DNA of 64,000 nucleotides from Candidatus Helarchaeota archaeon (lineage in GTDB: Archaea > Asgardarchaeota > Lokiarchaeia > Helarchaeales > RDOG01). The DNA is taken from the NCBI GenBank assembly GCA_019058315.1, contig JAHPZH010000006.1:160001-224000 (forward strand). The letters are read 5' to 3'. The number at the start of each line of letters is the position of its first letter. The first letter of the stretch is position 1. Position numbers and translations under genes: made by a program. The notes below the pieces were generated by a model. The model saw only the letters and a program-made list of their open reading frames with translations. It had not been told where the DNA came from and ran no database searches. This document shows, piece after piece, positions 1-64,000 of the stretch.

Positions 1-2
1 CT

Positions 3-644
3 ACAATCCAAGGATTAGCAGCTGTTCTCGGAGGCTGCCAAAGTATGCACACAAACTCTTTTGATGAAGCTGTATGTTTACCTAGCAAGGAAGCTGTATT
101 ATTAGCTTTAAGAACACAACAAACTATTCAAGAAGAAAGTAGAGTTGGACATACTATTGATCCACTTGGAGGTTCATATTATATTGAATGGCTAACAGAT
201 GAGCTCGAAGAACGAGTTTGGAATTATTTAGATAAAATTAAGGAAGCAGGTGGAGTAGTAAAGGCTTTAGAAAGTGGTTGGCTTTACAGAGAAATGAGAG
301 ACGCATTTAAAAAACGCCAGACAAATGTTGAAAAAGGAGAAGAAGGTGTGATTGGTATTAATCGTTATGTTATGGAAGGTGAAAAATTGGACGATAATTG
401 CTTTGTTTTTCGAACTAATCCTAAAGCTGCACAAATTGAACAAGATAGAGTAAAAAAATTAAGAGAAAAAAGAGATAATAAAAAATTAAATGAATTGTTA
501 GATGCTCTTCGTAAAGTTGTTGAAAAAGGAGAGAATATTATGCCTATTGTCATGGAAGTTACTAAGGAAGGTGGTACTGTAGGTGAAGTTTGCAACATTT
601 ACCGTGAAATTCTTGGAACTTGGGACCCACCCATTGTAATATAA
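3..644 (+). CDS. Methylmalonyl-CoA (acyl-CoA) mutase large subunit, C-terminal part (5'-truncated by window)
   Basis: Frame is open from base 3 (TIQGLAAVLGGCQSMHTNSFDEA); family motifs LRTQQ, DPLGGSYYIEWLT and TVGEV are present. Confidence 0.93.
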   Translation, partial: TIQGLAAVLGGCQSMHTNSFDEAVCLPSKEAVLLALRTQQTIQEESRVGHTIDPLGGSYYIEWLTDELEERVWNYLDKIKEAGGVVKALESGWLYREMRDAFKKRQTNVEKGEEGVIGINRYVMEGEKLDDNCFVFRTNPKAAQIEQDRVKKLREKRDNKKLNELLDALRKVVEKGENIMPIVMEVTKEGGTVGEVCNIYREILGTWDPPIVI

Positions 645-671
645 ATTGAATAAATAAGTGAGGTCAATATT

Positions 672-1070
672 ATGACGCGACCAATAAGAGTCTTAATGTC
701 GAAACCTGGTGTAGACGGCCATTGGCGAGGGATCGTCGTAGTAAGTCGTGGTTTGAGAGATGCAGGAATGGAAGTGATATTTGGAGGCTTTCAATCAGTA
801 GATCAAATTGTAGAATCTGCTATTCAAGAGGATGTTGATATAATTGGTCTTAGTATTCATTCAGGAGCCCACGTAGCATATACTCAAAGAATTGTAAAAT
901 TATTAGAGGAAAAAGGAGTAAAAAATAACTTTATGATTTTAGTTGGCGGAGTCATCCCTGCAGTAGACGTACCTAAATTAAAAGAGATCGGGGCTGCGAA
1001 TGTATATGGTCCTGGAACAATTATAAAAGATGTAACTGATTTCATAGAAGGAAACATTAATCTAAAATAA
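672..1070 (+). CDS. Acyl-CoA mutase small, cobalamin-binding subunit
   Basis: KPGVDGHWRG (DxHxxG), GLSIHSGAH, VGGVIP, GPGT; adjacent to the large subunit. Confidence 0.93.
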   Translation: MTRPIRVLMSKPGVDGHWRGIVVVSRGLRDAGMEVIFGGFQSVDQIVESAIQEDVDIIGLSIHSGAHVAYTQRIVKLLEEKGVKNNFMILVGGVIPAVDVPKLKEIGAANVYGPGTIIKDVTDFIEGNINLK

Positions 1071-1302
1071 AAATTCAATATTTTATTAAATCTTAAATAT
1101 TATTTCTCCTTATTTTTTTCGAAATCTAATAATAATTAAAAATTTTTAGACAATTCAATATTAGACATTATTTATTTGTTAAATTTCTTTAATATTTTCA
1201 TAATATAAATTAAGAATTTTGAATCAAACAATGTTTAGATACTTTCAAAAATTCTAAAGCGTTAGTCTTTTAAAGAAGTGCTTATATTCTTGGTGCAAAA
1301 TT

Positions 1303-2280
1303 ATGGCACAATTAGACAAGATCGAAGAATTAGTTACTAGATTAAAAAATAAAGATAAAATAGCGTTAGCAAGACTAATTTCAATCGTTGAGAATAGCCC
1401 TGAAATTGCAAAGATTATTTTTAAAAATATTGATCATTTATTAAAAAGCGCTTACATCATTGGAATTACTGGATCACCGGGAGTTGGTAAAAGTACGTTA
1501 GTAGGTAAAATAGCAAAAAAACTAATGGACCAAGGTAAATCTGTAGGCATCATAAGCGTAGATCCAAGCTCACCATACAGCGGCGGTGCATTCCTTGGGG
1601 ATAGGATTCGCATGACAAATCTAACTATGAATCCAAAATTATATATGAGGAGTCTGGCTTCAAGAGGAGTAACAGGGGGACTTTCAAGGGCGACATTTGA
1701 TATCTGTCTTCTTATGGAAGCCTTTGGCAAGGATATTATATTAATTGAAACTGTTGGAGCAGGGCAATCCGAAGTAGATATTATAAAATTAGCTTATACT
1801 AATATTGTTATCGTAGCTCCAGGTATGGGTGATTCCATTCAAATTCAAAAAGCTGGAATTTTAGAAATTGCTGATATATTTGTTGTGAATAAATGTGATT
1901 TGGGTGGAGATGATATAATAGCTCAATTTAATATGATGCTTGATGATGCAATTACCTACTCTGGTCTGACTGGATGGCGACCCTCCGCAATTCAAACAAA
2001 TGGACTCACTGGAGAAGGAATAGATGAATTAATAGAAGAAATGTGGAATCATAAGGAACATGTAGAACTGAGTGGCATATTGGATGAGAAAAGGAAAACA
2101 ATGATCAAAAACAAAATCATCGATCTAATAAAATATGAAGTTGAAAAATATATACTATCTGGTTTAGTAAATGAAAATGAACTAAAAGAAATGGTTTCAA
2201 ATATATTTAACGAAGAATTTAGTATATTTGAGGGGGCTGAAAGTATAATCGAGAAATTTTTTTCAAAATTAAAAAAATAG
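1303..2280 (+). CDS. meaB: MeaB/ArgK G-protein chaperone of B12 mutase
   Basis: GITGSPGVGKST, VDPSSPYSGGAFLGDRIRM, ETVGAGQSE, NKCD. Confidence 0.95.
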   Translation: MAQLDKIEELVTRLKNKDKIALARLISIVENSPEIAKIIFKNIDHLLKSAYIIGITGSPGVGKSTLVGKIAKKLMDQGKSVGIISVDPSSPYSGGAFLGDRIRMTNLTMNPKLYMRSLASRGVTGGLSRATFDICLLMEAFGKDIILIETVGAGQSEVDIIKLAYTNIVIVAPGMGDSIQIQKAGILEIADIFVVNKCDLGGDDIIAQFNMMLDDAITYSGLTGWRPSAIQTNGLTGEGIDELIEEMWNHKEHVELSGILDEKRKTMIKNKIIDLIKYEVEKYILSGLVNENELKEMVSNIFNEEFSIFEGAESIIEKFFSKLKK

Positions 2281-2291
2281 GTGTTTCTTAA

Positions 2292-2825
2292 TTGTCCCGT
2301 AGAAGATTAGAAAGGGGATTACTGCAAATTTATTTCGGATCAGGAAAAGGAAAAACAACTTGTGCTCTAGGACAAGGATTTAGAGCTGTAGGTCATGGAT
2401 TCAAAGTTTATATGATCCAATTTATGAAAGGGGAAATAAAATATGGAGAAATAAATTCAATAAAAAAAACGGAAAACTTTGAAGTTAAGCAATTTGGGAG
2501 AAAAGAATTAATTGCTGAAGCCGATAATTTCGATGTTGAGGAAGGAAAAAAAGCATTAGAATTTGCAAAGCAGATAATAATGAGCGATGAATATGATATA
2601 GTAATATTGGATGAAGCTGGATACGCAGTTTATATGAACATCATTGAGGTGGATGAATTAATCGAGATAGTTAAAACTCGACCTCCCCAAGTTGAGATTA
2701 TAATTACGGGAAGAAAAGTCCATCCTAAACTAAAACTAATTGCCGATTTAATAACAGAAATGAGGTTAATCAAACATTATTATGTTACTCAAGGTATTAA
2801 AGCTCGTTTTGGTATAGAATATTAG
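2292..2825 (+). CDS. cobO: ATP:corrinoid adenosyltransferase, CobO/BtuR type
   Basis: GSGKGKTTCALG, QFMKG, ILDE, ITGR, GIEY C-terminus; TTG start after AGGTG. Confidence 0.93.
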   Translation: MSRRRLERGLLQIYFGSGKGKTTCALGQGFRAVGHGFKVYMIQFMKGEIKYGEINSIKKTENFEVKQFGRKELIAEADNFDVEEGKKALEFAKQIIMSDEYDIVILDEAGYAVYMNIIEVDELIEIVKTRPPQVEIIITGRKVHPKLKLIADLITEMRLIKHYYVTQGIKARFGIEY

Positions 2826-2937
2826 GAAATTAAGACCGAAAATTTATTAATAATTAAGAGATTTATAGAAAGAAACATAAATCATATTAAATGTAAGCTT
2901 TATCTTCAATTTTCACTTTTTAAAAAAGACACTTATA

Positions 2938-5349
2938 TTGAAAAATTATAAATTTAAAATTATGAATAAGAAGAAAAGAAATATTCTTTTTTCCATTTTA
3001 ATTTTAACTTTAATTCTTTTCCCATTATTTCAGATAATATTTAACATTATCCCTTCAAATATAATTGAACTTGACAAGAAAATTCGAATAATACCTAAAT
3101 ATTATGACGAACAAATTATAGATATTAATAATCAAGGAAGTTCGATTAAATCTGAAGATAAAATAGATCCTTATATAGAAAATTTATTAGTTACGGAAAA
3201 TTTAGAAGAATCTATACCAATAATTATTTATTTAAATTTCCAACCTGCTGAAAAAATTTCATTAGTGCTTAAATTTGAGAAAAAATTAAAACAAAATAAT
3301 GCTTTTTACAAAAAATTATATGAATTGACTAAAGAACAAATTCAAGAATCTCAAAATAAGATTGTTAACAAAATTTTGAGGTACGAGGGAAAAATAAAAC
3401 ATAGATATTCTATTATTAATGCAATTTCGGTAGATATACCACTAAAATATATTAAACCTCTATCCCAAGATCCTAATGTTACGAACATTTGTTTTGATCA
3501 TCTATTAGAGATTAATTTAGTAAACAGCGTACCTTCAATAACTGAAGACTCATCTAATCCTAATAATAATTGGAATTATTCTTACAATGGATCAAATGTT
3601 GTGGTGGCAGTTTGTGATAGTGGAATTAATGAGGCTCATACCGCTTTAGTTGGTGTTGTAATTGATGGGTATAATACATTTACTGGTGGTAGAGCTGCAA
3701 ATGATGATAATTGGCATGGTACTTATGTCGCTGGAATAATTGCAAATAGAGATCCAATAAATCATGGTGTAGCCCCAAATGTCAGCTTAATAAATGTAAA
3801 AGTATTTGATAATACTGGAACAGGACCTAGTTCAAATTTAATGGCAGGAGCTGAGTGGGCGCTTACTAAGGCTGTTAAAAAGCCGGATATAATTAATTTT
3901 AGTGGAGGTACAGCTACAACTTCATACGATGGAATGAGTTCATTAACCATTTTTATTGATGCGATTACTTCTATGTATGATGTACTTTGGATAAATGCAG
4001 CTGGGAATACACCAGCAGTAATTGAACTTCCTGCTGATGCATATAATTCAATTGCAGTAGGTGAGCTTACAGATTCTTCTACACGTGATACAAATAGAAA
4101 TAATGATATTTTGAAAGGCTCAAGTTCTAGAGGACCTACATTAGACGGCAGAATTAAACCAGATATTGTTGCATTGGGAACAAATATTAATTCTACATGG
4201 TATACAGGGGGATGGAATAATGGTCAAGCTGGAACCAGTTTTGCAGCCCCTCATATAAGCGGTGCAGCTGCATTAATTTGTGATTATTTAAACAGAAATA
4301 CAAATCTAGCAAAAAGCTATTATCCTTTAGTCATCAAAGGATTATTACTACATACAGCTGATGACTGGAGCATTAGTGGACCAGGAAGTGATGGACCAGA
4401 TTATACAACTGGATGGGGCTATGTTAATTTAGCTAATTTATGGAATTTAACTCAACAAGGAGTTGCTATCGAAACAAATGCTCTTTCATATGATCAAGTA
4501 AGATTTAACTTACCATTTTATTACAATTTAACATTGAGTCAAAATGAAATCTTAAATATCACTTTAGTATGGAATCGACATGCTGTAAGCGAGGCTGGTC
4601 TTGTTTTTGTTTGGGGTAATGGCAGACCAAATAATTTAAATCTATATCTTTTAAACTCTCACAAAACAACAGTTAATAGCTCTACAGATTCAAAAAATAA
4701 TATAGAACAAATTTCATATAAAGTACCAGAAAATGGAACCTATTATCTTAAAATTGTTAGCAAAGATTCACAATATTTTGCAGAAGAACCTTATGCTTTG
4801 ATTTCTACACATAATTTAACTAGGTTAAATCCATCTGGTCCTCGTCTTTTGTATTATTCATTATCACCTTTATTCGATGTCGATTTAGATTATTTATTTT
4901 TCAAAAGTTTTGATGTATTTGAGAAAGTTTCATTATATCTTTTTGCCTATGATGAGGATGGATTACTCGGTGGAACTTTTAATATGCCTTTAGTTCGAAC
5001 ATTTTTAGATCTTATCCCACCTATTGATATTTATTTTCCAATTTTTCAAATTTTTCCAAATATATTGTATTTTGATATGATTCTAAATGATCTATTTTTA
5101 GAACAGGGCTTTGATAAATTCAACAAAATGTTCTTAGATGGCTCAATTTGGGCATCATTTACAATTTTTGATGCACATCCAATTGCTCCATCCAGTTCTA
5201 CCTTTTATTGCATTCTTGATTATCACGGTTTTATTTGGAATTTTTCAATTAGTTCGATTGCCCTTCTCAGTCTTCTAATTATCATAGATTACGTTCGGGA
5301 GAGAAGGGCTAAAAAAAGTATGCTTAAAATGTTTGACAATAAAAAATAA
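2938..5349 (+). CDS. Membrane-anchored S8 subtilisin-like serine protease (start may be ATG 2962)
   Basis: Triad VAVCDSG / HGTYVAG / GTSFAAP; KPDIVA; N-terminal and C-terminal hydrophobic segments; I9-like propeptide and PPC-like domain. Confidence 0.92.
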   Translation: MKNYKFKIMNKKKRNILFSILILTLILFPLFQIIFNIIPSNIIELDKKIRIIPKYYDEQIIDINNQGSSIKSEDKIDPYIENLLVTENLEESIPIIIYLNFQPAEKISLVLKFEKKLKQNNAFYKKLYELTKEQIQESQNKIVNKILRYEGKIKHRYSIINAISVDIPLKYIKPLSQDPNVTNICFDHLLEINLVNSVPSITEDSSNPNNNWNYSYNGSNVVVAVCDSGINEAHTALVGVVIDGYNTFTGGRAANDDNWHGTYVAGIIANRDPINHGVAPNVSLINVKVFDNTGTGPSSNLMAGAEWALTKAVKKPDIINFSGGTATTSYDGMSSLTIFIDAITSMYDVLWINAAGNTPAVIELPADAYNSIAVGELTDSSTRDTNRNNDILKGSSSRGPTLDGRIKPDIVALGTNINSTWYTGGWNNGQAGTSFAAPHISGAAALICDYLNRNTNLAKSYYPLVIKGLLLHTADDWSISGPGSDGPDYTTGWGYVNLANLWNLTQQGVAIETNALSYDQVRFNLPFYYNLTLSQNEILNITLVWNRHAVSEAGLVFVWGNGRPNNLNLYLLNSHKTTVNSSTDSKNNIEQISYKVPENGTYYLKIVSKDSQYFAEEPYALISTHNLTRLNPSGPRLLYYSLSPLFDVDLDYLFFKSFDVFEKVSLYLFAYDEDGLLGGTFNMPLVRTFLDLIPPIDIYFPIFQIFPNILYFDMILNDLFLEQGFDKFNKMFLDGSIWASFTIFDAHPIAPSSSTFYCILDYHGFIWNFSISSIALLSLLIIIDYVRERRAKKSMLKMFDNKK

Positions 5350-5406
5350 AAATATTTTACTAATCAATCAAATTTAATTATTATTATTGTTCGATTTAAG
5401 GAAAAA

Positions 5407-6009
5407 TCATTTTTGAACTGTTAATAATACTAATTCTTCAAAAAAAAATTTTTTACGAGCTTTTATTTTGACGCTAAAGTCTCGAGCTTTTAAAAAATCA
5501 ATAGTCTTTTCATAGTCAGAGAGAGATGTCTGAATCATTTGAACTCTACCCTTTCTTTTTAGATAATTATTAAATTGTATTAGAAACTTATCAATAATCT
5601 CTCTTCCAGTCTCTCCCCCATCCCAAGCCCTTTCTAACCATTCATTCTGCTTATTATTACCAGATATTGGTAAATATGGCGGATTAAATAAAATTAAATC
5701 ATACTTTTCATCATTTCTTATTGGATCAAATAAATTTCCAGTTCTAATCTCAATCATATCTGTTAATTTATTCAATTCAACGTTTTTTTTTGCACAATTA
5801 ACAGCTATAGGCGAAATATCTGTTAGAATGACTTTGTTCGCGTTTTTCGCAGCAATAATTCCCAATATACCACACCCAGTTCCAAGATCCAAAACAAAAT
5901 CCCCTCTATTTACCTCTAAATTATCCAATAATAGAAAAGTATCATCCGAGGGAAGATAAGTATCATCAAAAATATAAAATATCCGATTTTTATACTCTAT
6001 TTGTCTCAA
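5407..6009 (-). CDS. HemK2/Mtq2-like release-factor glutamine methyltransferase
   Basis: YLPSDDTFLL, LDLGTGCG, NPPY, WDGGETGR. Confidence 0.9.
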   Translation of the reverse strand: MRQIEYKNRIFYIFDDTYLPSDDTFLLLDNLEVNRGDFVLDLGTGCGILGIIAAKNANKVILTDISPIAVNCAKKNVELNKLTDMIEIRTGNLFDPIRNDEKYDLILFNPPYLPISGNNKQNEWLERAWDGGETGREIIDKFLIQFNNYLKRKGRVQMIQTSLSDYEKTIDFLKARDFSVKIKARKKFFFEELVLLTVQK

Positions 6010-6015
6010 TTGATT

Positions 6016-6876
6016 TCAAGACCTGCTGAGTTTCTGATATAACATATTCGATAGTTCAACAATGTTTTCTGGTGTTAATTCCCGTATTCTATTTCTAATG
6101 CATGAAATATTTGAAATTAATTCATCAATTTTGCTCTCATTCATTTGTTTCTTTAAAAAACCCTTTAAAACCTTTTCTAATACCTTATTTTTTTGGTTAA
6201 AAAGCGAATTCACCAATTTATTATAGAAATCCACATTTATAATCTGTATTTTATTTGATTTTGGGAGGATTTTTACTAGTGCAGAATCCACTTTTGGAAT
6301 TGGGAAAAAAAAAGTATTTGGGACAATTTTTAATATTTCTATGTCTGCGTGAATATAAGAATTTACAGAAATCCTACCATATGCTTTTGAGTTGGGTTTA
6401 GCTATTAAACGTTCTGCAAATTCTTTTTGCAATGTAATAATAGCCATTTTATAATTTGTCTTAAATAATTTAAATAATAAAGGAGAAGAAATGTTATATG
6501 GAGGATTCGAAATTACTTTTTTATCTTCAAAGAGAGAATCATCCAATTCTAATATATCTGATTGAATGATTTCGACATTTTTATAAGGTGAAAGTCGATT
6601 TCTTAAAACTTCAATTAAGTTTTTATCAATTTCAATTGCAATTACTTTTTTCACTTTTTGAACTAATGAAAGAGTTAGAATACCTAATCCAGCACCTATT
6701 TCCAAAACATAATCATTTTGAGTTAAATTGGCAAATTTTAAATGCCAATCTATTAAAATTGGATTAATTAAAAAACTTTGAGAAAATTTTTTTTTAGGAT
6801 ATAGTTTATATTTCTTAAGAATTGTCTTCAATTCAGTAATAGCATCCCCATCTTTATCTTCCTTATGAGATATCAC
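6016..6876 (-). CDS. ksgA: 16S rRNA adenine dimethyltransferase KsgA/Dim1
   Basis: SQSFL, LEIGAGLG, SNPPYNISS, LQKEFAERL, PKVDS. Confidence 0.95.
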   Translation of the reverse strand: MISHKEDKDGDAITELKTILKKYKLYPKKKFSQSFLINPILIDWHLKFANLTQNDYVLEIGAGLGILTLSLVQKVKKVIAIEIDKNLIEVLRNRLSPYKNVEIIQSDILELDDSLFEDKKVISNPPYNISSPLLFKLFKTNYKMAIITLQKEFAERLIAKPNSKAYGRISVNSYIHADIEILKIVPNTFFFPIPKVDSALVKILPKSNKIQIINVDFYNKLVNSLFNQKNKVLEKVLKGFLKKQMNESKIDELISNISCIRNRIRELTPENIVELSNMLYQKLSRS

Positions 6877-6890
6877 CGAAACACCTGTAT

Positions 6891-8000
6891 TTAAGTATAA
6901 ACTGGAATTTTTGAAATTTTAAAGTTGGGTTTTGGTCCTACAGTAACTGGTCTCAATGGATTCCCGAAATACATCCATTGGATTACAGATATTATATCTT
7001 GATCTTCAATTTTTATGTTATTTTTTTTATTTAATTCGGAAATTTTTCCTTGTTTACTAGCTGGAAGAGTTTCAAATAAAATTTTATCAACTGTTAGTTT
7101 TGCATCCCCCAAAGTAGATTTTTTTGCTAACAAATCCAAAATCCCATATTTGTAACCATCGCTTGTGAAACAATTTTCCCAAGTATCATATTCAATTTTA
7201 TTATTATATGTTAGAGAAGTAGCCCCTATATATACCGATAGAGCTCTCATTGCTTCACGGACAAATGGACCGAAATTTGCTGTATAACAAGCCTCTGAAA
7301 AAATAAAAGGGTAGCATTGAAATTGAATTTTGCGAAAATCTTTATATGTAAAAAATGCTTTCGGGGGACTCCCGCCAAACCACTCTTTTGCATTGCCATG
7401 AACTCTATCAAAAAAAGTTCCATCTGAATATTGTAATATCATTTCAGCCTTTTCTAATAATGGTTCCATTATTTTCAATGATTGTCCTTTTATACCGCTC
7501 CACATAAAAACCTTAAAATCTAATTCTTGTAAAGCTTGAACAGGTTTTTCTGATTTTTTTGGAGTAGTATCTACGACGACAGCTAAATTTGAATCCCCAT
7601 AATTAAATCTGATATGATTTTGTAAGGTTTTTTCTCCTCCATAAATTCTCCCTATTTTTAAATTAAATTCTCCAATTTGTTCAAAAATTATATCTGTATA
7701 CGCAGGAGATTTTTTATGAGTGTATTCTAATGAAGGAAATTGTATTGCGTCTCCTATTATCAAGACATTGTCCGCATTTTGAGTATCCGCCTCTTTTTCA
7801 ATCCTTTTATTCGCCTTAAAAATGTTTTCTAACTTAATTTCTGACGTTTTTAAAGAATTCACCTTACAAAATTTCCTAATAATCTCATTTTTATTGTCAG
7901 GGTGATTATCTGGATTCCAAACTATAAGAAGTTTGTTAAGCTCTCTCGAGGAAACAATTTTTAAGTTATATTGAGACAAATCTAATTTTTTGCTTTTCAT
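6891..8000 (-). CDS. Hypothetical protein, C25 (gingipain/clan CD) peptidase-like, no signal peptide
   Basis: Ordered motifs IIGD..P, IGRI, HG, AC, YFGNP resemble the C25 motifs LLVGD, VGR, HG, AC, LGDP. Confidence 0.55.
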   Translation of the reverse strand: MKSKKLDLSQYNLKIVSSRELNKLLIVWNPDNHPDNKNEIIRKFCKVNSLKTSEIKLENIFKANKRIEKEADTQNADNVLIIGDAIQFPSLEYTHKKSPAYTDIIFEQIGEFNLKIGRIYGGEKTLQNHIRFNYGDSNLAVVVDTTPKKSEKPVQALQELDFKVFMWSGIKGQSLKIMEPLLEKAEMILQYSDGTFFDRVHGNAKEWFGGSPPKAFFTYKDFRKIQFQCYPFIFSEACYTANFGPFVREAMRALSVYIGATSLTYNNKIEYDTWENCFTSDGYKYGILDLLAKKSTLGDAKLTVDKILFETLPASKQGKISELNKKNNIKIEDQDIISVIQWMYFGNPLRPVTVGPKPNFKISKIPVYT

Positions 8001-8110
8001 TAAATGAGACCTATCAACTTATTTTATTTTATTTGGATTTTTTCTAAGATAAATTTTATTATTTTAAAAATATTAATTTAAACAAAAATATAAGATTTGA
8101 TGAATAAGAT

Positions 8111-9442
8111 ATGGAAATAGCAAAAGAAATTTTACTAAAATACCCGCTTTGTGATAGCTGTTTAGGCAGACAGTTTGGTTTACTTGGTTTTGGCCTTGAT
8201 AATGAAACAAGGGGCAAATCTATAAAAAATGTTCTTGTTTTAGAAAGTTATAAAAATTTAATAAAAGATAAAACTGATAAAAATGAAATAAATTTATTGA
8301 AAGCTTTAGCAACTAATGGAATGAGCGAGTTTGCCCAAAATAGTTTAAAAAAATTAGGACATACATACGAATTATCCGATAAGAAATGTTTTTTATGTGA
8401 GGGGATTTTGGAAAAAGATTATCTACTTAAATTAACTTCACTAGCAATTGAAAAGTTAAAAAATTTGGAATTTCAGACTTTTTTAGTAGGTTCTGTAATT
8501 GATAATGACTTGATTGAAAAAGAAGATATGCTCCGAGCATCATTTAATTTAAGTTACGGGGAAGCTTTAAAGAGTGAATTAAATAGACTAATAGGGATTA
8601 TGGTAAAAGAAAAAATTAATAAAGAACCTAATCTAGCTAATCCAGAAATTGTTATTTTAGTTAAACCAAATGAAAAAAAAGTTGAAATAAAAATTAATCA
8701 ATTATTTATAAGTGGAAAATATTGTAAGCTGGAAAGAAACATCCCACAAACACTCTGGATATGTAAAAATTGTGAAGGTCAAGGATGTGACGAATGTGGG
8801 GGCACAGGAAAGAGATATGAAACCTCAGTTTCTGAACTAATATCTGAAAAAATTTTGCAGAAAACTCAAGGTACAGATGCAAAATTTCATGGAGCAGGTC
8901 GTGAAGATATTGATGCCTTAATGTTAGGTAGTGGTAGGGAATTTGTGATAGAAATAAAAGAACCGAAAAAGAGATATTTTGATTTAAAAAAGTTAGAAGA
9001 AGAAATCAATATTTTTGCTAAAGGAAAAATAAGAGTTAACGACTTAAAAAAGAGTGATAAGGATAAAATAAGACGAATTAAAGCATTTGCACAATTTGCT
9101 GAAAAAACTTATAAAGCAATTGTTGAACTGGATTCACCTATACCAAGATCTAAATTAGATGAAGTAGAAAAATATTTTGATGGCATAACTATAAAACAGA
9201 GGACTCCAACAAGAGTTTTGCATAGAAGGGCTGATAAAACTCGAGTTAAAAAAATCTTTAAAGTTAAAATAAGTATTCTAGAAAAAAATCTAATAGAACT
9301 AATTATTAAAACTCAAGGTGGAACCTATATTAAAGAGCTAATTTCTGGTGATGATGGAAGGACTAAACCAAGCATTTCAGAATTTTTGAATATGGAACTC
9401 GTTTGTAAAAGCCTAGATGTTCTGTCAGTTGAAGAAAAATAA
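8111..9442 (+). CDS. pus10: tRNA pseudouridine(54/55) synthase Pus10
   Basis: LCDSCLGR, FHGAGREDIDA, QRTPTRV, GGTYIKELISGDDGRT. Confidence 0.96.
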   Translation: MEIAKEILLKYPLCDSCLGRQFGLLGFGLDNETRGKSIKNVLVLESYKNLIKDKTDKNEINLLKALATNGMSEFAQNSLKKLGHTYELSDKKCFLCEGILEKDYLLKLTSLAIEKLKNLEFQTFLVGSVIDNDLIEKEDMLRASFNLSYGEALKSELNRLIGIMVKEKINKEPNLANPEIVILVKPNEKKVEIKINQLFISGKYCKLERNIPQTLWICKNCEGQGCDECGGTGKRYETSVSELISEKILQKTQGTDAKFHGAGREDIDALMLGSGREFVIEIKEPKKRYFDLKKLEEEINIFAKGKIRVNDLKKSDKDKIRRIKAFAQFAEKTYKAIVELDSPIPRSKLDEVEKYFDGITIKQRTPTRVLHRRADKTRVKKIFKVKISILEKNLIELIIKTQGGTYIKELISGDDGRTKPSISEFLNMELVCKSLDVLSVEEK

Positions 9443-9568
9443 ATTCTGGACTCTTTAATTTTGGAAAAATTTAATAGGGACTTTTTCTTTTTTATAATCA
9501 TTAAAAATTATTAATAATAATAATCACTTATTTTATTAATCATTTAATTTTATAAGGAATTTAAACCA

Positions 9569-9880
9569 ATGAGAAAGTCTAAAGGTTACAAACACCGCCA
9601 TACAAAAAATCTTTTAAGAAAACGCCCTCGAGAAAGAGGAATAGCACCATTAGGACGTAGTGTACTTCAAAAATATAATACTGGAGATTATATTGACATT
9701 ATAATCGATCCTAGCGTTCATAATGGTCAACCACACTATCGATTTCATGGTAAAACGGGAATAATTAAAGAAATCAGAGGAAAAGCGTTAATTATATCAT
9801 TAAAAGATGGGAACAAAGAAAAAACAATAATAAGTCGCAAGGACCATGTAAGATTAAGTAGATGTATTAGTAAAACGTAA
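9569..9880 (+). CDS. rpl21e: 50S ribosomal protein L21e
   Basis: IDPSVHNGQPHYRFHGKTG; conserved synteny. Confidence 0.96.
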   Translation: MRKSKGYKHRHTKNLLRKRPRERGIAPLGRSVLQKYNTGDYIDIIIDPSVHNGQPHYRFHGKTGIIKEIRGKALIISLKDGNKEKTIISRKDHVRLSRCISKT

Positions 9881-9905
9881 CAAATTTTTATAATTTGGTG
9901 AAAAA

Positions 9906-10265
9906 ATGGAGAAAAAAATCATCGAAGAAAAAAATTTAACTTTAGGTGAAGTAAAAGAAATATTAAAAGCACGTGAAGAAAAAGATACTGAGTTATCTTA
10001 TGTTCAACGTATTACTTTAGACTATATAAATAAATTTTCTAGGTTCGATGCAGAACAATCTCGTCAGTTCATAAATGATTTAAAATCAAAATTTGGAATA
10101 GAGGAGAAATTTGCAATCCAAATTGTAAATTTAAGCCATCTACCAGAAACAGAAGAAGAACTGGACTTAATCTTTGATCGAGCTGATCAACCACCAACTG
10201 ATGAACAAAAAAAAGGTATGCTTCAACTGATTAATGAATATAAGACTCGGACAGAATTTTTATGA
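9906..10265 (+). CDS. rpo4: RNA polymerase subunit Rpo4 (F)
   Basis: LSYVQRITLDY, AIQIVNL..P; position after rpl21e. Confidence 0.88.
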   Translation: MEKKIIEEKNLTLGEVKEILKAREEKDTELSYVQRITLDYINKFSRFDAEQSRQFINDLKSKFGIEEKFAIQIVNLSHLPETEEELDLIFDRADQPPTDEQKKGMLQLINEYKTRTEFL

Positions 10266-10385
10266 TGTAATGAATAATATTAAAAATAGCTTAGGGGCTT
10301 AAATGGGGATTACATGAAAATTATAAAATGACTTATTAATCTTATTTAGAATTTTAAGGAAGCTGATTTTTAGGAAATTATTAAA

Positions 10386-11000
10386 ATGTATAATAAACAT
10401 CATTCTGAAAAAGTTAAAGATCTTAGCAAAAAGAAATATGAAGAATATGCTGTAGTACTTGACTTCTTAGCTAGAGGAAAACAAAAACCTCGTGATAAAG
10501 TACCTCTATATGCAAAAGAACCTATAGTACAAGCAGTTGGTGAAGGATTCTTTACACTTTTGGAACTCGTCCCCTATAAATTTACTTCATTTACAATTCG
10601 TGAAAGGATATTCATTGGAAAAGGAGATAAAAGAAAAAAGATTGACCATGTAAAAAAAAGGATTTCTCACGATTCCCTAACAGCATCAGCTAAATTTGAA
10701 TTACTTCCTGTGATAGAGAAAATTATTAACAGAGAAGAAAAAAGGTTTTTGAATTTTTTCAATACAGCAAAGCCGATCACAACAAGAATGCACCAATTAG
10801 AACTCTTACCAGGAGTGGGAAAAAAATTAATGTGGGATATTATTAATGAACTAAAAAAAGGCCCCTTTTCTGATTTTGAGAACCTCAAGCAACGAGTAAA
10901 AATATTAGACCCCAAAAAGTTGATTGCAAAAAGGATCTTAACCGAAATTCAAAATGAAACCGAAAAACATCGCATTTTTACCCGACCCCCGCCAAGTTAA
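10386..11000 (+). CDS. DUF655 putative RNA-binding protein
   Basis: AVVLDFL, QAVGEGFFTLLEL, RMHQLELLPGVGKK (HhH); synteny. Confidence 0.92.
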   Translation: MYNKHHSEKVKDLSKKKYEEYAVVLDFLARGKQKPRDKVPLYAKEPIVQAVGEGFFTLLELVPYKFTSFTIRERIFIGKGDKRKKIDHVKKRISHDSLTASAKFELLPVIEKIINREEKRFLNFFNTAKPITTRMHQLELLPGVGKKLMWDIINELKKGPFSDFENLKQRVKILDPKKLIAKRILTEIQNETEKHRIFTRPPPS

Positions 11001-11123
11001 TCAAATCGAACGACTTCATAAAACTAATTATCCTACTTCCTCAAATTCTAAAATAGTTTTTATTAATTTTTTTTATTAAATTCATAGTGAAACCAATAGT
11101 TTTTTAAAAACTGAGGTTATCTC

Positions 11124-12209
11124 TTGGATAACATTTGCAAACAAAAAATTCGCTTATTATGTGAAGGAGTCAGTGTCGAAAAAGATATAGATAAAGGGAG
11201 AAAAAGTGGTGCAGGACCTGCTGGTGGATCATTTTTCCAACTTAGAGATAGCACTATAAATTTGCCATTATGGCCAAAATTTGCGCAAGCTTCAAAATTA
11301 AAATTAGTTAAAGATAATAATAATTGGAAAATCATTGAGAATGATGAATTATATTGTAATTTAATTAAAATTCCTCCCCCAAAATTCTATTCTCTGAAAA
11401 CTAAAGATGGAATTTTAATGAAAAAAATAGCACTCCTTCATGGAAAGGATTGTTTAGCAACAACAATTTATCAAAAATGTGTCTATTGGAAGCAAAATTT
11501 ACAATGCAAATTTTGTGGAATAGAACTTAGTTTTAGAGAAAGCGATACAATATTAAAAAAATCTCCAAACCAAATTTTAGAAGTTCTACTTAAGGGATTA
11601 GAAGAAAAAAGGGTAAAACATGTGACTCTGACAACAGGAACACTTCAAAAACGTGAAAAAGAAATTCAATTATATTCAGAAATTTTGGAAAAATTAAAAT
11701 CTAACGTAGAAATACCCATACATATTCAATTGGAACCAACTAAACGAAAAAATCTTGAAAAATTAGCGTCAAAAGGTTTAGATACTATAGGGATTCATAT
11801 AGAAAATTTTGATGAAAATATACGCCGTAGAGTATGTCCTGGTAAATATAAATCAGCAAATATTGAGATGTACAAAAAATCTTGGAATGAAGCGGTTGAA
11901 ATTTTTGGAGAAGCTCAAGTATCATCTTATGTAATTATCGGATTAGGGGAAGATGATGAATCAATAATTAAAGGGTCAGAATGGTTAATTAGAAGAGGAA
12001 TTATTCCTTTTATAGTTCCTATAAAGCCAATAATCGGAACGATTTTTGAAAATTATACTCCTCCTTTTACTGATAGAACTTTGAATATTTGCCATAAAGT
12101 TGCAGACTTGTTTAGAGAATATGGATTAAGCCCATTTAAGAATAAAGCTGGTTGTGTTCGTTGTGGTGGCTGTTCACCAATAAATGAAGCAATTAAGTAT
12201 TTAAAGTGA
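11124..12209 (+). CDS. Radical SAM protein, MSMEG_0568-like (biotin synthase-related) family
   Basis: GAGP, ALLHGKDCLATT, expanded CX8CX2C (CVYWKQNLQCKFC), C-terminal KAGCVRCGGCS. Confidence 0.8.
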   Translation: MDNICKQKIRLLCEGVSVEKDIDKGRKSGAGPAGGSFFQLRDSTINLPLWPKFAQASKLKLVKDNNNWKIIENDELYCNLIKIPPPKFYSLKTKDGILMKKIALLHGKDCLATTIYQKCVYWKQNLQCKFCGIELSFRESDTILKKSPNQILEVLLKGLEEKRVKHVTLTTGTLQKREKEIQLYSEILEKLKSNVEIPIHIQLEPTKRKNLEKLASKGLDTIGIHIENFDENIRRRVCPGKYKSANIEMYKKSWNEAVEIFGEAQVSSYVIIGLGEDDESIIKGSEWLIRRGIIPFIVPIKPIIGTIFENYTPPFTDRTLNICHKVADLFREYGLSPFKNKAGCVRCGGCSPINEAIKYLK

Positions 12210-12215
12210 AAAAAT

Positions 12216-13040
12216 TTAGCTTTGCAAAATCAAGACTAAAAAATATATCATTAATAGATTACCTATAATAATTCCAACATCTTTTATACCCGGAGAAGGA
12301 ACCTTTGGACGTCTAAAAACATATATAGGTCCTGCAGGGGCAAAAGATAAAGGAACTAAATAAATATCAGCTAATAATAGAATTGTAATACTGATAAGAA
12401 TTATAGTCAATATTGAGGCTATTTGAACAACTATTTGAATGGTTCTAAGTGAATATTTTTGAATCGCTTCTTGATCTATAGCTTCATGAGTAACTTGTGA
12501 AGAAAAAGTGAAAACAAAAAAAGCAGCTAAAAGAGCTATTTCTCCCCAAAAAAATCTTTTACCCAAAATAAACAATCTAAAAATTCTATCTATACGCAGA
12601 AATTGTAATGGAGCATAATTAGATGCGATTTTTATAATTAAATATGGAAAAATTACGTGAGATGTAACTAAAACAATCTTATTTGTAATAGGATACGGCT
12701 TTAATTTTATACAATATAAAACCACTAAAATTATAGAACTTAATGCTAAACATAAAATTACTAGATTTAATAATAGTGCTCTTGATAATAACACAATTCC
12801 TAAACCAAAAGAAACTAACCCTATCGTAGCAAGTTCTTTATCTCGAAAAGGGATATCTCTATCTTTGTCCTTAATATCATTCAATAAATTACCAGTAATA
12901 CCTAGAAATCCCCATCCGAAAATGATATCTAAATAATCAAAGATATTTAAAGAATTTATATAAATTGCTAATAAACACGGTAAAATAACAGAAAATAGGT
13001 AATCCAATCTTAAAAGTTCAATTCTATTCAATAAATTCAC
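12216..13040 (-). CDS. Divergent UbiA-family prenyltransferase-like membrane protein
   Basis: Multi-TM protein with GNLLNDIKDKDRD Asp-rich motif and Y..KLK.P motif. Confidence 0.6.
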   Translation of the reverse strand: MNLLNRIELLRLDYLFSVILPCLLAIYINSLNIFDYLDIIFGWGFLGITGNLLNDIKDKDRDIPFRDKELATIGLVSFGLGIVLLSRALLLNLVILCLALSSIILVVLYCIKLKPYPITNKIVLVTSHVIFPYLIIKIASNYAPLQFLRIDRIFRLFILGKRFFWGEIALLAAFFVFTFSSQVTHEAIDQEAIQKYSLRTIQIVVQIASILTIILISITILLLADIYLVPLSFAPAGPIYVFRRPKVPSPGIKDVGIIIGNLLMIYFLVLILQS

Positions 13041-13150
13041 ATTTAAGTTTTACATTTGAATAAATTTTTTTATGTAATAAGATTTACAGATAAGAATTTT
13101 ATAACTAAATTTTGTTTTTAATCATTAGATAATTTTTTTGAGGAAGATGT

Positions 13151-14491
13151 TTGAAAAAGAGACCTCCTTTAAGTTCCTTTTTTTCACCTAAGAGTGTTGC
13201 AATTATAGGTGCTTCAGCTAAAGAAGGTAAATTTGGATATCAAATTATTAAAAATTTAAAGAATATAAAGTATAATGGAAAAATTTTTCCAGTAAATAAT
13301 AATAATAAAGGAAATATACTTAATCTGATTACATATAAGTCTCTTGAAGAATTACCAGAAGTTCCAGAATTAGTTGTAATCATCTTACCACCAAAAGAAG
13401 CTTTGAAAGCTGTTTATAAAAGTCTAGATTATGGAATAAAAAATATAATGTTAGAAAGCTCTTTTATTTCAGAAGAAATTGAAGATGAACTTCGTAATGC
13501 TAGTTGTCAAATGGGATTTAGAATTATGGGTAGCAATTCCATTGGTTTAATTAATTTTAATGATAGATTTTCGACATCAATAATCCCTGTACGCTGTAAA
13601 ATCGGTAAAGATGCACAAGTAGGTTATATTGCTCAAAGTGGAGGGCTGGCAGGTGGTTGTGGATGGTGGAAACCCCACACTGGCTGTGGTTTCAGTAAAG
13701 TTATTCATCTTGGTAGAAGTTGCGATATTAATGAAGCAGAAGTAATTGAATATCTAACTGAGGATGATAATACTAAAGTAATTACACTATTTCTAAAAAA
13801 GATCTCCGACAGAATAATAAATAAAGTAAATATTTGTGCAAAAATCAAACCGATTATTTTTTTGAAAATAGATAATTCCCCGCCATTTACTAAGTTAGAA
13901 AAAGCAGGAGCAATTCCTGTAACTATATATCAAGACTTATTTGAGATATCAAAAGCGTTTATCCAAGCACCTCTTCTAAAAGGAGAAAATATTGGTGTAA
14001 TTGGACCAAGTTCAGGAGCATTATCTTTAATTACAAGCAAACTAAAAGAGTTTAATTTAAAAGTTGCAAAAAATTTAAGCCCAGAAACAGAAAAAATATT
14101 GCGAGACAATGTTCTTCATAAAGAAAGTAAAATTTTAAACCCTGTTGACTATTGGCCTCCTACTAGATTTGATGGCGAAGAGGTTGGAAATAAGTATAAA
14201 GCAGCTACTGAAGCGTTACTTTCAGATAAGAATGTAGATGCGGTAATTATTATTTTAGAACTATTTAGAGAGATTGAATTTGATGTAGTGAAAGCTTTTT
14301 CGGGTTTAAAACAGAAATATCCTACAAAACCCATAATTGCAGCATGTGTTCAAGTAGAAACTGACGTACTACAAAGAGTTTTAGATGGTTTATCTGAACT
14401 TAATATGCTAATTTATGATTTTAATATTGAAAAGAGTGTCCAAGCGTTGAGTTCGTTACGTAAATTTGAATTAATCAAAGAAAAACAATAA
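13151..14491 (+). CDS. NDP-forming acyl-CoA synthetase alpha-like CoA-binding protein lacking the phospho-His loop
   Basis: PKSVAIIGAS, GSNSIG, AQSGG, NPVD; the SHTG motif is absent. Confidence 0.8.
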   Translation: MKKRPPLSSFFSPKSVAIIGASAKEGKFGYQIIKNLKNIKYNGKIFPVNNNNKGNILNLITYKSLEELPEVPELVVIILPPKEALKAVYKSLDYGIKNIMLESSFISEEIEDELRNASCQMGFRIMGSNSIGLINFNDRFSTSIIPVRCKIGKDAQVGYIAQSGGLAGGCGWWKPHTGCGFSKVIHLGRSCDINEAEVIEYLTEDDNTKVITLFLKKISDRIINKVNICAKIKPIIFLKIDNSPPFTKLEKAGAIPVTIYQDLFEISKAFIQAPLLKGENIGVIGPSSGALSLITSKLKEFNLKVAKNLSPETEKILRDNVLHKESKILNPVDYWPPTRFDGEEVGNKYKAATEALLSDKNVDAVIIILELFREIEFDVVKAFSGLKQKYPTKPIIAACVQVETDVLQRVLDGLSELNMLIYDFNIEKSVQALSSLRKFELIKEKQ

Positions 14492-14506
14492 TAACCGCGT
14501 AATTTT

Positions 14507-15121
14507 ATGTTTTTTTTTAAATGCTTTAAATGTGGAAAATGTTGTCATAATGTGAAATCAGAGGGGTACGAAAGATACATACCAGTCTATCTAGATGAAA
14601 TTTCGAAATTGGAAAATCTAGCTTTGAAAAATAAAGTAAAAAATAATTTGGAACCTGATTTGTTATATCCTGATATCTTGAATAAAAGATTGATTGTTGT
14701 GACTTATGTCCTAAAATTTAAAGACGTTTGTGCATTCTATAATGAAAAATTAGGTTGTACTATATATAATGATCGCCCTATTACTTGTAAATCTTATCCA
14801 GTTTCAATATGGAAGGAACATATTAATTATATGATGAAAGTAAATACCGATTGTAAATTTGTCGAAAAGAATATCGGTCTTATCTCCCCAAAAAATTATA
14901 GCGAATTAGAAACTTTCTTTCCAAAAGAATATAAACAAGCTAAAAAATTGATGATAAAAGGTAAAGAAATACTATACAGAATAATTGAGCTTGAACAACA
15001 AAAAAAAATTGATGTAGGATATTTAAGTGGAAAACTTGATTTCTTCTATGATGTAGAAAAAGCAGAGGTAGAATATAAAAATTGGGAGAAAATAAACTTA
15101 TATGATATAGAATTGGATTAG
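14507..15121 (+). CDS. YkgJ-family cysteine-cluster protein (CxxCxxCC)
   Basis: FKCFKCGKCC, CAFY, CTIYNDRPITCKSYP. Confidence 0.88.
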   Translation: MFFFKCFKCGKCCHNVKSEGYERYIPVYLDEISKLENLALKNKVKNNLEPDLLYPDILNKRLIVVTYVLKFKDVCAFYNEKLGCTIYNDRPITCKSYPVSIWKEHINYMMKVNTDCKFVEKNIGLISPKNYSELETFFPKEYKQAKKLMIKGKEILYRIIELEQQKKIDVGYLSGKLDFFYDVEKAEVEYKNWEKINLYDIELD

Positions 15122-15134
15122 TACTTGAACTATT

Positions 15135-16163
15135 TTAGACTTTAACGATTACTTTTAATATATCTTTGGACTTTGCACTTTTAAATGCATCAACAATTTT
15201 ATCTAAAGTAAAAATTTTAGAAATTAAAGGTTCTAAACTAATATTACCACTATTAATTAATTCAATTGCTTTATGAAATGGACCACACCGGCTAGTAAAT
15301 ATATTAATTTCTCTTACAACTAAATCAGTTACATTTATTGGAGAGAGTGTACCATGAGTACTTTTAATATGGATTTTTCCTCTACTCCTGGTTGATTTAA
15401 TAATTTCTATCAGAGCTTTTGCTGAGCCCGTTGCATCAATTGCTATATCTGTTCCAATTTCATTGGTTAATTTGGCGATTTCGTCTGAAATGTTTTCAAC
15501 TTCATTATAATTTATTATATTTTTTGCCCCTAATTTTTCAGCGATCTTAATTCGGTTTTTATGTTTTCCAACAAGAATTATGTTAATATTTTTTAGTTTC
15601 ATCGATTTTAAAACTTGAAAAATTAATAATCCTAATTTTCCCAGACCAAATATGGTAATATTCTTATCTTCGCTCTTTATGGGCATTATTTCAAAAGTCT
15701 GGATAGCTGCAGCTAAAGGTTCAATAAATGTAGCTTGTTCAAAAGATAAATCATCAGGTATATGATGGATTAATGAATAGTTAATGGCAATTTTTTCAGC
15801 TAGAGCTCCATTAATATCAATTCCCAAAGCTTTTCTATAAATACAATGAGTGGGCATTTTATTTAGACAAAAATAACATTTACCACAAATATTTGTATTG
15901 ATTTCACTAGTAACTCTAGTTTTTAAAAGATCATTTTGAAGATTTTTATCCAAATTTTTGTCTATATCAATTATAGTTCCAGAAAATTCATGACCTGGAA
16001 TAATAGGAACTGGAACTGGTAAATTTCCATCAACAATAGCTATATCAGTTCCACAAATTCCAACTGAATCGACTTTTATCAGAACTTGATTATCCTTTAA
16101 TATAGGATTGTTTATATCTTCTTTATACTGAATCTTATTTCCATCAAAAACTGCCGCTTTCAT
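15135..16163 (-). CDS. Zn-dependent medium-chain dehydrogenase
   Basis: GICGTD, PGHEFSG, CGKCYFC...C, EPLAAA, GLGKLG, SRCGPF. Confidence 0.92.
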   Translation of the reverse strand: MKAAVFDGNKIQYKEDINNPILKDNQVLIKVDSVGICGTDIAIVDGNLPVPVPIIPGHEFSGTIIDIDKNLDKNLQNDLLKTRVTSEINTNICGKCYFCLNKMPTHCIYRKALGIDINGALAEKIAINYSLIHHIPDDLSFEQATFIEPLAAAIQTFEIMPIKSEDKNITIFGLGKLGLLIFQVLKSMKLKNINIILVGKHKNRIKIAEKLGAKNIINYNEVENISDEIAKLTNEIGTDIAIDATGSAKALIEIIKSTRSRGKIHIKSTHGTLSPINVTDLVVREINIFTSRCGPFHKAIELINSGNISLEPLISKIFTLDKIVDAFKSAKSKDILKVIVKV

Positions 16164-16266
16164 TAAAAATTACCTTAATTTCTTTTATTTTAAGTAAAGA
16201 ATCGTTTATTAATTTATAATTTAATTAAATAATAATATCTTTATTAAAGTGATTTAGGCGAAAGAA

Positions 16267-16740
16267 ATGAAAATAAGACTAGCTAAATCCACAGATTTGC
16301 CAAATATCGTTTCATTATGGTGGGAAATGCAAAAATTTCATTTTAAATATGATGAGTTTTTTTATCACACTAAGCCAGAACAAAATGCAAAGGAGATGTC
16401 AACAGAATATTTTAAATATAGCATTAAAGAGAAAAATCACATTCTGATTGTTATTGAAAAAGATAAAAAACTTATTGGGATGCTTCATTGTGAGATCTCA
16501 ACTCGTCCTCCTGTTTTAAAAGAAGAAAAAGAAGCTCAAATAGTAGAAACTGTAGTTACAGCACAATATAGAGGGCAAAGACTATTTCAACAAATGTTTG
16601 ACTATTTGAAAAAAGAACTAAAGTTGCGAAATATTCGATTTTGTATTTTATCTGTTGATAAGGACAATACGAGGGCAATTAAAGCTTATTTAAATTCTAA
16701 TTTTAAAGAACGTCAAAAAAAGATGATATATAAATTATAA
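16267..16740 (+). CDS. GNAT-family acetyltransferase
   Basis: VTAQYRGQRL acetyl-CoA motif, N..AIKAY...F. Confidence 0.85.
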   Translation: MKIRLAKSTDLPNIVSLWWEMQKFHFKYDEFFYHTKPEQNAKEMSTEYFKYSIKEKNHILIVIEKDKKLIGMLHCEISTRPPVLKEEKEAQIVETVVTAQYRGQRLFQQMFDYLKKELKLRNIRFCILSVDKDNTRAIKAYLNSNFKERQKKMIYKL

Positions 16741-16993
16741 GAGTTTTTTATTATCTGTAATTTAAATTAAGAAAAAATAGCTAGACAATTATTAGTAATC
16801 TTGATTGGGTCAATTAGTTATTTTATTCGATCTTAAGCAAACATTAGAGTATTTAATTGATTAAAATTAAAAAATCTCTTTTTATATAACAGATTCCCAA
16901 ATTTAGGGTGGTTTAAATATGATCCTATTTGAAAAAATTGCACTATCCATTCTATTTTTCTATTGAAAAGTTTAGGAAAACGGAAGTGATTTT

Positions 16994-19309
16994 ATCAGTA
17001 AAAATAAAAAATTAGGAATTGCTTTAATTGGGATCTTAATATTAGCCGGTAGTATTGGTGGCTGGTACTATTATTCATCAACAAAACAAGAAGACTTTTC
17101 ATATCTTGCAATCCTTCCTCTGCTACTTCCACCAATGCCAACTCCAATAGTTTTCATAGATAATTCAGCAATCTACAATCATGAGCATGGAATTGCCATA
17201 TTTGCTGGAAGTTACACTATTAAAGATCAAACGGCACCATTTACACCTAATTTACCACCTTATGAAATTCCATTAGTTGGTAAAATAGAAGTAACAAATA
17301 CTACAGTAGATAATTCATCCACCTATTCAACGAGTTCTTTCAAATATATTAACTTATTTATGGACGCAAAGCTCTCTTTAATAAATGTAAATGCCCCAAA
17401 CTTAGAAATTAATTTATTTGGTGATGCTCATCTAACCGTTCAAAATAGTACTATTGGGACAATTATTGCTAGACAGTCCTCAACTGTAACCGTTAGAAAT
17501 TCAACTGTCAATAAAATATATGATGCACTATCTAGTTTATTAAATATTTATTTAGCACTAAATGTGGACCCATTAGGACTTGATAGTGTCATAAATATCG
17601 AAGAAAATTCAACTATTTCTCTTATTCAGATAGCTGAAGGAGGAGATCTTGATATTTCTGATAGTATTATCTATAATTTGACAGCCTCAAGTGTTGATGT
17701 AGATCATAAGGCACAAGTAACTGTTGATAATATAAATGTAGTAAATGAATTTATACTAGGCCAAAATACTGAAGGCAACATAGTAAATTTAACTAATACG
17801 GGATTGACTTTATTACAAGGGGACGCGTATGCACATTTTATTGATATGAATACTGTGATGTTAGGTGTAATACAAGGAGCAACGTGCTTAATAAATAATT
17901 CAAACATTGGAATGTTACAAGATGGTATAGTAGGATTATCTGGAGTAACAATAGTTAAAAATTACCAAATAACAGGCTCTTATGGTATCAATTACATTAA
18001 TAACACAATCATTGATGGATTTACAAGTGTCGGAGTTAGACAATTTTCATCAATTGCGGCTATAACACCAGCAGGTCCTGGTTCTACAGTAGTAATAGTT
18101 GAAGATTGCGCTAATTCTTTTACTAGTATATTAGCTGCTGAATATGCCAACATAACAATGAAGAATGTTTCAACTAGTTATTTGATAGGTTTGGGTAACT
18201 CCATTATACAAGCAGAAAATATGACAATATCAGCTTTACAGTCAACTGATAGTGCTCAAGTGAATATTATTAATTCTGCGATAACAGGAATGTATATTCC
18301 ATTAGATCTCGGAGGCGGAGTAATCTTAAGTATGCCTATATGCGCAGTTACTGAAAAGAATTCTAAATTAGAATTAACAAATGTGACAGCAAATGCTTTA
18401 AGCGCTTATGATAGTTCTGAATTATTATTGGACAATGTTTCTATTTCAATATTGGAAATTGCTACATTGGGAAAAGTTAGGATAACTAGTTCTTATTTAA
18501 CTGGTGGTGGTCAAACAGTGCTCGGTGCTATAAAAATTCACGATATTCCTAGTGTAGGTAACGAAGCAGGTGATGTTATAATTGAATATGCAATAATTGG
18601 CTTAGCATCTATTTTTGGATCAGCAAATGTTACTCTCCAAAATTGCTATTTTGGTGCTACTGGAGCATTATTATATGGTGTTGTTGTTAGTGGTGCAAAT
18701 ACTGTTAATATAAATACAGGTGTAATAAGTGGCACTTGTTCGAACTATACTAAAATTGACGCTGCTACAAAAGCCACAATCTTTGCTGCATTTTTGAATA
18801 ACATCGAGATAAATGATACTGCTACAGTTAATATTAATAATTATGTATCGATTCCTGGTCTCGCTCAACTAAATTATTCAATTAATGCTTATCATAATGC
18901 TAAATTGAATGTAGAAAATGGAACATTGGGTCTAGTTAGATTATTCAATGACACAACAACTAAAATTAATTCTACTGAAGTAGTTATGCCAAGTAATACA
19001 GGTATTGCAGCGATACTGGCTGCAAATAAAGCTTATTTTGAAGCAAATAATTCCGATATAAAAGCAATTCTGTGTTATAGAGAAGAAAAATCAACACAAT
19101 ATGCTGCAAAGGTAACAAACTCTGATGTCTATATGGCGTATTTGCTAGGTTACACAAGATTAAGACTTGAAACTGTTACAGTCTATCTTTATGCTATTGT
19201 TATGGCAGGGGTAGATAATCGCGTATATGCTTTAGAAGTAATTAATAGTACATTTTTCCCTGCATTTGGAGCTACTCTTAGCGCAATTAGTTGGGCCCCA
19301 ACAGCCTAA
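16994..19309 (+). CDS. Membrane-anchored surface protein with probable beta-helix repeats (N-terminus extended beyond ORF-track start 17135)
   Basis: Frame is open back to TAG at 16973-16975 and encodes SKNKKLGIALIGILILAGSIGGWYYY; the body is rich in I/V/N/S with short repeats and many NxS/T sequons. Confidence 0.65.
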   Translation: MSKNKKLGIALIGILILAGSIGGWYYYSSTKQEDFSYLAILPLLLPPMPTPIVFIDNSAIYNHEHGIAIFAGSYTIKDQTAPFTPNLPPYEIPLVGKIEVTNTTVDNSSTYSTSSFKYINLFMDAKLSLINVNAPNLEINLFGDAHLTVQNSTIGTIIARQSSTVTVRNSTVNKIYDALSSLLNIYLALNVDPLGLDSVINIEENSTISLIQIAEGGDLDISDSIIYNLTASSVDVDHKAQVTVDNINVVNEFILGQNTEGNIVNLTNTGLTLLQGDAYAHFIDMNTVMLGVIQGATCLINNSNIGMLQDGIVGLSGVTIVKNYQITGSYGINYINNTIIDGFTSVGVRQFSSIAAITPAGPGSTVVIVEDCANSFTSILAAEYANITMKNVSTSYLIGLGNSIIQAENMTISALQSTDSAQVNIINSAITGMYIPLDLGGGVILSMPICAVTEKNSKLELTNVTANALSAYDSSELLLDNVSISILEIATLGKVRITSSYLTGGGQTVLGAIKIHDIPSVGNEAGDVIIEYAIIGLASIFGSANVTLQNCYFGATGALLYGVVVSGANTVNINTGVISGTCSNYTKIDAATKATIFAAFLNNIEINDTATVNINNYVSIPGLAQLNYSINAYHNAKLNVENGTLGLVRLFNDTTTKINSTEVVMPSNTGIAAILAANKAYFEANNSDIKAILCYREEKSTQYAAKVTNSDVYMAYLLGYTRLRLETVTVYLYAIVMAGVDNRVYALEVINSTFFPAFGATLSAISWAPTA

Positions 19310-19327
19310 ATCCTTTCTTTTTTTTTT
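19310..19327 (+). terminator. Archaeal oligo-T terminator
   Basis: tcctttcttttttttt immediately after the stop codon. Confidence 0.45.
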
Positions 19328-19468
19328 AAAATAATATTTTGAATTTTTTTCTATTTTTTTAAATAATTTTAAGCTATTTTTTTTAACTAATATAGTTGTG
19401 CTGGACATTCACTTAAATGTTTAATATTTTACTTTCTATTTTATTTTAAATTTAAAAATTGGATTAAT

Positions 19469-22075
19469 ATGGATAAAAAAACCGAAAAAAAATTTAGTTG
19501 TGTTATCGTCCCTTCAATCAAGACTATTTTAAAATCGAAAATATTATTTTTTCAGACACAAAAACGTCAAAGAACAATTAATATAACACCCTTTATGGAT
19601 TTAAAGGTTGAATTCCATTTTATTAACGAAAATAATTTAAGACCTTTAAAAATTAAACACCCTGATGGCCTTTATATGCAACATAAACCTTTTATGAAGC
19701 TATTAAAGGATGCTGAAACAATATATGTGCCTGAAAAATTTCGTGATAAAATTTTAGATATTTCAAATATGCTCAAATCATATCAATTGAATCATGAAAT
19801 AAAACAATTTTGTAGGCTATGTTTATTAAAAAATAAAGTATCTATACTTGACGATAAAAATTCAATATTAAGTTATAATGAATTCCTTTGTCCCAACTGT
19901 GCATTAGACGAATTAATGAATGAATTAAAATTTCTTGGTTTTAAACCATCAAAACCCTTTCTAGATCGGATGCAAAATATATTATTGGATTTAAAGGATC
20001 TTAAGAAAGTCCTTCCTATACTTAAACCAAATTTTGATGCTTTTAAAAATCAAGAATTGACATTTTATAATGAAATTAAGGCAAGCACTAAAAAATCAGG
20101 TTATTCAAAGGTTGAAGATTTAAATATTCCTGAAGAATTTATTGAAGTTCTCAAAAAAAGTGGTTATGAAGAGTTACTACCTGTTCAAGATTTAGCAATT
20201 CAAAGTGGTTTATTTGAAAATAAAAATTTGTTAATTGTCTCATCGACTAGTTCTGGAAAGACATTAATTGGTGAACTGGCAGGAGTTGCTAAAATTATTA
20301 AAGAACGAAAATATAAGAAATCTAATGGGTGCTTAGTTTTTTTAAACCCATTAAAAGCAATGTGTAATCAACAAAAATTAAGATTCACTGAAAGATATTC
20401 AAAATTGGGAATAAAAATTGCAATTAGAGTTGGGATGTCCCAATTAAATGTCAAAAATGAAGATTTAGTTATTGTAGATGACGATTTTGAAGCCGCGGAT
20501 ATAATAACTGCAACTTATGAAGCATTTGATTATTTATTAAGGAAAGGTAATATAAAAAATGAAATAAAGCAAATTTCAACATTAGTTTTTGATGAATTTC
20601 AAATGATTGGGGATGAAGAAAGGGGTCCCATATTAAATGGTTTAATATCACGAATAAAAATATTATTTCCAGATACTCAAATAATTGGTTTATCTGCAAC
20701 TATTAAAAATGTCAGAGAAGTAGCTAAAAAATTTGATCTAATTCCAATTATATATAACGAACGCCCTGTTACTCTTGAACGTCATCTAGTTTTATGTAAA
20801 ACAGAACATGACAAACTGTTTAATCTTGCTAAACTTATTCGTGGAGAATATAAACATAGAAGTTCATTCAAATTTTATGGATCATCTATAGTATTTACTA
20901 ATTCCAGATTAAGATCACATTTAATATCAAATGAATTATCGAATAAGCATGGCTTACATATAGTTGCTTATCATGCTGGTTTATCTTATTTTCAAAGAAA
21001 AGCAATAGAATTTGCATATGAACATGGACAATATCAGGCTATTATAACTACCTATGCATTAGGAGCTGGATTCGATTCACCAGCATCTCAAGTTATTTTT
21101 GAATCTTTATTTATGGGCATAAATGCGATTACTCCAAATGAATTTCACCAAATGTCTGGTCGTGCTGGTCGTTATAAAATGCATGATATGGGAAAGGTTA
21201 TACTCTTGGCAGAAATTGGAAAAACGCTTCATGCAGAAAAAATGAGTGAGGATCAAATCGCACTTTTCTTATTAGAAAGTCAACCAGAAGACTTGGATCC
21301 TCTATATGAACCAGAAAAAATTATTGGAGAGGTTTTAGCTTCAATCACCACAGGTTTAAAGAATTTTGACGAAATTGAAAGTTTTTATGATAATATATTT
21401 AATGCAGAAGAAAATCTAAATGTTATATTGGAAAATCTTGAATCAAAAAAGCTAATTTATAAAGAAAATGAAGCATTTTACGTTTCTAATTTAGGTAAAG
21501 CTATTGCTCTATCTTTCTTTACCCCAGAGGAGGCACTCTTAATAATTAAAGAATTGAAATTAAATTTAGATCCTTTAAACATTGCTATAACTTCAGATTA
21601 TTTTGAAAATATCTATATTTCTGAAAAAATTAGAAATGAAATGACTAAAATATATAAAACTCAAATTCCAGCAAGATTTTTTTCCTCCACTATTATTGAT
21701 TTTGCTGAATTATTGAAAAAACGTAAAAAAAATGCACCACCATGGCTTTTAGACCTTGTTATGAAATGGTATTTCAATTTTTTTAATTGCGAATGTGAAG
21801 ATAGACCATATTGTGAATGTCAATATTTAAAATCTGACCAAAAAATTGTGGAATTTCGATTTGAAGGATTAAGTCCTACGGAAATTAGCAATAAAATGGA
21901 AAAAGAATTTGGATTAACAGTCTATGCTGGTGATATATTTAGATTTCTAGATAATTTAATCTATAAACTTAATGGAATTAGCATGATAGCTGAGAGTATC
22001 GGCTTAATAGAAATAAAAGAAAAAATAAATAATCTAAAAAGAAGAATAGAAAATCCTTCAGGATTTAATGGTTAG
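19469..22075 (+). CDS. Archaea-specific SF2 helicase (ASH-Ski2, DUF5814 C-terminus)
   Basis: LLPVQ, TSSGKTLIGELAG, DEFQ, LSAT, YHAGL, QMSGRAGR, N-terminal CxxC/CxxC, C-terminal CECEDRPYCEC. Confidence 0.88.
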   Translation: MDKKTEKKFSCVIVPSIKTILKSKILFFQTQKRQRTINITPFMDLKVEFHFINENNLRPLKIKHPDGLYMQHKPFMKLLKDAETIYVPEKFRDKILDISNMLKSYQLNHEIKQFCRLCLLKNKVSILDDKNSILSYNEFLCPNCALDELMNELKFLGFKPSKPFLDRMQNILLDLKDLKKVLPILKPNFDAFKNQELTFYNEIKASTKKSGYSKVEDLNIPEEFIEVLKKSGYEELLPVQDLAIQSGLFENKNLLIVSSTSSGKTLIGELAGVAKIIKERKYKKSNGCLVFLNPLKAMCNQQKLRFTERYSKLGIKIAIRVGMSQLNVKNEDLVIVDDDFEAADIITATYEAFDYLLRKGNIKNEIKQISTLVFDEFQMIGDEERGPILNGLISRIKILFPDTQIIGLSATIKNVREVAKKFDLIPIIYNERPVTLERHLVLCKTEHDKLFNLAKLIRGEYKHRSSFKFYGSSIVFTNSRLRSHLISNELSNKHGLHIVAYHAGLSYFQRKAIEFAYEHGQYQAIITTYALGAGFDSPASQVIFESLFMGINAITPNEFHQMSGRAGRYKMHDMGKVILLAEIGKTLHAEKMSEDQIALFLLESQPEDLDPLYEPEKIIGEVLASITTGLKNFDEIESFYDNIFNAEENLNVILENLESKKLIYKENEAFYVSNLGKAIALSFFTPEEALLIIKELKLNLDPLNIAITSDYFENIYISEKIRNEMTKIYKTQIPARFFSSTIIDFAELLKKRKKNAPPWLLDLVMKWYFNFFNCECEDRPYCECQYLKSDQKIVEFRFEGLSPTEISNKMEKEFGLTVYAGDIFRFLDNLIYKLNGISMIAESIGLIEIKEKINNLKRRIENPSGFNG

Positions 22076-22117
22076 GAGAAATTAAAAAAAGTTCTTAAAA
22101 TTTTTAAAATACTAATT

Positions 22118-23713
22118 CTATCGAAAATATTGAATTAATCCATAAATTAATTCAATTCCACCAAAAATCCAAAATGGAACACTTAACCAATAAAACTCTG
22201 GAACTAAAGTCGTAGCTCCAATAATTGTAAAAATTAAACCGATAGTAATTCCCATTATCCCAAATCCAATATCATAAAATCCGCTTTTTCTGGGATCTTC
22301 ACTTGGAAATCTCCTTATTTTGATAATTGAACCAATTACAGGGAAAGTTAGGACAACAGGAAATAGAACTAATGCAATTACAGTAGGTGTTAATATTTCA
22401 ACACTTAGACTGATATTTGGAGATCCTATGGTTTGAAAGATGCCAGTTGCATTAAATAGAATAATAGTAAGGAAAATAAAAGTAATAAGACGATAAATCA
22501 TACTTACTACGGTAGATCCTAAAACTTTAGAAATATTTGGAGATACTGCAACTGCGGCTAAACTTTGTTTCGCTTTTAAATTTTGTTCAAACCGCTCTTC
22601 TATATATAATTGTAAATGTTGAGCATCATCATCATCCAATAATTCATCGCTCCTTTTTTTCCTTAGTTTATACTGTTCTTTTTCTAATTTCTTTCTTTTT
22701 TCCATCATCTCTCTTAAATAATCAAAAGCCTCACTTGAAAAGAATCTTCTTACTGATATTGAATGAATTTCTACAGTTGGTTCTTTTTCTTCAATTTTAG
22801 CTTCCTTTATTTTTTCAATTCGTGTTTCCAATTTATCAATCTGCATTTGTAATCTTTTACTTCTTTCTCTTGTTGGAAAATATATTTCTTGAAAATAACT
22901 AGTTTGGAGACTTATTTCTAAAAAGATTAAAGCAAAGAATGTGGACAAGAATTCAGGACTAATTAAATATGTTGAAATTGGTGTATAATAATACGCATAA
23001 ATTAAAAGCCCAATTACATTTTGTAAATCTTCTGGAATTAGACTAGAAAAGTATAATAAATTTAATATTGTATGGTAAATATATGGTCTTAATCGTATTG
23101 ATAACGAAAGATTGGATAGATCCATTATAATAAATAAAAAATCTGGAAAATAAGGTTGTATAAACGTATTGATAAAGACGCTACTTATGATTATTAGGAA
23201 GAAATAAAGAACAGCTGTCATTTTTTTCTTTATAATTGAATGAATTAAAAAGGCAGAAAATACTACCAACAACCCAATAAATGCAATACTCACAAACAAT
23301 CCTATTAAATTAGCTAGATCTGGAGTTACTACCCAAGTCATAAAAAAATTATCAAATAATTCAACAAATATTGGAGTTATTGCTGCCATTAATATAATCA
23401 TTACGATAAAAATAAAGCTCACAATACTCCAATTTGAATTTCTGGTGTATACAAAATATATTAAAAATATAATTGATGAAATCAAAAAAATGATAAATAT
23501 AGATCGATAAAAAGATGTAAAAAAGGGAAAATTCGGTACTCCTGCCATTGTAAAGAGCATAGTCCCTAAATATCCACAAAATTGAATAAATGCAGAGAAA
23601 TTGAAAACATTTGCGGAGAAAACAGATGAAAGTCCTGCTACTGCAAATATATAAGTTATTATTGTTAAAATTAAAAGCATAATTACTGAACTGAAGAATT
23701 TATTCTGCTCCAT
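22118..23713 (-). CDS. Multi-pass membrane protein with cytoplasmic coiled coil; last gene of the MoxR operon
   Basis: Many hydrophobic segments and a charged central region; start overlaps the DUF58 stop. Confidence 0.7.
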   Translation of the reverse strand: MEQNKFFSSVIMLLILTIITYIFAVAGLSSVFSANVFNFSAFIQFCGYLGTMLFTMAGVPNFPFFTSFYRSIFIIFLISSIIFLIYFVYTRNSNWSIVSFIFIVMIILMAAITPIFVELFDNFFMTWVVTPDLANLIGLFVSIAFIGLLVVFSAFLIHSIIKKKMTAVLYFFLIIISSVFINTFIQPYFPDFLFIIMDLSNLSLSIRLRPYIYHTILNLLYFSSLIPEDLQNVIGLLIYAYYYTPISTYLISPEFLSTFFALIFLEISLQTSYFQEIYFPTRERSKRLQMQIDKLETRIEKIKEAKIEEKEPTVEIHSISVRRFFSSEAFDYLREMMEKRKKLEKEQYKLRKKRSDELLDDDDAQHLQLYIEERFEQNLKAKQSLAAVAVSPNISKVLGSTVVSMIYRLITFIFLTIILFNATGIFQTIGSPNISLSVEILTPTVIALVLFPVVLTFPVIGSIIKIRRFPSEDPRKSGFYDIGFGIMGITIGLIFTIIGATTLVPEFYWLSVPFWIFGGIELIYGLIQYFR

Positions 23714-25035
23714 TAGATTAGCCCCATCCCCTTCCTTTTTGCTTTCAAGAATTCAGATATTATTGTAGGAAAGTAATCCGCAGGTGAAACATTTATTACA
23801 CTTACTTCTAGACGAGCCAAAGATCGAATGGTAGTCATTCTTTTTTCCCACAACTCTTCTGCGATTGCCTGTGTAAGTGCTATATCTACTGGTCTTAACT
23901 CTTCAGGTCTTGCTTCAAACCATGGACCAAAAGGACTTATAATTATTATATTGTGATCATATGACCTTGCAAGTTGTATAGCTTTTAAAAATTCATCCTT
24001 TATATCTTCCATATCAGTTAATAAGAAAAAAAAACTGCTTTTAGGAAGTCTTTTCACCGCAAAATCCATCGCTTCATATAAGACTTTTTTTCCTGATGCC
24101 TGAACTTTAGATAAATTATCTAAAATTTTAAAAAAATTATCACGACCTGGTTTTGGAGGTAAATAATAATGCATTTTATCAGAAAAAATTAAGAGTCCTA
24201 TAGAGTCTCTTCTTTCTTGGGCTAAATTTGCAAGTAATACACTTGCTCTAATTGAATATTCAAGTTTATCTTCTTCTATTTTTCCTCTTGACATAGAACT
24301 CGAAGCATCTAATAGAATTAGAAATCGAATATTTTTTTCTGATTCAAATTCTCTCACCATGTGTTTTCCCGTTCTTGCTGTTGCTTTCCAATCAATTCTT
24401 CTATATTCATCTGCTGTGATGTAAGGACGAATTCCATAAAATTCAGATCCATATCCTTTTTGTCTGGTTGCATGAGTTCCAAACATTAGACCTTGACGTC
24501 GTCGACTGGCAAATGCTTTCATCCTTCGGACATCCTCATAACTCGGATATACTATAATTTCTGTAATATTTCTAACTTTAGATGATTCAAAGTGAAAACC
24601 CAAACGATCTCTTATAATAACTTGTATAGGACCTAAGTTATATGCGCCTCTGTTTTTTGCCATTAGTACATAAGAAAATTCTATTTCCTGGCCCGTATCT
24701 AAACGTGTATCTATCCAATTTTCTCCTAATGCTAAGATAAAATTTTCTGGATAGATATCATGAACTTCAATAAATTCATAGCTTCTTTTTCCTATATTTC
24801 TTAATTTAACTGTCACATGTAAAAAATCGTTGGCAAATACCTTTTCCTTGTCCAAAGTTCTTTCAAATTCTATATCTTTCATATCAACAGAATATTCAAA
24901 TAATGGAATTGAAATTACGGTGCTCAAAACACAAAAAATACCTAGAAATATTAAATAGTAATTCGTTAATGAAAAACCTAATAATAGAAAAAAAAGTCCA
25001 GCAAGAATTAGAATCCTAGCCCGAATTGTTAACAT
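23713..25035 (-). CDS. DUF58 vWA-domain protein
   Basis: GSEFYGIRPY..DEYRRIDWKATAR, VREFESE, MIDAS DASSS; N-terminal TM. Confidence 0.93.
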   Translation of the reverse strand: MLTIRARILILAGLFFLLLGFSLTNYYLIFLGIFCVLSTVISIPLFEYSVDMKDIEFERTLDKEKVFANDFLHVTVKLRNIGKRSYEFIEVHDIYPENFILALGENWIDTRLDTGQEIEFSYVLMAKNRGAYNLGPIQVIIRDRLGFHFESSKVRNITEIIVYPSYEDVRRMKAFASRRRQGLMFGTHATRQKGYGSEFYGIRPYITADEYRRIDWKATARTGKHMVREFESEKNIRFLILLDASSSMSRGKIEEDKLEYSIRASVLLANLAQERRDSIGLLIFSDKMHYYLPPKPGRDNFFKILDNLSKVQASGKKVLYEAMDFAVKRLPKSSFFFLLTDMEDIKDEFLKAIQLARSYDHNIIIISPFGPWFEARPEELRPVDIALTQAIAEELWEKRMTTIRSLARLEVSVINVSPADYFPTIISEFLKAKRKGMGLI

Positions 25036-25058
25036 CGATAAATTTGCCTCAAAATATT

Positions 25059-26009
25059 TTATGTTGGGACAGTTACTTCATTGAGCATATCAGAAATCAC
25101 TTTATCTAAAGATAATCCTCCTAGCTCTACTTCGGGTTTTAATATTATTCGATGTAAAAGGACATGCTTTGCGATGGCTTTGATATCGTCAGGCGTACAA
25201 TAATCTCGTCCTAATATAGCCCCTCTAGCTTTAGCTCCTTTTAATAATGCTATAGAAACTCTAGGACTTCCTCCAAGAAGAACTCGAGGTTCATTTCTCG
25301 TTTTAAATACTATATCTTTAATAAAGTCCATAATATCTTCATCAACGTGTATTGTTTTAACAGCTTCTTGCATAGCTGCAATTGTCTCTTGATTTGTCAC
25401 ACTTTCAACTTCAACTTCTTTTGGATTATGCATCATTTTTATTAGATCAACTTCTTCTTTTTCAGTGGGGTATTCTACCATAAGTTTGAATAGAAATCTA
25501 TCTACTTGAGCTTCGGGTAGAGGATATGTTCCTTCCATCTCGACTGGATTTTGTGTTGCTACCACCATAAAAGGTGGAGCTAAAACATGTCTATTTCCTT
25601 CTATGGTCACTTGTTTTTCTTGCATGCATTCGAGGAGAGCTGATTGTGTTTTTGGTGGTGCCCTATTAATTTCATCAGCAAGAACTATATTTGCAAAAAT
25701 AGGACCTTTTCTTAACACAAAATCCCCAGTTTTTGCATCTAGTACATTTGTACCTATAATATCTGCAGGTAACATATCAGGAGTAAACTGGATTCTTTTA
25801 AAAGAACAACCAAGCACTTTAGCAAAATTTTTTGCCATGTGTGTTTTTGCAACGCCAGGGACACCTTCAAGAAGAACATGTTCATTGCAAAGTAATGCAA
25901 TAAAAATATTCTGGATAACTTCTCCTTTTCCTACAACTGCCTTTCTAACTTCTGATAAGATTCTTTGTGCGTTATCTCTGACATCTTTTATTGATAAAGT
26001 CAAACTCAT
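25059..26009 (-). CDS. moxR: MoxR-family AAA+ ATPase
   Basis: LEGVPGVAKT, RIQFTPDMLPADI, DEINRAPPKTQSALLE, ATQNPVE, GTYPLPEAQVDRF. Confidence 0.97.
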   Translation of the reverse strand: MSLTLSIKDVRDNAQRILSEVRKAVVGKGEVIQNIFIALLCNEHVLLEGVPGVAKTHMAKNFAKVLGCSFKRIQFTPDMLPADIIGTNVLDAKTGDFVLRKGPIFANIVLADEINRAPPKTQSALLECMQEKQVTIEGNRHVLAPPFMVVATQNPVEMEGTYPLPEAQVDRFLFKLMVEYPTEKEEVDLIKMMHNPKEVEVESVTNQETIAAMQEAVKTIHVDEDIMDFIKDIVFKTRNEPRVLLGGSPRVSIALLKGAKARGAILGRDYCTPDDIKAIAKHVLLHRIILKPEVELGGLSLDKVISDMLNEVTVPT

Positions 26010-26051
26010 CTTTAAAATCTTCCTTATATATTTTTTATAATATTTCGATTT

Positions 26052-27779
26052 TTATTTTATTTGATCATAACACCATTTCATTTCATTAAATGCTTGCAAA
26101 AATGTAGTTGGATTTGTTATTTTCATCAATTTTTTATCAACACGTTCAAATTTAGTTAAATCACGTTTTAACCTAGTAATATTAACGTGTGGTTTAATAT
26201 CCTTGATAATTTCAATAATTTGATTAGGATCATAACTTCTTATGTTAATACTTTGAATTATATTTCTTTTAAATCGTCTATATAATAAACTAATAGCCTT
26301 ATTATATTGTCTTTTTCTTTTAAACCATTTCATTCTTTCACTAAATATGGATTCACCCTTTGTTTTGACAATTTTAGATTTTTTAATGATTTTTGTTTTT
26401 TCAATCTTTGGTATCCATCTACTAACAAGGGCATAAAATAACAAAGGTAATACAGGGACTAGTAATATAAATCCAGAAGATGCATTTATAAATCGTAATA
26501 TTAAACCAAAGAAGGAAGGAAAAACCTTTTGTTGCTTTGATTCATCAAAAACAACAAAATGAGGTGTATTATTAGCCAGATTATTAAGTAAATTCATAGC
26601 AAACTTATCGTTATCATATTCTTCTGAAAAAGCAAATAAATTAGTAAAAATTTGTGGTTGTGTGGTGATTATTATTCTCTGATTGGCACTCACGCATGAA
26701 ATCCAAAAAGAACCATTAGAATCCATTATATCATGGAAATAATTCGCATTAGCATCTACCCATGATGTTGGATTAGTTTTGGCAATTATTTTTGATGTAG
26801 TAATATTAAATTGATTATTTAACATATCTAAGATTGCTGCATTAATTTCATAGGTATTGCTAATATCGAAAGGTACTCCTGTAATATTTTCTATTGCATC
26901 AAACAAAGGATTTTTTTCTCCAGACTTTAATAAATTTTCCCAGCCGGATATACCAAAGTCGATACCTAAATTTAATGGAGTAGGTCTTGTAACTAATATC
27001 TTATCAACTTCATCATCTTTATCATTATAAGGATCTCCATTATAAGGATATCTTATATCTGTTATAATCATTCCATAAGGTATCTCATTAACTAATAAAT
27101 TTTCTAAAAATACTGCATTATTCGAATTATTATCGTCATATATTGCGGCAGAATAAATACCGTTCTCAATCCAATAAGAAAATTTTGGAGATTTTAGTGG
27201 TACTTCATTAAAAATAAAATTTGTTAATTTATTCGGATCTGTGAAAAAAGGATCCTCAAGCACTTTTGATATATTAAATCCAGCCCTTGTAAAGTTTAAG
27301 AATAAATCATACATTGTTTCTTTTACAGGGTCTACAAAATAACTACTCATTAAATTATTTAATAAAATGAGTTCTGAACCAGTGCCAAAATTAGATGCTA
27401 GTAATAGTTTACCCCCATTTCCAACAAAATTGAGCAATGTTATTATTTCAAATGGATCAAAAAATTGCACTGGTGCTATTTCAACAAGTATTGTATTCTT
27501 GCTTGGTAAAATATACAATGAATTCAATGATGATGTAATTGTTAATGGAATATGCCCAGATTCTGCAGCAGCTTTATAAAAAAATATTGAACTTCCTTTT
27601 AAACCATTATTAAAAATCGAATAATCATTTTCTTGTATAAAAAGATTTTCAAAAGGTGATAAAACGAAAGGTAGCAAAGAAATACCAAAAACTACAAAAA
27701 GAATAATTGTTTTACCACCTATACGACCTTCTTTTTCTTTCTTTTTTTTCTTTTCCTTTTTTTTAGTTTTCTTTTCCAT
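26052..27779 (-). CDS. DUF4350-like membrane-anchored protein
   Basis: Polybasic N-terminus plus TM, DYSIFNNG..G, FVGNGGKLLLA, IFTN, VVFDESK, C-terminal TM; operon context. Confidence 0.7.
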   Translation of the reverse strand: MEKKTKKKEKKKKKEKEGRIGGKTIILFVVFGISLLPFVLSPFENLFIQENDYSIFNNGLKGSSIFFYKAAAESGHIPLTITSSLNSLYILPSKNTILVEIAPVQFFDPFEIITLLNFVGNGGKLLLASNFGTGSELILLNNLMSSYFVDPVKETMYDLFLNFTRAGFNISKVLEDPFFTDPNKLTNFIFNEVPLKSPKFSYWIENGIYSAAIYDDNNSNNAVFLENLLVNEIPYGMIITDIRYPYNGDPYNDKDDEVDKILVTRPTPLNLGIDFGISGWENLLKSGEKNPLFDAIENITGVPFDISNTYEINAAILDMLNNQFNITTSKIIAKTNPTSWVDANANYFHDIMDSNGSFWISCVSANQRIIITTQPQIFTNLFAFSEEYDNDKFAMNLLNNLANNTPHFVVFDESKQQKVFPSFFGLILRFINASSGFILLVPVLPLLFYALVSRWIPKIEKTKIIKKSKIVKTKGESIFSERMKWFKRKRQYNKAISLLYRRFKRNIIQSINIRSYDPNQIIEIIKDIKPHVNITRLKRDLTKFERVDKKLMKITNPTTFLQAFNEMKWCYDQIK

Positions 27780-27795
27780 TGATTAAAAACACCAA

Positions 27796-28179
27796 TTAAC
27801 TCTTTGGAACTACTTCAACTCTTACAAGTTCCCCAACAATTACTTGGAATAATTTACCAAACATTCGATTAGCCTCTGAATATGCACTAGGTGATATACT
27901 GTGACTAGAATACCTTGCTTCTTCATATAAAGTTGTAAATGGATAAACAAGGGTAGGATCTAATTTTGTATCCTTTATAATTCCCATAATAAATTCTCTA
28001 AAGGTTTGACTTTTTGTTGGAGCTTTGTTTAAATGCCCCTTAATTAATTCTATAAAGATTTGATAGGAATATATCACAGCCTCTCTAAATCTTTTTCCGT
28101 CGATTAAGGATTTTAATTGTTTTTCTACTTTTTTAACATCAATTGCTTTTGTTTTTAATCTTCTACGAGATCTTGCCAT
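27796..28179 (-). CDS. Stand-alone DUF4129-like protein
   Basis: SQTFREF, TTLYEEARYSSH; near-copy of the C-terminus of the upstream gene. Confidence 0.8.
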   Translation of the reverse strand: MARSRRRLKTKAIDVKKVEKQLKSLIDGKRFREAVIYSYQIFIELIKGHLNKAPTKSQTFREFIMGIIKDTKLDPTLVYPFTTLYEEARYSSHSISPSAYSEANRMFGKLFQVIVGELVRVEVVPKS

Positions 28180-28206
28180 TTTTTATCATATCCAAATATT
28201 TTATTA

Positions 28207-31200
28207 TCATTCTATTTTAGGTATATTATTCTCCATTGGAGGTATTTCAGGCTCAGGTTCTTCTTCCTCAATTTCTATTTGTTCAAGTTCAAATGATTTT
28301 CTTATTAACTTTTCAAATAATTTATATGTATTCGTATAAATGGATTGAGTAATTAAATGATTTGAAAAGCGAGCTTCTTCATAATTCGTGGTGAATGGAT
28401 ATATAAGATTAGGATCTAATTCTATTTTGGTTACTAATGAAGTCATCAATTCACGAAATGTTAAACCGGGAAGAGGTGGTTTTTTTAATTTTTCTAAAAT
28501 TTTACTAAAGAAAATTTGGTAGAGAAAAACTATCGCTTCCTTATATCTATTTCCATCAATTAATGATTTTAATTTTTTTTGAAAATTACTAATCTGGATA
28601 GATTCTATAAACCTTTCAATTTGTAATTTTCGATGATACAATTTTCCAATAATAATAACCACAACTACCACTACTGCAATTATAACGATAATCCAGACCC
28701 AATTATAATTCTCAGGTTGCGTATAACCTAATATGGTAATTTCATTGGACTCATATGCGGAACTTCCCTCAAAATACGCTTGAAATGTAAACACAGGACC
28801 AATAATAGGCATTATAAAGATAAATTCTCCACTTGAATCAGTTTTAAAATTTCCAATAGTCTGACCAAACATTTTTAATTCAACTGATCTCCCCATAATT
28901 TTTAACGAATTATTAGCATCATATGCTTTTCCAATAACTACCACAAAACTTCCTACAATTACTATTGGAGTTGGAGTCGAAAGTTTAACACGCGGGTCTG
29001 AAAAAATATTGATATTTCGTGTTAAGGATGTATTTAAATAATATCCCGAACTATTAAAGACCACTGTAATATTATGATTACCAACTGCTGCTATTGGGAT
29101 AGTACAATTAATTATAAAATAACCATTAATTCCTATTATAGGAGGGATGATAGATAATTGGGTTGAATTCATGAAAATACTTATATAATTCTTATATCCT
29201 GGAATTTGTTGGTTTATATTATCAGTAATTCTACCACTAATAATAATAAACTCACCCACACGGAAAGAATTGTAATTAAAACTTAATTGCTTAATAGCAC
29301 TAGTGGTATTAATTGAAATAGTATTTGAAATATCTCCTTGTAAAATGAAATAAATCGGATTTGTGATTGTTGCATTTATTATATATGTTCCTAGAATATA
29401 CGAACTCGGAATTATAAAAGTTATATTGAAATGACCTGTCTCATTTGTTATTGTTGATTGAATTGACTGATTATTAAGCAGAATTAAAATTTGCTCATTC
29501 GATATATTAAATGCCGAATCATTATGTGTAACTTGCCCAGAAATGAAAAGTGCAGTAACTCCCCTAAATACTGAGTTGGGGGTAACATTAGAAATGGAAA
29601 TGTTTACCCAAATATACTTTAATGTAATAAAATTTGATATATCATCTTGCCAAATATAATATGAAGAGTTTGTTGTGGTAGCATTAATTAAATAAATACC
29701 CGGAGTTGCAGTTATTGGAATTATAAAAGTTGAGTTAAAATATCCAGTGCTATTTGTTGTAGTATTTACAACATTCGTATTATTAAGCAGAATTTCAATT
29801 ATTTCTCCGTTTGGAATTGTATTTAAGGACCCATTTATTAAAACACGTCCAGATATGAAGAGTTGCGTTTTTCCCATATAAACAGTGTTAGGAGTTACAT
29901 TAGATATTGAGAAGTTCACCCAAATAGGATTGACTTGAATAATATTGGATATATCATCCTGCCAAATATAATACGAAGAATTAGTCGTTGTAGCATTAAT
30001 TATGTAAATACCAGGAGTTTGAGTTATAGGAATGATAAATGTTGAGTTGAAATGACCAGTGCTATTTGTAGTAGTATTTACAATATTCGTATTATTGAGT
30101 AGAATAGCAATTATTTCCCCTGCTGGAATAGTATTGGAAGTACCATTAATTAAGACACGTCCAGATATAAAAATTGGATCTACACCCCTAATCACTGAGT
30201 TGGGGGTGACATTAGATATCGAGAAGTTCACCCAAGTAGGATTGACTTGAATAATATTAGATATATCATCTTGCCAAATATAATATGAAGAGTTTGTTGT
30301 TGTAGCATTAATTATGTAAAATCCGGGAGTTTGAGTAATTGGAACGATAAAAGTTGAGTTGAAATGACCAGTGCCATTTGTAGTGGTATTTATAATATTC
30401 AAATTATTTAGTAAAATTGAAATTACCTCCCCAGCTGCAATAGTATTAGAAGTACCATTAATTAAGACACGTCCAGATATAAAAATTGGATTTATACCTC
30501 TAACTACTGAAAGGGGAGTTACATTATCAATTGAAAAGTTCAAAAAAGTTGGATATAAAGTGAGATTATTCCAATTTGTGTCATCTTTAAAAGGATAATA
30601 TGTAATATTTGTGGTTGTGGCGTTTACTGTATAGAGTCCTGGAGAGACTGATAATGGAATTATAAATGTTTTATTAAAATATCCTGTCATATTTGTGGTT
30701 GTATTTATAGATATAGGAGAATTATTAAATAGAATTGAAATTACTTCATTCGAAATATTCATTTGTCCATCTTTATGAACCACTCTTCCCGAAATAAAAA
30801 CGTTTGTTACTCCTCTTCTTGGATCGAGTGGATTGACTTCGAATATGGTGAAATTAACACGAATAACTGCTGGAGGATCGGGAATTACAGAAGAATTCAT
30901 AAAATAGGGAGAGGTAATTGAAGTATTAACTTTGATTGTAACATTTACACCCGCTTCATGATCTGAAGGAATAAAATATGTTATTGAGTAAAATCCATTT
31001 GCAATGGTTGTATTTGTTCCAACAAAGAATTCTCCCGATGAATTTGTCTCATAAGCATTGACAATTTGACCCGGTAGTCCAGTTCCATTATCTAACAATA
31101 AATTCCCATAAATAGTAAAATTTTCACCAAGAGGTAATACTGAGGGATTGAAATTTTTTGTCAAAGAAGTGTTAGCCATTAATATTAAGTCAAATTCACT

Positions 31201-40424: not shown

Positions 40425-41525
40425 TTATTTTATTTTAATAAAAGACAATAAATCGTTTATATTTTCTTTATTTTTTGCAGAAATGTAAAAATATGGATAT
40501 TTTGAAAGTACAGGTTCTAAATATTGTATAATTATTTCAAACTCCTGCTTTGATATTAAATCAAATTTGTTGAAGACTAAAAGGACTTTATTAAGATTTA
40601 TGCCAATTTCTTTTAACAAATTTAAGCTATATTCCAATTTATAATTAATTAAATCGAGTTTGTCATCAAGTGCAATTAAATAGATCAAAATATCAGCATT
40701 TTGCATGTCCATTAAGTTCAATTCAAAGCTTTTAATCAATCTTGGGTCCAAATCTATTACAAATCCTATGGTATCAACAAACATGATATTAAAATTTTTA
40801 TTAATTCTCCGATATTTACTAGATAATGTGGTAAAAGGTAAATCGCTAGTAGGTTTCTGCGAACCAGTGAATAAATTAAATAATGTCGTCTTCCCAGCGT
40901 TATAATAACCTACAATGCAACAAATTTTTCCACCATTCAATATTTCTCTTCTTTTTTGGATTCTCTTTAATTTTTTTGTTTTCATTTGTTCTATTTCAGT
41001 TGTCAAAGTTGCTATCTTTTTATCATAACTCTTAATTTTTGAGTGAAATGCAAATTCTCCTGGCCCAAATTTTCGAGCTGGTAGGTCTTGTTTAAATTTG
41101 ATATTAGCCTGTAATTTATACAAAGGAAACTGTTTTCTTAATTGAGCTAATTGAATTTGAATCTTTGATAGTTTATCTGTTGAATTCTTTTCAAAAATCT
41201 TTAGTGTAAGTTCATATCGGTCTAAAATTTCAACCTCTTGATGACCAGATAATTCTGTTAATAAATTCAGTTTCTGTTTGCTAGTTAAAGTATTGTAAAA
41301 AATAACAGTTTCAATATTTAATTCTTGAATTAATTTCTTTAGTTCTTGAACTTTGCCTTTTCCTATAAGAAATTTGGATTTTTTCTTTAATTTAGTTTGA
41401 ATTATTTTCGTGATAATTTCATAATTTAATGATTCTGCAAGTTTTTCTAGTTCTCTTATTTGGATTTTATAAAAAAAATGATCATGAATATCGGTTTTAA
41501 GCAGACAGAGGATACTTCTTTTCAT
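40425..41525 (-). CDS. hflX: HflX GTPase
   Basis: IGKGKVQEL, ILDRYEL.L.IF, GPGE, GYYNAGKT, DTIGF, NKFD, SAK. Confidence 0.9.
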   Translation of the reverse strand: MKRSILCLLKTDIHDHFFYKIQIRELEKLAESLNYEIITKIIQTKLKKKSKFLIGKGKVQELKKLIQELNIETVIFYNTLTSKQKLNLLTELSGHQEVEILDRYELTLKIFEKNSTDKLSKIQIQLAQLRKQFPLYKLQANIKFKQDLPARKFGPGEFAFHSKIKSYDKKIATLTTEIEQMKTKKLKRIQKRREILNGGKICCIVGYYNAGKTTLFNLFTGSQKPTSDLPFTTLSSKYRRINKNFNIMFVDTIGFVIDLDPRLIKSFELNLMDMQNADILIYLIALDDKLDLINYKLEYSLNLLKEIGINLNKVLLVFNKFDLISKQEFEIIIQYLEPVLSKYPYFYISAKNKENINDLLSFIKIK

Positions 41526-41683
41526 TAAATAATCTTCTTCAGTATTTAAGTTCTTTAAAGTAACTTGATGATAATTATTTTAAAATGAATTACTTATATC
41601 CTTTGCATAAATATTTGAAAGATTACAAGTCTAATTACTAAAATTAGATAAAAGAAAGTTATTATAAAAAATTTGAAGAAAAT

Positions 41684-42346
41684 TTATGAACGAACATTTA
41701 TGATTCTGATAAAATCTGCAGTTTCTTCAGCAAAGTCAGAGATCTGTTCAAAAGCTTGTACCATATCAAATACAGTTATTGCAATATATGGAGAATAAGC
41801 TGGTTTAACATTAATTAGTTTTCTTTTAATTTCATAATTAATACCATCTACATCATGTTCTAATTCATTTATTTTCATAGTGCTTTCCATTACTTTATCC
41901 ATTGTTTCACCTAACTGTAAATCTATGGTTTTATGCAACAGTTCCACACATTTTAATGTTATCTCACTCATCTTTTTTAAATCATCTGCGATTGGAGCTA
42001 AAACATCAGGAGATAATATTCCTAGTCGATTAGCAGTAGCATTTGCATTATTTGCAACTGAATCAAGTCTTGAAATTAAATGTGCTAAATCTTCCCTTAC
42101 ACTGGGTGTTAATTCTCCTTTTGAAAGTTCTACCATAACTTTTCTTCGAATTGAGTCGCATTCACGTTCTAAATCATCAATTTTTTTTATGTTTTTACTA
42201 ACATCTGTACCTTTTCCGTCTAGAAATAATTTTATTGTTTTGTCCAGTTCATAAACACTATCATATACTTTTTTTGCGTGTTCTTTCGTTTCTTTTATTA
42301 TGCTAGCCTCACGCCTAGATTTAAACCAATCTATAAGAGTTCCCAT
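41684..42346 (-). CDS. DUF47 / PhoU-like phosphate transport regulator
   Basis: LERECDSIRR, REDL..L...LD.VA, LEHDVD, EQISDFAEETAD; ATG 42346 follows GAAAGTGA. Confidence 0.88.
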   Translation of the reverse strand: MGTLIDWFKSRREASIIKETKEHAKKVYDSVYELDKTIKLFLDGKGTDVSKNIKKIDDLERECDSIRRKVMVELSKGELTPSVREDLAHLISRLDSVANNANATANRLGILSPDVLAPIADDLKKMSEITLKCVELLHKTIDLQLGETMDKVMESTMKINELEHDVDGINYEIKRKLINVKPAYSPYIAITVFDMVQAFEQISDFAEETADFIRIINVRS

Positions 42347-42449
42347 AGTATCACTTTCTTTATTAGATTTTTTCAATAAATTTACTAATAATATTTAAGT
42401 TTTTTTAATACCTACTATCATTATAATAAAAACATTGTTATGAAAAAAG

Positions 42450-42790
42450 TAGATCAATGTTCAAAGTGTTTATATACTTTATGAACAAGTTTTTAAATTT
42501 TCAATTTTGTCAATAAACATACTAATTGAAATCAAACTTTTTTAATTAAAAATAATAATTAATCAAAAATTAGATCAATGTTCAATTTATTTATATTCAA
42601 TTTGAACAAGTTTTTAATTAAAGTTTTAATCAATGAACAGTTTAAATAAAATCAAATTTACTTAAGTAAAACTTCTACTTCTTCAATAAATTAATCAATG
42701 TTCAACTTATATATAAATAATTTGAACATGTATTTAAACAATATATTTTGTCATTAAACAGATTAGTTAAAAGAATAGATTTATAAAGTG
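42450..42790. repeat. Three imperfect tandem ~120-bp intergenic repeats, each with TGTTCA-N18-TGAACA around a TATA-like core
   Basis: Units start at 42450, 42571 and 42691; ATCAATGTTCAA and TGAACA are identical in all three; a third block TCAWTRAACA lies at 42510, 42630 and 42751. Confidence 0.85.
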
Positions 42791-43012
42791 TTTTTAATAG
42801 TGTACCTCACCCAAGATTACGAAGAACGAAAAATGACTTATATGATGCATAGTTTTCAGATTAATTACAAATCTATTGGACAAAAAATCTTGACAACTAG
42901 GAATTACAATAAGACAAAAAAATTAGAGATTTATTTAAAATTGAGTTATTTTTTAAGGTCAGTTCAATTCAATTTTAAAAAATGGTAAAATAATAACAAT
43001 GGAGTTAAAAAT

Positions 43013-43210
43013 ATGAGAGAAAAATACAAAATAATAATATTAGTGTCAATATCAATAGCCCTAGGACTACTTACAGGTATTTACTTTGGAATGTTAACAG
43101 CAACTGCATTGAATGTTACTGGTCTTGGTCTAATTAGACAAGAAAAGAATAAAAAAATCCATATTAAAAAGGTGAAAAAGAATTATATCGAAGGAAGAAG
43201 TGGATATTAA
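43013..43210 (+). CDS. Small single-TM protein at the head of the ABC operon
   Basis: GGAG before ATG; hydrophobic IIILVSISIALGLLTGIYFGML followed by a basic tail; overlaps the next gene by 11 bp. Confidence 0.45.
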   Translation: MREKYKIIILVSISIALGLLTGIYFGMLTATALNVTGLGLIRQEKNKKIHIKKVKKNYIEGRSGY

Positions 43211-44387
43211 GCAAAAAATCGCCAGAGCAAAACGACTTAGAAAACCAAAAAACCGTTTAACAGTTTATGCTATGATATTCTTAACTTGTTTTTCAGTCGG
43301 CATATTAATAGGAATGGTGTTTCAAACTGATAAAAGACCTTATCCTGTTGTAACACTTTCTATGGCCTATGGTTCGGAGAAAAAAAAATGGATAAATGAA
43401 ATTACGCAAGATTTCCAAGTTTATGCATTTACTGAATCCCTTAAGAGATATGGTATTCCACTATGGGTTCTTTGTGATTTTAAACCTATGGGATCTCGCA
43501 AAATGGTTCTTTCTACTTTAACAGGAGAAATTCAACCCACAATACTCAGTCCAGCATCCAGTATTTGGATTGACTATATGAATTATAAAGCAATGGCCAT
43601 AGGTGGACATCCACTTATAAATAAAGATGATCCAGAATGGACTAAAAAAGTAATTTATTCCCCAGTAGTTATAGGAACATGGAAAGTCTTTAATGAAACT
43701 TGGGATATTGATGGATTTGACTCTCTTATGAAGATCCCTGGTAGGTTTGCTCATACTGATCCTCAACTATCTAACAGTGGGGCAATGTCACTTCTAATGA
43801 TGGTAGCAACATTCCTTGAAAAAGATGTGTCAGAAATAGAATATGCGGATTTATTTAATCCTGAGGTCTTTCTTAAAATGTCGCTTATTGAAAAAAAATG
43901 TACCTATTACGGAGAGAGTACAGGATTTTTAGGAAAAAAAGCTTTAGATGGAACTCTTGACGTTTTTATGGTATACGAGAGCGTAATAATTGATAATAAT
44001 AAAAAACTTCAAGGAGGAACCATTCCAGCACTACAAACTGGTGGTATGGTAGCGGTATATCCTGAAAATGGTACTTTGTATTCAGACCATCCATTTTGTA
44101 TAATGGCAGGAGATTGGGTTACTCCAATGCAGTTATATGCTGCTAAATTATTTTTGGATTTTATAGATGAACCTAGTACGATTGAAGTAGCTTTTAGTAA
44201 AGGAGGCTTCAGACCAATCAATGCATCCATACTGAATAATCCTGATATAAATGCTTCCTATGTTAAAACTTTTAAAGAATCTAATGGCGTACAATATAAA
44301 CTTACAGTTCCTGAATTCCAGGGAGATGTAAATCCATTTATTTTAAACCAAATACCTGAATTATGGACTATGATGCGTTCAAAATAA
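43200..44387 (+). CDS. Membrane-anchored ABC substrate-binding protein of the family often fused to vWA domains
   Basis: AYGSEKKKW, SPASSIW, SPVVI, HTDP..SNSG, YYGESTGF, YESVII, YPENGTLYSDHP. Confidence 0.8.
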   Translation: MDIKQKIARAKRLRKPKNRLTVYAMIFLTCFSVGILIGMVFQTDKRPYPVVTLSMAYGSEKKKWINEITQDFQVYAFTESLKRYGIPLWVLCDFKPMGSRKMVLSTLTGEIQPTILSPASSIWIDYMNYKAMAIGGHPLINKDDPEWTKKVIYSPVVIGTWKVFNETWDIDGFDSLMKIPGRFAHTDPQLSNSGAMSLLMMVATFLEKDVSEIEYADLFNPEVFLKMSLIEKKCTYYGESTGFLGKKALDGTLDVFMVYESVIIDNNKKLQGGTIPALQTGGMVAVYPENGTLYSDHPFCIMAGDWVTPMQLYAAKLFLDFIDEPSTIEVAFSKGGFRPINASILNNPDINASYVKTFKESNGVQYKLTVPEFQGDVNPFILNQIPELWTMMRSK

Positions 44388-44408
44388 TAAAAAAAGAGGT
44401 TAATTTTA

Positions 44409-46211
44409 ATGCAAAAAACAGAAAAAACAGAAATAGAATTTGAATCTTTTCAAAGAGAAAAATTAGACAGAATAGGTAGATTTGAAAGAAATATATCCTC
44501 AGAAAAAGTAAGAAAACTATCAGACGGGATATTTTTGGCAATATTTTTTGCATTCTTTATAATTCCAATATTTTATATTTTTATTTGGTCGTTATTTAAT
44601 TGGAATGCAATCAACTTTGCCATCTTTAACAACCCCATATCTGGAGCAACTCGTGCGAGTGACATAGGAATCTCTTTACTAAGGTCTCTTTTTGTTGCAT
44701 CAGTTGTAGTACTGGCAGACATAATTATTGGAATTCCTATGGCAATAATATTAGCAAGATATGAATTTCGTGGAAAACGGTTATTGGACACCCTAGTAGA
44801 TTTACCCTTAGCTATTCCAACAGCTGCGCTTGGATTTTCGATATATCTTTTTTGGGGAGCACCCCAGGGAATTGCACCATTACTTGGTATCTATCAAAAT
44901 CCAATTCAAGTATTATCAGGAACAGCTAGTGGCGGAGGACTTATAGAACCAGGATTGTGGTTAATAATACTTGCCCATATACCATTTACATTTCCATATA
45001 TCACAAGAAATTTAAAAGTGGTAATCGGTAATATTGATAAGGACTTCGAAGATGCAGCTAGGAGTTTGGGTGCCCAAAAATACACTGTATTCCGAACAAT
45101 CACCGGTCCTTTAATGAAGGAAGGTTTGATTGCAGGTGCGATTTTAGCATTTACTAGGAGCATAGGTGAAACAGGAGCAACATTATTGGTTTACGGAGTT
45201 GAAGCAACAGCACCGATTCAAGTTGTAACTCTGACTAGATTAGGACAATATCAAGCTGCTGGATTTCTATCTATGATACTAGTTTCTATCTCCATCGGGA
45301 TGTTATTCTTAGTAAAAACAGTTTCTAGAAGAGTCGGTCTACCAGTTCAAAGGATATGGTACGGCTTTGAAAAAATTGTATCTAAGAAACCAGTAAGAGT
45401 TACAAGGGACACTATGACTATGATATTATTCATTGGTGTAATAACTATTCCATCATTTTATGTATTAGTGTACTTGTTTACAAATTTCGTTGGAGTCGAG
45501 GGTGCATTTTACAGTGTTTTCTATGGAGCAGATAATAAATGGGCTGAAATATGGGTTCAACTAATAAATTCACTTTCAATTGCAGGAATTGCAACGCTTG
45601 TAAATATATTAATTGGTATACCTCTAGCTTTCATGATTGTTAGAAGAAAATGGGGAAAATTCAACATGATATTAGATACTGCGGTGGATCTTCCGCTAAC
45701 TGTTCCATCTGCAGCTTTAGGATTTGCAATATTTCTCTTTTGGGGAACATTAGGACCATTTGCACCAACTGGAATATTTACACCGGGTTATATGCTGATA
45801 CTCATTGTACATGTTGTTTTTACTTTACCGTTCATGGTTCGCGTTCTAGTTGCCGTACTTATGAATATGTCACCAGGTTTCGAAGAAGCATCTTCAACAA
45901 TGGGGGCGAGTAGATTTACAACATTTCGTAAAATAACTTTACCAATGTTAAAAACTGCTATTTTAGCGGGTGCAATCATGGTATTTATGAGATCATTAGG
46001 CGAAACTGGAGCCACAGTAGTTGTTATGGGATTAATCAGAACAGTGCCTGTTGGTATAATTGATTATGCAGAATCTATAGAATTTGAAGCTGCAGCATTT
46101 TCAAGTTTTGTCATAATTCTCATATCGTTTGTTTTGATATTTGTTTTAAGATATCTCTCAGGGGAAGAGAGAGAAGAACCATTAATAAAAAGAGGTCTAA
46201 CATATGCCTAA
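44409..46211 (+). CDS. Fused two-domain ABC permease (CysT/ModB/FbpB-like)
   Basis: Two halves, each with DLPL..P.AALGF, an EAA loop (EDAARSLGA / EEASSTMGA) and RS.GETGAT. Confidence 0.92.
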   Translation: MQKTEKTEIEFESFQREKLDRIGRFERNISSEKVRKLSDGIFLAIFFAFFIIPIFYIFIWSLFNWNAINFAIFNNPISGATRASDIGISLLRSLFVASVVVLADIIIGIPMAIILARYEFRGKRLLDTLVDLPLAIPTAALGFSIYLFWGAPQGIAPLLGIYQNPIQVLSGTASGGGLIEPGLWLIILAHIPFTFPYITRNLKVVIGNIDKDFEDAARSLGAQKYTVFRTITGPLMKEGLIAGAILAFTRSIGETGATLLVYGVEATAPIQVVTLTRLGQYQAAGFLSMILVSISIGMLFLVKTVSRRVGLPVQRIWYGFEKIVSKKPVRVTRDTMTMILFIGVITIPSFYVLVYLFTNFVGVEGAFYSVFYGADNKWAEIWVQLINSLSIAGIATLVNILIGIPLAFMIVRRKWGKFNMILDTAVDLPLTVPSAALGFAIFLFWGTLGPFAPTGIFTPGYMLILIVHVVFTLPFMVRVLVAVLMNMSPGFEEASSTMGASRFTTFRKITLPMLKTAILAGAIMVFMRSLGETGATVVVMGLIRTVPVGIIDYAESIEFEAAAFSSFVIILISFVLIFVLRYLSGEEREEPLIKRGLTYA

Positions 46212-47313
46212 TTTGAAAGTACAGAATCTAAATAAAGTATTTGAGAAAGCTAAAGTCTGTGCGGCTAAAGAAATTAACTTGACAGTGAATGAAGGAGAAT
46301 ATTTGACTTTACTTGGACCTAGTGGATGCGGAAAAACAGTCTTTGTGAGAATGATCGCAGGTTTGGAATCGATAGATTCTGGTAAAATTTACATTGATGA
46401 TAAACCAATAAATGAAATACCAACAGAGGACAGAGATATTGGAATGGTTTTCCAATCATACGAAATTTTTCCTTTTATGGATGTATGGGACAATGTTGCG
46501 TATCCAGGTATTGTAAGAAGATGGCCCAAAGAAAAAATAGAAACAGAAACAGTAAAAGCTTTAGAAGTAGTAGGTTTACTCGATCGTGCTGGTGAATTTC
46601 CAGATCAATTATCGGTTCCTGATCTACAACGTATTGCTATTGCAAGAACTCTTGTGACTGGTTCAAAACTTCTATTATTAGATGAACCACTTAGTTCCTT
46701 GGATCAACGCTATTCTGAGGAATTTCGTCACGAACTAAGAAGATTAGTGAAAGATTTAGGTTTAACAGCAGTTCATATCACCCACAACCAAGATGAGGCA
46801 ATGATGATTTCGGATCGTATAGTAATAATGCGAAAAGGAGAATTTCTTCAAGCAGGAACTCCCGCAGAAATATACGAACACCCGAACAGTATTTTTGTAG
46901 CTAATTTTATTGGCGAATCAAATTTTTTGGATGGTAATATAACTGAAATCAAAGATGAAGGATCTATTATTACATTGAGACATGATGGACCCAAGATAAT
47001 TTCGTCAAATAAAGAATTCAAACGAGATACTAGAATAGTAGCGAGTATTAGAAAAGAATTAGTAAAAATTTACCCCGCAGACTCGGATAAACAATATACA
47101 ATAGAAGCTAAAGTAAAAAATATAATTTTTCTTGGATCATTTTTGCGAGTATTTTGTGAACTTTCTAATGAAGACATTGTTGAAGCAAAAATTACCTTTC
47201 CACCAAAATTTGAGTTAAATAAGGGTGATAAGGTTCACGTAAAAATGCATCCTGACAATATATTATTGTTTGAATATCCAGATGATCTGGCTTATGAATT
47301 AGCATTAGATTAA
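46204..47313 (+). CDS. ABC ATPase (PotA/CysA-like, TOBE domain) with degenerate signature motif
   Basis: GPSGCGKT, VFQ, LLLDEP and ITHN are intact; signature reads LSVPD. Confidence 0.93.
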   Translation: MPNLKVQNLNKVFEKAKVCAAKEINLTVNEGEYLTLLGPSGCGKTVFVRMIAGLESIDSGKIYIDDKPINEIPTEDRDIGMVFQSYEIFPFMDVWDNVAYPGIVRRWPKEKIETETVKALEVVGLLDRAGEFPDQLSVPDLQRIAIARTLVTGSKLLLLDEPLSSLDQRYSEEFRHELRRLVKDLGLTAVHITHNQDEAMMISDRIVIMRKGEFLQAGTPAEIYEHPNSIFVANFIGESNFLDGNITEIKDEGSIITLRHDGPKIISSNKEFKRDTRIVASIRKELVKIYPADSDKQYTIEAKVKNIIFLGSFLRVFCELSNEDIVEAKITFPPKFELNKGDKVHVKMHPDNILLFEYPDDLAYELALD

Positions 47314-47325
47314 GGAGTGTAAATA

Positions 47326-48429
47326 ATGTCAGAAGTAATATTAAAAAATGTAATAAAAAAATATAATGGAAAAGCTGGTATATCCATTAGTTTTGAGGTT
47401 AAACCTGGAGAATACTTTACTATCTGTGGACCAACAGGTTCTGGAAAGAGTACACTTATGCGAATGATTGCAGGATTGGAAAAAGTTGACGATGGGCAAA
47501 TATTCATAGGTAAAAAAATGGTTAATAAGGTTGCAGCTGAAGATCGGAAAATAGGGATGGTATTTGAGCACCCAACATATGCAATTTTTCCACATTACAA
47601 TCTACTTGAAAATGTCATTTACGGACCACGAGTGAAAGGTGGTAAAATTACTGAAATTCAAAAAACAGGAAAGGAAATGCTTGAAATGATGCTTCTCGAT
47701 GACAGAGCAGACTTTTATTGGGACGAATCTAGTGGCGGAATGCTACAGCGAATATCTTTAGCTAGAGCGTTGATGACAAGTGATAAATTAATTTTATTAG
47801 ATGAACCACTTTCAGCTTTGGATGCAAAAATTAGAATGGCTTTGCGATATGAACTTATGAGCATCATTAAAGAAGTAGGTGTAACATGTATCCATGCAAC
47901 TCAAGATACGGAAGAAGCATTAATGGTATCAGATAGAATTTTAGTTTTAAATAAAGGAGTAGTCGAACAGATTGGAACTCCTTTAGAAATATATCAACAC
48001 CCCGCAAATCTTTTTGTCGCAAGGTTCATGTGTGGATGTAATGTTATTGAAGGGAAGATAATAAAGAAAAACAATACATTTTCTGAAATTCAATTAGCAA
48101 AAAATATAACAATAAAAGCATCTGATACTTCATTTTCTGAAAATGATAAAGTAGCTATCGCAATTAGAGCTGAACATATAGATGTTGAAGGTGGAAAAGT
48201 GAACGGAGATAATAGTATAAAAGGAGTTATACAATCATCCAGGTTTACAGCAGGAAATAATATTGATGAAATTCTCTTAGAAACTGGTGACGTATTTTTT
48301 TCAAAAAAACACGCGACTCATATATGGTTTTCCAGAGGCGATGATGTCACGATTTCATTTAAGCCAGAAAATATAATCTTATTTCCATATCCTGTAGAAG
48401 GATTAGAAAAAGCATTGGAGCTGAATTAA
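47326..48429 (+). CDS. Second ABC ATPase (PotA/CysA-like) with altered Q-loop and H-loop
   Basis: GPTGSGKS, SSGGM, ILLDEP; VFE in place of VFQ and ATQD in place of xTHD. Confidence 0.93.
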   Translation: MSEVILKNVIKKYNGKAGISISFEVKPGEYFTICGPTGSGKSTLMRMIAGLEKVDDGQIFIGKKMVNKVAAEDRKIGMVFEHPTYAIFPHYNLLENVIYGPRVKGGKITEIQKTGKEMLEMMLLDDRADFYWDESSGGMLQRISLARALMTSDKLILLDEPLSALDAKIRMALRYELMSIIKEVGVTCIHATQDTEEALMVSDRILVLNKGVVEQIGTPLEIYQHPANLFVARFMCGCNVIEGKIIKKNNTFSEIQLAKNITIKASDTSFSENDKVAIAIRAEHIDVEGGKVNGDNSIKGVIQSSRFTAGNNIDEILLETGDVFFSKKHATHIWFSRGDDVTISFKPENIILFPYPVEGLEKALELN

Positions 48430-48442
48430 AAATTAAAAGAGA

Positions 48443-49012
48443 GTGAATTTGATGAAAAGTAAAAATGCATTTGGATTAGCAATTTTATATACAGCACTTG
48501 TAAGTTTCATGATATACATCCAATTAATTAACAGTCCAGTTTTTAATCTTCTTTTTTGGATTGGAATAGCTGTTTACATGGCATCAGGAGCTTTTTTCAT
48601 TGGAAGTAGTTATATTGACAATAAAAAATATATGACAATGGGCTTAATAGTCGGAATTGCATCATGGACTCTATTATTAATCGGTGCAAGCTGGGGTGTT
48701 TCAATAAACCACGATATTATAGAAAGGTGGAAATTATGGGACGCCTTATCAAGTTATATCGATGGAATGGATGAATATCTTGCCTTTTTCATAGATAATC
48801 TTGATGAAATAATTAAAAACGCCGATCTACAAGCATTTTTTTCAGCCGAAATCATAGTACAGCAATGGTTTGTCGGACCATTTGTATATTATGTCATTGT
48901 ATCAATAACAACTGTTATATCAATAATAATTGGAGTATCCATTGGATTTATTTCCTTCAAAGATGAGCAAAAAGTTAAGGAAATATCAAGTAGTTATTCA
49001 AAAGGTCTTTAA
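48443..49012 (+). CDS. Four-TM membrane protein, last gene of the ABC operon
   Basis: Four hydrophobic segments; 13-bp gap after the ATPase; paralogous to the N-terminus of 50651..51460. Confidence 0.7.
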   Translation: MNLMKSKNAFGLAILYTALVSFMIYIQLINSPVFNLLFWIGIAVYMASGAFFIGSSYIDNKKYMTMGLIVGIASWTLLLIGASWGVSINHDIIERWKLWDALSSYIDGMDEYLAFFIDNLDEIIKNADLQAFFSAEIIVQQWFVGPFVYYVIVSITTVISIIIGVSIGFISFKDEQKVKEISSSYSKGL

Positions 49013-49102
49013 ATTAATAATTTTTTTTATTTCTAATTATTGTTTTTAGAATTAGTGAGATAATTATAAAATTTTAAAAAAATTGAAGGAGGTGATAAAT
49101 TT

Positions 49103-49816
49103 ATGAAGAAAACTTGGCTAATTTGTGATTTTCATATTCACACAGATATAAGTGACGGAAAAATACCAATTAATGAAGTGATAAAACTCTATGGAGAACA
49201 CCATTTCGATGTTATCAGTATTACAGATCATATTGTTGATAGTAAATGTCTAGAGAAACGAGAAAAGAATAATGAACCTTTATATTCATTACAAAAAGAA
49301 AATTTCCAAGATTATTTAAGATTACTATGGAAAAAATCAGTTGAAGCATGGGAAAAATATAATATGTTAATTATCCCAGGAGCAGAAATTACAAATAATA
49401 CTAATGAATATCATATACTTGCAATAGATATTAAAGAATATATTGAACCTGATTTATCTGTAAAGGAGATAATACAAGAAATTCATAAACAAGGTGGTAT
49501 TGCAATTGCTTGCCATCCACATTATAAATCAAATGATGGTCCACAGCCATTTTTACATCTATGGAATAACCATGATAAATATGCGAATTTGTTTGATGCT
49601 TGGGAAGTAGCTAATCGTAATGAGCTATTTAATGTAATAGGTCTCCAAAAATTCAATTATATTGCTAATTCAGATTTTCATGAAGCTAAACATCTTTATT
49701 CTTGGAAGACTTTTATAGGTGCTGTGAAAAATAGAGAAGCTATAAAAACAGCTATTCATAAAAATGATAGTGTAGCTATCTTTTTATATAGGAAAAATAA
49801 CAAGATAAAAATTTAA
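49103..49816 (+). CDS. PHP-domain metal-dependent phosphoesterase
   Basis: DFHIHT..SDG, ITDH, PGAEIT, CHPH, NSDFH; perfect GGAGGTGA RBS. Confidence 0.92.
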   Translation: MKKTWLICDFHIHTDISDGKIPINEVIKLYGEHHFDVISITDHIVDSKCLEKREKNNEPLYSLQKENFQDYLRLLWKKSVEAWEKYNMLIIPGAEITNNTNEYHILAIDIKEYIEPDLSVKEIIQEIHKQGGIAIACHPHYKSNDGPQPFLHLWNNHDKYANLFDAWEVANRNELFNVIGLQKFNYIANSDFHEAKHLYSWKTFIGAVKNREAIKTAIHKNDSVAIFLYRKNNKIKI

Positions 49817-49925
49817 AAAAAATTGAGCAAATATGAAACTAATAAATATTTTTGAATCGCTTTTTTGGAAAAAAATTATAATTATTTATTTGAAATCCAA
49901 TATTATGTTTCTTTTCTTAATAGAT

Positions 49926-50026
49926 TGAATAAACTAAAAATAAATCTTAATTAGTCAACTAATTAAAAGTAATATTATTGAATTGAACAAAATATTAAAT
50001 TTCAAAAAAAAATTGAACAAAAATAT
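49926..50026 (+). promoter_or_regulatory. Phased sites upstream of lrp
   Basis: AATTGAACAAAA direct repeat at 49981 and 50011; palindrome TTAATTAG-TCAA-CTAATTAA at 49947-49966; TGAATA at 49926. Confidence 0.5.
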
Positions 50027-50137
50027 AATTATATAGGAAAAAAATTAATTTTTTTTAATAACTTTATAAAGGAAGTTACAAAATGTTATTAAATACAGAA
50101 TCTAATCTTTATACGTTCAATTGTTGAAGGTTTACAA

Positions 50138-50599
50138 TTGGAAAAAGAATACGAAATTGATGAATTAGACCGACAAATCATAAGAATATTATCAAATGAC
50201 TCAAAAACTAATTATCGAGAGATATCTAAAACGTTGGGAACAAGTTTAGGAACTGTTCATAACAGAATTAATAACTTAAAAGAAAACAATATAATTAAAA
50301 AATTTAGTGTTGATGTTGATACATTTAAACTGGGATATAAGATAACTGCTATTATTCTTATGCAAATAGAAGGTAAACATATTCAACAAATAGAAGAAAA
50401 GTTATCCAAGGAACCTAATATCTATAATATTTATGATACAACAGGGGAATGGGATTGTATCATTACCGTTAAATTCAAAAAAATGGAAGATCTAAATGAA
50501 TTCCTAAAAAAAATTAATAAGATGGATCATATTAAACGAACTATTACATCTATTTGTTTAAATGTTATCAAAGAGAATTCATTTCTTCCAACAAAATAA
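50138..50599 (+). CDS. Lrp/AsnC (FFRP) transcriptional regulator
   Basis: IDELDRQIIRIL, HTH (GTVHNRINNL), IYDTTGEWD RAM domain. Confidence 0.95.
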   Translation: MEKEYEIDELDRQIIRILSNDSKTNYREISKTLGTSLGTVHNRINNLKENNIIKKFSVDVDTFKLGYKITAIILMQIEGKHIQQIEEKLSKEPNIYNIYDTTGEWDCIITVKFKKMEDLNEFLKKINKMDHIKRTITSICLNVIKENSFLPTK

Positions 50600-50650
50600 A
50601 TAAGATTTATTATTGAGTAGTTTTAAGAATTTTTTTTAGGTAAAAATTAA

Positions 50651-51460
50651 ATGAAAATTAAAAGTTTTGAAGGTTTAGCAACAATTAAATTAATTTTAGC
50701 TATTAGTTCTCTTTCTATATCATTATTTCATATTATTATACCAGTCAATATTGATCCTTTAATGAGTTTATTTTATTGGGTTGGTGGTGGTGTGTATATT
50801 ATAACTGATTTATTATTTTTAATTACTATTAAAGATGATAATTTAGATGGAATGAATGTTTCATTCATTTTTGATTTAATTATCTGGACAATACTAATGT
50901 GGGGTATCATTCGTCATATAATGGATGCAAGTGTGGGTGAAATGGACTATTATAGCGAATTTCTAACACCTGAGGGAAGTTATAGTATAATACAAGGATT
51001 TTATTTGGCTCAACTTATTTTAATTATTATTTCTTTTTGTTTAGGATTTGGTATTTCAATAGTAAAAAATTTAAGAGAAATTGGAATATCGAGAAAAATA
51101 AAAAGATTTTGTCCTAATTGCCACCAAAAAATCTTTGGGGAAAGTAATTTTTGTAAAAAATGTGGATTAAATTTCGAGATTTATGAAGTTATAGTATACG
51201 ATGGTAAATATGATTTAATAGAATGCCCAAAATGTAATGAATTAATTGAATATATAGAAGATTTTTGTCCTAATTGTGAGGTAGCATTAGACCTTTGTGT
51301 ATTTTGTAAGAAATTTATAAAAGATGAAGATGAAACGATTAAATGTCCAAAATGTAATTCAAATTTTCATAAAAATGAATTAATTAAATGGGTTAGAGAA
51401 AAAAAAGCATGCCCTTTTTGTTATAAAGATATTAGTCTAGATTTACAAGAAAAACTATAA
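50651..51460 (+). CDS. Four-TM membrane protein with double zinc ribbons and a C-terminal RING-like finger
   Basis: CPNC..FCKKC, CPKC..FCPNC, CVFC..CPKC...FHKNE..W...CPFC. Confidence 0.78.
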   Translation: MKIKSFEGLATIKLILAISSLSISLFHIIIPVNIDPLMSLFYWVGGGVYIITDLLFLITIKDDNLDGMNVSFIFDLIIWTILMWGIIRHIMDASVGEMDYYSEFLTPEGSYSIIQGFYLAQLILIIISFCLGFGISIVKNLREIGISRKIKRFCPNCHQKIFGESNFCKKCGLNFEIYEVIVYDGKYDLIECPKCNELIEYIEDFCPNCEVALDLCVFCKKFIKDEDETIKCPKCNSNFHKNELIKWVREKKACPFCYKDISLDLQEKL

Positions 51461-51506
51461 AATAATAAGAATTATTTAAAATATTTGAAATCCTTTGAAT
51501 TTTTTT

Positions 51507-51598
51507 TATTTGGTGGGTAAAGCCCCATATCAAACTGGAAGTGAATTTTTAATTAATATGATAAAAATAATTGGAGCTTTACCTTTCACCTAAAAATA
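51507..51598 (-). other. GC-rich stem-loop between convergent genes (terminator or 3'-UTR structured RNA)
   Basis: On the minus strand GGUAAAGCUCCA pairs with UGGGGCUUUACC (12 bp, one G.U), plus outer GGUG/CACC and inner UAUCA/UGAUA. Confidence 0.55.
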
Positions 51599-51605
51599 AC
51601 ACCTT

Positions 51606-52418
51606 TTAAATTGGTTTTGCAGTATAATAAGCTGCATATGGACGATGAGATCCTGGAATTATTTTATAAAATGATTTCTCCCAGATAAATTCTTGATTTA
51701 TATTAAAAATTTCACAATATTCTTTTATAATCGGTTGCAAAATTTGGTGATCTTCTTCTGAAAGTGTGTTTTTGACGGTTCCGATTCCTAAATAATTTTC
51801 TGGAACTTCTCCTCTTATATATATCTTTCCACCATGAATACCACTTGCTAAATTAGGTGATATAAAATTTTCAAAATTTGAGATTTTTGAATTCTCATAT
51901 TTGAGACCTAAAGCTATTAAAATCCCACCTGCCATGTATTCTCCAAAAAATTCCTTTGCTTTTCCACCAATTACTATTATTGGTATTTGATCCTGGTATT
52001 CCTTCATATGTATTCCAATACGATATCCTGCATTTCCTTTTACGAATATTTTCCCCCCTCTCATTGATAAACCTGCTACATCACGGCAATCTCCTTCCAC
52101 GATAATTGTTCCACTATTCATTGTGTTTCCTATTTGGTCTTCCGCATTACCTTTAACTATAATTTTTGGTCCATCCATAAATATTCCTAAATCATTACCA
52201 GGGACTCCATGAATCTCTAATTCTATTGGATCTTTTTCAGAACATTCTAAACCTGCACCAATGAAGCGTTGACCACAAACATCTAATAATTTAATCAATT
52301 TGTGACCATTATTAACTGATTCTTTAATCAAAGAGTTTAACTTCTTGTAAGATAATGGAGTTTTGTCTTTTCTAGCATTAATTGTATGCCAATCTGAAAT
52401 TTTTTTAGTCTCCAGCAT
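51606..52418 (-). CDS. Glutamate synthase domain 3 (GXGXG beta-helix) subunit
   Basis: GQRFIG, GVPGNDLG, GNTMNSG, MRGG, GYRIGIHMK, GEYMAGG, GIHGG. Confidence 0.93.
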   Translation of the reverse strand: MLETKKISDWHTINARKDKTPLSYKKLNSLIKESVNNGHKLIKLLDVCGQRFIGAGLECSEKDPIELEIHGVPGNDLGIFMDGPKIIVKGNAEDQIGNTMNSGTIIVEGDCRDVAGLSMRGGKIFVKGNAGYRIGIHMKEYQDQIPIIVIGGKAKEFFGEYMAGGILIALGLKYENSKISNFENFISPNLASGIHGGKIYIRGEVPENYLGIGTVKNTLSEEDHQILQPIIKEYCEIFNINQEFIWEKSFYKIIPGSHRPYAAYYTAKPI

Positions 52419-53928
52419 GTTTTACACCTAAAATTTCTGCTATTTTTGGATTTGAACCAACATATCTTAATCTATCTCTATTCCCTTTTAGGCTTTCAAC
52501 TGAATCAATTCCTAAAGCACCTAAGATCTCTCTTAATTCTTCATTCCATGCTTTAAAAAGATTTGTTATTCGTTTTGCTGAAACATCAACATCTAATCTA
52601 TGAACTAAATCTGCCCTTTGAGTAGCAATGCCCCATGTACATAAACCTCTATGACAACTCTGACAAACTGTACATCCCATTGCAATCAAAACAGGTGTAC
52701 ATACTTGAGCGGCATCTGCCCCCAAAGCTATTATCTTAACTAAATCTGCAGAATAACGAATACTACCTCCTGCAAATAAAGTGATATTTTGTCTAATACC
52801 CTCTTCTCTTAATCTTTGATCTACAGCCGCAATGGCTAGCTCAATAGGAATACCAGCATGATCACGAATTATTCTAGGGGCTGCTCCAGTTCCTCCTCTA
52901 AAACCATCTATGGTTATAAAATCTGCGTCTGCTCTGGCGATTCCACTAGAGATTGGGGCTACATTATGAACCGCTGCGATCTTAACTCCTACAGGTACTT
53001 GATAATCTGTTGTTTCCTTTAAGGCAGCAATTAATTGAGCTAGATCTTCTATAGAATAAATGTCATGATGTGGATATGGAGATAAAGCATCAGATCCTTG
53101 AGGAATCATTCTTGTTTCGGAAATCATTTTAGAAACTTTTTCTCCAGGAAGGTGACCACCATGACCTGGCTTTGCTCCTTGACCTATTTTAATTTCTAAT
53201 GCCGCAACTTCTTTAAGATATCTATTATCTACTCCAAAACGACCGGAAGCAACTTCACTGATAACATTATCTTTATATTGAAAGAAATCTTTATGCAATC
53301 CTCCTTCTCCAGTACCAGCTAGGGTACCAATTCTTTTTGCAGCTTTCAAAATAGAAAGACAAGCATTATAACTAATTGAACCTATCGACATATGCCCAAC
53401 AATTATTGGTGTCTGAATTTCTATATTTGGAGGATATTCTAAAGCTAGAACTACATCTCTTAAGTCAGTTTCAAATTCTAATTGTGATAATTTTTTCCCA
53501 ACAAATACTTTTGTTTCTACTGGTTCTCTAAGTGGATCTATTGCGGGATTTGTAACTTGACAAGCATCCATTAATAGATCATCAAATACGTGATGATATG
53601 CCAAATCATTTCCTGTCGATGCTAATAATACTCCCCCAGTGCCTGATTGTTCAAATATTATACGTCTAATTCTATCATTATAATTATAATGAGGTGCATA
53701 TTGTACATCATTCACTCTTACTGTTATAGCACTTTGAGGGCACATTAAAGCACAACGTTGACACATAACACATTCATAATTATCAGCAACAATACGTTCT
53801 CCATTAAACGAGAGTGCTCCATAAGAACAATTGATTGTACATCTTTTACATAAAATACATCGTTCTCTATCAATATTGACAAGAAATTTTGGAGGTACTC
53901 TATGTCTGATGTTAGATTCTAAAGCCAT
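52405..53928 (-). CDS. Glutamate synthase FMN domain subunit with N-terminal 2x[4Fe-4S] ferredoxin
   Basis: CILCKRC..C, CVMCQRC..CP, EIKIGQGAKPGHGGHLPGEKV, PHHDIYSIEDL, DGFRGGTGAAP, CTVCQSCHRGLC. Confidence 0.96.
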   Translation of the reverse strand: MALESNIRHRVPPKFLVNIDRERCILCKRCTINCSYGALSFNGERIVADNYECVMCQRCALMCPQSAITVRVNDVQYAPHYNYNDRIRRIIFEQSGTGGVLLASTGNDLAYHHVFDDLLMDACQVTNPAIDPLREPVETKVFVGKKLSQLEFETDLRDVVLALEYPPNIEIQTPIIVGHMSIGSISYNACLSILKAAKRIGTLAGTGEGGLHKDFFQYKDNVISEVASGRFGVDNRYLKEVAALEIKIGQGAKPGHGGHLPGEKVSKMISETRMIPQGSDALSPYPHHDIYSIEDLAQLIAALKETTDYQVPVGVKIAAVHNVAPISSGIARADADFITIDGFRGGTGAAPRIIRDHAGIPIELAIAAVDQRLREEGIRQNITLFAGGSIRYSADLVKIIALGADAAQVCTPVLIAMGCTVCQSCHRGLCTWGIATQRADLVHRLDVDVSAKRITNLFKAWNEELREILGALGIDSVESLKGNRDRLRYVGSNPKIAEILGVKHAGD

Positions 53929-53943
53929 ATTTTCACCTATTTA

Positions 53944-55098
53944 TTAACTTCCTTGAAAATTCATTGGCAATAAATTTCTTTGATTACCAACCGAAATAAT
54001 CCCTTTACCAAGTTCTGCAATTACGGGTACCCCTGCAGTTGGTTCCCAAATTCTTTCTATTCCATTTGCAACATGTTTTATAGCACTTTCTTCACTGCTT
54101 ATATAAACAATATTTTGATCCTCAGATAGTCCTGCGATTAATGGACGTAATTTCTTCCGATCTGTTAATCCAATTATTGAAGGAACAGGTCTATTACAAC
54201 CCACTAGAATACTGAATGGACCATTTAGCATTGCAGAACCGTAATTGACTCGTAACAATTTAAAAATATTTTGATATCCATTTGTCATTCTAGTAATTTC
54301 GTCATAATAAGGTGGGGCTACAATATTACAAGCCATCAATTTGGATAATCTATGCTTTCTTGTTAATAAATCGAATAGATAAGCTACAACTTCAGTGTCT
54401 GTTAATAATCTGCATTTATATCCCCACATTTCCAAATATCTTTTATTAGTTCCATAAGAAGTTATTTCTCCATTGTGCACAACAGAATAATCAAGAATAT
54501 TAAATGGATGAGCTCCTCCCCACCAACCTGGCGTATTTGTTGGAAAGCGAGAATGACCTAACCAAAGGTAACCCTTATAACGTTCAATTTGATAAAAATC
54601 TGCAATATCAGCTGACCAGCCGTTTCCTTTAAATACGACCATATTTTTACCACTAGATAAACAAAAAGCACCATTAATTTCGGAATTTATATACATCACT
54701 ACATCGACAATGAAATCATCAGGATTACTCATTTTCGGAGAAACATCAATAAAATATCGCCAAATAATGGGTGCAGGAGAAATATTATTTGATACTGGAC
54801 ATTTTTCATCTTTAATAATGTCCACTACTGTTTTCAAATATTCTTCTACATTATTTTTAGCAATTAAATCATCTAATAATAGTTGTATACAGTATAGATC
54901 TTGAAGATTAGGCCACACTCCATAAACAGCATAACCACCACCTAATCCATTTTCTCGATCTTTTAAAACTGACATCATCCTCTTAACTTTTACTCCACTT
55001 TCAAGTTTTCCATCAATATTTAAAAAACCTGCAATTCCACATGCATCAAAAATTTTATCATCCTTTCGTTCTGGCATATTTGCAAAAGAAATCTTCAT
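53944..55098 (-). CDS. Glutamate synthase amidotransferase (class II GATase) subunit
   Basis: ACGIAG, RENGLGGG, HSRFPTNT, AHPF, HNGEI, TDTEV, DRKKLRP. Confidence 0.94.
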   Translation of the reverse strand: MKISFANMPERKDDKIFDACGIAGFLNIDGKLESGVKVKRMMSVLKDRENGLGGGYAVYGVWPNLQDLYCIQLLLDDLIAKNNVEEYLKTVVDIIKDEKCPVSNNISPAPIIWRYFIDVSPKMSNPDDFIVDVVMYINSEINGAFCLSSGKNMVVFKGNGWSADIADFYQIERYKGYLWLGHSRFPTNTPGWWGGAHPFNILDYSVVHNGEITSYGTNKRYLEMWGYKCRLLTDTEVVAYLFDLLTRKHRLSKLMACNIVAPPYYDEITRMTNGYQNIFKLLRVNYGSAMLNGPFSILVGCNRPVPSIIGLTDRKKLRPLIAGLSEDQNIVYISSEESAIKHVANGIERIWEPTAGVPVIAELGKGIISVGNQRNLLPMNFQGS

Positions 55099-56423
55099 GT
55101 TTCCACATCCGTATCTGATTTTTTATGAATTAATTTTTTCAAATCATCAATACCATCCATTAAATCAATAGAAAGATCTAATTTTTTTCTTTGGCTTAAT
55201 ATCTTTCCAGTTGCTATTCCTTCTTTAAGGAATTTTTTAGATTCTGAAGTAATAGATTGAGGTCCATAACCTAATTTTATAGCCAAATTTCTTAATTTTG
55301 TAAAAAAATGCGCGAGTCCCATTCTTTGAGGACATTTTTCTAAACAAGAATAACAATTTAAGCAGTACCAGATTCCATCGCTTTTAATTGCTTCTTCAAT
55401 TTTACCATCTATGATTAAATCAACGTATTTAAGGGGATCAAATTCAAGTATACTTACCAAAGAACAATCTTGAGAACAAGCTCTACATTTTGCACAATTT
55501 TTTAAAAGATCCAATCTGAAATTTTCAGAATTAATTTGTATTTCTTGTTTAGGTGTAAAATCGCTTAGTTTAAAGTCAGCTTTAATTTTATGTTGTTTTA
55601 ATAAATTATCGATTTCATCTATTCCTAAAGCCATTGCTATGATTTCTGATAGATGAAGAACAGGTATAGAAACTTCAAAATTATTTTTTTGTAATTTAAG
55701 TTGCCCAATTTCAAATTGAAGAAAACAATATGGGCATAAAACTGCTATACAATCTGCACCTGCGTTTTTAATATTGGATATCTTTTTAGTTATTGATTTA
55801 AAAGAATCCATTTCATCAATGAAATTTAGGCTACCACCGCAACACATATCTTTACCCTCATAATCGACATTTTTAGCTCCTAGTGTCGTCAATATTTTCT
55901 CGATTGATCGTGGTCTGCGGTGATCATCGAATTCCACAATATTTGATGGTCTGATTAAATGACATCCATAATGAGTAGCAATTTTAAGATCGCTTAAATC
56001 AAGAGTTACTTGCTGTTCAAGCCTTTTTAAGCCTATATCACGTAGAATTAATTCATGAAGATGCTTGATCTTAACTTTTCCTTTGAAATTAAGATCTAAT
56101 TTATCTAATTCTAGATTAATTTTATTTAATAAATTACTATCTTCTTTTAATAATGTTGAGACTTTTCGAAAAGTACTATAACAACCATTACAAATTGTAA
56201 ATATATCTAGATTTAAACTTTCAGCAATTGCTAAATTCCTAGCTGCTGTTAAAATCCATAATTCTTCGTTATAACTTTGTAAACCTTGTGGATCTGGACA
56301 ACATGTGAATTCTTTTGGTTCCCTTAATTTAATATTAAACCTATTTGCTACTAACCTCATCGATTTTTCGATATAAGGAAAACGATATGTAATTAAACAT
56401 CCAGGATAAAAAATCATTTCCAA
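55095..56423 (-). CDS. Heterodisulfide reductase-like HdrB-HdrC fusion
   Basis: Two CCG domains (YPGC...CCP...CNGC; HYGCH...CCGG...CPYC) followed by CAKCRACSQDC and WYCLNCYSCLEKCP. Confidence 0.88.
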   Translation of the reverse strand: MEMIFYPGCLITYRFPYIEKSMRLVANRFNIKLREPKEFTCCPDPQGLQSYNEELWILTAARNLAIAESLNLDIFTICNGCYSTFRKVSTLLKEDSNLLNKINLELDKLDLNFKGKVKIKHLHELILRDIGLKRLEQQVTLDLSDLKIATHYGCHLIRPSNIVEFDDHRRPRSIEKILTTLGAKNVDYEGKDMCCGGSLNFIDEMDSFKSITKKISNIKNAGADCIAVLCPYCFLQFEIGQLKLQKNNFEVSIPVLHLSEIIAMALGIDEIDNLLKQHKIKADFKLSDFTPKQEIQINSENFRLDLLKNCAKCRACSQDCSLVSILEFDPLKYVDLIIDGKIEEAIKSDGIWYCLNCYSCLEKCPQRMGLAHFFTKLRNLAIKLGYGPQSITSESKKFLKEGIATGKILSQRKKLDLSIDLMDGIDDLKKLIHKKSDTDVET

Positions 56424-56844
56424 TATATATTGCTTCCAGTTTAATTGATCATAGTTATTACGAGAAACTTCAAATAATAATCTTTTTCGTCATTTTTGAT
56501 ACCTTTTTACTTAAAAATAATATTTTATTTTGTATATTAAGTCGGTTAACTTAGATAAATGTGACAATATATTAGGCAAAAAATACCATAATATACAAAA
56601 TTAATGATGACAATAATCAATTCTTTACATAATATTATTTTGTAAAATTTCCTCTTTACTTTTTGATAAATATGCTACTTTATGATATAAATAGTGACAC
56701 TATGCCTCAAATAAAATTAATAAATGATAAATAATAACTTAATATTAAACATAAAAAAAAGTGAACAAAAGAATTAAAAACTATTATATTACTGAACATA
56801 TATTCAAAAGAATTAAGAAAAACAATAAAGTTAGGTGTTTGAAA

Positions 56845-58308
56845 ATGCAAATAATTGAGACTGTTGAATCGATTAAGAAAAAACTAACAGATAATAATAT
56901 AAATTGGGTACTTTGTGCAATGACCGATATCCGAGGGATTTTCCAAAGTTTCAGCTCACCTGTTGAAAAATTTTTAGAAGATGATCAATATTTTGAAACA
57001 GGAATAGGATTTGATGGCTCTTCAATTCGAGGTTTTAAATCAATTGATGAAAGTGATATGATATTCTTCCCAGATCCAAATGGTGTTTATATACTTCCTT
57101 GGGTGAATGGAGAAACTAGAAGTGCTGTAATAATTGGAGATATTAGAGAACCATTTGGAAGTGATCAGGCATCAGATGTGGATCCAAGAGGTTTTGTGTC
57201 AAAAAATGCAGTAAAATTAGCAAAAAGTATGGGATATACATCATACTTTGGACCAGAGATTGAATTCTTTGTATTTAAGTCAATAAATCCATCAAAACTA
57301 CAATATGACTATTTTGTTTCGCCTAATGGCGGTTCTTCGGATAGCTGGGGACCACCCCGAATAGTACCAGAGTCACCTGATGCGACACCAGGTGGTTATA
57401 TTCTGCGACCTAAGGAAGCATATTTTAGAAACCCTCCTGAAGATACAACGCATGATTTTAGAAATGATTTTGCAAATGCATTGATAAAAATGGGATATCA
57501 AATTGAAATGTCTCACCATGAAGTTGCTTCACATGGTCAAGTTGAGATCAATTTCAAATATGGTGATTTAGTTCAAACAGCGGATCGTGTCCAAATTTAT
57601 AAATTTGCGGCTAGAAATATAGCAAAAAAATACGGTTGGATAGCTACATTTATGCCTAAACCAATTTATCTCGATAATGCGAGTGGTATGCATGTTCACA
57701 ACTCTCTTTTCAACAATGGAACAAATGTATTCTATGATCCTAATGATAATTATGCAGAGATAAGCCAAGAATGTCGATATTATATTGGTGGGTTATTAGA
57801 ACACGCAAAAGCTTTGACAGCTCTTTGTTGTCCTACAGTAAATTCTTACAAGAGATTAGTTCCAGGATTTGAAGCACCAATAAATGTAATGTACAGTAGA
57901 AGAAATAGGTCTGCTCTGGTGAGAATTCCTGTCTATCTAAAGGGTGAAAAATATCAAAAAAGGAAAAGAGTTGAATATAGAGGTGTAGACCCATCTACTA
58001 ATTCCTATCTAGCCTTTGCTGCTATTTTGACAGCAGGTTTGGATGGCATCAAGAAGAAAATTGATCCTGGAGATCCTGTAGATGAAGATGTGTACGAAAT
58101 GACTACTGAAGAAAAAAATGCACATGGAGTAAACCAACTGCCTACAACTCTTAAAGATGCATTGGATGAGTTGTCAACAGACGAAGTTCTACAAAAAGCA
58201 TTAGGTAGTCACGTCTATGATGCTTTTATAGACTATAAAACAAACGAATGGAATCAATTTTGTCTCTATGTTACTCCTTGGGAAATAATGAAATACTTGG
58301 ATTACTAA
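56845..58308 (+). CDS. glnA: Type I glutamine synthetase (likely start ATG 56845 after AGGTG, not GTG 56761)
   Basis: FDGSSIRGF, GPEIEFF, HHEVA, ATFMPKP, SGMHVH, NSYKRLVPGFEAP, NRSA, RVEYR. Confidence 0.97.
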   Translation: MQIIETVESIKKKLTDNNINWVLCAMTDIRGIFQSFSSPVEKFLEDDQYFETGIGFDGSSIRGFKSIDESDMIFFPDPNGVYILPWVNGETRSAVIIGDIREPFGSDQASDVDPRGFVSKNAVKLAKSMGYTSYFGPEIEFFVFKSINPSKLQYDYFVSPNGGSSDSWGPPRIVPESPDATPGGYILRPKEAYFRNPPEDTTHDFRNDFANALIKMGYQIEMSHHEVASHGQVEINFKYGDLVQTADRVQIYKFAARNIAKKYGWIATFMPKPIYLDNASGMHVHNSLFNNGTNVFYDPNDNYAEISQECRYYIGGLLEHAKALTALCCPTVNSYKRLVPGFEAPINVMYSRRNRSALVRIPVYLKGEKYQKRKRVEYRGVDPSTNSYLAFAAILTAGLDGIKKKIDPGDPVDEDVYEMTTEEKNAHGVNQLPTTLKDALDELSTDEVLQKALGSHVYDAFIDYKTNEWNQFCLYVTPWEIMKYLDY

Positions 58309-58329
58309 TTTCTTTTTTTTTTCGGTTGA

Positions 58330-59073
58330 TTGATGATGTCGACCCCTCAAAAAAATTTAAAAAATAAAATCAAAAATCCAATCTTAATTTTAAAAAATAA
58401 TGAGAATGAGGGGCCTGGATTAATAAAAATTTTTTTTGAAGAAAATAATATTGATTATGAAATCAAAGAATTTTACCAAAATGATGAGGAATTAAATTTA
58501 GATTCATTTTCTGCTTATATTATTCTTGGAGGTCCCATGAGTGCCAATGATGATCTACCATTCATAAATAAAGAAATCAAACTTATCCAAGAAATTATTC
58601 ATAGAAATATTCCATTTCTTGGTATATGTTTAGGAAGTCAACTACTTGCAAAAAGTGGTGGAGCTTTTGTAAAAATAAATGGAATAAAAGAAATTGGTGT
58701 TTATAATGTTTTCTTAACTTCCATGGGAATAGAATGTCCTCTTTTTAAAGATATAAAAAATCCTATAAAGGTATTTCAATGGCATGGGGAAACTTTCTCA
58801 ATTCCTCCTTTAGGAAAATGGCTTGCAACTTCTGAAACTTGTAAAAATCAAGCAGTTCAGCTTGGAAATGCCTTTGGTTTGCAATTTCATCTTGAATTTA
58901 CCCCGAAAATGGTGAAACAAATAATTGATCAAAATATCCATGAATTCAACAATGATAAAGAAATTGTAGATATTTTAAATCAATTTGAAAAGTATTATCC
59001 AGAAATAAAGGATTTGGGATATAAATTAATCCAAAATTTTTTGAAGATAATAAATAAACCATTTAATACTTGA
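58330..59073 (+). CDS. Class I glutamine amidotransferase
   Basis: LGGPM, GICLGSQL, QWHGE, LQFHLE. Confidence 0.92.
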   Translation: MMMSTPQKNLKNKIKNPILILKNNENEGPGLIKIFFEENNIDYEIKEFYQNDEELNLDSFSAYIILGGPMSANDDLPFINKEIKLIQEIIHRNIPFLGICLGSQLLAKSGGAFVKINGIKEIGVYNVFLTSMGIECPLFKDIKNPIKVFQWHGETFSIPPLGKWLATSETCKNQAVQLGNAFGLQFHLEFTPKMVKQIIDQNIHEFNNDKEIVDILNQFEKYYPEIKDLGYKLIQNFLKIINKPFNT

Positions 59074-59118
59074 ATTTAGAGGCTTTATTGATTTTATATG
59101 TTTATAACCTGAATAAAG

Positions 59119-59907
59119 ATGATTAATCTGAATATTGAACAAGAAACAAATCGAATTATAGATTTTATAAAAAAAATTTTCAAAAAATCAAATGCTAAAG
59201 GAATTCTTTTAGGAATAAGCGGTGGAATTGACTCGGCAACAACAGCTGCTTTATGCACCCGCGCAATTGGAAAAAATAATATGTTATCTTTAATTCTACC
59301 TTGTCATTCAAATGATAATGATTTAAAAGATGCTAAATCTGTTGCAGATTATCTTGGAATCAAGCATATAATTGTTAATTTAAATGAAACTTATGATATC
59401 ATTTTAAAAACATTTGAAAATGTCAATGATTTTAAAAATGAAAATTTAGAAATTCCAAAAGCTAACTTAAAGGCTAGGTTAAGAATGTGCTCAGTTTACT
59501 ATTTTGCCAACTTGTTGAATTATTTAGTCGCTGGAACTGGAAATAAATCTGAAGATGATATCGGTTATTTTACAAAATATGGAGATGGTGGGGTTGATTT
59601 TCTTCCTATACAACATTTATATAAGCATGAAGTTAGAGAGGTTGCAAGATTTCTTAAAATTCCTGATAAAATTATCGAAAGGAAACCAACTGCAGGATTA
59701 TGGGAGGGACAAACCGATGAAGATGAATTATCCAAACAGTTGGGATTTAAAATTACTTATGATAAATTAGATGAAATGTTAATGAACATCGAAAATGGCA
59801 AATTTGATATGCATAATGGAGAATATAAAAATTTAACACAATTAATGAAGAAAAATCGGCATAAAATAGAGTTACCACCTAACCTGCAACGAAAAAACGA
59901 AAATTAA
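59119..59907 (+). CDS. nadE: NH3-dependent NAD+ synthetase
   Basis: GISGGIDS, NLKARLRM, GTGNKSE, GYFTKYGDG, PTAGLWEGQTDE; no nitrilase domain. Confidence 0.96.
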   Translation: MINLNIEQETNRIIDFIKKIFKKSNAKGILLGISGGIDSATTAALCTRAIGKNNMLSLILPCHSNDNDLKDAKSVADYLGIKHIIVNLNETYDIILKTFENVNDFKNENLEIPKANLKARLRMCSVYYFANLLNYLVAGTGNKSEDDIGYFTKYGDGGVDFLPIQHLYKHEVREVARFLKIPDKIIERKPTAGLWEGQTDEDELSKQLGFKITYDKLDEMLMNIENGKFDMHNGEYKNLTQLMKKNRHKIELPPNLQRKNEN

Positions 59908-59975
59908 GATTAATTTTGATTGAAAAAGATATTGTTGAAAAATTAAAACCAAAATTGTAATGAATGAAATAAAAA

Positions 59976-62606
59976 ATGGATAAAGAAATTAAATTAAATT
60001 TTAGTTCAGGAATTCCTGCATTAGATGAAATCCTACAGGGAGTGCTTCCTGGAGATAATGTAATTTTTAAAATAGATAGGCTTGAAAATTATATTCCATT
60101 TGTAAACGCATTCTGTAATTATGTCAATAAGGAAAATTTGGATTTAATATATCTCCGTTTTAATAATCATCAATATTTGTTACCAAAAAATATCAAAGCA
60201 ACAGTCTATGAATTGAATCCAAAAAAAGGATTTGATTATTTCATATCTGATATTATAAAAATCATTGATAAGCATGGAGTCGGAGCTTGTTATGTTTTTG
60301 ATTCTCTGTCCGATTTAGCTGTGAATTGGTATTCTAATGTCATGTTAGGAAATTTTTTCATGCTTATATGTCCTTATTTATATAAATTAAAAACTGTAGC
60401 TTATTTTGGATTATTTCGAAATTATCATGATTCAAAAACACTGAAAGATATTCAAAATACTGCTCAAGTAATTATTGACGTATATCAAGATGGGGAAAAT
60501 TCCCTTTATGTTCATCCAGTTAAAGTTTTCGAACGTTTTTCTTCAAAGATATTCATGTTGCATAAATGGTCTGATTTAAACAATCCCCTTAGTTCATTTC
60601 AAACTATAAAATCCAGTACAAGAATTGCTAATATTATTTCTAAAAAGCATTTCATATCTCTGAATCCAATTCAAGATCATATTGATGCTTGGAATCTCAC
60701 CTTTCAAGAAGCTCAAAAAACATTGGAAGGAATAGTTCTAGGGCAAATATCTGTCAAAGAATTAAATGCATTTAAGAGTAAGATATTAAGAAAAGCTATT
60801 GTTCAAGATGAATTCCAATTAAATTTGGCTCTAAAGTATTTTGACTTAGATGATATTCTTGATATAAGAAAACGAATGATCGGCACAGGATTTATTGGAG
60901 GAAAATCCTTGGGCATGTTACTTTCAAGAGCAATAGTAAAAAAGGAAATTCCAGAATTAGAACAAAAGTTAGAGGTACAAGATTCCTTTTTTTTAGGTAC
61001 TGACATATTTTATACATATCTAGTCAAAAATGACTGTTGGTGGTTACGAAGAAAGTTATCAAATCCTGAAACTTTTCTTGAGGGATTGGAAGAAACATGT
61101 GATAAAATGCAATCAGGAACATTTCCGGACTATTTAATTGAAAAATTTATTGAAATGTTGGATTATTTTGGGCAGGCCCCAATAATTGTTCGCTCAAGTA
61201 GTTTACAAGAAGATTCTTATGCAGATTCTTTTTCTGGTAAAGCTGTCAGTATCTTCTTAACTAACCAGGGAACTCTTGATGAACGTTTAAAAGAATTTCT
61301 CAAAGCAATTCGTACCGTTTATACAAGTTCAATTAGTCCAAATACTCTGTGTTACCGAAAAAACCGTTTACTATTGGATAAAGATGAACAAATGGCGATA
61401 TTAGTTCAACGGGTCTCTGGATCAATTTATGGAAAATACTTTTTCCCACATATTGCGGGTACAGGTTACTCTTTCAATCCTTATGTATGGAATGAAAGAA
61501 TTGATCCAAATGCTGGATTTTTGCGTTTGGTGTTTGGACTTGGAACGAGAGCTACAAGTCGAACAGATGATGATTTTCCAAGATTGGTTGCACTAAATGA
61601 ACCTTCCTTGCGAGTTGAGAGTACACTTGATGAAATTCAAAGATATTCCCAGAAAAAAGTTGATCTATTAGACATTGAAAAGAATAAATTTATTACAAAG
61701 AATTTTTTAGATTTTCAATCTATTAAAGATAGTTTACCAATGCATATCTTTGCTACATATGATTATGAACTTGAAAAACGAATGCAGCAATTAGGTAGAG
61801 AATTTATTTTTCCTTGGGTCTTAACCTTTAATCATCTCTTGGAAAAAACAGACTTTACAAAGAATATGATAAGAATATTAAATGCTTTAAAAATGGCATA
61901 CAAATGTCCTGTTGATATAGAATTTGCCGTAAACTTCTTTGATGATCAAAATTATAATATAAATCTTTTACAATGCCGTCCATTTCAAGTTAAAGATCAA
62001 ATAAAAGACATACCAGAACCTAAAGATATTGAAAATAAATCTATTATATTCCAAACTTCAGGTCCTATAATTGGAAATAGCATTGCAACTAAAATTGATC
62101 GCATTATTTATATTGAACCTGAAGTCTTTAGCAAAATGACCATACAAGAAAGATATTCTATTGCCCGTTTAATTGGAAAAATAAATCAATTAAGTGAAAA
62201 ATCAGATAAAAAAATAATGCTTATAGGCGCCGGAAGGTGGGGGACATCAACACCAAGTTATGGAGTTCCAGTTTCATTCGCTGAAATTAATAATATATCA
62301 ATTATTTGTGAAATTAGAGAAAAAATGGGGCATTTAACTCCAGATGTCTCATTAGGAACTCATTTTTTTAATGATCTTGTAGAATGTGATATGCTCTATT
62401 TTATAATTTATCCTGAAAAAGAGAGGTATTCTATAAATCGAAATTATTTTAGAAAAGCAAAAAATTCACTTACAAAGTTAATACCCGAATCTGAACAATG
62501 GTCTCAAGCTATCAAAGTCATAGATTTAGATACAAATGGTTCCATAATCCATATCTACATGAATGCTTTTAAACAAGATGGGATTGGTTATTTGACAAAT
62601 GAATAA
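59976..62606 (+). CDS. Degenerate KaiC/RecA-like domain fused to a PEP synthase/PPDK N-terminal ATP-grasp domain
   Basis: SSGIPALDEILQG (no Walker A); IGGKS, VRSSSLQED, MAILVQ, FGLGTRA, DIEFA, LLQCRP; GRWG, SLGTHFF. Confidence 0.85.
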   Translation: MDKEIKLNFSSGIPALDEILQGVLPGDNVIFKIDRLENYIPFVNAFCNYVNKENLDLIYLRFNNHQYLLPKNIKATVYELNPKKGFDYFISDIIKIIDKHGVGACYVFDSLSDLAVNWYSNVMLGNFFMLICPYLYKLKTVAYFGLFRNYHDSKTLKDIQNTAQVIIDVYQDGENSLYVHPVKVFERFSSKIFMLHKWSDLNNPLSSFQTIKSSTRIANIISKKHFISLNPIQDHIDAWNLTFQEAQKTLEGIVLGQISVKELNAFKSKILRKAIVQDEFQLNLALKYFDLDDILDIRKRMIGTGFIGGKSLGMLLSRAIVKKEIPELEQKLEVQDSFFLGTDIFYTYLVKNDCWWLRRKLSNPETFLEGLEETCDKMQSGTFPDYLIEKFIEMLDYFGQAPIIVRSSSLQEDSYADSFSGKAVSIFLTNQGTLDERLKEFLKAIRTVYTSSISPNTLCYRKNRLLLDKDEQMAILVQRVSGSIYGKYFFPHIAGTGYSFNPYVWNERIDPNAGFLRLVFGLGTRATSRTDDDFPRLVALNEPSLRVESTLDEIQRYSQKKVDLLDIEKNKFITKNFLDFQSIKDSLPMHIFATYDYELEKRMQQLGREFIFPWVLTFNHLLEKTDFTKNMIRILNALKMAYKCPVDIEFAVNFFDDQNYNINLLQCRPFQVKDQIKDIPEPKDIENKSIIFQTSGPIIGNSIATKIDRIIYIEPEVFSKMTIQERYSIARLIGKINQLSEKSDKKIMLIGAGRWGTSTPSYGVPVSFAEINNISIICEIREKMGHLTPDVSLGTHFFNDLVECDMLYFIIYPEKERYSINRNYFRKAKNSLTKLIPESEQWSQAIKVIDLDTNGSIIHIYMNAFKQDGIGYLTNE

Positions 62607-62672
62607 CCAGTTCTTTCTATATTAATAATTTTATCAAGTTAAGTCAATGTTGCATGTTTAAGATGGTTTAAA

Positions 62673-64000
62673 ATGTGTGGAATTGTTGCAATAGTTTTAA
62701 AAGAACAAACACCTGTGGCTCCTATACTAAAAGATTGTTTACAACGATTAGAATATAGAGGCTATGACAGTGTTGGAATGTCGACATTATACAAAGGAAG
62801 TATATATACAAAAAAAGATAAAGGCAAAATTGCTGAAGTTGATGCGAAATTACATTTTGATGAATTACCTGGCAATATAGGTATTGCTCATACAAGATGG
62901 GCAACACATGGCGGAGCGACAAAAGTTAATGCTCATCCTCATCAATCTAGTTCAAATAATATTTCGGTTGTTCATAATGGTATTATTGAAAATTATTTGG
63001 ATTTAAGACAGGAATTAGAAGAAGAATATGATCATACATTTATTTCGGAATGCGACACAGAAGTAATACCTCATTTAATAGAAATAAATCTACAGAATGG
63101 AAAAAATCAGCTAGAAAAAGCAGTTAAAAAAGCATTAAAAAAAATAAGAGGGTCATATGCATTAGCAATTCTATACAAAAATAATCCTAATCAAATAATT
63201 TTAGCTAAAAAGGAAAGTCCTCTTGTTATTGGTCTTGGGACTAATGCAGTTTATGCAGCAAGTGACATTCCTGCGTTTTTACCATTAACAAATCGCGTGA
63301 TAATACTTGAGGACGGAGAATTTGCAGTTTTGAATTATAATAATGTTAAGATATATAAAACAGAAAACCACGATACAATTATCTCAAGAAATCCACAAAT
63401 AATTGATTGGAATTCTGAAATGGCTAAAAAAGGGGGAATGCCACATTTTATGCTAAAAGAAATTCATGAACAACCGAAAGCGATAAGCAATACTCTTAGA
63501 ATTAATAATTTCAAATATTCTCCCTTTATAAAATTATTAAATGATGCAAAAAATATATTTATTACTGCAGCTGGGACATCATTTCATGCAGGATTAGCAA
63601 GCTCTTATACTTTTAATAAAATCTCGAAATTAGATAATAATCCAATAATTAGCTCCGAATTTATCGACAATGTTGGGGGAATGATAGACGAAGAATCAGT
63701 AGTTTTAGCAATATCACAATCTGGAGAAACAATGGATACTTTAAATGCAATAAATTATGCTAAAAAGAAAGGTGCAAAAATTTTATCTATCACAAATGTT
63801 ATGGGTAGCTCTATTATTAGAATGTCAGATCATGAAATTATCACTCAAGCTGGTCCAGAAATTGGTGTTGCGGCAACTAAAACTTTCCTTGTCCAATTAA
63901 TATGCCTCAGTCAACTAAGTTTGTATTTAGCTGAAATGAGAGGACTTTTAAATTCAGCCGAAATTAAATTTTTAAAGCAAAATTTAATGAACATGCCAAG
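62673..64000 (+). CDS. glmS: Glutamine-fructose-6-phosphate aminotransferase (3'-truncated; absent from ORF track)
   Basis: MCGIVA, LEYRGYDSVG, AHTRWATHG, NAHPH, HNGIIENY, HFMLKEIHEQP, SQSGET, AGPEIGVAATK. Confidence 0.97.
   Translation, partial: MCGIVAIVLKEQTPVAPILKDCLQRLEYRGYDSVGMSTLYKGSIYTKKDKGKIAEVDAKLHFDELPGNIGIAHTRWATHGGATKVNAHPHQSSSNNISVVHNGIIENYLDLRQELEEEYDHTFISECDTEVIPHLIEINLQNGKNQLEKAVKKALKKIRGSYALAILYKNNPNQIILAKKESPLVIGLGTNAVYAASDIPAFLPLTNRVIILEDGEFAVLNYNNVKIYKTENHDTIISRNPQIIDWNSEMAKKGGMPHFMLKEIHEQPKAISNTLRINNFKYSPFIKLLNDAKNIFITAAGTSFHAGLASSYTFNKISKLDNNPIISSEFIDNVGGMIDEESVVLAISQSGETMDTLNAINYAKKKGAKILSITNVMGSSIIRMSDHEIITQAGPEIGVAATKTFLVQLICLSQLSLYLAEMRGLLNSAEIKFLKQNLMNMP

Follow-up and report, generated by a model that had tools for sequence, protein, structure and literature searches.

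The window, that is, the whole 64,000-nt stretch of Candidatus Helarchaeota DNA analysed here, carries the gene set of a type I ABC importer in one operon, represented by SBP_bac_11, PF00528 (two halves) and PF00005 (two genes), and a RING-finger gene further downstream (Table 1). The order within the operon is a peptide with a single transmembrane (TM) segment, an anchored binding protein, a fused permease, two ATPases and finally a gene encoding a four-TM (4-TM) protein, P0001, referred to here as the short form. The long form, P0002, is the product of the RING gene. Regarding the start of the short form, ATG 48452 is likelier than GTG 48443, placing the gene 22 nt rather than 13 nt past ATPase 2, and the database form of the protein has 186 residues. 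Oligo-T stretches act as archaeal terminators, and the T8 run following the short-form gene is likely the end of the operon transcript.

Table 1. Genes and features at the locus (positions are those of the window).
Feature	Position	Strand	Basis or remark
PhoU_div (DUF47) gene	41684..42376	-	divergent from the ABC operon; Pfam PF01865, E 1.8e-30
Small single-TM ORF, first in operon	43013..43210	+	counterparts in related operons
Membrane-anchored solute-binding protein	43200..44387	+	Pfam SBP_bac_11, E 1.8e-8; hydrophobic N-terminal stretch
Fused double permease, two BPD_transp_1 halves	44409..46211	+	Pfam PF00528, E 8e-32, two stretches
ABC ATPase 1 with TOBE_2 tail	46204..47313	+	Pfam ABC_tran 1.9e-29, TOBE_2 2.8e-7
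ABC ATPase 2 with TOBE_2 tail	47326..48429	+	Pfam ABC_tran 9.9e-28
Short-form 4-TM protein (P0001)	48443..49012	+	189 aa; terminal ABC-operon gene
T8 run	49021..49028	+	9 nt past the short-form stop; read directly
PHP-domain phosphoesterase, intervening	49103..49816	+	Pfam PHP 1.9e-7; NCBIfam CehA/McbA domain 3e-16
Lrp/AsnC regulator, intervening	50138..50599	+	Pfam AsnC_trans_reg 6e-17, HTH_24 1e-12
T8 run, interval between lrp and RING gene	50630..50637	+	read directly
RING protein (P0002), long form	50651..51460	+	269 aa
4-TM domain of P0002 (residues 1-145)	50651..51085	+	homology to P0001; hydrophobic peaks
Two zinc ribbons of P0002 (residues 154-171 and 192-209)	51110..51277	+	one DZR-type domain; CxxC positions
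RING-H2-like finger of P0002 (residues 216-257)	51296..51421	+	C-x2-C-x12-C-x2-C-x4-H-x2-E-x10-C-x2-C

The best NCBIfam models of the permease are of the ModB, CysT and WtpB types, all below their equivalog cut-offs save modB_ABC, and its closest relatives are named Candidatus Helarchaeota. In L065, L066, L068 and the C3 operon, the gene for the binding protein is preceded by a counterpart of the small first ORF, 47-49 aa long, and these peptides share the motif KEK[YH]K...GL.TG..FG.ITG. At the other end of the operon, the 4-TM gene is located 22-26 nt past ATPase 2 in five operons (the window, C3:1156801-1162513, L014, L065 and L068), two of which are paralogous operons of one genome. A first-pass annotation of this DNA had one copy of the domain ending the ABC operon, and the slot is indeed occupied alike in all five. 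Given this shared terminal position, the short form is probably an accessory membrane subunit of the importer, a candidacy derived from gene order. Between operons, identity amounts to 65-70% for the permeases but to no more than 26-38% for the 4-TM proteins. A more distant related Helarchaeota operon has no 4-TM gene and carries PhoU_div in the terminal slot. When the fused permease and the short form, both given as alignments, were submitted to complex prediction, the score was 0.00 with the partner poorly folded, which speaks neither for nor against an association.

The short and the long form were aligned by BLASTP over 79 columns with 30% identity (E 7e-7, pairwise). Their hydrophobic peaks, four in each, follow the same order (11/36/64/152 in P0001 and 14/40/69/120 in P0002), so that both the shared domain and the common 4-TM layout proposed in the first-pass annotation hold. 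The ungapped 43-aa alignment quoted there is present as well (residues 39-81 of P0001 against 43-85 of P0002), although it contains 13 identities and not 12. The Smith-Waterman score of the pair (101) was reached in none of 1000 whole-sequence shuffles (mean 38, z 9.5) and in none of 1000 shuffles in 12-residue blocks, which preserve the hydropathy profile (mean 41, z 7.8). Furthermore, a profile built from three other paralogs, with P0002 left out, recovered P0002 at E 2.8e-8 among the 9189 ORFs of the genome, the best non-family ORF being at 0.04. On this evidence the two proteins are true paralogs. The similarity is limited to TM1-TM3, the long outside hairpin of P0001 is not found in P0002, and P0001 is devoid of Cys.

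Our searches revealed that the 4-TM family is very small and specific to a Helarchaeales-type Asgard lineage. Only 12 matches were obtained among 1.84 billion (1.84e9) representatives, and clear matches occur in one of 400 Asgard genomes, namely the one studied here, where eight were detected; a ninth member at C11:310809 brings the paralogs of this genome to about nine. There is no Pfam or NCBIfam model for the domain, word-indexed homology searches with P0001 and P0002 each recovered the query only, a four-sequence profile run against 40 relatives gave nothing but one weak match, and language-model look-alikes all scored below 0.9, none of them coming from an informative family. In the family tree the ABC-linked forms make up one clade (support 83/91), of which the 4-TM domain of the RING protein is the sister (80/79), a placement with moderate support and long branches. 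The ABC-linked forms share a conserved motif in the outside hairpin which is absent from the RING protein. Of the nine family genes, four have an ABC ATPase within 3 kb, compared with 4.5% of all ORFs. The distant members P0011, P0012, P0015 and P0016 as well as three paralogs in this genome stand alone in unrelated neighbourhoods, and the domain is therefore not transporter-specific. The profile search thus describes a tiny family rather than a large dispersed one, but one in which several members are unlinked to transporters.

The AF2 model of P0001 (pLDDT 84) consists of four TM helices and an outside helical hairpin. Both ends are cytoplasmic, with loop charges of +2 (N terminus), -8 or -4 (loop 3) and +5 (past TM4). 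Since the fold has no conserved charged residue within the membrane, its probable role is that of a packing or adapter module, not of a channel or an enzyme. Foldseek against the PDB gave nothing at E 0.001 for the 4-TM model (best E 0.14), and a VIA search produced generic helical-bundle scores only (Z 10-13). Similarly, the Pfam Tetraspanin, MARVEL and claudin models did not match the 4-TM proteins at E 0.1.

As the first-pass annotation had stated, the other copy of the domain is fused to zinc ribbons and a RING-like finger with Glu at a ligand position, identified here as Glu243 (codon 51377-51379) of a RING-H2-like finger. The ribbons, described there as two double ones, are instead two ribbons forming a single Pfam DZR domain (PF12773; E 1.2e-7, 32.2 bits against a cut-off of 27.3), residues 154-210 spanning the whole profile. 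The zf-RING_2 model (PF13639; ligand pattern C-x2-C-x9-39-C-x1-3-H-x2-3-[CH]-x2-C-x4-48-C-x2-C) matched at E 8.9e-6 with 26.3 bits, under its gathering threshold of 27.3. The finger does not match the canonical RING-H2 ligand set, having seven of the ligands and Glu243 as the sixth, with four residues between ligands 4 and 5. Glu243 aligns with the sixth-ligand Cys of RNF126, RNF24 and Arkadia, and judged from the alignment it could bind zinc in that place. The AF2 model of the finger (pLDDT 84) has a RING fold and superposes in Foldseek on the RINGs of RNF126, RNF24, RNF12 and RNF165 with an rmsd of 1.1-1.5 Å over 48-50 residues. According to the predicted topology the finger faces the cytoplasm. 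The long form probably acts on membrane targets, either as a ubiquitin E3 or as a RING-type assembly module.

The Glu-type finger is not unique to P0002. This genome encodes it in at least 13 paralogs, of which nearly all are membrane proteins with unrelated anchors. At the sixth ligand position Glu occurs in 13 paralogs, His in five, Asp in one and Cys in at least two, all of which are possible metal ligands. The coding pattern H-x2-E-F-[LF]-E-W-L-K is present 10 times in this genome and in none of 399 other genomes of the phylum. In the literature searched we found no account of membrane-anchored Asgard RINGs in which Glu is a ligand, though one may exist. The ubiquitin machinery presumed in the first-pass annotation is present: the genome encodes ubiquitin, E1 and E2, with matches to six UQ_con, five ubiquitin-like and eight ThiF domains. 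A small RING protein of the ubiquitin operon (C10:105004-105267) adjoins the genes for E1 at C10:103165-103896, E2 at C10:104171-104539 and ubiquitin at C10:104634-104834. The RING gene of the window (C6:210651) is not beside ubiquitin genes, the nearest UQ_con gene being at C6:266123, about 56 kb off.

Taken together, we slightly favour a reading in which the two proteins are diverged, lineage-specific members of one family, one an importer accessory subunit and the other a RING-bearing membrane protein that arose by local duplication. The short form would most likely work as an accessory membrane subunit, and the acidic hairpin conserved on the outside between TM3 and TM4 may serve it to contact loops of the permease or else the anchored binding protein. 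The long form most likely originated when the terminal 4-TM gene was duplicated locally and the copy was then fused to a zinc-ribbon and RING cassette, which has expanded in this genome to 13 copies or more, nearly all on membrane proteins. The resulting product is a membrane-anchored RING-H2-like protein with putative ligase activity.

It is possible, if rather doubtful, that the cassette is not a ligase but a zinc-stabilised protein-protein assembly module, through which the 13 membrane paralogs would be joined with one another or with a shared partner. The top Foldseek matches of the finger model are the ZnF-RING tails of IFT-A (E 1.1e-4) and of the GATOR2 subunits WDR24, WDR59 and MIOS, and the profile of the paralogous cassettes also matches WDR19, WDR24 and SEH1 fusion constructs. 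The Glu replacing one canonical Cys ligand, Tyr258 at the linchpin position and the frequent arrangement of cassette genes in tandem pairs are in line with such a role. However, the best sequence matches of the same profile are active RING-H2 ligases, RNF126 at 2.8e-9 followed by RNF24, Arkadia, AMFR and RNF38. The usual E2-contact positions are also retained in P0002 (F218, W247 and P255) and conserved across the paralogs, as Ile/Phe past ligand 1, the helix Trp and often Pro past ligand 7, with Lys past ligand 8 in most of them. In addition, the ubiquitin-operon small RING protein of this genome falls in the same alignment as the Glu-type fingers, with His at position 6.

As for the short form, it seems unlikely that its gene is a co-transcribed passenger whose function is unrelated to the importer, with the domain serving as a generic membrane anchor. 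Such a reading would account for the family members found alone in unrelated contexts or fused to single zinc ribbons (P0007, P0010 and P0014), for the much faster evolution of the 4-TM protein relative to the transporter subunits and for its generic four-helix bundle. Nevertheless, the slot and its spacing have been kept in five operons despite the low identity, and the outside motif is strongly conserved in the ABC-linked clade. We thus continue to prefer an accessory subunit.

The first-pass annotation had gone further and proposed ubiquitin-dependent control of the importer, for which the gene context offers no support. In such a scheme the RING protein would use the shared 4-TM module either to attach itself to the importer or to pair up with the short form, and would ubiquitylate the importer, which we regard as very unlikely; the same low probability applies to an active membrane E3 that would recognise the importer or its 4-TM subunit by like-with-like 4-TM packing and tag it with ubiquitin. 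In its favour, no paralog is closer to the ABC-linked clade than the TM domain of the RING protein, and the RING gene follows one of the 4-TM operons on the same strand at a distance of 1.6 kb. Chance is unlikely to place two of some nine paralogs so near each other in 5.8 Mb, and a cytoplasmic finger coexists with ubiquitin, E1 and E2 genes. However, tandem duplication explains the proximity equally well, and the RING gene is outside the operon, separated from it by the PHP gene (for which a search of 10 relatives at E 1e-20 yielded no ortholog), the Lrp gene and two T8 runs; no RING gene adjoins any of the other four 4-TM operons, among the 13 Glu-type RING genes only that of P0002 has an ABC ATPase within 10 kb, and the outside hairpin conserved in the ABC-linked forms is absent from the RING protein. 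Moreover, the RING gene begins 51 nt after lrp and has a nitrogen-assimilation cluster as its neighbour, so that it may instead be part of that unit.

Accessory subunits of type I ABC importers are uncommon, and the 4-TM protein is a candidate new one. In this genome, membrane-anchored RING-like proteins with an unusual Cys2-His-Glu site have also undergone a lineage-specific expansion. As the anchor of one of these is common to a conserved extra gene of ABC operons, the locus offers a concrete pair of proteins and an importer for considering archaeal membrane ubiquitylation. In eukaryotes, nutrient transporters are down-regulated in a ubiquitin-dependent manner. Control of the importer by the RING protein, if true, would represent an archaeal forerunner of this process, operating via a lineage-specific adapter domain, and would bear on how ubiquitin signalling first got to membrane proteins. 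If neither role is true, what is left is a small orphan membrane family and one further RING paralog.

With respect to known systems, a non-transporter gene placed last is also encountered in oxyanion ABC operons, where PhoU or PhoU_div takes this position (the pstSCAB-phoU pattern). PhoU_div is a soluble helical protein, unrelated in sequence to the 4-TM protein, which is an integral membrane protein. Tetraspan auxiliary subunits (tetraspanins, MS4A/FcεRI beta, the claudin-fold TARP and Cav gamma) resemble P0001 in having four TM segments with both ends inside, TM3 and TM4 being prolonged into an outside helical element. A tetraspanin cluster of the ESM Atlas reached a TM-score of 0.62 by query and 0.43 by target against the 4-TM model, and the VIA Z scores of FcεRI beta (12.3), Cav gamma (11.5) and claudin-15 (10.4) were all within the helical-bundle background. 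The outside loop of tetraspanins and claudins contains Cys, unlike that of the 4-TM protein. We use this resemblance as a working analogy for an accessory subunit and do not claim homology.

On the RING side, eukaryotic transmembrane RING-H2 E3s (AMFR/gp78, synoviolin/Hrd1, RNF13 and ZNRF3) display the arrangement of P0002, an anchor followed by a cytoplasmic finger, and the cassette profile matches the RINGs of AMFR, synoviolin, RNF13 and ZNRF3 by sequence. P0002 also shares with them the helix containing Trp and a last pair of the form C-P-x-C. It differs from them in its unrelated TM domain, the two ribbons before the finger, Glu as ligand 6 and the four-residue gap between ligands 4 and 5. 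A zinc ribbon followed directly by a RING is found, as in P0002, in the tails of GATOR2 (WDR24, WDR59, MIOS) and IFT-A (IFT121, IFT122, WDR19) proteins, whose RINGs are scaffolds that mainly hold complexes together. These Foldseek matches range from E 1e-4 to 5e-3, with Pfam Zf_2nd_IFT121 matched weakly. WDR19 even has Glu at the aligned ligand-6 position; however, it has lost ligand 5 too, while the His is invariant in the Glu-type fingers described here, and the GATOR2 and IFT-A tails sit on propeller-solenoid proteins rather than on a 4-TM anchor. Finally, the small RING finger protein of the archaeal ubiquitin operon, which has been reconstituted for Caldiarchaeum (PMC5654768), has the same type of finger (C-x2-C...C-x2-C-x4-H-x2-[H/E]...W...C-x2-C). 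Compared with this protein, P0002 is bound to the membrane, carries Glu rather than His at position 6 and is encoded about 56 kb from the nearest E2 gene.

The 189-aa protein P0001, encoded by the last gene of an ABC importer operon, and the 269-aa RING protein P0002 share a four-TM domain, and the paralogy proposed in the first-pass annotation is real by BLASTP, shuffling and profile search. The 43-residue pair cited for it is present in both sequences, but holds 13 identities rather than 12. BLASTP aligned the proteins at E 7e-7 across 79 columns, and the observed local score was reached by none of 1000 shuffles, nor by any of 1000 (z 7.8) when shuffling was confined to blocks of 12 residues so as to preserve the hydropathy pattern. 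A profile of the genome's three other paralogs, excluding P0002, recovered P0002 at 2.8e-8 among all 9189 genome ORFs of at least 60 aa, while the best unrelated membrane ORF scored 0.04. The similarity spans TM1 to TM3; the fourth helix has the same position in both proteins and its preceding loop differs.

The domain represents a new small membrane family, for which neither Pfam nor NCBIfam, both searched, has a model. Only 12 members were found among 1.84 billion representative proteins. In 400 phylum genomes, clear matches (n = 8) were confined to the source genome (5.8 Mb, 29% GC), where a ninth, divergent member on contig C11 matches the metagenomic protein P0013 over its full length (6.7e-31). 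Members are short (155-189 aa), carry a single C-terminal zinc ribbon (P0007, P0010, P0014), or combine zinc ribbons with a RING-like finger (P0002, P0013 and the C11 member). Weak profile matches (E about 1e-5) were also observed in the N-terminal region of ~950-aa proteins from one genus of the same class, which may represent remote family members in fused form. AF2 models P0001 as a membrane four-helix bundle (pLDDT 84, pTM 0.73) with a helical hairpin formed by the extended TM3 and TM4; by loop charge, both ends are cytoplasmic and the acidic hairpin is external. In structure searches, the likeness of the bundle to tetraspan proteins (tetraspanins, MS4A, claudin-fold subunits) is generic, with scores within the helical-bundle background.

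The short form is the last gene of the same ABC operon in five places, namely the window, a paralogous operon on contig C3, a Logan contig (L014), a Helarchaeota assembly (L065) and a JGI contig (L068), always after a gap of 22-26 nt. These forms make up a single clade (support 83/91) with a well-conserved outside motif despite an overall identity of only 26-38%; permease identity among the operons is 65-70%. Of the 9 family genes in the source genome, 4 have an ABC ATPase no more than 3 kb away, a distance that applies to 4.5% of its ORFs overall. Purely from the conserved gene order, we read this clade as a candidate accessory membrane subunit of the importer. The transporter association suggested previously would apply to the ABC-linked clade; other family members stand alone beside unrelated genes. 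Elsewhere on C3, a 154-aa paralog is located about 530 nt upstream of FtsX-type permease-like and ABC ATPase-like genes, followed by a gene for a 2177-aa protein, all on the same strand; these assignments, read off translations alone, may indicate a second kind of ABC link.

Features and related loci (plain positions, window, which spans C6:160001-224000; C, contigs of the source genome; G, other genomes in the phylum; L, contigs with related operons)
Feature	Position	Strand
PhoU_div (DUF47), divergent, upstream of ABC operon	41684-42376	-
Single-TM ORF, first in operon	43013-43210	+
Solute-binding protein, membrane-anchored	43200-44387	+
Double permease, fused	44409-46211	+
ABC ATPases (two)	46204-47313, 47326-48429	+
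P0001	48443-49012	+
PHP phosphoesterase	49103-49816	+
Lrp/AsnC	50138-50599	+
P0002	50651-51460	+
Paralogous ABC operon	C3:1156801-1162513	
Other single-TM ORFs	L065:4702-4845; L068:218-361; L066:4684-4833; C3 about 1156650-1156800	
PhoU_div, two, upstream	L065:1375-2815	
PhoU_div, terminal slot	L066:10150-10818	
154-aa paralog and ABC-like genes	C3:519880-529574	-
Divergent ninth member	C11:310809-311618	
Weak N-terminal matches	G040:C87:120145-120438; G223:C214:1991-2293; G198:C286:8800-9102	
Tandem Glu-type RING loci	C2:109771-112861; C3:1135961-1138556; C11:141260-142925; C11:207866-210254; C5:660559-662139	
Ubiquitin operon	C10:103165-106226	

The nearest relatives of the window's permease are proteins named Candidatus Helarchaeota, which together with the ubiquitin-like, E1 and E2 genes of the genome marks the source as an Asgard archaeon. 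For P0001, ATG 48452, 22 nt past the ATPase stop, is the more likely start, since the protein is 186 aa long in the database and relatives begin MK.K. A T8 run follows the P0001 stop, and a second sits between the Lrp/AsnC and P0002 genes. A search of 10 relatives at E 1e-20 found no ortholog of the PHP phosphoesterase gene, which a 321-nt spacer separates from the Lrp/AsnC gene. A single-TM ORF of 47-65 aa (common motif KEK[YH]K...GL.TG..FG.ITG) precedes the binding-protein gene in every examined version of the operon and looks like a conserved micro-protein subunit. PhoU_div genes also accompany this importer, a non-Pst type, and in a more distant version (L066/L067) PhoU_div takes the terminal slot held elsewhere by the 4-TM gene. 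An oxyanion substrate is hinted at by the resemblance of the permease to ModB and CysT and by the adjacent PhoU_div gene.

It had further been proposed that P0002 controls the importer through its RING, which we consider quite improbable. The P0002 TM domain is sister to the ABC-linked clade (80/79, long branch) and its gene lies 1.6 kb from an operon ending in a 4-TM gene, but outside that operon, and local duplication explains this closeness equally well. Moreover, there is no RING gene near the four other operons, no other Glu-type RING gene of the source genome is near an ABC transporter, and the outside hairpin that the ABC-linked forms conserve is absent from P0002. The original observation stands, its interpretation only in part.

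P0002 belongs to a set of membrane RING-like proteins that is specific to the lineage. At least 13 paralogs with the finger C-x2-C...C-x2-C-x4-H-x2-E occur in the source genome, 12 of the 13 with predicted TM helices, on unrelated anchors. The coding pattern H-x2-E-F-[LF]-E-W-L-K appears 10 times there and in none of 399 other phylum genomes. Glu-type zinc-ribbon/RING/zinc-ribbon genes were also seen in tandem pairs or triplets with unrelated TM anchors. As noted initially, Glu occupies a ligand position in P0002, Glu243 aligning with the sixth ligand Cys of matched RINGs; soluble paralogs carry His, Asp or Cys there, which argues for a metal ligand. The genome has ubiquitin-like, E1 and E2 genes, and a compact operon on contig C10 holds E1, E2, a ubiquitin-like gene, a small RING protein and a second E2-like gene. 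This RING protein (87 aa, ligand 6 His) is one of the soluble paralogs, and the operon would offer an enzyme source for assaying the membrane RINGs.

The "two double zinc ribbons" described for P0002 are two ribbons (residues 154-171 and 192-209) forming one DZR domain above the Pfam cut-off, and the finger covers residues 216-257. A profile of the cassette matches RNF126 (2.8e-9), RNF24, Arkadia, AMFR and RNF38, and RING-H2 domains can be superposed on its AF2 model (pLDDT 84) with an rmsd of 1.1-1.5 A. The finger may be a ligase or a GATOR2-like assembly module. In structure comparison, zinc ribbon and RING as a unit also match IFT-A and GATOR2 protein tails.

Follow-up and report, generated by a model that had tools for sequence, protein, structure and literature searches.

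An HdrB-HdrC fusion as the likely electron-input partner of a split glutamate synthase in a Helarchaeota archaeon

Glutamate synthase is the main point at which nitrogen enters biomass, and the electron donors known for it are NAD(P)H, ferredoxin and, putatively, F420. The NAD(P)H-dependent enzyme (GltB-GltD) and the Thermotoga-type split glutamate synthase (GOGAT), which works with an NADH-oxidase-like flavoprotein, share their GltB1/GltB2 catalytic chemistry with the locus described here, whereas the operon of the latter has no pyridine-nucleotide-binding domain. In methanogens the split enzyme has an FrhB-like 'subunit 4' (PMC3087415; PMC9012536), and these FrhB-linked forms, which are putatively F420-dependent (MTH193 region, FGltS groups), have the same three-piece core of GltB1, GltB2 and GltB3 and likewise a separate fourth gene of the operon for electrons (PMC3087415; PMC9012536); the fourth gene here, however, encodes an HdrB-HdrC fusion with non-cubane cluster motifs and not an FrhB-type F420/FAD protein.

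With methanogen HdrABC (PDB 5ODC, 7BKB, 8RVU) the fusion shares full-length HdrB homology, both five-Cys CCG motifs and an HdrC-type 2x[4Fe-4S] domain. Compared with methanogen HdrB and HdrC, however, the two parts are fused here in B-then-C order, no hdrA is adjacent, and the linkage is to glt genes instead of mvh, fdh or fwd; moreover, the electron flow that we propose would run opposite to that of methanogenic Hdr, from thiol to acceptor. In the thiol:fumarate reductase TfrAB, a CCG-domain subunit draws electrons for biosynthesis from CoM-SH and CoB-SH. This Methanothermobacter enzyme is alike in principle to what we propose, as its CCG Fe-S subunit oxidises a dithiol pair and feeds a flavin subunit for a biosynthetic reduction; in TfrB, however, SdhB-type clusters lie N-terminal to the CCG domains and the partner, instead of GOGAT, is the flavoprotein of a fumarate reductase, and the fusion is not a member of the TfrB family. 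In HdrD, the fused HdrCB-type subunit of HdrDE, the ferredoxin domain lies N-terminal to the CCG domains and the membrane partner is HdrE. In sulfur oxidisers, the Hdr-like complex of the sHdr-LbpA system is thought to act on the dithiol of a lipoate-binding GcvH-like protein, whereas the Hdr-GcvH clusters of the present genome are found on contig C5, away from the GOGAT operon.

The window, namely the whole stretch of DNA that was analysed, comprises 64,000 nucleotides of Candidatus Helarchaeota archaeon contig JAHPZH010000006.1. An earlier note on it had claimed an operon hdrBC-gltB1-gltB2-gltB3 with an ATGA overlap and without GltD or FrhB, and both claims hold. In fact, four tightly packed minus-strand ORFs are present (Table 1), in which the stop of hdrBC and the start of gltB1 share ATGA at 55095-55098, as read in the sequence (..GAA ACA TGA / ATG AAG..), a gap of 15 bp separates gltB1 from gltB2, and 14 bp are shared by gltB2 and gltB3. 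No Fer4_20 or FrhB domain is detected by Pfam within or adjoining the operon, so that neither the GltD (Fer4_20 plus pyridine-nucleotide oxidoreductase) encoded with gltB that marks NAD(P)H-GOGAT, nor the FrhB/FdhB domain fused to or beside the glt genes that marks F420-GOGAT, is found there. According to Pfam, the operon is flanked by a divergent glnA upstream of hdrBC, and also by a zinc-ribbon/RING protein and an Lrp/AsnC regulator; the operon together with the divergent glnA is a GS-GOGAT locus. As for regulatory signals, the Rfam scan of the window gave zero matches, and the scan of the operon for sigma-70 promoters and terminators, a method not suited to archaea, gave counts at the level of shuffled sequence. 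The candidate operator motif TGAAYAWWTRTTCA has one match in the window (56793-56806) and is unsupported by count alone, because 69 of 100 shuffles also gave a match.

Table 1. Genes of the hdrBC-glt operon and its flanks, in positions of the window
Feature	Position	Strand	Length	Pfam
hdrB-hdrC fusion	55095..56423	-	442 aa from TTG 56423; 440 aa from ATG 56417	
gltB1, class-II (Ntn) glutamine amidotransferase subunit	53944..55098	-	384 aa	GATase_2/GATase_6
gltB2, FMN/glutamate-forming subunit	52405..53928	-	507 aa	Glu_synthase + Fer4
gltB3, GXGXG beta-helix subunit	51606..52418	-	270 aa	GXGXG, E 3e-28
glnA, glutamine synthetase	56761..58308	+		Gln-synt_C, E 8e-128
Lrp/AsnC-family regulator, near operon 3' end	50138..50599	+		AsnC_trans_reg + HTH_24

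The three glt genes have the composition of a split archaeal-type GOGAT, with a class-II amidotransferase, an FMN and Fe-S subunit, and a separate GXGXG subunit in the same operon. GltB1 (GATase_2, E 2e-10) has a candidate nucleophile, Cys20 in DACGIAG, behind a short propeptide that would have to be removed, and its relatives show the motif (D/G)CGI(S/A/T)G. GltB2, which carries the sole true Glu_synthase domain of the genome (PF01645, E 4e-131), has an N-terminal Fer4 dicluster domain; across 30 orthologues the cysteines of this 2x[4Fe-4S] domain (C24/27/30/34/53/56/59/63) are invariant, and so is the four-Cys cluster site C419/C422/C425/C430. The GXGXG gene gltB3 (PF01493) is downstream of gltB2 in at least 30 loci. 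The reverse function, glutamate oxidation, is rejected because the glutamine amidotransferase subunit is intact and glnA is conserved with the cassette.

The fusion, for which the earlier note had read two CCG domains and two ferredoxin Cys motifs in B-then-C order, shows just this layout both in Pfam, where two CCG domains (E 5e-28) are followed by a Fer4 dicluster domain at residues 307-367, and in profile searches against the PDB. There, the alignment of residues 3-293 with solved HdrB (8rvu_b, E 2e-99; 36-37% identity) runs from end to end, and residues 307-425 match residues 28-148 of HdrC (5odc_C, E 9e-24), so that, of the 184 residues of stand-alone HdrC, about 27 at the N-terminus and 36 at the C-terminus have no counterpart in the HdrC half. 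The five-Cys motif that marks HdrB, CX31-39CCX35-36CXXC per CCG domain for a non-cubane [4Fe-4S] cluster, is found in both domains, as CX31CCX35CXXC (Cys9/41/42/78/81) and as CX39CCX34CXXC (Cys154/194/195/230/233). Across 52 fusions, archaeal and bacterial, nine of these cysteines are invariant and C9 is kept in at least 90%, while the ferredoxin cysteines C310/313/316/320 and C354/357/360/364 are invariant throughout, forming the two CX2CX2CX3C(P) motifs expected of an HdrC-homologous ferredoxin-like domain. Moreover, the AF2 model of the fusion (pLDDT 84.5) superposes on HdrB at TM 0.92 with an rmsd of 1.8 A. In NCBIfam the fusion stays below threshold both for the HdrB equivalog TIGR03288 (285.5 bits, cut-off 345) and for HdrC TIGR03290 (51.5 bits, cut-off 160), and TfrB is among its matches (E 9e-22). 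The HdrB halves of 35 fusions group on one side of one branch of the tree (SH-aLRT 83), and a single origin of the fusions is plausible from this grouping. Identity with HdrD was considered and rejected because the domain order, CCG-CCG-Fer4, is reversed; also, no cytochrome b gene is adjacent. The whole genome encodes about 45 CCG proteins.

The conserved linkage of the fusion with glutamate synthase extends across Asgard classes and into bacteria. In all 35 informative Asgard loci, and likewise in all 8 class relatives, the next gene downstream of the B-then-C fusion is gltB1, and gltB1 orthologues of 50-59% identity sit downstream of every fusion examined. Contigs with a Coriobacteriia or Actinomycetota label also carry members of the fusion family, and the same gene order is seen in Coriobacteriia-labelled and related bacterial contigs (L095-L098), in another Helarchaeota locus (L099), and in the most divergent of the 50%-identity representatives sampled (P0136, P0138, P0139, P0141, P0143 and P0144). 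The earlier note would have given up its idea had the linkage been unique to one genome, which is evidently not so, and chance adjacency of hdrBC and glt genes is rejected because the linkage held in all informative loci. Among the neighbours of the cassette are genes related to nitrogen, including glnA, Lrp, PII, Amt and GlnR-like genes; for instance, glnA adjoins it in 13 Asgard loci as well as in L096, L098 and L099, and Lrp/AsnC homologues accompany it in 14 loci and are found directly upstream of the fusion in L110. Co-occurrence points the same way: among 301 sampled Asgard genomes, 24 carry the fusion, each of them together with the matching GltB2 clade (58% identity or more).

Taken from the side of GltB2, the fusion is found in 24 of the 28 genomes that have the clade; of the other four, two are contig-edge cases. 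Two genomes of one Asgard genus, G016 and G240, have gltB1-3 intact without hdrBC, and G016, which is 100% complete, keeps of the fusion no more than a 3'-end remnant of about 74 residues, as after a recent deletion. Since these genomes keep gltB1-3 without hdrBC, the GltB123 core may work with free ferredoxin or with a partner encoded elsewhere. They also speak for another explanation, by which GltB123 is a ferredoxin-dependent GOGAT that receives electrons through the ferredoxin domain of GltB2, itself a 2x[4Fe-4S] entry domain with invariant cysteines, and HdrBC is an accessory, be it a sensor or switch of the thiol redox state or a route for overflow. We consider this unlikely: besides the near-constant company of the fusion in the clade, its 18 cluster cysteines, conserved across domains of life, fit a working electron-transfer chain, and in the sister clade its place is mostly taken by a flavoprotein that is catalytic and uses NAD(P)H, which speaks for a donor over a sensor.

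This sister GltB123 clade (about 52% identity), which represents the flavoprotein form like the Thermotoga-type split GOGAT, has a Pyr_redox_2 plus Rubredoxin_C flavoprotein beside its glt genes in five loci. In 4 of the 5 (L088, L090-L092) the flavoprotein is directly upstream of gltB1, the slot held by hdrBC here, while in L089 a ferredoxin and the flavoprotein lie between gltB2 and gltB3. Because an NAD(P)H-type flavoprotein holds mostly the same slot, hdrBC is taken to be the electron-donor module, and the comparison of sequences supports the fusion as the dedicated electron-input partner of a split GOGAT without GltD and FrhB. Three GltD-like proteins are encoded on other contigs, away from glt genes, and five FrhB-like proteins likewise on other contigs (C11, C5, C3); both kinds could serve in trans. 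A complex prediction of GltB2 with HdrBC, run without controls, scored 0.00 and is counted neither for nor against binding. Our literature search found no published description of a glutamate synthase with an HdrBC-type subunit, in agreement with the earlier note, which knew of none for ammonia assimilation fed by a thiol pair or an HdrA-type complex.

Starting from the observed domains, intact cluster ligands, strict gene linkage, co-occurrence and module swap, we infer a physical complex, a direction of electron flow and a kind of substrate. On balance we favour, with some reserve, that the four genes make up one split GOGAT, in which an HdrB-HdrC fourth subunit replaces GltD or FrhB as the electron input. 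In such an enzyme the HdrB half, with its two non-cubane [4Fe-4S] clusters, would oxidise a dithiol to the disulfide. The two [4Fe-4S] clusters of the HdrC half would relay the electrons to GltB2, where the N-terminal 2x[4Fe-4S] domain would receive them and hand them on to the Cys4 cluster and then to FMN; the FMN would reduce 2-iminoglutarate, made from 2-oxoglutarate and the ammonia released by GltB1, and the product of the divergent glnA would act with the operon as a GS-GOGAT unit. The further step, that this is a dithiol-dependent fourth class of GOGAT beside the NAD(P)H-, ferredoxin- and F420-linked ones, whose subunit of HdrBC type oxidises a dithiol, either of low molecular weight or bound to a protein, is put forward tentatively, at somewhat short of even chances; lipoyl-GcvH, or CoM-SH/CoB-SH in alkane-oxidising Asgard archaea, are the dithiols proposed. 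Not every CCG-domain protein is a thiol enzyme: SdhE, LutA and GlpC work with quinones or in other kinds of electron transfer.

As to which dithiol it would be, the earlier note had thought of a CoM/CoB-like thiol pair as a novel donor and had asked after mcr/acr, hdrA and gltD in the genome. Beside the GltD-like proteins, the genome has three MCR/ACR-alpha-like genes and 15 or more HdrA-like proteins, whereas MCR was found in 0 of the other 23 Asgard genomes in the sample that carry the fusion. Of that idea, HdrBC as the electron-input partner is supported by linkage, co-occurrence and module swap, and the donor specific to CoM and CoB finds no support in that form. An enzyme that uses CoM-SH and CoB-SH and also regenerates the heterodisulfide for ACR in this alkane-oxidising archaeon would agree with the three MCR/ACR-like genes, with the HdrB half being closest to methanogen HdrB, and with the potentials: the heterodisulfide couple is placed at -140 mV, or at a revised -281 mV (PMC12054007), which by our own estimate is reducing enough for the glutamine-driven GOGAT couple at about -70 mV. 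It is nevertheless very improbable, given the other carriers without MCR, the family members in Coriobacteriia- and Actinomycetota-labelled contigs, the score under the HdrB equivalog cut-off, and the same-order relative G002, which bears MCR and has a flavoprotein-type GOGAT operon instead. While CoM-SH plus CoB-SH is chemically possible as the donor in this MCR/ACR-bearing genome, the general donor is probably another dithiol, because of the carriers in which no MCR was found and of G002; across the family a more general dithiol, for example protein-bound dihydrolipoate on a GcvH-like carrier, is likelier, and a lipoyl protein is possibly the general donor. The lipoyl idea comes solely from Hdr-GcvH clusters elsewhere in this genome, as no GcvH-like gene is found at the GOGAT operons retrieved. 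On contig C5, GcvH-like proteins that keep the lipoyl lysine adjoin Hdr genes in the clusters hdrC-hdrB-gcvH-gcvH and lplA-gcvH-dsrH-dsrE-dsrE, the latter next to hdrC-hdrB-hdrA. The operon and all cassette neighbourhoods retrieved contain no thiol-carrier, lipoyl or Lpd gene, and a search of the retrieved loci for GcvH-like genes, which set aside the GcvH and Hdr regions of this genome itself (L100-L103, L107, L108), gave weak matches in the own-genome loci L104 and L105 only and none in cassette or relative loci.

The earlier note had also suggested electrons from an HdrA-type complex, which is not indicated by any neighbourhood seen: hdrA is in the flanks of none of the at least 45 cassette loci examined, and the adjacent hdrA or hdrACB that accompanies HdrB in an organism using CoM and CoB is not found beside the fusion. 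The fusion might still be an adaptor by which GOGAT docks on an HdrA-type flavoprotein whose gene lies elsewhere, together with a hydrogenase or an F420/NADH module. In solved HdrABC the HdrC subunit does bridge HdrA and HdrB, and candidates are not scarce among the HdrA-like proteins of the genome; such docking is quite improbable all the same, as the flanks are free of hdrA, the HdrC half lacks both ends of stand-alone HdrC, and a linear HdrB-HdrC-GltB2 chain requires no third partner. With such an adaptor, a flavin-based bifurcating or confurcating complex would have glutamate synthesis as one of its arms, whether or not disulfide chemistry takes part.

The cassette is compact, with four genes, and occurs also in bacteria, and therefore the hypothesis of an HdrBC-fed glutamate synthase is directly testable. 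If it is true, GOGAT would gain a further class of donor through a conserved fourth subunit of the HdrBC type, and Hdr-like non-cubane clusters would have a part in biosynthesis, beyond methanogenesis and sulfur metabolism. One member of the very large and unexplained expansion of CCG/Hdr proteins in Asgard archaea would thereby obtain a concrete function, and nitrogen assimilation would be tied directly to the thiol/disulfide pool in Asgard archaea and anaerobic Actinomycetota.

The hdrB-hdrC fusion and the three gltB genes lie closely spaced on contig C6 of the host genome (5.8 Mb, 30% G+C, 12 contigs), and their junctions, as read from the sequence, are an ATGA overlap, a 15-bp gap and a 14-bp overlap, with a divergent glnA upstream of the operon and an Lrp/AsnC regulator close to its 3' end. 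The earlier note had described this arrangement as an HdrB-HdrC fusion coupled to a split glutamate synthase (GOGAT), and its observation is right in every detail. The gltB2 gene carries the sole true Glu_synthase domain of the genome. As for the flanks, the palindrome TGAACATATATTCA has a single match in the window, which is not above chance; it falls within the longest glnA ORF, and therefore glnA translation probably starts at a codon downstream of the GTG that opens this ORF. An 870-aa PPDK_N (ATP-grasp) protein without the pyruvate-binding barrel is encoded near the GS-GOGAT locus, and is kept there in a Helarchaeota relative.

Coordinates of the cassette and of other features (C, contigs of the host genome; L, fetched gene neighbourhoods)
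Feature	Location	Strand	Content
hdrB-hdrC fusion (ORF 1)	window 55095-56423	-	two CCG domains and 4Fe-4S dicluster domain (Pfam, NCBIfam)
gltB1 (ORF 2)	window 53944-55098	-	class-II glutamine amidotransferase (Pfam, NCBIfam)
gltB2 (ORF 3)	window 52405-53928	-	ferredoxin domain and glutamate synthase FMN domain, E 4e-131 (Pfam, NCBIfam)
gltB3 (ORF 4)	window 51606-52418	-	GXGXG domain (Pfam, NCBIfam)
Palindrome	window 56793-56806		inside longest glnA ORF (GTG start 56761)
PPDK_N protein	window 59976-62606
PPDK_N protein, Helarchaeota relative	L099:11872-14475
Fusion remnant, genome G016	L086:8130-8351
Extra partial-Glu_synthase protein, examples	L045:11176-12822; L098:12047-13636
Hdr-carrier locus	C5:639737-642146 (L107)		hdrC-hdrB, then two GcvH-like genes on opposite strands; CdhC (ACS beta) gene adjoining
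Ligase-carrier locus	C5:1372512-1380699 (L108)		lplA-like ligase, GcvH-like carrier, DsrH, two DsrE/F-like genes, Lrp regulator
HdrA-like genes with in-frame TGA	C3:41567-43504; C5:663781-665700; C11:388546-390480
MCR/ACR-alpha-like matches	C5:377506-377883; C3:198869-199246; C11:316902-317273

The cassette is a real, conserved four-gene unit. Among 40 relatives the full-length fusion occurs in 8 genomes, and gltB1 and gltB2 adjoin it in all 8. The earlier note had asked whether the linkage might be unique to this genome; in fact it is shared by Asgard and bacterial loci alike. In a scan of species-representative genomes, which gave 44 loci, the order hdrBC-gltB1(-gltB2-gltB3) is found in each of the 35 informative ones, where the contig continues past the fusion; the loci have Promethearchaeota (Asgard) MAG titles, among them Loki-, Thor-, Hod- and Hermodarchaeota. 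The same four genes stand in one Helarchaeota context and in three bacterial contexts (one from a MAG named Coriobacteriia), the latter also having glnA, a GlnR-like regulator and a PdtaS/ANTAR pair. Of the best 120 matches among 5.8 billion proteins, nearly all share this architecture at a length of about 440 aa, and several are named from Coriobacteriia or Actinomycetota MAGs. An exhaustive profile search gave only about 27 full-length clusters (50% identity) in B-then-C order before stand-alone HdrB begins, with gltB1 downstream in all six of the most divergent ones checked. Downstream of gltB3, six loci from Asgard archaea and one from a bacterium encode a further protein (about 530-550 aa) whose Glu_synthase match is only partial; it may be an FMN paralogue.

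The fusion protein itself resembles both of its namesakes. When 52 fusions are combined in a profile, it aligns with solved HdrB (8rvu_b) over its entire length (E 2e-99) and with HdrC (5odc_C) at residues 28-148 of 184 (E 9e-24). The AlphaFold2 model (pLDDT 84.5) superposes on HdrB with a TM of 0.92 and an rmsd of 1.8 A. Two five-cysteine CCG motifs and two CX2CX2CX3C motifs are kept in all 52 fusions, archaeal and bacterial, and C9 in at least 90%. The NCBIfam equivalog cut-offs are missed (285 vs 345 bits for HdrB, 51 vs 160 bits for HdrC); the fusion is related to HdrB and HdrC but not certified as an orthologue of either. Its closest named homologue, at 64% identity, comes from a Helarchaeota MAG. 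In the tree of the HdrB half, the 35 fusions all fall to the same side of a branch with SH-aLRT 83, which is consistent with a single origin. Three further proteins from the profile search (P0140, P0147 and P0234, 420-466 aa) have the HdrB-like part C-terminal, from about residue 140-180; their layout would fit a reversed C-then-B order.

The strongest argument for HdrBC as the electron-input subunit is the exchange of the donor module. The fusion is present in 24 of 301 Asgard genomes, and every carrier has a GltB2 of at least 58% identity; this GltB2 clade occurs in 28 genomes, and of the four lacking the fusion two are contig-edge cases and two, of one genus, have gltB1-3 without hdrBC. In G016, a genome rated 100% complete, a C-terminal remnant of the fusion of about 74 residues, 65% identical to a congener's fusion, lies just upstream of intact gltB1-3, and the donor gene has therefore been deleted recently. 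In another clade of GltB123, at about 52% identity, a Pyr_redox_2 and Rubredoxin_C flavoprotein of 430-470 aa overlaps the gltB1 start, and at one locus a ferredoxin and that flavoprotein lie between gltB2 and gltB3. For methanogen GOGAT, an FrhB-like 'subunit 4' has been described (PMC3087415; PMC9012536). The slot upstream of gltB1 thus appears to be an exchangeable electron-donor position, with HdrBC as one occupant. Three GltD-like and five FrhB-like proteins are encoded in the host genome, all on other contigs and none beside glt genes; a GOGAT partner may act in trans.

As to the donor, the earlier note had proposed a CoM/CoB-like thiol pair or an HdrA-type bifurcating complex. The host genome has three MCR/ACR-alpha-like genes with open frames of about 600 aa and many hdrA genes, which make CoM-SH and CoB-SH plausible metabolites there; across the 301 genomes sampled, MCR is otherwise confined to two relatives of the same order, which suggests that the host is a Helarchaeales-type Asgard archaeon metabolising alkanes or methane. 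Against a CoM/CoB-specific enzyme, MCR was not found in any of the 23 other fusion-carrying genomes of the phylum sample, an MCR-bearing relative (G002) has the flavoprotein-type operon, and members of the fusion family are also found on contigs with Coriobacteriia and Actinomycetota labels, so that, taken over the whole family, such an enzyme is unlikely.

A lipoyl carrier is another dithiol to be considered. GcvH-like carriers retaining the lipoyl lysine adjoin Hdr modules in the host genome, and the hdrB of hdrC-hdrB-gcvH-gcvH is the top stand-alone match to the fusion found there (41% identity, E 2.7e-72). At a second locus lplA-gcvH-dsrH-dsrE-dsrE is divergent from hdrC-hdrB-hdrA (HdrA of 1014 aa), so that this Asgard archaeon has a layout like that of the sHdr/LbpA clusters known from sulfur oxidisers. 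Lipoyl or Lpd genes were found in none of the cassette neighbourhoods fetched. By our own estimate, the GOGAT couple driven by glutamine is near -70 mV. Dihydrolipoate stands at about -290 mV. For the heterodisulfide couple the value is -140 mV, or a revised -281 mV as quoted in PMC12054007. Both would be adequate reductants for GOGAT.

The Hdr complement of this genome has further features. Its 91 CCG-domain matches correspond to about 45 CCG proteins (e.g. L001-L008), a very strongly expanded set for a single archaeon; many of these are HdrD-like and about 400 aa long. Three HdrA-like genes with 2-3 in-frame TGA are otherwise full-length matches, and are candidates for selenocysteine-containing HdrA.

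Altogether, the cassette is most likely a split GOGAT with a dithiol-oxidising HdrBC fusion as its electron-input subunit, for which we infer a physical complex, the direction of electron flow and the identity of the donor. A description of an Hdr-linked GOGAT was not found in a full-text literature search whose coverage leaves out most subscription journals. HdrBC-GOGAT would be a new form of an otherwise known kind of enzyme, and the instance in this window is notable for its MCR/ACR-bearing Asgard host, for the swap of donor modules among relatives and for the clusters of Hdr genes with lipoyl carriers at other places in its genome.
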